A stretch of 64,000 nt of DNA from Dimorphilus gyrociliatus (taxonomy: Eukaryota; Animalia; Annelida), in the NCBI GenBank assembly GCA_904063045.1, contig CAJFCJ010000003.1:1922001-1986000 (forward strand). The letters run 5' to 3'. Both the position numbers and the translations under genes were made by a program. The notes below the pieces were generated by a model, which saw nothing but the letters and a program-made list of their open reading frames with translations, was not told the origin of the DNA and ran no database searches. Within the stretch, counting starts at the first letter, position 1, and each line of letters starts with the position of its first letter. Below are positions 1 through 64,000 of the stretch, in pieces.

Positions 1-3000
1 TCCGGACATTTCTTTCAAATTTTTGCATATACTGCTGTTGGATTTTTGGTGAGATATCTTTATTCTTTTGCAACGAGTATAACATTGACTTGGTTGAGTC
101 TATTGCTGCTTTATTTCTTTCTTCTTCTATTTGAACTTCTAAAACTCTTGCTTCTGCAATTTCGTATTCTTGCTCACAGTTGTTCATGGATAAGCTGTCT
201 TTGATGCACAAAAAGAAATTTACTCCTTGTCCAAGTACAGAAGATCTAGAGATATGAATTTACATTAAAATATTTTCTCTATTATTAATTGGATACTCAC
301 GCTAAACCCTTTGCTTTTGAAAAAATGTTTGAGAGAAGATGGTCATTTTTCAAGTTTTCAAAATTTCTCTCATTCTAAAATAGATTAACGTATTTTTCAA
401 TATTATATATAATATTTATTAATATACAGTATATATAATTAGATATGCAATTTCAGAAATTTCTTATTTTGAATCAAGATTAACACACAAATCATCATGT
501 TACCTCGTGTAAAAGAATTCGCTGTAGTACGAAATGTTTCATGTAATTCTTATTTTTGTTGTTTTTCATTACATAAGATATTTTGGAACTGTTTAAAATG
601 TCCTACTTTCTACCATAAAAAATAGCATTTGAAGAATGGCTTTAAATTATTATTTTTTTACTAATCTTTTATCTGAATATACTTACAACCCAAAAAAACT
701 TCAAGAATAGGATTAAACTTACGTCTACAGCACTTTCTGGTCTGATGAGACCCCCTGGTAGTGTATTTCTACACTTTTTATAGATAAATAGCGCTAGGAT
801 GATCAACAATGCACCAACAATCAAACCAACCAGGAGCATAACAACGGTTACAGCATGGTCAGTAAATAGCTATTTAAAAAAAGAGCAAGTAAAAGATATG
901 TTTCTCATGTTAAGGATACCGACATCTGAAGTTTCAATATTAACTTTTTCGATGCATGTCGAGGCTTGGAGAGCTCCATAGCGATAAGCATTATTCTGTT
1001 CAAATATTATTTTATTGCAGTAAATAGTGTGAGTAAGATTATACATACACCTCCTGTAGAATTATAATAGATTGTGGAATTAATTCTTGTGATCCCATTT
1101 GCCAGATCTTTACCCTCATTTTTCGGTTGGGCTTTAAATGACAACTCTAGCTGATTTCCCAAAGCTGTAAATCAAGTCATTTTTATAATAACTAACATTT
1201 TTTAAATCATACTTTAAAACATACGCAAGTTTTCAATAGATAAGATAAAGGCAGTCACGACTCCTGATGACTGTTCTAACGCTCCAGTAGGATTGACAAT
1301 AAAGCGATCCGAAAAAACTATGAGAGACGAGTGACCATCTCTTAGCTCAATAAATTGTGCATCTCCCGTTGATGTTGATGTATGCTCAACAGTAAGATTA
1401 ACACGAATAGTGTTAGGAAATGTTTGGGTGTCTATAACCTCAATTGTTTTATTCACAATCTGAAGACTAGGCTGTACAACCAAACCAGATCTACTAGCTA
1501 GGGGTGCTGAGTTTGAGTTGTAAGAAAAAAGAGCATTCCCTGAAATTGTTCCTCCAGGTAGGACATTCTGAGCAGCTACAAAGGTTGCTCTAAACTCTGC
1601 TTCAGCAGGAGTAGCTGGTGATGTAGAGGGATTAACAAAACTACCCATATCTCTTGTAAATTCTTTCGTTACGGTTAGAGCCCTTTTTCTGCGACGGTTG
1701 AAGATTTTTGATTCTGTGAATCCTGTTCCATCCACGACGAGTGGTTTTGCGTTTGTAGTATTAATGTAAGAAGGTAAATCGAGGGAACTGTTTATAAACT
1801 TGACCGGTGTATCAGGATAGGAAGATGTTGAAAAAGCTGTGGAAAGATAACATGTGAAACAAATATGTAATTAAGAAACAATTATTACAAGCAGTGAATT
1901 TAAAGTTGTTCAAAGATCCCCTCGGAATTTTAAACTTTTTTACAATTGTATGAGTCAAGCCCAATGGATAAACGGATGGTAAATCTACATCTGATGGAAG
2001 AGTACTATCCAATAGAAGCGGCATTAGGGGTGTTGAAGTTGAATCGGCCCGATAAAATTGAATCCCTTTGGTTTTCGATCGTAGGTTAAACACTTTAATT
2101 TATTTATTTAATGTTACTATTTACCCTTGTTATTACGGTAGTCAGAGCTTAAAGACGCATGAAAGAAACTTTTATCTCCCAATAAAAGGTTATCGTTGAC
2201 TTCTACTTGGAACTCAATAATAATTGGATTTGATAAGAAAAATGTTTTTGCTAGCGTAATTCCGGATATTATTGGGTTAAGGGAGGTTTTATTAACAAAT
2301 TCTCCATTGGGTAATTTGTAGCGAATTGTGTTAGTTAAAACTACGCCACCAACATTTATAGATGACGCAGAAATTCTAAGATTTACTGCATCTTCTGTGG
2401 TCCCCTGTAAATGGTAGATTAATCCTCTATACCGTAGAATGTTGCCACTCTGAACTGGTGCGTAATTTAGCAATGATAATGTAGATCGTAAATTAGGCCC
2501 CAAAGGACTGATAGATAAAAGAGTTCCAACTGTTTTAATCCATTTATTTCCAACGAAAAGTCTCAAATAAAAAGTTAAATTTGAGCTTTGCAATCCAGCA
2601 TTTACTATAAACTTTATGTTAAATACGATTTCATCTTTGGAGTCTTGAGTACCATCGGAAGTGACATTAATACACCCATAATCAATTGTTAAAACATCTA
2701 TTGCTTCTTTTACCAAATTTGTATAAGTATTTGAGTATTTCTCTATATTTGATCCCGTATTATTTGTAATTGATTTGAAATATGTATAATTAATAAGTGG
2801 ATATTCTGCTCCACAGATATCACTAGAAGAACCAACTATAAAACTCTCACAATTAATTCTTCTGACTGTTTCAGTCGATGGGACAATCAGTTGAAGTTTA
2901 TAATTAGCTGCTTTAGTTTCTGGCAAAAGAGCTTTTCCTTTTAGAGTGTATTCTTTCCCTTCGTATACTCCCTGTAGGTTATTATTGGGATTATTAGTTG

Positions 3001-3139
3001 ACTCTCCATCCAGCAATATCAAGCTTAAAGCTGTCTGATCGAATTCATTATTGCCGTAAGTTGTTCCAATACATTCACTTTTCACCTCCATAAAACACAA
3101 GAGGAAAAGTAACAAATATAGGCAATTCCTAAATTTCAT
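1..3139 (-). CDS. EVC2: EVC2/limbin-like type I membrane protein (5' part; continues off the left edge)
   Basis: The ORFs at 2117-3139, 1812-2093 and 1214-1735 join with further exons through GT-AG introns. The product has a signal peptide (MKFRNCLYLLLFLLCFMEVKS), about 650 aa of ectodomain, a TM helix AVTVVMLLVGLIVGALLIILALFIY (about 778-854) and a cytoplasmic coiled coil. Its segment MNNCEQEYEIAEARVLEVQIEEERNK..KDISPKIQQQYMQKF resembles human EVC2 as I recall it (ELEIATLNRADADLE..HLSPQVERKMSAVF). It lies head-to-head with an EVC-like gene. Confidence 0.8.
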
Positions 3140-3421
3140 GATTATTCTTTTTCTCTCACTAATCAGAAAATCTTAAAATATTTCTCAAGTTCTTATTCTG
3201 ACTCCGCCACTATATTCATTCAATTGAATCGATATTTTAAATTAATTGCACGCCACATATTTAAAATTGTTTTTACAACTAGCTCTGAGACAGGTCTGTT
3301 GCTAAGGATATTCCCACAATATTTACAGTGACGTCATTTAGGCGCGCAAATCACAATGGCGGCGTAATGAAATTTACTTGACTACAGATTATTGATAAAG
3401 CAAAAAGGCACAAGAACAGGA
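3140..3421. promoter_or_regulatory. Bidirectional promoter of EVC2/EVC
   Basis: 282 bp between divergent start codons. Contains TGACGTCA (3329-3336), an imperfect X-box-like GTTGCTAAGGATAT (3298-3311) and a CpG-richer patch. Confidence 0.6.
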
Positions 3422-6400
3422 ATGAGTAATCAATTAAACTCTGTCAGCCCGGTTCCTTTTGGATGGGGAAATGACTGTGTTCCAGTTCAAGTTGAAGTCA
3501 TGAAAGAGCTGACTGACGTTGACAAAGATGCTTTGATAATCGCTTTTTTTGTTGGTTTAATAGTTGGTGGATTAATCGCATTGCTTTGTGCAAAACTATG
3601 CATAAAAGATATTATTAAGCACAAAGTAAGTTTTATAAGTTTAAATTTTCGATAGCAGTCATTTTTAGGAAATTATTGATTACTTTATAGATTCAACACG
3701 AAGAAGAGAGGCATGGAATATATCCTGAGAAACAAGAACCACCACCTGCTTACCAGGAACTTGATGTAATTAAAATGTTCAATTTTCTGCACTAATTAAT
3801 TAAATTAAATTCGATTTAAATACTTTTAATAGATTTTTTTTAATTTGTAGAAACAAGAATCTGGTAGGAGAAGAAAGAAGAAAAAGAGACAATTGTTAGA
3901 AGACGAAGCCCCCTTGTTAGTTCAAAGGCCAAGTTTGGGAACAGAAGATGATAATTATGAACCGAACACTCTTGCTGATGCATTTGCCAGTCCAAACAGG
4001 TAAATATTTAAACTTTTGATAATTTTAAAGTCTATTTTTTTTATTATTTTTAATAGCTATTTTATGGAAGCATCAATTTTGCGGCAAGATTTTGAGCATA
4101 CCGTTTCCCTTGACATTGAGTTAAGAGCTGAAAAAATTGAGGTTAGTAAGCCTATGATCTTCGTTCAATCAATTGCTGTTAATTGGTAACTCGTTTTTAA
4201 ATTAAAAAGGTATTTTTGAAAATGGTAAACGCAGTTCTGAATTATGCTCATCGAAACAATTTCATATCTGACACTCAATATGATGATTTATGGGCTAAAG
4301 AGAGAGATCAAGTTAATCGAATTATATCGACATGTAAAAGAGAATGCAATGACAAAATTGCTGAACTTAAAAAGAGCGCAAAACTTAAACAAGATCTCAT
4401 TGCTTTTCAAAGTCAAGCCGAAATGATTGAGACACTCATAGCTAAGAGATTGGTAAATATTTATATACAAATTCGTATGATTACTCATATTCATATCTTC
4501 TATTAAATGAAATGTGCCATTTTAGAATACTCTTCTAAGTGACGAGAGAGAAAATTTGAAGAAAGAGTTAGCTAAGTATGGTGTTCCAGATGATGAGGTT
4601 TGCGTCTTGTTACGTCATGTAAATAATTTATAATTGATTTGTGATTTAACTTAGATTAAAAAATTACTCTCGGGTTTAAATGATAGCATGAAGAAGCTGG
4701 ACCAAAAAATCGCCTCAGAAAGAGAGCGTCAACTTGCTGTTAGTAAAATTCTATTTTTTCTTCCAATTACTTACCTTTTGTTAACAGGCTTTAGAGAGAA
4801 AGTTGGAAAGAAGAAGGAAAGTTGTTGAGCAAGAACAAGTTGAAGAAGAACAAGCAAATACCGAAATCGATATTAGATGTGATAGGAATCTAGAAACGTT
4901 AGATAAACTTGTTGGAGCAGGCAAATTGCTGGAGAGGACCAAAGAGGAACTCTTAGAGGACTATGAACGCGATTGTCGCAAAGCCAAAATGGTCCAAACA
5001 GAAAGTAAATATTACCTTGGAAGTACATTATGCAAATAATAGGTTTCTTCTCTTAAGATTACCAAAAAAAGAAAGGAGATCTTCAAAGCCGTCTTAATAA
5101 GCGAAAGGAAGATCGTTTGAGAAAACTTCAAGACGAGCAGGAAAGAAGAAAGCAAGAATTTCTAAGGAAATGTGAAAAATCTGCTGATATTGAAGCTGTG
5201 ACGGCTGTAAGTGATTATAAAATTGTTTTAAATGTCTGAATAACAAACTTTTTTTTAGGAATTTCATAAACTATTGTCTACGTTCAGAGAAGAAAGGGAG
5301 AATTTAGAGGGAGAATTTGATGATAGAGCTATAGACGAATTTGTAAATCTTAAAAGACAATTCGAGGATGAACTAGAGAACATATTTAGTGAGAAAGAGT
5401 TGAATTTTCAGGAAAGCATACGCTCGAAGGCTAATCTAACTCAAGATGAAGTGGATAGATTAATGAAAAATCATAGGCAGCAGATGTTAGATCTCGCAGG
5501 TTAATTACTGAATTAAACTTTCCAAGCCTTCAGAGTAACTGTTGTTAAACAGACAGAAGGAAAAGTGAACAAGAACGCATCGAAGCAGTAATGAGAGAAA
5601 AGCAGAAACAGAGGAGGCTTGTATGTTTCTATTAATTGATATTTTAAGATTTATTTATTTGCTTATAATTGTAAAGAAAAAAGAGGAAGAAACCCGTAGA
5701 ATGATTGCAGATCAACAGGCCATTCAAGAGCAAGAGAATACAACCATTCAGCGACTGCTGGACTCACAAACAGAAATTGATGATGAGTTAGTTCGTAGGA
5801 AAATCAAACATTGTCTATGTATCTATTTATTTATGTAGGAGTAAGAAAAAGATCTTGCAAGAACATAAAGAAAACATGGAAAATATTAATCATCAATTAC
5901 GTGTGAGTAGGATGAAGCAACAAAAAGCGTAAGTAACTCTGCTGATCCAAAATTTGTTGATAAATCTTTCTTTCATGTTTTTAGTCTAGATGAAAAATTG
6001 GCTAGTAGACGGGCTAAAATTGCTAGTTTAAAGGAAGATAGAGAAAATGCAAAGGCGGAAGCAAAGAGAGATCGAGAGAAGAAGCAAGCAGAATTAGTTC
6101 GTACTTTTGAGCAGTTCGATTTGTTGATATATTACAAATTTTAAATAGAACAAGCTTATTGAGGATGAAGAGAAGAAACTACGTGAAGAACAAGAAAAAC
6201 GAAAAGAAGAAGTCAGAAAACGCCTGTCTCAAGAAACAAAGATGCTTTTAGAAGAAAAGGAAAAAGAAATGGCTCAACTGGTTGGACGTATTCAAGCATC
6301 TATAGTTCGCTACAAAGCAAGAATAGAAAAAGATAAAAAAATTCTTGAAGAGATGGAGCAGAAAGTTACCAAGAAAGTTGAAGAAAGTGTAGTTGACAGA

Positions 6401-7166
6401 GATGATAAAGATGAAGTCAAAGCAGTTTTAAGGGACTACCAGCAAAATATGATGAATTTAGAAGATCAGATGAATGAGGGTAGAGCTAGGCAAGAGCAAA
6501 AATTGAAAGAAAAAATAGAGCGAAGGAAATTACAAAAAGAGGAGTATGTAGATATTTAAATTTTTATGATATAAAAATGTAATCTGATTTACAGTATTGT
6601 CGAGAGAGACCTTCGAGAAGAGCTGCAAGACAAACGCGATGAAGGACGATCCCTTCGGTTAGCAGAAATGTTCAAAAAACAATAATCTTTTTTTCTAAGT
6701 TATTGCTGTAAACAGAAGCCCAACAGCCGTGATGGCCAGTGATGTTTTGAATAGAATTATTGTCGAGCAGAAGCATCGAGCAGCAATGAGACAACTAGAA
6801 GAAGAAATGCAATTGGAAATGAAAAAACAGCGGGAGGAACTGAATAAGGAGTTTGAAATAGGACTTAAAGAAGAACTTGATGTTTGCTATTTTTTATCTT
6901 TGATTTCATATATCACTAATATTTAGCATTTTTAGAATCAGAATAAATCTTTACTCGCTCAATTGGCATTAATATCGAATGTAAAAGAGAAGGATATAAA
7001 GAAGTTGGCTGAGGAAGCAGCCTATGGTAAGATACAATCTTTTTTAGTTAAAAATTTCGAAATTAAATTTTTTATAGAGGCGGGAGCTGAAAAATCTGAA
7101 GCTGTAAAAATTGCTAAAGACATGAAAAGTGAATATAAGAGAGCAAGATCTAGTTTTGGCATGTAA
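3422..7166 (+). CDS. EVC: EVC-like single-pass coiled-coil ciliary membrane protein
   Basis: ATG at 3422; first exon ends 3625 (gtaagt), followed by many short GT-AG introns; stop TAA at 7164-7166. The N-terminal TM helix (ALIIAFFVGLIVGGLIALLCAKLCI) is followed by a long E/K/R/Q coiled coil. Segments LDIELRAEK and EFLRKCEKSADIEAVTAEFHKLLSTFREERENLEGEFDDRAIDEFVNL align with recalled human EVC LDTALRQEK and [48 protein letters not shown]. Confidence 0.8.
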
Positions 7167-7621
7167 AAATTAAATAACTGAATATTTTTGTTTAACCGGC
7201 AAAAAACAAAGCTCAACAGTGGTCATATAATTTCTTTTTCAATCAAACAATACATTAATATAGTTAAATGGATTTACCTTATATATCGGATTGAACCTAG
7301 GATTTACAGAACTAGAAAAGTCATGTTATATATCACACGTTGCGCAGAGATGCATTGGGACCTGCACCATAGACGAGATCAAAAAAGTACTTGACAATCA
7401 ACACAAAGATGGTGGCAGAAAAATATTACAATACATTGACTGCCAGCAGCCGTGTGGTTGAAACGTTAAGGTCCTGATGAAATATCATAAAACAAAAAGT
7501 AACTTTTGTTCCATTTTCTTATACGCCAAAACTGCAGGCTTCTCTGCACAATTGCTAAGATATTTAAGAACGAACAACAACTTTTACATACCGTAGAGTA
7601 TAATGACCAGTAAAGCATAAT

Positions 7622-9997
<2,376 letters not shown>

Positions 9998-10750
9998 ATT
10001 ACAATAACCGTAAATAATGGTCTGTTTCTGTTTTTTCTTAAAAAGAACAGCAAATTTTTCCTTTGTCAATCACAAATGTTGCAAGTCTCGTGACAACGAG
10101 ATCCCGTTTAGACGTGCTTCCGGTTTTTGCTCAATGATATAAGATTCTTGAATTTTATATTTTTAAAACTTTTTTAAAAAATATATAAAACAATAAAGCA
10201 ATAATGCATTTAATCGCCATACTATGTCAAATATTTTATTAATTATTAAATGTTTACTTGCTTTAAGTAGAAATTATTCGTTACATTTTAAAATATTTTC
10301 TCTCAAAAACAAAAATTGGCTATTAAATATTATAATGTTTTTTAAGCTAGATATTTTTAAAACAAGATAATTTTTTTATGTGTAAAAACTGATTTTTTAA
10401 AATCTCTAACACATTATCTTTTACCAACGAATTATTGGTCTGCATCACCGCATGGCAATATGCGCCATCTCTAAGATTGACTAAATTTCAGTTTGACGGC
10501 AATTTAGTATAAAAAATCTGCCTTTAAAACGTTATTGAGCTATAAATGAAAAATATCATAGTAATTTGACTTCTATTCAAATACAATTACACACGCACAC
10601 CCAGCACGTGATTCTTATATCGTCTGCTATAGCCGCACAGGAACCTGAAGGCTAGGTGTTTATTCATGCCCAAAATGATTAAATAAAAACTTGTACGAAA
10701 CAAAGCAAAAATATTGAATTGGTGCTTTTCATGTAATTCTTTTAAAAAAC

Positions 10751-13661
10751 ATGAGACTCGTGTTCTTGAATAGAATGAGAAGGCTTCGTTGTTTAATCAT
10801 TCTTTTTGTTATACTAATACCCTGTTCCTTTATTTTATACCACCACCTGGTTAACATCGAAGTTTCTATTAAAACCAATAAGGCTGACTTAGCAAATAGC
10901 GCGATAAAGAGGTTAGTTTCATCAACTAGGCAATAAAAAAATTCCAATAGTTATTTTAAAGCACAAGGGAAAATTATGAAGAATCAAACCAAATTAAAGT
11001 TTCTCGAATATTTTCTGATTCCGATACGCGCGTATTGATTGGAGGTTACTTTAAGTAAATGTACTAAAATAATAACTAATATTTTTTTCTATTTAAGGGT
11101 ATCGAAAATATATGTTCAACCATTTAATAAGCTCTCGTTTAAATAAAACAAGAGAAGTACCTGACACAAGAAACCCACTATGTTCGGGAAAAAATTATTA
11201 TAAGCGTTCCTACGTCGATGTATCAATTATAGTTTGTTTCTACAATGAAGAATTTTATGCTCTTACGCGGACCATAAATAGCATAATTCATCGGAGTCCC
11301 AGTCTGATACGAGAAATTCTCTTAGTAGACGATAGCAGCAACTTTCGTAAGACACTTTTTCCTTTTGTAAGAAAGTCATAAAAGTTGTCTTTTTAGCTGA
11401 TTTACAGGAACGCCTAGACAAATTTATTCATACAAATTTCAATATAGTTAGATTAATTAGATTAAAGAGACGCGAAGGCTTGATAAGGTGTCGAATCAAA
11501 GGGGCTGATGAAGCCACTGGAACAGTAAGTGATACAATCAAGTTTTTTATACTAACTTTCGACATTTCTTCTTCATAAGGTTTTAGTGTTTTTGGACAGT
11601 CATTGCGAAGTTAACAAGGGGTGGCTAGAACCACTAATTGATCATGTTATGCAAAATGAATCCAACATAGCTGTCCCTGTCATAGACATTATTGACGCTG
11701 ATACGCTACTGTATAAAGCATCTCCTTTAGTAAGAGGAGGATTTTCATGGCGAATGAGCTTCATTTGGGATAACATTCCTGCTTACTATATTAAAAGCGA
11801 TAATGATCAAATTAAACCAATAAGGTAAGAACATATAATACTAATATCTGCGTAGAAATTGAATATACTTTCTTACAATATAAAGTAAGAATTTGTGTGT
11901 GTAAAATATTAAAATTTTGTTTAGAAATAAAGGAAGTTTTCTTGCTTAATGTTAAAGATAAAAATATCTTACATAAACTTCTTAATGGGTTGGTAAAATT
12001 GACAAGCTCCAACTGCAAATGAAATATGTAAGAATCCTATTGTATAAATACAATAAATGTGATGCTCTTAGAAGTAAGTAACTCCACCAAGGGAACTTTT
12101 GGCATTTCTTTCAGATTCCACATAGAAATTTTTCTAACATTTTTCAAAAAACAAAGCAGTATATCTTAAGCAGAACATTCCTCACAAGTATAAGTCTTTG
12201 ATAATAGAAAATTTTTCAGTAACCTCAGTTTTTGCTGCCATCTACCCAAGAATTCAAAGCAAAGTCATATTTGTCCTGCTTGTTCCTAACGAATGAGACA
12301 GAGCCCTGATAAAGGGAATCTGTTTTATTATAACTTTTTTAAGTGTTTATGTAACTGCTAGGGGTTTTTCTTGATCTTCAACTATCATATACTGTATAGG
12401 CAATAGTCGGAAATAAAGAATCTACAGATAAAATTATGTTTCTTGAAATGAAGTATCTTTTTATTAATTAAACAGATCCCCTACTATGGCAGGCGGCTTA
12501 TTTGCCATCCAAAGAAAATACTTCAATTATTTAGGAAAATATGATGATAAAATGATAATATGGGGAGGAGAAAACTTAGAAATATCGTTTAGGGTAAATA
12601 AGCATGTAATCTAGCTAAAAAAAATAGTAAATTTAAAACACTATAGACTTGGATGTGTGGAGGTTCAATTCATATAATTCCATGTTCAAGAATAGGACAC
12701 TTGTTCCGTTCCCGCAGACCATACAGATCCCCAAGGAATTCTTTGTTAAAAAACTCGGTTCGGGTCGCTCAAGTATGGCTAGATGAATACAAGGTTTAAT
12801 TCAACTTTTTTTTATCAAATTGTTGTATGACAACTTTATTTTCAGCAATATTTTTTCAATGTTGAACCAAAAGCCACAGCAATATTAAGTGACGTTGGTG
12901 ACTTAGGCGAGCGAATAAATTTGAGAAAAAATCTCAAATGCAGATCTTTCAAATGGTACGAATAAATAAATAATTTGCTAAAGCAAAAGCACAATATCAA
13001 TTTTTCGTCAGGTTTTTGGAAAATGTGTATCCCGAAAAATCTCTACCTAACTCTGGACGAGGGGAATTTACTAATTTTTTCACGCAGCCGTTAGAGACAT
13101 CTGCTGTGAAATATCATGGATACGTAGGTGCTAAAATTTAAGATATATTCAAATTTATTTAATAAGATTATATGACAAATTAGTTAATGCACGTTGAGAC
13201 GGGTGAGTACTGCAATACACCTCAAGGAAAGTTTAAAAAGGGAATCAAGATGATATTACGCAAATCTAGTGATATGGTATGGATTTTATTTATATTTTTT
13301 TCTTTCAAAAGATACAAAATTTTCAGAAATGGATCTCAAATTTGAACTATGAAGTTAAAGTAGAAGACAGCTCATTTTGTGTCGATGTGCATTCATCTTT
13401 TGACGAAGGACATCAATGGATGCAACTTAGCCTCTGCCATAATTCACTTTCTTCGCAAACTTGGATATATGATAATGTAAGTTTAAGTTTATTTACAATA
13501 CTATTTAACAACTATCATTGGTTGTGTAGGCTAAGAAATGGTTGTATAATATGGCGTATGGCAAATGTGCATCGATTGCTGCAAGCGAAGATAACATAAC
13601 AAGATTACGACTAGAAAAATGCGACGAAAATATAAAGAGGCAGCAGTTTGAATTTACATAA
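10751..13661 (+). CDS. GALNT11: Polypeptide N-acetylgalactosaminyltransferase, GALNT11-like
   Basis: Type II TM anchor, [29 protein letters not shown], DxH (FLDSHCE), [28 protein letters not shown] and a C-terminal ricin-B lectin domain; stop TAA at 13659-13661. The GALNT11 subfamily assignment rests on recalled similarity. Confidence 0.88.
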
Positions 13662-15160
13662 AAAGTAAGGTAACCCTTGCTTGCTTTATTTGCCTTTTAA
13701 GCTATAAGAAATCAAATTACCAGTTTTAAATTTCTCAAACTGGTAGTGACATCTGTAAATAGTATATTATTTTCGCCTTTTATCTTAATAAATTATTTTA
13801 TGTTGTTGAGATAAAATGAAAAACATCTTTATGCATCTTCTAGACATAAGAGCAAAGTAAGGTAAAGCGCACAATCAAGTTTTTATCGTAACGCAAAAAG
13901 TGGCCTAGCTGCCATGCACTTTTTATACGCTTGACTTTTTATGTAGCTGGCAGCAGCAGTGGAGTTTGTTACATTGTAAAGATTTGTACTTTCGTACCGT
14001 ATTCTCTACTCGGCTAGCGGTGAGTAACCTTTTCGCTCCATTTTTCGCGACCGTTATCGTTTTCACTCTTGCATGACGGCGAATATTTACGAGATTCTTC
14101 GACGTGATTAGCCGACTATGTGAAATTTGGATGAAAAACTGCGTTCGGAGAATCAGATCTATTTTCTAGTTTTTGGCCGTTTTTCATGACAGATTCTGTG
14201 AATTAAGAAAATATTAGGTAATCCTTCTGCAGAAGTTTATCTTTAATGCCTCAATAAACGAATTGGATTAATTTTGCTATCTTATTGTTAAAGAAAAATA
14301 TTTTTTAATTTTTAAAATGAAAAATGAGACATTCTTAATTTACATAGAACATTTTCATCCTACTTATATTTCCCAATATATCGTTCATTTATTTCTTGTC
14401 GCTTATTAATTGTAGTAATCGTCACCAGACCCATATTTGGCTTTAGGATTCTCCTATTCAGTGTATATATTTTAAAGTGATTGCTAAGAATATAGCCTCC
14501 GAATTAAGTAAAATACCCAGGTAACCGATCGAAGTTTAATCTTTGCTATCGGTCAGAGATAACCGATGATCTAACAACAAAGATAGTTATATCGTATTAT
14601 ATAATATCTAATTCCGTACTGATTATTTTCGAAGGTTAGATAATCATATTTGTGAGAACTATAGATTTTATTATTATAAAGCCTATTTGGCCTATAGAAT
14701 TAACTAATAAAAAAGTTTACTGCTATGCTAAACAAAATTGTACTTTTTTCCATTTTCATAAAGCTTGATATATACAAGGTTAATTTATAATTAATTCGAT
14801 ACCCCGACATTTAGTTAAGCGAGTCTATTGTATGCGTGTTGGCTTATAAGGCCGATTCCATAAACAACCAAGAAAAACAAAGGGTATAATAAATGGTTGT
14901 TTGAATGTACAGCATATAAATTCTTAGACCCAAGTATAGGCGTTTATAGTCAAATCGCATTTTTTACTAAAAGTTTACTATTCATAAAGTTAGTATATTT
15001 GATGGATCTTTTTCAGGCCAATAACAAGTAGCTTATCAAATTTTTAAAACTATATTCTAGATGTTGTATTAAAGCCGCCACCTATCGGTGTAAGGTTGTA
15101 GGGTACGTAAGTACTGATTTCTTAAACTTAGTAACATTTTCTCTTAGACTGTGATAGTGT

Positions 15161-16124
15161 ATGGCTACGGCTGCGGCGTCGCGCCACTCCTGGACCAACC
15201 TAGACTACGAATCGCCTGTAAATATGGATTTTGATTTGGACTTACATGCCACCATGACGAATACGTCTTCTTATTCTCAGCCTGTCAATGAATCCGTTTG
15301 GACATCTCCGGATAGAGGCAATATATTAGATATTAGTGATCGAAAAGTGTCAGCAACAACCCCGCTTCAACATTTGGAGCAGTGTATGACACAGGTTTCA
15401 AATGTAAGCAATTATAACCGAATACCACAAAGTATGCTCGGGCACAACAGTCCGAATACATCAGCCCATGCCCCTGTGTCTCCCCTCTCCGGTTCTAATG
15501 ATTCGTCAACGGGTGAGTACGTTATCTGCAGAAATATTAGGCTGTATATGTTATCTTTATATTTATGGCTTTAAAAATCGTTTGAAGCGCGTGTCATATT
15601 TCTTTTACAACTTTGCCGCCAAGAGGTGGCGCCTTAAACTACCTATTAATGTCCCTTTGTTCCTGCTGCCATCTATAGATTTAACAAAATGAACTAAAAA
15701 GCAACTTTTCCAGGTGATTTCTTAGTGAGAAATCATCTCTGTGATGAATTTTCCCATCACCACCAAATTGCCCAATCAAGGAAACGATATAAGGTGCGCC
15801 TTCTTCTTCCCTTTCTTACGATCTTTCATAACCATATTGAAACCTGTTTCTGAGAAAAACTTTTTTTTTTGCCTTTCCTAGCAAGCTACACCTCCCGACC
15901 AAAAAGATGACAAATACTGGCAAAGGAGACAAAAAAATAACATTGCTGCCAAACGTTCACGAGATGCTAAGCGAAATAAAGAACAAGAAACAATGCAAAA
16001 GGCTGCAAATTTAGAGAAAGCCAATACTGAATTAAAGAGACAAGTTAATGAATTACAACAAAAAAATAAAGAACTCACACGAAGATTATCAAAATATGAA
16101 AACGATAAAACATTTCTTTCATAA
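15161..16124 (+). CDS. PAR-family bZIP transcription factor (TEF/HLF/DBP/Pdp1-like)
   Basis: Three exons (15161-15512, about 15714-15792, about 15881-16124). The last encodes [31 protein letters not shown] and a leucine zipper. A probable non-coding first exon ends near 14020 (gtgagt). Confidence 0.9.
15618..15633 (+). promoter_or_regulatory. CTCF-like motif GCCAAGAGGTGGCGCC
   Basis: Close match to the CTCF core CCASYAGRKGGCRS, in intron 1 of the PAR-bZIP CDS. Confidence 0.6.
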
Positions 16125-17695
16125 ATGTTTAGCATTGACTTGATTGTTAAAATCTGTCTATATTTTATTATAAAACGTTAGGGAATACGTAAGAGTGAAG
16201 AAGTCTTATATCGTTACATCGTAGTCATCGCATTCTATCCGTATAATGTCATACATATGTATCGTTACTGTTTATAGAGAAATATAGTCGCAAGTTTCAT
16301 TTTTCGAGAATTTTTTACAGATATTACTTTCTGAAAAGTTTATTTTTAAGTCAATATAGATGAAATTTAGAGAATCTATAAACAATATTCAAAGAAAAAC
16401 AAATTGTGTGAGATTATGTAATCTATTATGATAAACAACAAAAGTCTTTGGACATTAGATTTGCGAAAGACCATCGTACCTACATTAAAAAAGATATTTA
16501 TTTGAAATTAATACATGTCAAGTTCATGTTGATAAAAAAGAAACATTTTTTTTTAGGAAACTTTGATTCCCAATGAAAGATGAAACTTGAATAGGCTGTC
16601 TTTTAAATGAAAATAGAATATAGTACACCTAGCAATAATATCGATGACGTAACCCGCTAAAAATAACACAAATAAAATGATCAAAAAATCAATATTGACT
16701 TTTCCCACTCGAAAATACTTTAATCATAAACGTTATATTACAGGTAAAAGTTGTCTTTAAAGATGTAGCCTTGTGACGCCATCTCTTGAGCAAATCTATA
16801 ATCACTAAGCGCATTATAGTTAAATTGTGAAACTTGCTGAAGTTCTGTCATAATGCCATCTGTCGATAATGTTAAGTAAAACAGGGAAAAATTTGCAACC
16901 ATGACGGAAAATCGTTTTCATACTTTAATCTTATAACGCACTGTTAAGTGCGTCGGACAATTAGTTGCTTATAAAACTTTGAGAAAATCGGCTTTATAGG
17001 AAGCCGGCGGAAAATGAATGACGTCACGAAGAGTTAATGAAAGTTTGTAGTTGTAACGTATTAACGCCTCGATTTTTCAGTTAGTCTCTGATCAAACAGT
17101 CTACCATACCTACAGGATATAACGCTTTCAAAATGTGGGAAACCGCGGACAATTTGAGTGCCTTTGTTTTCTTACTATCTTTTGTTCATCACTAATATGA
17201 CTATAGGCAAAGGCTTAGATCCATTATATTAAAATGTTACACTACATGTGTTTGTTTTACAATTTGTAATTACGACGTTTTATTCTGGTATCTCAATCAA
17301 GAACTTACATCCTTTCGGCAATTTCCTCTGATCAAGTAATCGACGTTAATTGAAGAGTAAGTGCTTCAATTAGACGAAGACTTTTTCTTATATGTTTACG
17401 AAAAAATGAGTTGCTAGAAGTAAAATTAACTCATATACAACTTTTAAAGAGAACCACTGACCAGCGTCATCTACAGAAGAGATTCTTATTAAGTCTCAAT
17501 GCTGATTGGTGGGTATTTCGTAAACTCCTCCCACATATGCGTGACACAATTCGACACAAAGCTGAATGGTGATTGGTACGTAGGGAATGCTCCGCCTTCC
17601 CATGTGGTGGCAGCCACTCGAGGGAGAGAGTAGAACAGTCGATCGTGAAAACCCTTTGGTGCAAGATCAACGGCCCATCGTGGATAAGCTTATAC

Positions 17696-24437
<6,742 letters not shown>

Positions 24438-24699
24438 AATTAAAAACATACAGATCAGGAACAGTATTTGATCAGACTTTTTTTTAATATTTTCAAAATA
24501 CTTTTATAACAGTTTTTTTTTCTACTCTCTGTCCCTGTACGTGCAGTATCCGTCAATAAGCCATGGTCGTTACACATTTAAATAGTGCCAAATTGGAATC
24601 GTATAGGCCTGTGCTGTTGACCTAGACGCTGCACGGACAGTTTTAGCATGCAGAACAAAAAAAAACTAAATTATGCGATAAATTTATTGTGTATAGAGT

Positions 24700-24920
24700 G
24701 TATAACTTATAAATACGTATATATGATATATAAAGACCTGTGTGTGTCTACATATTTTTCCTTTTACCATTTTAATTGCATAAGTTTGGTGTCGCCGTTT
24801 GTATATATATTCTTGTTTTTCCTTACATGTGCTGTATATAACATATCATGTTATATATTTGTATATATCTTTATATATACTTATATATGCGTGTGTGTAT
24901 TCGTATGAGTATGTGCATAA
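24700..24920. repeat. TA/TG-rich low-complexity tract in the coe 3' UTR region
   Basis: Interspersed TATA/TGTG runs. Confidence 0.7.
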
Positions 24921-25615
24921 GCATCCATACGATTTATACATTATTCGCGTCTCCATACTTGTTTTTTTTTGTATAAATTAAATTTCTATAGATTTTCTAA
25001 AAACGAGTACGAATAATTCAAAACTTCTAGACATATGCGATGTAATTACAGGGCACGAAACTGTTTTTTTTTACGTAGCACTTTCCCTCTATTTATAAAC
25101 AATATTCCACACATACATATTATAAACATAGTCGTAAAAAGCAGAGCGCACAGAAAGTGAATGATGTAAGTCTTTGTTTGCAAAAAAACTCATCCGTCAT
25201 TCAACACGGTAGGAGACATTCTGACAGTATAGCTGATACTGACCGTCACTTGATTAGACGCTTTCTCGTGTTACTGCGTTATTTCAAGCTGCTCCATTTA
25301 ATGACATGCAACGGCGTCGAAATATGTCAGCGTATTTTCGAGTATTATTGAGTGTAAAACTGCAAAATTGCAAACAAACAATCCTCTTTCAACGCTTAAT
25401 ACATCTGCAGCAGCTGCGGTACGCAAAAGCCGAAAATGACTGCGCGATTACGTTCATTCCAGAGGGACGTCATTGTTCTCCGTGTACTGCAACAAAGCAT
25501 GGCTAATGATGGATGAAGGAGAGAGCGGTGGAATGGAGAAATAGACGACGAGACATTAGAAGAGTGTATAGCAATTCAATGCACGCTCTTCGCCAGTCAG
25601 ACGCTCAAAGCGGCG

Positions 25616-25625
25616 TCCCTTGGGA
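25616..25625. promoter_or_regulatory. Perfect COE/EBF binding palindrome TCCCTTGGGA
   Basis: Exact match to TCCCNNGGGA, about 1.2 kb past the coe stop codon. Confidence 0.5.
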
Positions 25626-28600
25626 TTAGAAAAGCCCGTTGAGAGACGTCTTCAGCGCAACTTCCTCTTACTAGATTCTGAGCTGACCTCGATGACCTCT
25701 ACACGTTCTACCAGCTATTGTTTGTCGCTCAAGAGCATTCGAAGCCAATGACCTTTGTAATTAGGTCACGTCGCCAATGATGCGTAACTGCACCGGCTGT
25801 CAGCAACTGCAACGGTGCTCTAGACTAACGACTGCAGCTATTTTACAGTTGATTGTCTATTTTAAACTGTTGCAGGCTTTTCCTTGTTACAAAATTTTTC
25901 AAAAGAAAATGAAAAGTATATAAATAAACAAGGAAAACGACGCTTCAAGAAACAGAGTAGCAGATGGGCGAAGCTAGAGAGCGTGCAGAGAACATTTGTG
26001 AACGTGAATAATAATAGAACACGCTAATTATTCTTTTGTACCCTTTGTTTTAGTCCGTATTCTTACAAATACAGTACATATATTGCTTAAATGGAATAAT
26101 CGTTTAAATATTATTCATATTTTTAAATAAAATTATTAAAAAATATTTGCATCAGACTTTTCATTTCGTCTTCGAAATAATTATTGATCATTCGAGCTAA
26201 AGCTAATCGAGTTAGACGATCTATCAAACGAATCGCATGAAATATAATAGAAAGGCATATGTTTGTGCACTCTCTATATATGGAGGAAAATAAGGAACTC
26301 TATATGAAAACGGGGCGGCCGGAAAAAAAGATAGCAGAATATAAAGTTGCTGCGCGCGATAAACTGCAATACCGCAACTCGTCTGTGCAACATTGCCCGA
26401 TGAGCCATTTATAAGTTATTCATGATACGTTTCGTGTTTGTGTGTCTATTGTGTATGGTAGAATGTGTTGCGTTCTGCCTTACAGTTACAGTATGGCATA
26501 TATAACAATTAAAACAATTAGTCTTATTAAACAAAAAATAATTAAATTTGTTCCATAAAAAATTTTTATTCTCATAAAATATATCTTTAACATATTTCAA
26601 GATATAATCGAAGTATCGGTCTCTTTTATAAAGTAAATATATACAAGCAGTATATAAACATTGAAATTTAAAGACTTTAAAATGAAGCTTCTTCGTGAAT
26701 AGCATTTTTTTTGGAAAAACGTAAAAAGCTGAAACAGTTACGATGTTTTTACGCCGTAATATAACTATATAAACGCATTAAAGAAGTATATATAAGCAAA
26801 GTAACATCTATAGAGCAGAATGAGCGTAGGGTAATTTTGAGTATAAAGAGCGACTTTTTTACTTTACTATGGTGTTTTACGAGGTTGGAGAGGGAGCATA
26901 TAAAGGATATGTTTAAAACGTTAATTACTCTCTGAAATGAGATGCAAATTAGCTTAAATCGAACAAACATTAGTTTGAGAAATGTCCCTTTGTAGAGTCG
27001 AACAGATGTCAACGGATGGCGGCGACCGTACAACGCGAATAAAATACCCTTCTTCCCCTTATCTTAGCGCAATATATTGCGCGCCAGCGTTGCCCGTTCT
27101 TATCAAAACTCATTTGCATATCGATAAAGTCGAACTGGCGTTTATCGTTTTTGTACGGCCATAGGCTTTTAAAGGCTCGACGAAGAGAATAAAAACGGCA
27201 TCAGGTGTTATTCGTCGAGTGAGTCCTGAATAATTTAGAAGTGAGGAGAACTATATTGAAATGAAACGCAGGCCGCCTTTTTCCTTATCAAATGTTAGGA
27301 AAAGTGAATGTTTTTCAACTTAAATTGCATCACAGCAGAAAATGTCAATGTCCAGCAGAGAACGGAGCGTTGCTGTCAGCGGGATAATACAGTCTGCCCC
27401 AACAATTATTTTGTTCTACAAACTTCTCTTAAAAAGAATGCTCGTATCTTCATTTTACACACTCTTCCTCCTTCGTGTGTCACGCAACACCGTCGCTACT
27501 TGTCAAGCTCATATACTCATCATCCATCTTTCGATTGATTCTCTTCAGCATTAATGCAATAAACTGCATCCTCATAGAGATTGAAGACTAAAAGAGAAAG
27601 GGACGCGCGGCGAAAGGGAGGAAGGGGGAGGGCGGTTAAGAGATAGAAAGAGAAAACAACGACAGTTGGCAGCGGCGAGCGAATGACAAGAGCAGATCGT
27701 TTGCCTCACACTAATCAACTGCAATTGGGGTTGCAGCAAACTGAGCGTCTAGGGATCCGACTCAAGTATGGCTCAGGGACGCCTTATTTTCCACTCAAAC
27801 ACCTCCTTCTTACCAACGCCAGCATACGCTTTTTTAACACAATTATCTACTTCAGTTGACAGTGTGTATATAATCCTTTTATCGGTTCTCCCTTTCAGCT
27901 CACTTCTTCTATAAGTAAACGATTATAACAAAAGTGTGACAAGGAAACTTTCTTGACCAAATAATTTAAATTGAAACATGAACATGTATTTTTTCTATTC
28001 ACCATCACGCGATACGGTCAAATATCAAGCAATTGATCTTTCTTCAGATAATCCGTGAAGGAAGATTTGAGAGAGGATTACCTATAATCCTTTAATCTGT
28101 TGAGATGCTACAGCGGCGGACGAGTTGCGTGATTGTATTGTTGATGGACATTGAATGGGTTTCCTAAAGTCTCTCTTGGGTCCCGATCGACACCGTTAGA
28201 TCTGTTAAGTATATATTTATACTTTCTATAAGTATACTCTCCTACAACAGTATCACGTGCCCATTTTAAACCGCGTCTACTCACTTATCAAAAGACAACA
28301 GAACAAGTGGAATAAGATTCTCAACATCTGCAACCCGTTACACTTTGAAGTTGATTAGGTCAACGCGTAAAAACATCCAAATGATATTCAGTCCGTATTA
28401 TCAGCTCCTCATGGACATTTTGTTTTTCATGTTCCGCTTCGTATAAAGTATCGATTCGTCCTCTTTAATCCTACTGAAAGCGTCGACCTTTTCTGCTATT
28501 CGAAATTTTCGCAACCGGCAGCGCACGCGCTCAACCTTTGCTACTTCAGCGGATGTTGCCGCTCGACGAATTTGGTTTACATTTTCCGGGGAGGCGACTA

Positions 28601-31280
28601 TTTTAAAAATAAAAGGATATACTGGAAAAAATCTTAGCAGACCGCGTAAATATTTCAATGGAAACGAATAACGCCGGGGGAATTGACGGGCACGCGCGAA
28701 TTATTCGCTATCATGATTCGTATATAGTTAACGAAATAGAATAACTAATATCTAGTACAAAGACAAACGGCGTTGAGTAAAGAGAAAGTACTTTACAAAG
28801 CAGAGACATTGTAAATGTTGACAAAGCATCCGTGAATGCAAACTCTAGGCCCGTGGGACCGGACAGCAAACAATTATTGCCGTATAGAGTTTTAGAGGGT
28901 GGATTTTGCGGACAAATCGATATAGATCAAGCATATATATAGAAGACTTACGTAGTATTTGCTTCAAATGCTACATGCTATCTATTCACAAATATACTTC
29001 AACATCGATTCAATGAAATTTTTATTGTATATACATACAACCAACACCAAGTTCATAATTGATAGATGAGCTTAGTACCAGTGGTGCCCTCTTGGGGATC
29101 AATTGAGTTTCGGCGCATGCGCCATCTTTTAAAGGGAAGAAGTGATGATGTGCCTCTTCAGACTGTTCATCGACGTGTGAACAAACGTTAGAAAACGCCT
29201 GATTTCTGTCTCATCCCTTGAGAAGAACTAAGCTTTGTGTGCACATGTCGACTTCGGCCCTAGCCCTAGCCTGCACCTGGTGCCGTCCGGCTAATGGAAA
29301 AAAGATTTGCTTCTTGACAAAAGAGTTATTTACAATAATATATCTAGCTCATACGCTTCAAGTCTTTATAAACTCTGTAGAAAAGAAATATTTATAAACG
29401 GGGCTGAATCGTTTTCCTTTTTAAACCCTCAACACGCAAAAGAGAACTGCGCTGCCCACTATAGTTGTTGAGCGGAGGGCGGAATAAAATATATGAAATT
29501 ATGCAAAACTTGCAAGTGAGTCCCTATTGGGAAATAGCTGCTTCACACTTTCCAAATTTGCACAAGTGCAATATTGGGCCGAACACCCCATGGCGACGAA
29601 AATTTGCCTTGCAATATACCCTTAATGCAACTGCATATATAACTTTATACAAACTATATCTGAACTATATGTGCTACAAATATGTAGGACAATAGCACAA
29701 TACACATATAGAGACGCTCCCGCAAAGTGTGCTCGTGTCAGATATCCAAGGAAGCGTTCAACTATGTAGAATCTTATTTCAATGAATGAATAATGAGTTG
29801 TGTGGACGTTTCTTCGTCTCATTACTTCATACTCGCATATAAACATAACTGAGTTGACTTCCATGTTCACTCACTTTAATCTTCTCTCTGAATAGCTGAT
29901 CATTCAGCTCTTTCTTTTCCATTATAGAGTAAGAAGAAGCAATTCAATTTTGTTGAAAGGTCTTTAACTCCGAATTTTTATCTGGTAATGTGACCCTATT
30001 ATAATTTTAAAATATATACTGCCAACTTGCGCACGAATGAATACGTGACGTTATACGTGAACGAATACTCGGCTCGCGATTACGTCATATCGCAGAAAGG
30101 GGCAGTCAAATAACAACGTACGTTAATGAACGTAAACGCTGCCGCCGGCAAACTGCATGCCTTGCTATTCTTCAATAAAATTGAATGCCACTTCAATAGG
30201 ATGGGTACGTTCAGCGACCGACGTAAGGTGTATAACGTCCTTATGTCATTTTTCTTCAGTTACATTAGGCCTATGAGAGGTTCACTTCCCTTGTGCCGAA
30301 AATATTAAAGACGATGTTTCGGACATGTCTCGGCGACGATTGACGCAAAATTTTTCTCAACTTGGAATGCTTCTACAATAAAATACAAGTAATAATAATA
30401 TTCTCTGAGTTTTCTTACCTTTACTAAATTTATTTAATTCAAAAAGAATTTTTTAATTCTTACTTCTTCAAATAGGTCAGAATTTTCTAAATATGCAGAA
30501 ATTATATTAACATGAATAGAAATGGAAGCAAAGGAAAAAATCCTCGGTTAAATTTTTTAGATCGATGCCAAAGTTCAAGTTTGAGGGAAAGAAGAGTTAT
30601 TTCTGCCTGCTTCTCTGAATTTTCCAACAAATAGTAGAAAATATGGAATTTCGCGCTTTATAATTAAGATATTATAAGCAATTTGAATGTACATATTACA
30701 TTATACAGCGAATAATAGCTTTCATAGAGAAAAATACGCTTGGATTATTGAGGCAAAATACAAGCTTTAAGTTAATAAACTGAACGGATCGGGGTGGATA
30801 ATTAAGTGAATGAACGCCAATTTTTGCAATCCTCATGGGATGACCCCGCGCTTATAATTTATTAATGTTTCTGTGATCAATTTATAAATGTATATACAAG
30901 AAACTATTGTTGTTAAGTGTTCTCTTCGTTTCTTACAATACAGTTGTGAGCATTCCATTTATTTAGTCTAGTAGCTGTGTGTTTAGCTCTCACTTTCCAA
31001 GTAGTTTAAAGTGTAGAGTCAAGTTGCTTTCAGTGTAGTGTAATTGAAAAGACTGTCTGAAAGGTTGAAAAAATAGGTTATTTATTTGAGTATACGGGAT
31101 AAACGTTTATATAAAGAACTGCCCACACGAAACAATTCGTCTCTCTATACAGTAATTTGGTTTTTCATACGCAAGAGAGATATAAAATATGCAAGACAGA
31201 ACATCTAATCAACTATTGAATTCTCAAGCTGGTCTGCGTTCGCCTCTTGTATTTATTCTTTTATGAGATAAGGTTTTCTA

Positions 31281-31376
31281 ATATATATATATATATATAA
31301 TATGTTAAAGAATCTCATATACATAAAATTTATATACTGTATGTATATATATATGTATAGTATATATATACTATAG
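31281..31376. repeat. Imperfect (TA)n microsatellite
   Basis: (AT)9 at 31281-31298 followed by TA-rich degenerate tracts. Confidence 0.85.
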
Positions 31377-33869
31377 AGTTAAGTCTATATGTCTAATTAA
31401 TATATAAGAGAAACTTTTATCAAAACATTCTAAATACATAGCGGCTTCTATTTGCAAAAATGAAGACGATCTAAGCCTAAATGATACATTACCGCTATTA
31501 GAAGAACTATGCGACAGACTGAAAGGGTAGTTTATTCAGCGGGCGTCACAATCTGCAACACTGCAACGTTCCAGCCCATCGCTTTGCACTAGTGCGTGTC
31601 GCTGGTTGGTCAAGATTACATTTCCTCTAAGTAAAAGAAAAGTTTTTCGCTGGAAAAATATGAGCGCGTTCGCTTATATAAAATCGAAGAAAAAGTCATT
31701 TGCTGATATTCCCAAATGTTCAACAAATGAGCAACAGCAACAGCGTTAATAGACGTATGCAGTTGTCTTGGGAATCCTTTCTGACACATACATCTCTCAG
31801 GTACTCTCAACGCAGCGGAACGAAAACAGAAAATTTAATCAACATCCCATAATCCAGTCAACATCACCACTATATACACCATCAAGTTGAATCAATAACC
31901 AACTTTTATATTAAATTATACATAATAGTCTGTCTCTAAAACTCTTTTGTGACTCACTTTTTGGGTCGTTCAGCTGCCTAATTAACAACTGGTGATGTGC
32001 ACTTCGATGTCAATCCTTTAAACCCCACTATCTCTTAAGCTTTTTAACAAGGAGAATTCTAGAGTGTGGTTAGTCTAAGACCTTTACTTCCATTTTTGAA
32101 AAAATAATGATTTGCAAGAAAGTTGTTTTAGCTAACTCCAAAGAATTATTTCCTTCACTAAACATAATTCTCTAAGCACTTTTTCTTTACAATTCATTTT
32201 TCTACAACGAATGTTCTAGTCAATTAAAATGTTCAGTCGGAAAAAAAGCCCTACATGTGTTGCCATCTACAGTGTTTAAAAGATATCATTTTCGCTATTA
32301 ATTTTATCATTCTCGTTATTTTATACTTCGAGCTTATAGTTATCTTCTTAAAATCTTCGTTTTTGCCTATAATCATATAAAGATGGAAATGTAGTGAAAA
32401 AATTCAACTATTCTGCTGAAGTGTATCTCAGGCAGACGAATAATAATATTATTAACTGCATTCTCTTGGAATTTGTAAAATTTTGTAGATAAAATAGCTA
32501 TTCAAATAACAAAAGTAAGCGAAATAAAATAATTTTGCTACCAATCGATACCTTTCGCAATAAATAAGAGAAATTTAAATAATTATAAATCACTATAATG
32601 TTGCATTTCATGTTATTAGAACGTTAGGATAAAAAAGAGATCAATCATTCTTTGTCCTGAGAACTGAAAAACAAAAATAAACTACTAATAGAAATATTTA
32701 TTTTTACCCCGAACCACAAATGACTTATCTAATTATTTTAAAATCAATTTAATATGATTTTCTTTTGGTAAAACCATTCATTCTGTGAGAAATTGCGAAA
32801 TGTCTGACTATATAAAGTGTATAGAAAAGTGACGGGGGCGGAGGGGTAAAATGGTTAATTTTAGCCTGGTATCTCTTACAAAAATGTTCGATATCAATAA
32901 TATGAAGATTGTTAAATAACTTCAGTTAGCAAAAAACATTAAACGTCATTGATAGTTAAGCAAAAAAAGAAAAATAGTATTTTATTTTGGTATGTTACTA
33001 TCTCGCCGTTGATAATGTAACAAGATGATGAATTAGAGAGGTTTCGGGAATTGACATTCGCATGGATCTAATAAAAAAGAGGGTTACTAGAATATATTAC
33101 AAATAAGCTCAATGAATAACTGTAATGATATATAATCGAAAAATAAACGTATGAACAAACGCATTTCTTCCTCGAAAATAATTCGAAAAAGATTGAGAAT
33201 AATCACATTTACGGAATACAGACATCGACTTAAGATAAAAGCAGAATTTGATAAGCAAACTAATTTTCTTCAGCCATATAGAAAACATCGTTTTGTATAC
33301 TCTATATTCTTCAAAAATTATCTTTTGCGATGAATTTACGATCCAATTTCTTTCTTATTAGAATACATACGTTAATGCTTTTCTAATGGACGATTGTCGA
33401 TAATAAAATTACGAATATAATTCAACCTGTCTTCATATAGAAAATCATCTGATACTTTATTCATTCACTCTCAATTTTAATAAACGACAAGTTTAAGTAA
33501 TTACTAAAAATTCCATTACATTGAAAGTAAGTAAAAAGTTTTAGAGTAAATTAATGACAGTGTAATTTGAACATTTATAGGATTTTTTTCCCCGTTAAAT
33601 TTGTAACTATTTTTTTTTGCATAGCAAAATGAAATAATTTCCGAAAAAGGAAAAATCAAATTAATGCATTAGTGTTAAGTTGTACACATTTTTTTCTGTA
33701 TCAGATGTTCAACTCCTTCCAAATAGAATAATAATAATAGTTATGCCTTTGATCAAAAATTTACAAAAGCATTAAAAACAGATATCACCCAATTCCGTTG
33801 GGTGATGTCTAAATCTAAAAGTTACCAATCTGTCCATTAGTTTTTCGCTTTAGCCGTTTTTTTCTTCAA

Positions 33870-34423
33870 CCACTAGATGGCATGAAGGGTTTTTAAGGAA
33901 CGCCACCTGCTGTATATCATTTGGATAATATGAATAGTATTAAATCTGGATTATGAGTAATTTGAGAACTTGATTACAAGGAAAAAGAAACAATTAAAAA
34001 AATTACCATTTTATGAGTGTTGCAAATGGAACAGGATAAAGGAATTAAGTAACTGTTTCAGAGACTTTTCATTACGCCTCTAACTTTTATTCGCTTTATT
34101 TAATAATTTTCATATTCCCGTTGAATATATAATACAAATTGAATATGCCTTTATGCCATAACTTTCAATCCGTTTACGAACCGAAAGTAAATTGCTGAAA
34201 AAAATTTAAGTTTTATACATTAGATGGCAGCACAACTAAACAAAACCATATCCACTTAAATAAAGAGTAAAACAAAATAGGCTGCCGCTGCTTTTCATTT
34301 AGCAAGTTAATCAACTTCATACGTACTACAAAATGCTTCTTAACAAGATTACCTAAGAGCTTAATGATTTGCTTACCGTTTGTTTACAAATATTAATGAT
34401 TGTTAATTGTTTAGATGGCGCTG
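33870..34423. promoter_or_regulatory. Cluster of four CTCF-like motifs
   Basis: CCACTAGATGGCA (33870, +), CAGCAGGTGGCG (33901-33912, -), CATTAGATGGCAGCA (34218, +) and GTTTAGATGGCGCTG (34409, +). Confidence 0.55.
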
Positions 34424-36756
34424 TGTTTGATAGGATCTTTATGTTTTATTCATTGATTTGATAAAAAGCCGTTTCACTGATTTCCTACTGAGTTTGCAAA
34501 ACGATGCAGTTATTGCAGTATATTTTATATATAGGTGAAAGATGTTGAGGTATTTATTTACTTCTGACGATGTTTTACATCGAGTATCTCGTTTTCAAAT
34601 AGGCCTTCGAGCTTTATAATAGTTTTAAACATAAAAGAAAAGCAAGAATATCAATTAACGCTGTATATAACTATTTAACTATTTATGGTATAAATTCCTC
34701 TTAAAGAGGAATAGGAGGGCGGAAGTATATGTAATTTCTATGTGCAGCTTGCGCCTAATTCTTCGACTAATTCCTCTAGAGTCCTCCGGGTCTCATTTGC
34801 CTACGTAAAAACGGTGGTTTGTTGACAAGAACGCTTTGAGAAAGCAAAATGTATTAACGTGGCGAACATTTGCAAATATACGCGGGCACAAATCGATCGA
34901 AATGACATCATCTTCAATCAATCAAAATAAATCGGACGTTCTGGCTCCACCTATCGCATGATCACCATCAATATTGTTTGATAACATCTTTGTTTGGTAT
35001 TACGTCATTATGGGAGAGGTCAAGTAGCTCTGATTGAGGGCAAGAACGAAGCGTGAATGATTCTGTTTGAGAGGAAAATAATTTATAATTTGTTACGTCT
35101 TTCATCTGCATAAGAATGTAAATACAAAGTAATATCCATAATAATGTAATAGCAAAAGATAATTAATTTACAGAAGGGATTTTAATACCCGCAAAGTAAA
35201 CAGATATATAAGTATCCTTTCAAAAGTGTACTGTATAAAGAATTAGAGATAGAGATCGGGAGCGAGATGATTGACTAGTTGGCATTCGAAAGTGGCAAAT
35301 AACGATGTGTTTAGACAAATTGCAGCGAGAAGCGAGCGCGAAAACATCTCGAACAAAATCGAAAACAGATTGAGAACGAGGAAAAAATGAATAGTTTTTA
35401 CGCACGACCGTCTGATACGAGAAGCAAAGTGTCAGCCATTATCTGCTATCAGCAATGTTTTATCGCAATTATTTACATATGTGCAAGCACATCAAAAGTA
35501 GCTTGCATTACAGGTGCAGTAAGATACAGTGTTTTTTCTACGAATACTCTGTTTACACAATTTAGTCGGGGGCCTCGGATTGGTCCCGCTAATTAGACTT
35601 TAGAAACCTTGATTTTGTTCTCTCTCAAGTTAAACTATTTAACATTTTCCATATTCTTTTCATTCTTAGTATACTTCGCGCTTTTGAAGTTGGCGAAAAC
35701 AATTTATTGCATCACCTGTGCATAATTAAATAAAGAAGCTTTTATACGGAGCGTAAAAAGCTTGGCAATTATACAGCGAAGAAGAAAAATACACTACGCC
35801 GATTGTCTCGGTTTTTAAGCGATTTGGCGTTTTGTTGTTGTTTTGAACGGGCGGATAAAGGTGTTGAGCGTGTGCAAACGGAATGTTGTTTACTTTCTTC
35901 TATCGAATATCATTTAATGTTTTGGCGAACGTGCCAAAGAGTGGCGAGCGTGTGTGCCTATCGGGGAATCACTCTCTCGGCGCTACGTGTCAACACACAG
36001 TAATTTAGATGGCGTAAATCCCTTACGGCGCTCTTTATCTTAAATATGTTCTAATCAACCGTCCGGGCTAATTAGGCTGTCAAAACGAATAGAAGGCGAG
36101 CTTTGCCGAATTGTCCGGACCTTGTAGTCTCTATAGGCTACACGTTATATTTATATATAAAGCGCGTTGATGACGTAACGGAGGCTGGAAACAATTTGCA
36201 AGAGGTTAATTAGAAGCCGTCGACGTACGAGAGCCGCGATCCTGTAAAATAAATTTGGCCTCATTTGCCTCGTCTTCCCTTCGCGCTCATGCAAATTAAA
36301 TATACACTTAAGTATAAAGACGCAGTTTCGTTTTTTTTCAATCGTCTCTCTTCTTCTATAGACAAGTGTTAATTGAGCCTCTTGAACGTGCTGTTTGTGC
36401 GGACACCTTTACTGTCAACATCGGCTGTTTAACTTCAATTATCGACCGCTTTGATCTGGCTTCTTTGTATATTTAGAAAAATGATTGACATTTCTGATAA
36501 TTAAAAACATATATTCTATATATACTTATATACTCTGCGTATTATATATATATATTAAATGAATAAAAAATATCTATATGTTTTATAGTATCCTGTATCA
36601 CCATGAAAGAAAGACTGATTTAATACATTCATAGCATGCCTTCTGAAATAGGCAAAACCATTCATTTATAAGACTACTCGACAATGAAACTCTATTATAC
36701 AGATAAGTGATGAAATTGTGAATGATAAAATGCTAATACGTTTCGAAATATATACA

Positions 36757-36757
<1 letters not shown>

Positions 36758-36797
<40 letters not shown>

Positions 36798-36870
36798 GTT
36801 GTAGATGTATATAAAAAATATATATATATATATATATGTATATCTATATGTGTGTGTATGTATATATACC
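36758..36870. repeat. (TA)n/(TG)n microsatellite upstream of the NK1 start codon
   Basis: Pure (TA)18 at 36758-36793, about (AT)10 at 36818-36837, then mixed TA/TG. Confidence 0.95.
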
Positions 36871-37083
36871 ATATATATTATACACACCCCCTCGATACAA
36901 GTGCGGTCTATTAGCTTGGCAAGAAGCTTTTGCCGACTGCAATCAATTGCAGTCGAGAACCAATTAGCAGTCGAGTGTGAAATGCTGCGCCCGTAGTCGC
37001 ACAGAGCCCTGTCAATCATTCTTGCGCATGCGTGATCGCTAAACTAAAAACTCCGCCCGGTCAGTTTTTGCTTATCTGGCGCT

Positions 37084-38784
<1,701 letters not shown>

Positions 38785-39298
38785 TAAATTTCCCTCGTGT
38801 GTATAATAAACAACAAATAAACACATATATACAACGTATATATGTATCATAAATATAAGTTCTAACTTATATGAAGATATGCCGCATGCCATTATCATTT
38901 ATGAACTGTTGGGTGAACACGTGCTGTTTAAAATATTTTAAAAATTGTAAATATATAGTTGCTAGTTTATTATATATATAATTTATATATATATATATAT
39001 ATATATTTGCATATATGTACATTGTGTATGGTGATATCTGCACTAAATTATTTATTTTTTTAATCAATAAGTAAGCTGTAGAAGTAAAAAAATTAAGATA
39101 TTAAATACGGTTTTAGACGTATTTCTACAATAAACGGGCGACAAGAGAGAAAGACAACGAATGCAGTACAACAAACTGTCGGCAAACAATGCTGATGGAA
39201 GTAAACGAAGGCGGCTATTAGAGATGTCTCTGTTTAAATAGAATCGGTAAATATTGCGTAAAAACACGAAAATATGTATATAAATATACATATAAATA

Positions 39299-39849
39299 NN
39301 NNNNNNNNNNNNNNNNNNNNNNNNNNNNNNNNNNNNNNNNNNNNNNNNNNNNNNNNNNNNNNNNNNNNNNNNNNNNNNNNNNNNNNNNNNNNNNNNNNNN
39401 NNNNNNNNNNNNNNNNNNNNNNNNNNNNNNNNNNNNNNNNNNNNNNNNNNNNNNNNNNNNNNNNNNNNNNNNNNNNNNNNNNNNNNNNNNNNNNNNNNNN
39501 NNNNNNNNNNNNNNNNNNNNNNNNNNNNNNNNNNNNNNNNNNNNNNNNNNNNNNNNNNNNNNNNNNNNNNNNNNNNNNNNNNNNNNNNNNNNNNNNNNNN
39601 NNNNNNNNNNNNNNNNNNNNNNNNNNNNNNNNNNNNNNNNNNNNNNNNNNNNNNNNNNNNNNNNNNNNNNNNNNNNNNNNNNNNNNNNNNNNNNNNNNNN
39701 NNNNNNNNNNNNNNNNNNNNNNNNNNNNNNNNNNNNNNNNNNNNNNNNNNNNNNNNNNNNNNNNNNNNNNNNNNNNNNNNNNNNNNNNNNNNNNNNNNNN
39801 NNNNNNNNNNNNNNNNNNNNNNNNNNNNNNNNNNNNNNNNNNNNNNNNN
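39299..39849. other. Assembly gap (551 N)
   Basis: Run of N; the left flank is TA-rich. Confidence 1.
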
Positions 39850-41541
39850 ATGATATGATGCTAATTGAATAGCTGCACTCGATCTTCATTCAATTTCCCA
39901 CTACTTAGACGCCGACTTTGCAGCTCGTGCCGTTTATTTATAGCATTTTGTAGCGTTTCCTTTTAACAATATTACACCTTTTCATTAAGTGCAATTTAGA
40001 CGCTTCTCGAGTGGCTCAGCGTCAATAACTGTGATTTTCGGAATTTCTACATCATATGGGATTTTCTCGCTTTTCCGATCCATCCGTGGCAACGTTTCTT
40101 CCCCGGGAGAGACTACCCGCTAGCGGAAAGTAATCGACCGTACTTAAGCTTCCTTGCTAAATAGCGCACGCGACAAATTGCTCATTTTAAAGGGAGAAAA
40201 TAGAAGAGGGTCATATACAATGTATACAGTACAACAGAATATAATAGGAAGAGAACTCGAAGTGGCAGGTTGAAAAGAGTGGACGGTTAGCCCATTAGCA
40301 CTATGACATGCGCAAAAGAGATTGGCAATAGGAAGAGGAGAAAGTATAGAAGAGACTGCATTCGAGCACATCATTGGATTATTTGCGATAGAAGAGTATG
40401 CGGCGGTAATCGCCTTCCACCCCCATATATCTAAAACTGCCTTTCCTTTTTTTCGGTCGGGCGGGGTCAAAGATGTGAAGTAGCGAGGCGACTTTTTTCT
40501 TTTTCTTTCTTACCCTCTCCGTTTTTTTTCTAATTATATACATGATATCGTTGCTCACTGCAAGCAAATGATGCAGTGACCATTAAATGGAAGTGAAATG
40601 GAGCTTGACAAAATTCTCTACTCCCTCTAGTGTGCCACCGATTCGCGATTCGATAGCCGTCTAGAGAACTGATTTTTCCGCCACTTTTTTCTTCATTCCT
40701 TTTACTTTCTTCTTCACTTCACCTTTGTTAATCGATTGACAAATAGGAATAAAGCAGTTCTACGTGTTGAACGTCAATAGCTACAAGCGTCTGATCGAGA
40801 CACCCAGATCGTTCGAACGAGTGACGCGGAACACTCTTCAGAATGGACACGTTTCGGGCCATTGACGCCCCAATGACGCAGCGTCTCTCTTGATGCGATC
40901 TGCGCTCGGCATAATAGTCATTGACTTGCTTCACAAAGCGCCCCTAATTGAACGTTTCACTCGCTAACGACATACCACTATCCTAGTAAGCTGACTAGAT
41001 TCGAGTTACATTCTACACGCTATTCTCTCGCAATTATACCCTCTATAACCGAATATTGATTTATTGCTTAGCTTCTCTTCCTTCAAAAGCATTACAATAA
41101 ACGCCGCCCCCTTTTTACTAAATCTCTTACTCTCGACTGGTTTAACAGGTGCTGCCATCTAACACCGCACAAATAATTTTATTTAAGTAAATTTTTTAAA
41201 CATAAAAGCGATAAAACGCTTTTATTTATACATTTACACACACGCATACCAATATCCAATTTAATAATCATGCAGAGAGTGTAAAGAAAATAATAACATA
41301 AAATTTTTGTATAGTGAGAAATATCCATACAGTATGTAATGAAAAACATTATGGTCATTAGTCATAGAAGTTAAAAAAAATTTGTTATCAACTCTTTTTG
41401 GTTGATCGGGCAGAACGACGGGTTCTAGGTAACGTTCCATAAGCATCAAGCTGAAAAAAAAACCAATCAAGTCTCTGAAACATGCTGTTAGTATTTTAGA
41501 AAATGAAGCATTAAGTACACGCGAGAATCGATGTTTTTTAA

Positions 41542-42681
41542 TCATCGCCTGATCGCCGTTTCCAGCGCTGTTTCACATTGGAATCGCCAGTTGCGTTACA
41601 AATTTTCTCCTCGAGAGAGTATGTGTTCTGAAGCTGTCAAAAGATGGCGTTACACGCAGGAAAGTTTCTTGAAACTCGTTCATTGGCGGAAATTTTAAAA
41701 AATTATTAGCAATTCGTATATTCATACCTGACGTTTTGATGAAGAAATTTTTGAATCGTCATCGTCCTCTTCATCAACAGATGAGAGGTCAGAGCTGGCT
41801 TTTGCCGATTGTTTTTTTGTACGTTCTTTCTTCTGCTTTCTTTCAATTACAATTTCTGAGTCAGTTGGAGAAGGTCCTTCAAACAGCTGATTTGAACCGA
41901 CGTCGTTCAAACTGTAGCTTCGCCTCAAATGATCAGCAACTGCTGTTTGACCCTATTAAAAAGCAAATAAATCAAGCAAATAAGACTGATGTTTGAATCG
42001 ATAAATATGTACCTTCATTGCTGTAGTGAGTACGACATTTGTGGCATAGCTTAAGCCTCTGGAACCAATCTCTAACAGTGCAGAGTAGCCTTTATCTGAG
42101 GCTTGTTCGATATATGTATCGATCTCTTCTTCATGTTTAGCTAATTGCCGATGAACAATTTTCTTATATATAATTTTTGAGCCTTGAGTTGCTGGAGATA
42201 ACAACCAAATTATAAATACAATCTTCAATTCGTAGTAGAAAGGAAGCCTGTAATGAATAATTTATAATTAGAGGGATTAGAAAATGGAACAAACAGCAAC
42301 ATCTGTTGAACAAACGACAACTTACCAGCATACGAATAAATCAGCCACAGTTTCGGCACACGTAAATAATGCGAATATAACCCAGTACATCATCCATTTT
42401 AACTAGGGGAGAAATAGTTTTCACAAATAACATATATTTATATGATTGAAAGTAATGCAATAGCCAAATGGTTAATAAAAAAATTAGTCAATAATTCTAC
42501 ATACATATTCTTTAGTATTTCTCGTTTTAATTGCCTTATAAGAAGCATATGCAGGGTATAAAGTTCCAAAAACTAATCTGTAATTGAAATATTATATTTT
42601 AATATTCTTCAAAGCAATAACCATTGATTAAAAACAACACGATACTGACATCACAAAACGAGAAACTAGAGCGGATATCAT
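41542..42681 (-). CDS. REEP: REEP1-4 subfamily ER-shaping protein (TB2/DP1/HVA22)
   Basis: Exon 1 is 42681-42650 ([11 protein letters not shown]), followed by [49 protein letters not shown] and LRRSYSLND (the REEP1-4 S-phosphomotif region). The last exon is uncertain: the CDS either stops at 41722 or splices to an exon ending near 41542. Confidence 0.92.
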
Positions 42682-43128
42682 GATTTATTCAACTTTATTG
42701 GTTGGTCAAACTTGACATTATATTTCTCTTTTTATTCTAAAACTGTGAAAAATTTTATTGTTAGCTCGATCTCTACAGAAATTTTATTTAAACTGCTAAC
42801 TCGTTGTCTGCTCGAATCGACTTTCACCGCCATATTGCCTTCGGGTCACGTGATACAACATACTCATGGATGAGTTTAACAACTTAAATAGGGGGTGTCA
42901 ATAAAAAAGAGAATACTCACCGGATAGGAACTGATGTAGGCCTATCTATTTCCAGCAATCAAGTCAGTCTCCAATACTTTGTGATACTATAATCTGAAAA
43001 CCTGAAACAATATCCTTTTATATCAAAAAAAGTGCGATTGACCGAATTCAGAGACTTTAGGTCTATTCAACAGAGTATACTGTTTCCAATTTGAAGTTGA
43101 ATGTAAATCAAGCTTAGGGCCTCTTGTT

Positions 43129-43141
43129 GTTGCTAGGCGAT
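43129..43141 (+). promoter_or_regulatory. X-box (RFX)-like element GTTGCTAGGCGAT
   Basis: Near match to GTTGCTAGGCAAC, about 280 bp upstream of the SAXO-like ATG. Confidence 0.5.
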
Positions 43142-43421
43142 GCTTGAACGTATATGAGGTTATTGCCAAGTTTTAAAAGGTACGTATTTTGAAAGTCTTA
43201 TACACTCTTATTCACCAAACAAGAGATGACTGCTAATTCTAGGCTTATGTGAATATGCGTGATAAGGATTATCATAATTGATTGTCCGACAGGAATATTC
43301 AAGTTTTATTTTCTGTTACTCGCTTAAAATCAATAGCGTTATCAACATCGAAAGTTTGCGTAAAGTGCAATAATACAAGTTCTTACACATTTTAACAGTG
43401 TCACTTGGCCATACTTCAGTT

Positions 43422-44792
43422 ATGGACGTTAAAGAAGCGGTTGTTGGAGGACAGGTTTGTATTTTGATATATCTTTACTTTCGGAGTTCATCAGCTTAAA
43501 AGTTTTTTATTTTGCTTTCACCGCTATGATTCACGAATCACAGCCAACAGCCAAAATTTCAGATAGGACTAGCCATAGGGACGAATTTGTACCTTTTGAT
43601 ACGGAAACAATGATATCTTGTCGACCAAAAATTTTCAAAATGACGAATAGTTTTGAATTATCCCATGGAGAGAAGTTTGAGAGTGAAACTACGCATTCAG
43701 TAAGATCAATAATTACACAGTATACAATTACATCTAAAAGTGACCGGTAGACTTTAAAATAACCTTAAAAGTTACACTATCTTACTTTTATGCCTCTTTA
43801 AAATGTTTATACAACGCCATTAAAAACTGACAGAAAGATTACTATCCGCGCAAAAACATCAATAAAAGAAAAGCCATAGTTCAAAAAGAAAATGGTATAT
43901 TCTACGAACATTTAAGGAATGACATGAAAACGACCCATGGAGAGTCGTTTCCCCCTAGAGAAAATTCCGTTGCGCGAACTTTGCGTAAGTTTTTATATTT
44001 ATTGAATATTTATTGACGTGCTTTTTTATCGATAATTTTTTTATATATCGACAGCGTTCATTCCAGTTAATAAGCGAGAAACTCTAGCTGCTCTGGAGAA
44101 TAAAACTGTGACTAGATCAGATTATGTTAACTTTGGTAATCAAGCGCGCTCTAAGCCTATACTACCTAAATCGAATTCCGTAGTAAGTAAGGAGCCAATG
44201 CAAAGTACAACATCATATCAAGAATCCCATACACCGAAGCCAGTTAGTCCTATGACGAAACCAGAATGGGCACAAAAAAAACCCTATGAAGCTCCAGTCA
44301 ACAAATTACCCGACGTAACGACATACAAGGAAACTTTTGTTAAAATGCAAACACCTCGTCCAGATCCCAAAAAACATGATGATAACGAAATATTTTCTAA
44401 AGAGAATGTAAATTATCGTACAATGTACGAAAATGCCTATTCTAGTAGGCAAAATTCTAAGAAAAGAATGCCAATAAAGCATATCGATAATATTCAACTT
44501 TCAAGTGACAAGTTTCAAGGAGCGTCAGTTTACAAAGACCACTATAACGGTTTGTTAACACTTAAATATTTCGTAAATTATATAGAAACAGACTGTTTAT
44601 AATTCGTGTATATTCATAGGATATGATAAAAAACAAACATTCTCAAAAGCAAAAACTATGACTGAAATGACCGAGAAGTACTCGAAAATGACCGCTCCTG
44701 CTGAAGAAAATTGTCAAGACGTTGGTGCACAATCGAAACCGGTCAGATTGGCCCCTCTAACGAATCGTCCATCATTGCCGTCTCAAAGCTAA
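43422..44792 (+). CDS. SAXO/FAM154-like axonemal microtubule inner protein
   Basis: The spliced ORF (MDVKEAVVGGQ|PTAKISDRTSHRDEFVPF..) carries repeated Mn-like motifs: TTHSKDYYP, TTHGESFPP, TRSDYV, STTSYQESHTP, VTTYKETFVKM, TMYENAYS, SVYKDHYNG. Stop at 44790-44792. An X-box-like element lies upstream. Confidence 0.6.
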
Positions 44793-45786
44793 GAAAATTC
44801 CGTATACCTCTTATTCACCTGCACTCTTCACAAGATTTGAAAATGTTACTCTAATCAAGTGAAAAAATATCTATTGAATAAATGAAATATTCATGATTGA
44901 ATTTGAACATAAAGATTTCAAGGTTTACCGGCCAATTTGTAGGCTCAATAGAGAATCAATTTGTTGTGTTAATTAGCACTCTGTTATTGTATCCTTTCTT
45001 TATCAAACAAAATTGATGAGAATGAGACATTTTCTCTTTAAGTATGTCTTTTATAACATTCTCTGAACAATGAATCTCCGAAGCTTTAAAATGAGGTCAT
45101 TTATTCCATATTCATAAAGAATTAGAGAGAACTTTTCTTTTCATTGTTTTATAATGAACAAAGAGTTTCCTGTAAGTTTTATGTCATTTTTTTCGCATAC
45201 TATAATTTATTCATCGTGGGAAGCCTTTTAGGTTTTTATGAACCTTTTACTATTCTTAATATCATACCTAGAGCATATTTGTTATATACATAAACAGAAG
45301 ATTTACTCCGCCTATTTGTAATATTGCTAACAGTATAGCTCTTTTTACTTAATGAAAAAAAAACCGCGAAAATTGAAAATACCGAGAATCGGACTTATTT
45401 TTCTCACAAAATATCGAAGAATATGCAAAACTATTAAATAAGCAACAATAAAAGGTTGCCATGTGGTAGCAATAGATCCTTTTATTTAAATTCCTTAAAG
45501 AAAGGAAACACACAGATTTAGCTCAAACACATTTTCCATATGTTATAATATTTAATACCAACATTTGGTCTCCTTTACCTTTATAACAAAGTACTAATAG
45601 TAACAAAATTACGTTAGTAATCTCCATTGTAAGGGTGTTAAGTTTATTTGGTCAATCCACTTGTCACTCGAATCACAACTTATTTACTCAAAACCGCTGA
45701 ACTTTTAGGCAGAGATCTTACGATTTTTCGCAATTATGGAGGTTTTTTAAGTAACCAAATTGTTATTCAGGATTAGGAAATACTCC

Positions 45787-45794
45787 TTTGGCGC
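45787..45794 (+). promoter_or_regulatory. E2F site TTTGGCGC
   Basis: Canonical TTTSSCGC, about 85 bp upstream of the SBNO-like ATG. Confidence 0.55.
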
Positions 45795-45879
45795 CGATTT
45801 GTGGACATCGCAATTTTTTACTCAGTTATTGAATTATCACTCAAATTTAGTTGCTCTGTGAAATATTTTTAATCAACTT

Positions 45880-48800
45880 ATGGAAATAAATGGTATATAA
45901 CAAACATTCTTTTTTAATTTTAATGACTTGGATATTTTCAAAAAAGACGAGATTACTATCGAGTCAAGCAAACTCCTAAATGAGTATGAAGAATCCACTT
46001 CCAACGATGATATATATTGTGCTTACCAGTCAAAAAATTTAATCGAGTCCAAAAAACACCCGGGAGATATTGTGGAAGCTTCGTCTCTTAGTGTAAGTCT
46101 TCACTGAAAAAGAATATTCATCTATTCTTTTCGATGGTCATAGTAGCTTTGAAGTAGATTTTAAAAAAAAATAATTATCAACAGGCGGTTAGTCTTCCCG
46201 AACCTTCTTATCCAATTTCTGAATGGTTGAAATCAAACTGTCCTTGTTTTGAACAACTCAGTGATCTTCAAATTGATGGTATTTTATATGCTGTAAGTTT
46301 CATAATTTTATATTTTATATACTAAATTATATCCATTTTAAAACTGTTCACTCAGTGTCAGAGGCATCAACTATTTCTACCCAATAATACAAGGGCTGGA
46401 TTTTTCTTGGGGGATGGTGCAGGAGTTGGTAAAGGGAGACAAGTAAATCTTCATTATTATTACAGTACATATACACTGTATATATTATATATTTTAAAAG
46501 ATAGCTGGTGTTATTATTGATAATTACGTACGAGGACGAAAGAAGCATGTCTGGTTTAGTGTCTCCTCAGATCTAGTTGTCGATGCTAGGAGGTAATATC
46601 CCTTTAGCAAGAGAGAGAATTATTTTACGATCTTTATAACATATATACTGTATCATGTATTTTTAGGGACATTTCCGACTTAGGTTGCACAATAAAAGTT
46701 ATCAATGGCTGTCAAGAACTTGATAGTAAAACAAAAGCTCTTGGACTGTCTTCAGATTATAAAGAAGGAGTGTTATTCTCCACTTATGCTATTTTATCTT
46801 GTCCAAGTAGAATCAGACAAATAATAGATTGGTGCGGGGGCTCAGAATTCGAAGGTTGCCTGGTATTTGATGAATGTCACAAAGCTAAACATCTTGTTTT
46901 GGTAACGATTTTCTAATTTCCTAATATTACTTCATTTTAATATTTTTTGATAGGGTAATGAAGATGCTAGTACAAAAGTGGCCTCAGCTGTTCTTCATTT
47001 ACAAAGAACTTTGTCAAAAGCTAGAATACTATATTGCAGTGCTACTGGTGCATCTGATATTAAAAATATTGTTGGTTATGCAAAAATATAGACAACTATT
47101 ATATTGTGTGTTACCATATAGGCATTTATGGAACGTTTAGGACTTTGGGGAGATGGCACTCCATTCAAAAGTTTCAATAACATCCTGAGTAATTTCAATA
47201 AAGGAGGTTTGGCAATGGCAGAAATGTTAGCGATGTATATGAAAGCTGTCGGAACTTATGTGTGTCGTAGCTTGAGTTTTAAGAACGCACAAGTATATTA
47301 TTTCTTTCAAGTTGTCTTTTAGATGTAAAAGGCTTTTCTTTCAGTTCGAAACTAAGAAAATAGAATTAACACCAAAGCAAGAGAAAACCTATAACGCTGC
47401 TGTTAAGTTATGGTAGAATCCCATTTCTTCTTCGGCAAATAATTTTTATTACATTCATAGGAGAGAAATCTTCGTAAGCTTATCAACGGCCGTCCGAAGA
47501 ACAAAATGCTCATCGAAAACTATAAATGCTTCATTCTGGTCTGCACATCAACGATTTTTCAAACAAATGTGGTGAGGACAGATGATTTGATTAAATAAAA
47601 AACTGATATTGAATTCTCTTTGTTAAGCATGGCAATTAAATTACCAATTGTGTTGGAAGAAACTAAAAAAGCGCTTGTGAGTGACAGCTGCGTTGTTATA
47701 GGATTACAGAGCACGGGCGAAGCTGGATTACAAGCTTCTTTAAAGAAAAATGAAAAGATAAATGATTTCATTTCAGTTTGTCGACACATTGTTTTACAGT
47801 TTATTACAAATCATTTTCCAACTACAATTGAGAATGCGGTAGGCATGCTTACTTGCATAAAGTTTATCCGTTTAATTTTTTGGTCCGTATCTTACAAACA
47901 GAATATGAGTAGCGTAAAAGTAGAAGATGAGTGGTGCACTCAGGCGAAAGAAAAGTTATGTGACTATGCTTCAAAAATAGAACTGCCCAATGGGTAACAA
48001 AAGTGGTACTTTATATTTTGAAAATATTAAATTAGTATTTGCAGATGTCTTGATGAACTGATAAATACCTTAGGTGGTAAGGATATCGTTGCTGAGATGA
48101 CAGGAAGGCGTTACGGACTATATAAAATTAAAGAAAAAGTTCATTGCATCTCTCGCTACTCTGACAACGACTCATTAGAAACAACAAACGTTTCAGAGGT
48201 ATTTATTTAGTTTGTCGATACAATAAGTCATATCAAAATTTTTAGCGAGACAAATTTATGAGGGGCGAAAAACTGATTGCTGTAATTTCGGATGCGGCCA
48301 GCACAGGCATATCTTTGCATGCAGACAATAGAGTTTTAAACAAACGGCGAAGAATACATGTTACATGGGAGCTGCCTTGGTCGGCTGAAAAAGCTGTTCA
48401 ACAACTAGGAAGATCATTAAGAAGTAATCAAACTAGTGCCCCTATTTATCTGCTGCCCGTTACCAATCTATCAGGAGAGATGAGATTTGCTTCTACAGTT
48501 TGTAAACGCCTGCAGCATCTAGGAGCTTTAACTAGAGGGGATAGACGAGCAGCCTCTGAAGGAGCTTTTGCTGAGTTCAATTTTGATAATGAATTTGGCA
48601 AACAAGCTTTACAAACAATGTATACAGCTATATGTCGCAACAGCTTACCACAGGGTCTAGCTGTTCAAGACCTATGCAAAAGTTATTCAGATATGACTGC
48701 TATGAACAAATCATTGAAGGAGTGCTTATTTTTTGTCGATCTTATAAGTGAAGAGACTGCTATAAATGTTAAAGAAAATCAGAATCGAGATGTTTCAAAA

Positions 48801-50166
48801 TTTTTTAATCGCATATTAGGATTGCCAGTTAAAAAACAAAAAGAGGTGTTTAAAAGTTCTTTATCCTAATCTGTTGTATTAAACTGTTGTCTTTGATTAT
48901 CTTTTAAAAATTAACAGATATTCGAATATTTTACATCGTGCATGGAATATGGTATAAAGAAAGCCAAGGAAGAAGGGAGGTTTGTTTGCTTATACTTTTG
49001 AAGATTTAATCTCTTAAAATTCCAATAGATATGCAGCTGGTTTTCTCGATATAACAGCCTCATCTATAGCCATTTCGGATGGTCCAAGGAGAATATTTGA
49101 TCATCTATTGAATATTAAAATTGAGTTAGCTTATAATTGCATTTAGTATTAAGAATATAGCGGTTTTTGATTATTGGGCTTTATCTTTGATAGACACATT
49201 TCATTGGAAATAGACAGAGGAATGAGTTGGGATTCAGCTTTAAATCGTTTAAAATTGACTTCAAATACAGGAGATGAAGGCTTTTTTATTTCTAAAAGAG
49301 ACATTTACGGCAGAAAACGAATAGTCCTTGCTACTCTGAAGAATTCCGGAGATAACATTGTGATAATTTCCAGGTTTAAGAAATACTTTCTTTCTATGAA
49401 AATATGCTGATCTTTCTTACAGACCATCTACTGGAGCTTCTAAATCAGAAGAACGTCTCAACGACTTTCAAAAACGCTATAAACGATTGAATAAACTTTC
49501 AGAAGCTAAGGAATACTGGGAAGAGGAACACAATCGAAGCGCTTCTGAGTGCATTCATGGAGCTTCATGTAGACTGATTTCGTGCACAAGTAAGTCTGAA
49601 AGTCTTTGATATTAAATTTAATATTACTGATCATAAACAGTTGGAAAAAGGAAATACCAAATTGACTTGTTGTGTGGGGAAATTCTTCCAATACTTAATC
49701 AATTGGAAAACCTAGTCGCTCAGGCCAGCAGCATTCTCTCAAGAGCCGAAAGAACCGTTAGGGCAGTTAAAGTCCAATTAGAAAGTGGCGAGAGAATTAT
49801 TGGCGTTAGATTTCCAGCTCATCTCCTTAGAACAGCTTCTGAAAAGTTGACAGTAATATTGCATAATAAACATTATCAGTATTTTAATAAAATTATTATC
49901 TATAGTATAATGGGGCTGGTTTACAAGAGGAGACTGTAATGACAGTCAAAGATGCACTATTGAAAAAAGCATTTATGAAACCCCCATCCATTAAAGACTA
50001 TTTCAAAAGTAATTCAAAGAAGAGAAGAAGCACAGACACTCAACCAAGTGTAGATAAAAAACAAAAAAAACTGTCAAAATGTCCAGTCTGTAATGTCTCA
50101 TTTGACGATTCTGTAAAATGGACAACACAATCCATGAATGATCATATGGATAATTGTGTATTGTAA
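45880..50166 (+). CDS. Strawberry notch (SBNO)-like SF2 ATPase with a C-terminal PIP-like motif and UBZ4 finger
   Basis: Motifs [98 protein letters not shown] and [18 protein letters not shown], then [20 protein letters not shown]. The final exon 49906-50166 is in frame. Confidence 0.92.
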
Positions 50167-50338
50167 ATGATTTAATACATTGTGTATTTTAATATACTAG
50201 AGTAAAATTTCAAGTTATTTCAACAAAGAGCGACTCTTAAGCACTATAAAGCACTTGCGACAGACAAAAATTATGCGGGCCTATGGTTACAAATAGCGCC
50301 ATCTATTCGAACGATCTTTGACCAAATCGATGAGAGCA

Positions 50339-51271
50339 ATGGAACTGATTGAGTCACCCCTATTCGGCCGGAATGTTTTTGACATGAGAACCTTCTGTGT
50401 GGTAACTGGGGCTAGCAAGGGATATGGAAAATGCATTGTAGATCATTTTTGCAAATTATTGGCTGCTGGTTCAGCTATGGTTTTAATAGCAAGGTCTGAG
50501 AGTTTATTACTGGATGTAAAGAATCAATTGGAGGCTGTACGATCTGAAATTCTGGTTGACATAAAAGCAACGGACTTATCTAAAGGCGATGAAGATACTT
50601 TTAAGGGTATTTTATTAAATTCTCTAAAAAATATTGGAAAGGCTGTAGAAGACTTCGATCAGGCTGTAATCGTACATAATGCTGCAAGTATGGGAGATAT
50701 AACTAAAAAAATGACTGAAATTGGAAGCTCTGGAAATATTAGAAAATATTTTGACTTAAATGTCACTTCCGTTATCAGTTTGAACCATGAATTTTTCAAA
50801 TTATTCAACAGGAAGACAGTGAAACAAGTCGTTGTCATCAATGTTACCTCAATATGTGCTATTCAGCCTTTTAAAACTTGGTCTTTATACTGTTCAGGTA
50901 GCTTTCCAAAAAATCTTATTCTTCCTTGATTGCATATCATGATTACAGGTAAAGCGTGTCGAGATATGCTATTTAGAACAATGGCTATAGAGGAACCAGA
51001 TATAAGGGTTTTAAATTGGGCTCCGGGACCATTGGATACAGATATGCAGGTACTAGCCCGGTCTCAAACTGGTGATACGGATTTAAAAGTTATGTTTGAA
51101 GGTTTGTGTCAACAGAAAAAATCTGTAATATACATAATTGTAATTTATTCAATAGATATGCATAATACGGGTAACCTTTTACCGTGTGAAGTTTCAGTAA
51201 AAAAGTTGGTTGAACTTTTGCAAGAAAATACTTGGGATACGGGATCGCATATTGATTTTTACGATATTTAG
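50339..51271 (+). CDS. SPR: Sepiapterin reductase (SDR family)
   Basis: VVTGASKGYG (Rossmann fold), IVHNAASMGD, LNVTS, NVTSICAIQPFKTWSLYCS|GKA (YxxxK across an intron), LNWAPGPLDTDM and a GSHIDFYDI end. Three exons; the start could instead be 50330. Confidence 0.93.
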
Positions 51272-51446
51272 AATTTTATTTGGTTAAAACTGAAGTCCTA
51301 ACACTTCAATCACATTTAGGGTTACCTAATTTAGGCCTACCCTGTTTCAAAGCTGCATATTTTTCAACAAGTAACTCATCTTATTAACTGTCAACAGTTC
51401 AATAAAAAACATAATAATACTACGCGAAACATTATTCTTGTACATT

Positions 51447-54303
51447 TTATTTTATATTTAATTCTTTCGCCTGAATGGATGATGATATCACTTTACAATT
51501 TCTGAAAAGCTTTTTCACAATATTCTTAGCCGCCACTAAAACAAACAATTGAGGATATGAAAATACTATCATATAATATCATGAAAATTAACTTACTCTT
51601 GGTAGAAAGCTCCGGTGAGTCAAGTAGCCGATGCGTTAAAGTTCTTGCAACATCCTTAAAAACTATCTTATTCAGTAGCCTCTTCTTTTCATAGTACGGC
51701 TCCAATAATTTTACGATGTATTTTCCAAGCTCATCTTTCTTCAACTGTGGAACTTCTGTGCTCATCTTTGAATCCTCGGTACCAAGTTTTGGCTGCTCTA
51801 TCTGCGCCTTAGAAGCTGTAGTCTGTAAATGAGAAATCTTTGTCCTTGGCTTTTCATTTGATTCTACGCCAGTTTCTGTTTCTGATTTCGGAAATTCTAC
51901 CTTTGACTTTTTGGATGGTGCATCCGGGGTAGTCTAAAAATTTATGAATACTAGTTGGAAATATGATGAAAAATTTGAAACATTTCTTACGGGTTGATGT
52001 AATCGCTTTTTGTCTACTGTTGAGTCAATTTCGGGGCTGTTGTTTCCATTTTCAAAAAAATATGAGACAGGATTTATTTTGATGGGTTGTGTTAATAAAT
52101 CACAAGTCTTTGTTTCAGTTTCTTCAATCAACAGACTTGGATCTCCCAGCTGTTGATCAATATCATCTATTTCCGAGTAAGTCCTAGCTGATTTTATTAG
52201 TTCTCCCTGGATTGTTAAATTTCTAATACTTTTTATTTTTTTCATTACGTTCGACCTGTACATTGTTATATTACTCGTACTCATAAATATAGAATGTTCT
52301 TCCTTCACAGATAATTCTTGAAGCTTATCAAGTTGGCCAAAGTTTTGCAAGTTTTCCGTTAGAGCTTCAGTTATTAGTTTTAGGGATCCCTCTCTTATGG
52401 CCACAGTCATTTTGGGAATTTTCTGTGAGTTTGCATCTAATAGCAAACAGTTGACGGATGGTGGAATCCACTCGTTCTTTACCTGAGGCTTACGTTTAGC
52501 CAACTCTTCTTGTATAAATTTTGTTCTCTCTAGTTTTTCTTTTGCTTCTTCTCTCTCGGCTTTTAGACGTTGATTCTGATCATCTGAATTATCATAATCC
52601 CAATCGCCTCCTTTTCTACCTCCTCCGTAAAATTCATTTTCATCAAAATTACAGTTCTCTACTGATCTGCTATTATATTCCCTACTTCCAAATCGCAAAA
52701 ACTGCTCGGCAGATTTTCTTACCTCATCTTTGTTTCGGCAGAAGTCACAGTTCTGATTACAATTAGGAATGTCATCGGAAAAATATTTGGCTATTCCTTG
52801 ATGTCGACACATTGGATACTCAATAGATTTGATCAGGTGAGAAAAACTCTCTTTAGTAATCTTTCCTCTGTGATCATTGACTTTTCCCTAAATTAAATAT
52901 TGAAAATATTAGAAAAAATACTATAAAGATTTTAAATACCTTGGGTCTTTCATGGATTTCCTTCTGTATTAAATAGCTGACTGTATCTCGATCTCGTTTT
53001 CCATAATACAATCGGCAAAAAGATTGTTTACCATCTCTTCCTGCCCTCCCAGATTCTTGGTAGTAGGAAGCCATAGATTTTGGGACCGACCAATGAACGA
53101 CGAATCGAACGTTAGCTTTATCTACACCCATTCCAAAACTAATAGTTGCTGCAATAACAGGAACTTTACCATCTACCCAATCTTCTTGGACTGCTTGTCT
53201 TTCTTTTCCAGACAACCCAGCATGATAAGCCCTACAAGGGAATCCCTGCTTTTCCAGATTAGCAGATACTTCATCACACTCTGCTCGAGTTCGGCAATAA
53301 ATTATACCTGCACCATATTTACCCTAAAATATAACATAATGCATCTAAGAAAATTAACGACAAGTTACAATATACCCAATCAATCTTAGCTGCATCATAC
53401 TTTTTGTGCAAACTTAACGAGGAATGAATAAAACTTATTAGATTATCATATATGTTGTCAATTAGATCTTTGAAAACCACTTCATAAAATAAGTTCGATC
53501 GGAAGCAGCTGGCTTTGAAAACTGAGACAGGTCTGCGCAATCTGTTTCCATGGGCAATGAATAAGAGTGTTAAAAAGTAGCTTTATGCTTACTTTAAAGA
53601 CATCAAAATGTCATCTGTTACTTTAGGAGTTGCCGTAGCAGTTAAAGCTAGACAGCTTACATTTTTCAAGCATTTCTCCCTAAATTCCCCAACTTTCAAG
53701 TAGTCAGGTCTGAAGTCATGCCCCCATTGGGAAACACAATGGGCTTCATCAACCACTAAGTAAGAAACTTTTCCTCTGTTGTTTAAATCCACCGCAATGG
53801 ACTGTTACAAAAAATTATAGTAATATAAAAAATGATATTTAAGTTGTAATTTTGATTAGATACTTGAAACAGTTTTGTTGCTGCTTGTTCAGGAGTAATA
53901 TAGAGTAATTTAATTTTTGGTGTATTACTTTTCAGGTCTTCAAGAACTTTTTCTTTTTCACTGTTTGTTAGTTTAGAATTATATGTGCTGGCTTCTATTT
54001 GTAACTTTTTGAGATGAGAAACTTGATCTTGTATCAGCGCAATGAGAGGAGATATAACAATAGCCGTTCCGGTCTTAACAACAGCAGGTAGTTGATAGCA
54101 AAGCGATTTTCCAGCCCCAGTGGGCATAGATATAAATACATCAGAAGCATCTAGTCAATCAATAGCTTTGAGCGATAAAACAGAAATGTATATATAAATA
54201 ACTTACTCTTTATTACGGCTTCTACTGCTCTTTCCTGGAGATTCGTTTTAAATTCTTTATGTCCAAAAATAGAGTTCAAAGTAGATCTTGTGTCTAAATT
54301 CAT
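51447..54303 (-). CDS. RECQL5: RecQ5 DNA helicase
   Basis: [52 protein letters not shown] and [12 protein letters not shown]; Zn-binding [12 protein letters not shown]; a KIX-like segment; and a C-terminal SRI-like domain ([20 protein letters not shown]). Confidence 0.93.
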
Positions 54304-54816
54304 TTTAAATTAAGTTTGTTTCTGTATTTTCAAGTTATCAAAGGTAATTGTGAAATCCATGAAATATGGACATTGCAATAGTGTTTGCTGGGAATAAAAT
54401 TGAAACTTGTGGAACTTAATTTTGCCGCTACTTTTCTTTTCGCATAAACACATTTAGAGTTATATGTTATTCTTAGTTTTTGTAATCTCTCTTCAAAAAA
54501 TAACCGTATTTATACTATTTCGAATTTGATATTTAGTTAATCTCGTATCTTGTAGGCCCAAGTTAAGTTTAATTTATTAATTAAAGAAAAAAACTTGCTC
54601 TTAATAGGTTATTTCGATTATGCACATTAGAAATATAACCACATAGGAGAACGGCCTTATGAATGCAAATATTGTATGTCTATAGAAATTTGTATTGAAG
54701 TATACTACTCACTGTTTCTTATTTTAGCTAGACGTGCTATTTCTGTAGTTTTTGTCGAAATCTCGGCCTCTATATATGAATGAATCATTTGAATAGAAAA
54801 AATCTCAGGAAGAGGA

Positions 54817-56472
54817 ATGACTACTGTCGTTTACCTTTTATTTGTTCTCATTGCAAATTCTCATCAGATAAAAAAAAATTATGAAAAGTGAAGATCTTCA
54901 AATTTTTTTAAATTCATAATTGCTATTAAACGTTTTTTATGCCTAATCAAGTTACGAGAAGATACGATTTATCTGTGATATTAACAACCAGAGTTTCAAT
55001 CTGCCTACAAGCTTACAAACGTGTGCTGATATTGATATTTGGTATTTTGGCGTTGAGAACGACAGTATAAAATGTGATTTTCAGATGAAAAAAAATCAAA
55101 CATGCCTGCAGAAAGTCGCTCGGTTAAGTAATTGCTCGGTGGCAGACAGGAAGAATTTACAGAAGTATTTCTTATACTTTTTTCAAATTTTCACTATTTG
55201 ATAATTTGATAAACTAGTTTGATAGATTTAGAATCGATTGATCTTATTAATTCTCCCTCTGTTAAAATTTACCAAGAGTCAAGATTGCTTAATTCGTACC
55301 CTGAGTGGTCTCAGGTACAATAAATGTAGATATGGAAAGTTTCTTATCCAAATGATGTTATATTTTTTAAGATCGAGGAGTGGTTGCGTGAAATGGGTAT
55401 TAAAAAATTTGTAACGCTTCATCAGATAGGAAAGACTCATGAAGGCAGAAATATTCTGCTTCTTCAAATTGGTGAAAATAATGGCGACAAGCCTGAAATT
55501 TTTATTGATGGAGCACTTCATGCAAGAGAATGGATCAGCGTCGTGACAGTCTTAAATATTGCTGACAGAGTAAGTGATCAAGGAGTTAATTGATCTATAT
55601 ATTCATAATAGTTGAAATAGTTAATTAGAGCCTATGAAGCTAAAGATGATGATTATTATGAATTAAGTCATAACATAGTTTGGTATGTTATTCCGGTGGT
55701 TAACGTTGATGGTTACGTCTACTCTCATACGACTGTAAGTGCAAATTGACTGAATTATAAGTTTTTCATGTCCAAGTGACCTGTAGGAAAGACTCTGGAG
55801 GAAAAACAGAAGATTGCCACCCCACAGATCTAATTGCTACGGAGTAGATCTCAATAGAAATTGGAATATATCTTGGTCTGGATATGGATCTGAAAATTAT
55901 GCTTGTTCCAATATTTATCATGGACCTGAGCCTAATTCAGAGCCGGAAGTGAAAGCCATAATTTCATACCTAGAGAAAAGAAAAGCTCACTTGAAAGCTT
56001 ATTTATCTTTTCATAGTTATGGTCAGCTTATTATTTACCCATATTCATATGATATAAAAAAGGAACCCAGAAATATTGAACAGCTCGTTCGTATTGTTTG
56101 CAAATATCGCTTCCTAGTAGTTCAAGCATTTACTTAAATATTTATTTTAGAAAAAAGTATCTAAAAATTTATCGAAGGAAACAGATGGACGTTATGCTAA
56201 CGGCAAAGCTTCAGAAACTCTTTGTACGTTTTTTTCATTATAAACAGGTATAAACAACTAGTTTTTCAGATTTATTTTCTGGTAGTTCAACGGACTGGGC
56301 AGCTCATCACTTAAAAATTCCTTATACATTCACTATCGAATTAAGAGATACTGGTTTCTATGGATTCTTGTTACCTAGTAGATATATTACACCAACTGTA
56401 CAAGAATCTTTAAAAATAATCAAGGTTCTATCGCGAACGATTATTGACGAAAATAATATTATATCAGAGTAA
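54817..56472 (+). CDS. Secreted zinc metallocarboxypeptidase, M14A (CPA/CPB-like)
   Basis: Signal peptide and prodomain, then DGALHAREW (H69/E72), WRKNRR, GVDLNRNW, SFHSYGQ (H196), Y248 region ETLY, GSSTDW and FTIELRD (E270). Stop at 56470-56472. Confidence 0.95.
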
Positions 56473-56581
56473 ATAACCTTAGAATTTTAGAGTTTGCGAA
56501 AAATTAAGATTTATTTACAACAGAAAGTCTTTAATTTCTCAAATTTGGAGTTTTGTCGTCAATTGCTTTTGGTAGACCTAC

Positions 56582-58076
56582 CTAATTTTCCATATTTTCA
56601 TCCGACTCATCATCATCTGAACTCTCATCGGTCTCGTCATCTTGATCGGTTGTGCATTTGTTGCATTGACAAAGGAACATATAATTTTCTAACAGGATCT
56701 GTTGGCGAGTGGCTTTACTCCTTCGCAGCTGACAATCGTCTAAATAGCTAATTTCAATTTCTTCTCCAGACTGTAAACTTAAATATTCAATAAAACTATT
56801 ACTAAGTATCGTGCAATTATTGTACCTCAATATCCTTAGTTGCAACAAGTTGTAGAGTATGATTCCCATATGGAAACTGAACCTCCGCATTTGGAGTACA
56901 GCTGTGATTGCAACAGCTATGTAATGAGTACAAACCAGAGCCTTCACAGTTTAAAAAATGTCCGTTTACTTCATTCATCTTTTCATAAATTTGATCAATA
57001 AGTAAATCTAAGGCTGTTTTATCGGATTCTGGCAATTCCAAGTCTTCGACATTTTTTACCCATGTTCCAAAAGAACTTGTCCCAACTCCTTGTCCATTTC
57101 TCCCGATAAGACATAAAAATTTTTGGGTACCTTCAATTGAAAATATCTCTGATAAATCTTCATCAAAAAGGGCCTCTCTTAATTCGCTATTAACCATAGT
57201 TTGTATTTCCTAAAGAGAACATATTTTATTACTTCAATTTGAAAAAAAGAATATTTAAACTACCGAAAATTGATTTCCAAGTAATTTATGAACATACTGC
57301 TGTTCTTGATCTGAAGTATCATGAACGAAAGACAGGAATTCTTGAAACATAAGCTTAGGGTTTTCAGCCTATTTCAAATTAATAAAGTTTTCCTTTAAAG
57401 TTTACAATAGAATACCAACTTGTCGAATCCGAGCTATCATTCTAGCAATAAGTAAAATATTGCATGTTTCCGGAGGATAATGAGAATTTCTATGTCAGAA
57501 AAAAATTGTAGGTACTACAGTTGTTTTCAAAAATATCCGTTTTTCAATTATTAAACTCACTTCCAAATTTCTTGTAGTTTGTTTAACGAAGAAGAGGGAG
57601 AGGACAGCATGTCGCATAGCATTCTATGATATAATTGGTAGGCTTGTGTTTGGCATTCTTGACTACAGTATTCCGCCTGAAGGTATATGTTCAATCGTTT
57701 TTATTTTAATAGTGAAAAAATCTACCTGGCATTTTTGGCACTGTGTATGCCTTTCTTTAGTTACAGAGCATTGTTCTTTAAACGGTAGGGCCAACTCAGG
57801 ATCATTAGTTAATCTTTTTGCATTTTCTTCCGCAGTCTCTAGAGGTTTCATGCAATGATCACACGCTTTGTATTTATATAGTTTATTCCAGGCGAATTGA
57901 CAGCTGATTAATGGTTCTTCAGAGAATATCTCTGCGCCCTTCGGTATAAAGCATCGAGCAACTAATAATTTACCCTGAACAAAGCAAAACAATAAATGGA
58001 TTGCTGACGCTAATATTTATCTAAATACTTTTCCTGATTCACTATATTGTTTTTCATAGCGTAAATTTCCCTCCAT
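56582..58076 (-). CDS. SMYD5: SET and MYND domain protein 5
   Basis: [86 protein letters not shown] and an acidic tail. Confidence 0.95.
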
Positions 58077-58337
58077 GGCACGTTTTATTTTTGAAGTTTT
58101 ACTTGAGAAAACAGAGGACGAAGCACGTGTTTGTCAGAAAATAATAATAGAACAAGTCACTCTTTAACTTACAGTGTTTGTGTGACGCCCTCTATCTTCC
58201 AGAAGAAATGATCAAAAAATATATATTTAAATGTTACCAACTGTTAGGTGTCGCTAGTAGACTTTTTAATTACAAATTGAAGCTATCTCTCATGCTTTAA
58301 ACTGTTCTTTAATATCGTTCACTTAAAGATTACCCAA

Positions 58338-58993
58338 ATGGTAGGTTGAATGTTTTAATAATTGTAATTGGAGTTACATTTATTTATTTCTAATTCATAC
58401 AGGATATTGGAAAGACTAAAGCAGAAGATTACGTTAATGATGTGAGTCCATTATAAAAATCTAATTGTACTTAAATAATTGAATATATTTCAGTCATCAC
58501 TTGAAATGCATTGGGCATTAAAAGCCTACCAGCATGCGGAAACATATCAGAACGTTAGTAAATAAATATTAAATCTTAGCAAGAATAATTTTAAAATATT
58601 TTAAAAGTTATTGGAGGCTGTGGGAGATACTAAAAGCTTAAAGCTAACAAAAATTGATGAACACCTATATGCAAATTTCGAAAAAGAATTTCCTGACTTC
58701 GAATTAAGCATCGTAGAAGAACAGAAAATAAAAACTAAAGAACAAAAAGAAAAATGGAGAAATTTTTGCAATCAGTATGAAAATTGTATACCAGAATGGA
58801 ACATGGGAACCCTATTGCGAAGTGATTGCTCTAAGGGCGTAAGCCCGGATAATACATTTATTGGTAAGCAGCTCATACTTTATTAGAACCTATTCAAACT
58901 CTTGTTTTTAATATTTTAGTGCCCAGGATACAATTCTTAACTATTGAAGTTGCTAGAAATCGACGAGGATTAAATAAAAAAATTGGATCATAG
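58338..58993 (+). CDS. PBDC1: Polysaccharide biosynthesis domain-containing protein 1
   Basis: An ATG-only first coding exon, then LEMHWALKAYQHAETY, LKLTKIDEHLY..F..EFP, KEKWRNFC, NMGTLLRSD and VPRIQFLTIEVARNR. Confidence 0.92.
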
Positions 58994-59047
58994 CACAAAT
59001 GTATTCGAAGACTCTTTAACCGTAAAATTTATAAAAACCTAACCAAA

Positions 59048-62000
59048 TCACGAGTCTGTTTCAGGTTTAAACTTGTTAATAAAAACCTTTAAACACCCGT
59101 TTAAGTCAGCTGTCACAAATGCTTCACATCTTGGAGGCACAAAATCATTGCAGCGACTATTCTCGTTTGTAAATTGGATTTTAATTAAGTTTGTTGGTTT
59201 TGGGGCAAATGTTGCTGCACTGACTACAGTAGAATGGGCTTTAATTCCTTCCCAATAAATATTTCTATCCCTTCTTGCTAACTTTCCGCAAAACTCGTTA
59301 TTTGTTCTCCACAAGTATACAAATTGATCTTCAGATCCACTTATAACATAACGACCGTCGTGATTAAAGACAGCTCTTATTTGACTAGAGTAATTCAATG
59401 ATCCCTTATACTTGCATACTAATGAATTATCGCTTAAATCATATAACCTTACACGAGAATCATTGGTCGTAACCAAAATTCTTGGCAGACTTGGATGAAT
59501 ATCAATGCCAGTAACTTTCTTATTATTTCTTTTAGAAGTTTTAATAGTCAACATTCTACGGTATTTTAACTGATCCACTGTATAAAAAAGACACTTTCCA
59601 TCATATGTTCCTACTACAATCTCCTCCATTTGTGGAAATATTGCAAAATTTACAGCTGTTATTATTGCAAATTTGCTTACTCCCTGAATTTCATTCCACA
59701 AAGCAACTTTTTTTTCAGGAATGTTCCAAAGTCGAAGCTTACCATCAAGCGATCCGCTTATAAAATATCTATCATCTTTCGGATGGAAAGAAATAGATGA
59801 GACAAATTCAATATGTTGAAAGCAACATAGACATTCTCTTCTTGATATATGCCACAGCCTTGCCGTCTTATCCATCGAGGAAGAAAGAAGGAAATAACTC
59901 TGTTTTGAAAAATAATTAAAATTGAATATTTTAAAACAGATCTACCTTAGACCAGCTTATATCTAATAAATCCGACGAATGACCCATGTAAGTTGCCAGT
60001 GGCTTCCTACAAAAAGGTGCATGCTCATCCTCGCTCTCTTCTTCCTATAAGAAATATAAGTCAAAAGAATTCTTCTTTGTCTTGATTAGATACACATACG
60101 CTACTATTAGTGTTCGCAGATTCATCAGAGTTCAAGCTACTTGTTGATGGCGATTTTTTACCACTTGGACTGCCCATGCGTTTTCCAGGATCATTACATT
60201 TCAGATAATCATTAACGTCCTTAACTCCCTTAAGAACCCATACCCTTAACAACGTATCTTGACCTCCAGTAGCCTAAAATTCATGTATTATAGTGATGTT
60301 AGTGATATTTAAAATAATGTAGTTCACTATTTATATCTTACCAGAAAATAGCCACAAGGAGAAAACTTCATAGTCCAAACAGGGCCCTAAAAAGAACAAT
60401 TTGTGAAAAGTTAGCCAAAAATTCACACGTTTTACCTTGTGCTCATTGTTTAAGTCTTGAACTGGGACGCTCAAGTCAAAGTCGTAGGGGCCTTTATGCG
60501 AGCTGGCAGCCTTTATCTAACAAAAATTCAGGAGTTGAACATTTTGATTAAGTTAAAAACGAGTCCTGCTTACTTTAATAGAAAATTTTCCATCACAGGG
60601 CTCTTCCTCTTCGTCAGATACTTCATTTGTTTCTGCTGTATTTCTGTTTCTTTTTAACTTCCCTAATAATTTGCTTTTCAGCCTGCTTCAAAGAGTTAAA
60701 ATTTTTTGAGAATTTCGTGTTCATCGTAAAATAATTTCCTAAAGTCTACTTAATAAAATTTACTCTCAAATAATTTTTAATTGATCTAGTTTCCTCACTA
60801 CACATTAAAATGGACTAAAATGTTTTGACCACGAAGAAGTATTTTTAAAATTCTCTTGATTAGGTAATTCACAATAAATACCAACCCTCTTTTCTTTGAA
60901 GTATTAGATTTTACGCTACTAGTTTCCGATCCGATACTATCTTCATCACTGTCTTTATACCTACAAAAAGGCTGTTGGTTTATTATTCCAAGAGCTATAT
61001 GCTATCTTACTGAGGATAATCATTGGTCTTTTTCATTATATGTAAAGAGAGTGGATTTGTATGTTTAGCCTGAAGTTGTTGGGAGGTAGTTGATGAATCA
61101 GCTAACTCCACTTTCTTTTCAGTAGGTTCCTTCAAGAATAGTTATGTTGATCATTATATCTAAGAAATGAAATATTTTACTTGATCAGCAGCTTGCAAAA
61201 TTTCCTCTTGCTTTTGTTGTTCTGTTTCAGGCGCTTTGCAAGATTCCTCCTCTATTGCAGTCACATGACGAGACGACGTGGGTGCAGAAGTAAAGTATCT
61301 GACAGCTCGTTCAACGTCTTCTATAACTTGTTTCATACTTTCTCGCGTGATCTCGAATTTCCGAGGCAACGAAAGACTCTTTGAAATATTTGGCCTCTCA
61401 TCTTTACCCTATGAAAATTTCTTGTAGCCGTATAAACATTAATAAATGAAATATGCTTACAGAGGAAACTTCTCGATCCAAAGATTTGCTTTTTGTGCTC
61501 TGAATGAGATCAGGAACCGGACCATATTGTGAAAGTTGATTTGAAGATACGGGCATTGCTTGCTGCTCGCTCAATGAAAACTCCAAAGAGTCCTTCGTGT
61601 CGTCTATACTACGCCTCAATTCATCCAGACGCCTTCGACGAAACTCCTCCTCATCTTTCATTTCTTTTTGTCTTTGTCTTTGTCTTAGCTTTTGCTGTCG
61701 CTGTGGAAAATTTTTCATGAAAAAAAACATTTTACATCTAAAATTCTGCAACCTTGCGAGCCTTTTCTAATTTTTTCTGCCTTTGAATTTCATCTAACTG
61801 TGCAATTAATAGCTCATCCTCAAGTTTTCTCTTTTCAAACAACTGCTGGGTTCTTTTTATCAGTTCCTGTTCCTTTTTGGCCAATTCTTGCTGGGCTTCA
61901 TTCATCTAAAACATTTTTTTAAAATTCTTTTCAACGTATCTGAAAAAAGAAGCTTACTGATCCTGCACTAGTGATACTCAAAACGTCGACCGATTCAGCA

Positions 62001-62219
62001 GATTTTTTTCTGTATAAATACAAGGAGATATTTATTGATCGTCCATTATGCAAATAAACTACTAAGAGTCCATATTCAATAACAATGTCTTAGCTAACTT
62101 ATTTTCTACAGCTTTCCCCTAAATTCTAAATTAGAAAAGTGATACCTCTTCAGTGCTTGAAGTGTTATCTCGTCCTCTTCACAATCAAAAAATTCCTCTA
62201 TTTCACTGTCAGAAGCCAT
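59048..62219 (-). CDS. WDR44: WD repeat protein 44 (Rab11-binding)
   Basis: N-terminus MASDSEIEEFFDCEE (FFAT-like motif), GPVWTMKFSPCG..ATGGQDTLLRVWVL, and SSMDKTARLWHISRRECLCCFQHIEFVSSISFHPKDDRYFISGSLDGKLRLWNIPEKKVALWNE. Confidence 0.95.
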
Positions 62220-62425
62220 TTTCAAATCTTAATAGGAGTCAATGAAATTTTTCTAAAATATTTATGGACGCATTTTCTTTACACAAACGTGTGAACTATG
62301 TCATTAAACCGAAAACCTAGCCGTATATAAATTTTTGTTGTGTATTGGTGTCCTTGACATTTATGTCTACATCCGTTGAATTCGCCGATTTCCGTTTCCG
62401 CTCCCGTCATGCCTATTTTGGCAAA
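62220..62425. promoter_or_regulatory. Bidirectional promoter WDR44/FMR1
   Basis: 206 bp between divergent ATGs, with a CpG-richer patch containing tandem TTTCCG (ETS-like) near 62388-62400. Confidence 0.55.
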
Positions 62426-64000
62426 ATGGAAGACAGCAATGTCCCTGTAGAGATTTGGGCTGAAAATGGCCAGTATTATTTCGAGGTTTGTCATTTGGAA
62501 AAATTTTTTCTATAATTCACATTCAGCGGAATCTGATGAAACAGTTTCATATAATTTTAGTATGAATAATTTCCGTGTAACAGTTTTCAAAAGTGAGGGT
62601 TCGTCGGATTGCTCAAAACGTTGCGCCGCATATTTTTGTAAAATCTGAGTAAAACGTGTTTAGAACATTGATTCCATGCTTAATCGATAAATCAGACAAT
62701 TTTTCTACTTTTTGTACCTTCGATCGTCAATTTTTGCATCATTTACATACTTTTACAGGCTCTTTTGTGCAATGTGTACCAAACTGAAGTTGGTGTCCGT
62801 TTGAAATCCGGGTAAGTAGCGACTACACGTTTCAATAAATCATAGACATACGTATTGATTATTTATAAATTTAAAAGCATTATTAATGTTAATTCTTCCT
62901 AAAATCTAAAAGATGCGAAGAAAAACGATATCCATTTAAAGACGTTTCACTGCCTCAGTCTGGAAATAGTTCAGGAGAAGTAAAGGAGAACGATGAAATA
63001 GAAATAAAAGGAGAAATAGAACAAGATGGAGTAACTTTGAAAGTTTGGAGAAAAGGTCGAGTGCGATTTATTAAAGGCGACTTTGTCGCATTTGAATTGA
63101 GTGGTTCCAATGACAATGATGTTGTACCCTTCGAGCGTATTCGATCAGCGGAACTGAAAAATCAACATGTTACGAAGAACTCTTTTAACATCAGTTTTTT
63201 TGATGTGCCTGATAACCTAGTTCTTGCTTTTCGAGACAACTCAGCCTTAAATGATTTTAAAATGGCTGGTCCTTGTGTCCTATCATATGATGGGCATGGT
63301 CAAAAGCTGAAAGTTATAACTGTCGACAAACAAATTCATGATCGTCTTCAAATGATGTCTGATTTGTGTATGAGAAATGTCCGACAAAAGTTGATTTTGC
63401 GGCAGAAGGCAGAGGAAGCTCAAAAGAAATTGGAGGTTAGTTGCCAAGCATAAAACTTTTCGCTTATGATTCATAAATTTTACTCCAGCATCGCACTTCA
63501 GTAGCTGTAAGTTATTTCACGTTGTCTAAAGTATATTAAGAATTGTTATGTAACAGTTTTCGTATCCTAAAAACGTTTGCTTATGGTTTATATGTTAAAC
63601 TCTTCCCAAACTAACTTTCGCTGATTAATTGCAGAACCAGCGCCAAAGCTATCGAGCACCGTTTACAAAAGAATTCACCGTACAATCTGATCTGATGGGT
63701 TTAGCTATAGGAACACACGGTGCAAATATTCAAAAAGCCAGGCAAATAGATGGCATTACCGGTATTGAATTAGACGAACAACAATTTAGGATTAGTGGTT
63801 CTACAGCTGAAGCAGTCCAACAAGCCCGAAACATTTTAGAGTTTTGCCAAGAAACCCTCCCTGTAGCAAGAGCAATTATACCCAAAGTTATCGGCAAGAA
63901 TGGACGCAACATCCAAGAAATAGTTGACAAATCTGGAGTAGTAAGGGTTAAAATTGAGGGTGATAATGAGAGGCAAGATGATGCTCAAACAGAAATGGTA
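62426..64000 (+). CDS. FMR1: Fragile X family RNA-binding protein (5' part; continues off the right edge)
   Basis: Divergent tandem Agenet/Tudor domains ([12 protein letters not shown]; [13 protein letters not shown]), KH0, KH1 ([18 protein letters not shown]) and KH2 ([28 protein letters not shown]). Confidence 0.95.

What the first reader, a model, noticed from the sequence alone, without database searches (positions are those of the whole stretch)
49853..50166. Strawberry-notch-like ATPase fused to a PIP-box-like motif and a UBZ4 ubiquitin-binding finger: candidate PCNA-coupled genome-maintenance factor
Seen: after the conserved SBNO C-terminal region, a canonical 53-nt GT-AG intron (49853-49905, phase 0) joins in frame to [86 protein letters not shown]. 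Known: SIKDYF fits non-canonical PIP boxes (hydrophobic-x-x-aromatic-aromatic). [12 protein letters not shown] matches Rad18-type UBZ4 (CPVC..INxHLDxC), including the ubiquitin-contacting Asp, with a 6-aa loop insertion. PIP plus UBZ is the signature of proteins recruited to ubiquitinated PCNA (for example SPRTN, Pol kappa, SNM1A). Canonical SBNO1/2/Sno are described as transcription/chromatin regulators without this tail. Inference: a distinct SBNO paralogue acting at stalled forks or in damage tolerance, a role I do not know to have been described for this family.
Basis: partly seen in the sequence, partly recalled or inferred. Interest (0 to 1): 0.78.

Follow-up and report, generated by a model that had tools for sequence, protein, structure and literature searches.

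The report
Second strawberry-notch lineage with PIP-like/UBZ4 tail
The annelid gene really does join a strawberry-notch-type ATPase to a tail carrying a PCNA-box-like motif and a Rad18-type ubiquitin-binding zinc finger, and this tail marks an old, unstudied sister lineage of the known SBNO/FGT1 proteins that may work on ubiquitin-marked replicating or damaged chromatin.

Summary
The window is Dimorphilus gyrociliatus, and the gene is the publicly annotated, unnamed DgyrCDS2335. Intron-less contigs of a public run, 100% identical to the window, carry the 49852>49906 junction. They confirm at least 15 of the 19 introns of my 20-exon model (four further joints were not shown).

The body is a bona fide SBNO ATPase with AAA_34, Helicase_C_4 and the SBNO alpha/beta domain.

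The tail is not a local oddity. Of 138 relatives of at least 900 aa in one clade ("group B"), 116 have a conserved ~25-28-aa module ending in P-x-T-[ILMV]-x-x-[FY]-F. Of these, 74 also end in CPxC-x15-H-x3-C. Core chlorophytes carry a UBA domain in place of the finger.

Group B holds animals from sponges to amphioxus, a choanoflagellate, green algae, euglenids and oomycetes. None of 45 group-A proteins (Sno, SBNO1/2, plant FGT1) has either element. The A|B split has 100% SH-aLRT support, and Auxenochlorella has both genes.

A profile of the fingers matches the solved UBZ4 domains of Pol kappa, WRNIP1, RAD18 and FAAP20 (E 4e-7 to 1e-5).

PCNA and ubiquitin binding remain inference. The box lacks the canonical Gln, and AlphaFold models it with high confidence, so it may dock on the protein itself. 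I found no paper describing this.

The parts
45880..50166 (+). Whole coding span of the SBNO group-B gene (DgyrCDS2335). It has 20 exons, 19 GT-AG introns of 47-92 nt, and encodes 1060 aa in my cDNA-backed model.
   Evidence: Manual model. At least 15 introns were confirmed by intron-less contigs. The first mini-exon was taken from public protein P0267. Pfam gives AAA_34, Helicase_C_4 and SBNO.
45880..45892 (+). Exon 1 (ATG, 'MEIN' plus 1 nt), followed by intron 45893-45946.
   Evidence: The N-terminus of P0267 maps here. It is not covered by the cDNA contigs, which start at 45955.
46410..46442 (+). Walker A / P-loop ([11 protein letters not shown]).
   Evidence: Translation of exon 46356-46442. 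It lies just upstream of the AAA_34 Pfam match, which was scored on the following exon.
46869..46880 (+). DECH box (Walker B / motif II).
   Evidence: Translation. AAA_34 E = 3.3e-18 on this exon.
48246..48845 (+). Helicase_C_4 exon (SBNO C-terminal helicase lobe).
   Evidence: Pfam PF13871 E = 3.5e-70. 100% identical to P0267 residues 521-720.
49194..49589 (+). SBNO alpha/beta domain, in two exons split by intron 49374-49422.
   Evidence: Pfam PF25373 E = 1.4e-10 and 1.6e-3 on the two pieces. AF2 pLDDT is above 90.
49853..49905 (+). Last intron: 53 nt, GT..AG, phase 0.
   Evidence: Sequence. cDNA joint 49852>49906.
49930..50004 (+). Conserved group-B module E-x4-V-x2-K-x-L-x-K-A-x3-P-x-[ST]-[ILMV]-x-x-[FY]-F; here [26 protein letters not shown].
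   Evidence: Alignment A4 of 50 orthologues, with E and F invariant and T at 90% or more. Found in 116 of 138 group-B and 0 of 45 group-A proteins.
49981..50004 (+). PIP-like box PPSIKDYF (positions 1-8: P1, I4, Y7, F8), with basic flanks.
   Evidence: Sequence. The only PDB sequences that the module profile touches are PCNA partners LIG1 and ATAD5, not significantly.
50005..50079 (+). Basic linker predicted to be disordered (KSNSKKRR...KKQKK). It resembles a nuclear-localisation signal.
   Evidence: AF2 pLDDT 48-59. In orthologues this linker is 11-288 aa long.
50080..50157 (+). C-terminal CCHC finger of UBZ4 type: CPVC-x17-H-MDN-C.
   Evidence: Four invariant ligands, with N and D at 90% or more, in 63 orthologues. 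The family profile matches the Pol kappa, WRNIP1, RAD18 and FAAP20 UBZ domains. AF2 gives a beta-beta-alpha fold.
50164..50166 (+). Stop codon (TAA).

Best explanation
This is the Dimorphilus gyrociliatus member of an ancient second lineage of strawberry-notch ATPases, which I call group B. Group B is sister to the lineage that holds Drosophila Sno, vertebrate SBNO1/2 and plant FGT1. What is shown: a complete P-loop/DECH SF2-type ATPase body is spliced to a tail made of three parts. The first is a conserved ~25-aa module ending in a PIP-like box (PPSIKDYF). The second is a basic disordered linker. The third is a terminal UBZ4-type CCHC finger. What is inferred: the finger (or the UBA domain that replaces it in chlorophytes) binds ubiquitin, and the FF box binds the PCNA hydrophobic pocket or a PIP/RIR-type pocket. 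Together they would tether the ATPase to ubiquitin-marked replication or repair sites such as K164-ubiquitylated PCNA. This is how ZRANB3, SPRTN, WRNIP1 and Pol eta/kappa are recruited. My confidence is about 0.95 for the architecture and the paralogy, about 0.7 for ubiquitin reading, about 0.4 for PCNA as the FF-box partner, and about 0.45 for the whole story.
For: Splicing: cDNA contigs carry the junction, and the public protein has the same tail. SBNO body: Pfam AAA_34, Helicase_C_4 at 237 bits, and SBNO. Conservation: 116 of 138 group-B proteins have the module and 74 also have a C-terminal finger, always in that order; 0 of 45 group-A proteins have either. Paralogy: the A|B branch has 100 SH-aLRT in IQ-TREE PMSF and 99 in FastTree. 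Auxenochlorella has one gene of each group. UBZ4: the 63-finger profile matches Pol kappa UBZ at 4.4e-7, WRNIP1 at 5.6e-7, RAD18 at 1.2e-6 and FAAP20 at 9.4e-6, each over the whole finger. The sponge orthologue passes Pfam UBZ_FAAP20 gathering at 30.3 against 25 bits. The N-x-H-[ILV]-D-x-C helix motif is 90% or more conserved. AF2 gives a beta-beta-alpha fold at pLDDT 75, and the top Foldseek rows are UBZ-ubiquitin complexes. Domain swap: chlorophyte orthologues have UBA at the same place, at 43 and 39 bits against a 22.4 cut-off. PIP-likeness: aliphatic residue at position 4, aromatics at 7 and 8, Thr/Ser at 3, and flanks of about +3 and +4 charge. Published analysis of 77 PCNA binders finds that 34% lack Gln1, that Pro is tolerated there, and that positive flanks drive affinity (PMC6881253). 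Some orthologues add a second, canonical Q-x-x-L-x-x-F-F box (P0052, P0259, P0241).
Against: No binding was tested, and I could not model any complex. Gln1 of the PIP box is absent across the family. The box is only the end of a longer conserved module, which suggests a larger or different interface. AF2 models the module at pLDDT 86-91 in a monomer. This fits either docking onto the SBNO domain or a conditionally folded motif, and I had no coordinates with which to tell them apart. The window's own finger is divergent: it has a 2-aa insertion and Met for Ile/Leu, and on its own it matches no Pfam UBZ model or PDB chain. The module profile's matches to LIG1 and ATAD5 are not significant (E 0.11 and 0.54). 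Known SBNO/FGT1 biology concerns transcription and chromatin (PMC5040591), so the ubiquitin target could be a histone. Some orthologues have lost the finger, including nemerteans, Bugula, Picocystis and Aphanomyces.
Confidence: 0.45

Rival explanations
1. The tail reads ubiquitylated chromatin rather than PCNA. The UBZ4 or UBA element binds ubiquitylated histones or transcription factors, in line with the co-activator and remodeller role of Sno/FGT1. The FF module binds some other partner, for example a REV1-CTD-type RIR pocket or a remodeller subunit.
For: Family precedent is transcription and chromatin: FGT1 binds H3 and remodellers (PMC5040591). The FF box lacks Gln1 and sits in a longer conserved module. 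UBZ and UBA are generic ubiquitin readers. FF motifs of this type are shared between PCNA, REV1 and other pockets (literature retrieved; otherwise my own knowledge).
Against: The tail is exactly what distinguishes group B from the transcription-linked group A. The order FF box, then linker, then terminal UBZ4 is that of SPRTN, and PIP followed by a ubiquitin finger is that of ZRANB3 (own knowledge). The only PDB sequences resembling the module are PCNA partners, though weakly.
Confidence: 0.25
2. The conserved FF module is an intramolecular element, a latch or capping segment that packs on the SBNO C-terminal domain, and not a free linear motif. Only the finger would be a recruitment device.
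For: AF2 gives pLDDT 86-91 for residues 251-270 of the C-terminal fragment, while the linkers on both sides are low at 67 and 48-59. The conserved stretch is ~25 aa, longer than a PIP box.
Against: The fold shared with all other SBNO clusters ends at about residue 245-252, before the module. The spacer between domain and module varies widely in length among orthologues. High pLDDT in disordered tails is also typical of motifs that fold on binding (own knowledge). I had no coordinates with which to check contacts.
Confidence: 0.15
3. The terminal CCHC finger binds nucleic acid or another protein rather than ubiquitin, and only resembles UBZ4.
For: The profile also touches C2H2 fingers over its N-terminal half. 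The Foldseek E-values are about 1. The window's finger is divergent.
Against: Whole-finger matches are to UBZ4 domains only. The ubiquitin-contacting Asp and the N-x-H-x-D-x-C helix are conserved. A UBA domain substitutes for the finger in chlorophytes.
Confidence: 0.08
4. The tail exon is a mis-join or belongs to another gene.
For: None was found. Without splicing, the frame would run 27 codons further to a stop.
Against: One cDNA contig spans the junction. Orthologues from many phyla carry the same tail. tblastn aligns the tails of P0003 and P0005 to this exon.
Confidence: 0.01

Closest known systems
Strawberry notch / SBNO1 / SBNO2 / let-765 / plant FORGETTER1 (group A SBNO)
   Same: The ATPase body has the same order of domains (AAA_34 P-loop lobe, Helicase_C_4, SBNO alpha/beta domain). 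Identity in the helicase-C exon is about 45-50%. The predicted C-terminal fold is shared up to about residue 245 of the fragment.
   Different: It is a separate clade (100 SH-aLRT), and both clades co-exist in one alga. Group A has no FF module and no terminal UBZ4 or UBA (0 of 45). Plant FGT1 has an internal PHD finger instead. NCBI's label 'FORGETTER 1-like' for group-B proteins is therefore misleading.
ZRANB3 (SNF2 translocase with PIP box, NZF ubiquitin finger and APIM)
   Same: An ATPase motor followed by a PCNA-box-type motif and then a small ubiquitin-binding zinc finger. ZRANB3 is recruited to polyubiquitylated PCNA (title and abstract of PMC5594246; details from my own knowledge).
   Different: The ATPase family is unrelated (SNF2, not SBNO). 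The finger is NZF rather than UBZ4. ZRANB3 has an HNH nuclease and an APIM, which I did not find here.
SPRTN, Pol kappa, Pol eta, SNM1A, WRNIP1, RAD18, FAAP20 (UBZ-bearing damage-tolerance factors)
   Same: The finger profile matches Pol kappa, WRNIP1, RAD18 and FAAP20 UBZ4 domains. The layout of PIP-like box, linker and C-terminal UBZ4 is that of SPRTN (own knowledge). Thr at box position 3 and a missing Gln1 occur in Pol eta and Pol kappa boxes (own knowledge).
   Different: None of them has an SBNO ATPase. The loop between the Cys pair and the His is longer here (15 aa in the family and 17 in Dimorphilus, against 11 in RAD18).
DNA ligase 1 and ATAD5 PIP-like segments
   Same: These are the only PDB sequences reached by the FF-module profile: LIG1 3-16 and 223-237 (RAPKTLSSFF) and ATAD5 421-436 (PPKTLANYF), with the same P-x-K-T-L-x-x-[FY]-F pattern.
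   Different: The E-values are 0.11 and 0.54, so this is a resemblance and not evidence of homology. Only the box is shared, not the upstream half of the module.

Membership tests
SBNO (strawberry notch) ATPase family | N-terminal P-loop lobe (Pfam AAA_34) with Walker A and a DExH box | tested here: met
   [11 protein letters not shown] and DECH in the translation. AAA_34 E = 3.3e-18 on one exon.
SBNO (strawberry notch) ATPase family | Helicase_C_4 lobe and SBNO alpha/beta domain | tested here: met
   PF13871 at 237 bits (cut-off 30.5). PF25373 at 41.8 bits (cut-off 24).
Group A SBNO (Sno/SBNO1/SBNO2/FGT1 orthologue) | Falls inside the clade that holds Sno, SBNO1/2 and FGT1 | tested here: not met
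   It falls in the other clade. The A|B branch has 100 SH-aLRT and 99.
UBZ4 (Rad18-type ubiquitin-binding zinc finger) | C-x2-C ... H-x3-C zinc ligands | tested here: met
   CPVC-x17-HMDNC. All four ligands are invariant in 63 orthologues.
UBZ4 (Rad18-type ubiquitin-binding zinc finger) | Helix motif [IL]-N-x-H-[ILV]-D-x-C with the ubiquitin-contacting Asp | tested here: met
   N and D are 90% or more conserved. The window has M-N-D-H-M-D-N-C: the Asp is present, and Met replaces Ile/Leu.
UBZ4 (Rad18-type ubiquitin-binding zinc finger) | Significant sequence-profile similarity to established UBZ4 domains | tested here: met
   Family profile against the PDB: Pol kappa 4.4e-7, WRNIP1 5.6e-7, RAD18 1.2e-6, FAAP20 9.4e-6. 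Six of 8 fingers hit Pfam UBZ_FAAP20. The window's finger alone hits none, but it scores 32 bits against its family profile.
UBZ4 (Rad18-type ubiquitin-binding zinc finger) | Beta-beta-alpha fold | tested here: inconclusive
   AF2 predicts strand-strand-helix at pLDDT 75. Foldseek's top rows are RAD18, FAAP20, WRNIP1, NDP52 and TAX1BP1 UBZ domains, but with E about 1.
UBZ4 (Rad18-type ubiquitin-binding zinc finger) | Binds ubiquitin | not testable with these tools
   Indirect support only: a UBA domain replaces the finger in chlorophyte orthologues.
PIP box (Q-x-x-[ILM]-x-x-[FY]-[FY]) | Gln at position 1 | tested here: not met
   Pro in the window and in most orthologues. Published binders lack Gln in 34% of cases, and Pro is tolerated (PMC6881253).
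PIP box (Q-x-x-[ILM]-x-x-[FY]-[FY]) | Aliphatic residue at position 4 and aromatics at 7 and 8 | tested here: met
   I4, Y7 and F8 in the window. F8 is invariant, and [ILMV]4 holds across 50 orthologues.
PIP box (Q-x-x-[ILM]-x-x-[FY]-[FY]) | Positively charged flanks in a disordered region | tested here: inconclusive
   The flanks LKKAFMK and KSNSKKR are basic. However, AF2 pLDDT over the box is 86-91, which is not typical of disorder.
PIP box (Q-x-x-[ILM]-x-x-[FY]-[FY]) | Binds the PCNA hydrophobic pocket and interdomain connecting loop | not testable with these tools
   No complex modelling or assay was available.
PIP degron (CRL4-Cdt2) | T-D at positions 5-6 and a basic residue at +4 | tested here: not met
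   The window has K-D at positions 5-6 and Ser at +4. The family consensus is K-N/S at 5-6.

The most novel reading that the evidence does not exclude
Group-B SBNO is a LECA-age ATPase dedicated to ubiquitin-marked replication or repair intermediates, a motor recruited by ubiquitylated PCNA through a PIP-like box plus UBZ4 or UBA. It would have been overlooked because it is missing from vertebrates, arthropods, nematodes, yeasts and land plants. If so, the SBNO family as a whole began as, or includes, genome-maintenance machines, and this would give a first biochemical handle on what SBNO motors do on DNA or chromatin.
Probability: 0.35. Interest if true: 0.75.

Novelty: new variant of a known kind. 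Interest (0 to 1): 0.62.

Why it matters
SBNO proteins are conserved and genetically important in Notch/EGFR signalling, inflammation and plant heat memory, but their biochemistry is obscure. A sister lineage whose only constant difference is a tail built like those of ubiquitin-PCNA readers gives a concrete, testable function for an SBNO motor. It would add a new family to the small set of enzymes recruited by ubiquitylated PCNA. It also corrects the database label 'FORGETTER 1-like'. The lineage is present in tractable organisms such as cnidarians, sea urchins, amphioxus, green algae including close relatives of Chlamydomonas, Ostreococcus/Micromonas and Euglena, so the hypothesis can be tested although humans, flies, worms, yeast and Arabidopsis appear to lack the gene.

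Tried and rejected
- Pfam and phmmer-vs-PDB with the window's tail alone gave no meaningful hit. Only family profiles connected it to UBZ4.
- Foldseek of the 36-aa finger model and of the 325-aa C-terminal model gave no significant PDB match. The weak extended-Tudor rows for the latter have TM below 0.25, and I disregard them.
- The ESM Atlas feature search with the tail gave no usable hit.
- The PDB search with the FF-module profile gave only two non-significant hits.
- Literature searches combining strawberry notch/SBNO/FORGETTER1 with UBZ, UBZ4, Rad18, PCNA, replication fork or DNA damage found nothing relevant.
- Earlier scan notes hold nothing on this gene.
- I considered a flatworm-style spliced-leader start, because no Met lay in the first long exon. 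I dropped it when the public protein showed a 13-nt first exon with the ATG at 45880.
- I considered a PIP degron; the T-D and +4 basic features are absent.
- I could not inspect AF2 coordinates, which are not exposed to scripts, so contacts of the FF module could not be measured.
- The full spliced protein has no reference, so I used the identical public protein P0267 and single exons as queries.

Full report
**What is in the sequence**

Positions 49853-49905 are a 53-nt GT..AG intron in phase 0.

I built the rest of the gene by hand from three-frame translations. The result is a continuous reading frame with short GT-AG introns of 47-92 nt. It encodes a P-loop ([11 protein letters not shown]), a DECH box, and the Pfam domains AAA_34, Helicase_C_4 (3.5e-70) and SBNO alpha/beta.

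**Is the last exon really joined to the SBNO body?**

Only one public run holds this stretch. Its kind is not on record. Its contigs lie on the window at 100% identity and skip every listed intron at GT..AG borders, so they are cDNA. One 1700-nt contig runs from the Helicase_C_4 exon across the joint 49852>49906 to 50162. Fourteen other listed joints coincide with my model, and four more were not shown.

Contigs cannot show rare isoforms, so intron retention (27 more codons, then a stop) is not excluded as a minor form.

The window is Dimorphilus gyrociliatus. The public protein DgyrCDS2335 (P0267, 1045 aa) is 100% identical over the 200-aa exon and has the same tail. It also supplied the 13-nt first exon, with the ATG at 45880. 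My cDNA-backed model has 1060 aa. It differs from the public model by 13 and 2 extra residues at two places where the contigs support the splice sites I use.

**Is the tail conserved?**

An exhaustive phmmer search with the Helicase_C_4 exon and a word search with the Littorina orthologue gave about 330 SBNO proteins. Their sources name the following:

- Animals: molluscs, annelids, nemerteans, bryozoans, echinoderms, amphioxus, cnidarians, sponges, Trichoplax and a flatworm.
- Close relatives of animals: a choanoflagellate and an ichthyosporean.
- Algae and protists: prasinophyte and chlorophyte algae, euglenids and oomycetes.

Almost all of them carry, after the SBNO domain, a module of the form E-x4-V-x2-K-x-L-x-K-A-x3-P-x-T-[ILMV]-x-x-[FY]-F. 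Many end in CP[IV]C-x15-H-[IV]-D-x-C-L.

Counts with profiles of the two elements:

| Clade | Proteins of 900 aa or more | With the module | With a C-terminal finger |
|---|---|---|---|
| Group B (the window's clade) | 138 | 116 | 74 |
| Group A (the other clade) | 45 | 0 | 0 |

All 74 proteins with a finger also have the module. The module is always upstream, 11-288 aa away (median 104). The profiles were built from the first clade, so only the zero in the second clade is an independent result.

The window's finger, left out of a 72-sequence profile, scores 32 bits against it. It has a 2-aa insertion relative to the family.

**Paralogy**

FastTree on 104 proteins and IQ-TREE (PMSF C20, quick search) on 51 proteins both split the family in two, with support of 99 and 100.

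- Group A holds Drosophila Sno, carp SBNO2, Schistosoma and Parascaris proteins, Marchantia and other PHD-bearing plant FGT1, and algal proteins.
- Group B holds the window's protein and all tail-bearing proteins.

Both groups contain animals and green algae, and Auxenochlorella has one gene of each. The split is therefore an old duplication and not a species split.

The published view that FGT1 is the orthologue of Sno (PMC5040591) fits group A. NCBI's name 'FORGETTER 1-like' for group-B proteins does not.

No vertebrate, arthropod, nematode, fungal or land-plant protein was among the best 120 relatives of the Littorina protein, although amphioxus and echinoderms were. This suggests loss in those lineages, but it is not a census.

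**What the finger is**

The window's finger alone matches no Pfam UBZ model and no PDB chain. Profiles do better:

- With 8 fingers, RAD18 and FAAP20 UBZ come up at 5.5e-5 and 2.9e-4.
- With 63 fingers, Pol kappa UBZ is at 4.4e-7, WRNIP1 at 5.6e-7, RAD18 at 1.2e-6 and FAAP20 at 9.4e-6, each over the whole finger.
- C2H2 arrays match only the first half of the profile.
- The sponge orthologue passes the Pfam UBZ_FAAP20 gathering score.

The helix motif N-x-H-[ILV]-D-x-C is 90% or more conserved. It includes the Asp that contacts ubiquitin in RAD18 and WRNIP1 (own knowledge).

AlphaFold2 predicts strand-strand-helix at pLDDT 75. Foldseek ranks UBZ-ubiquitin complexes first, but with E about 1.

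The strongest indirect argument for ubiquitin reading is a domain swap. Core chlorophyte orthologues keep the FF module but end in a UBA domain, well above the Pfam cut-off, instead of the finger.

**What the FF box is**

It fits the PIP pattern at positions 4, 7 and 8. It has the Thr/Ser at position 3 seen in several true boxes, and it has basic flanks. It lacks Gln1.

Published analysis of 77 PCNA binders reports that 34% lack Gln1, that Pro is tolerated there, and that positive flanks set affinity (PMC6881253). Some orthologues carry a second, canonical Q-x-x-L-x-x-F-F box nearer the finger.

A profile of the module reaches only two PDB sequences at E of 10 or less. Both are PCNA partners: DNA ligase 1 (its N-terminal PIP box and a second P-K-T-L-x-x-F-F segment) and ATAD5. 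The E-values are 0.11 and 0.54, so this is a resemblance only.

Three points count against a simple PIP reading:

- The conserved stretch is three times longer than a PIP box.
- AlphaFold2 on the C-terminal 325 residues, with 50 orthologues, gives this stretch pLDDT 86-91. The flanking linkers are at 67 and 48-59.
- That pattern fits either docking on the SBNO domain or a motif that folds on binding, and I had no coordinates with which to decide.

The fold shared with other SBNO clusters in the ESM Atlas ends at about residue 245-252, just before the module. The module is therefore an addition to the common domain.

**Reading**

The shown facts are the splice, the SBNO body, the conserved two-part tail, the separate clade and the UBZ4-type profile match.

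The inference is that the tail tethers the motor to ubiquitin-marked sites, most plausibly ubiquitylated PCNA. This rests on analogy with ZRANB3 (motor, PIP, ubiquitin finger), SPRTN (PIP, linker, terminal UBZ4), WRNIP1 and Pol eta/kappa.

Three rivals remain open. They are a ubiquitylated-histone reader with another FF partner, an intramolecular latch, and a finger that does not bind ubiquitin.

I found no paper that mentions this lineage or its tail. Databases only carry automatic labels such as 'UBA domain-containing protein'.

Read laying was given 5001 letters.

Noticed in passing
window 46902-47121 and 47293-47460: The public protein DgyrCDS2335 (P0267) lacks 13 aa and 2 aa that my model has near model residues 209-222 and 340-342. 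The cDNA contigs support the splice sites I use (46901|46954, 47070|47122, 47292|47345, 47412|47461), so the public model looks slightly mis-spliced there.
   Followed up: partly
window 45880-45955: The first exon is only 13 nt (ATG GAA ATA AAT G). The cDNA contig starts at 45955, so the start codon and the first intron (45893-45946) rest on the public annotation alone.
   Followed up: partly
P0004, P0253, P0256 and other chlorophyte orthologues (C-termini): Core chlorophyte group-B SBNO proteins keep the FF module but end in a UBA domain instead of the UBZ4 finger. Prasinophytes (Micromonas, Ostreococcus) keep UBZ4.
   Followed up: yes
P0002 (Tubulanus) 1250-1573; P0211 (Lineus): Nemertean orthologues keep the FF module but lack the finger. 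Tubulanus ends in GRPRK repeats that resemble AT hooks (Pfam AT_hook 17.1 bits, just under the 17.4 cut-off). This may be a swap from ubiquitin reading to DNA binding.
   Followed up: partly
P0025 (Macrostomum lignano) C-terminus: The flatworm orthologue has a degenerate finger (CPNC...RDHWAVC) that lacks the N-x-H-x-D motif and is followed by extra residues. It sits on a very long branch next to Dimorphilus in the FastTree tree, possibly through long-branch attraction.
   Followed up: no
PDB 7qnz chain A residues 223-237; 8ui7 chain A residues 421-436: Human DNA ligase 1 has an internal RAPKTLSSFF segment and ATAD5 a PPKTLANYF segment. Both share the P-x-K-T-L-x-x-[FY]-F pattern of the SBNO group-B module. 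I do not know whether these segments have been tested as PCNA boxes.
   Followed up: no
window 49930-49980 (upstream half of the module): The amphipathic basic helix V-[ND]-x-K-x-L-x-K-A just before the FF box recalls RPA32C-binding helices of UNG2 and SMARCAL1. This is from memory only and was not tested here.
   Followed up: no
window 50318-51271 (+): A short-chain dehydrogenase gene (Pfam adh_short, 3.6e-14; sepiapterin-reductase-like by eye) starts about 150 nt after the SBNO stop codon, which shows how compact this genome is.
   Followed up: partly
window 44036-44599 (+) and 51937-52812 (-): Two long open stretches flank the gene and have no Pfam match. The upstream one is rich in P/K/T/Y repeats. 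The downstream minus-strand one has a Cys-rich N-terminal patch. I did not identify either.
   Followed up: partly
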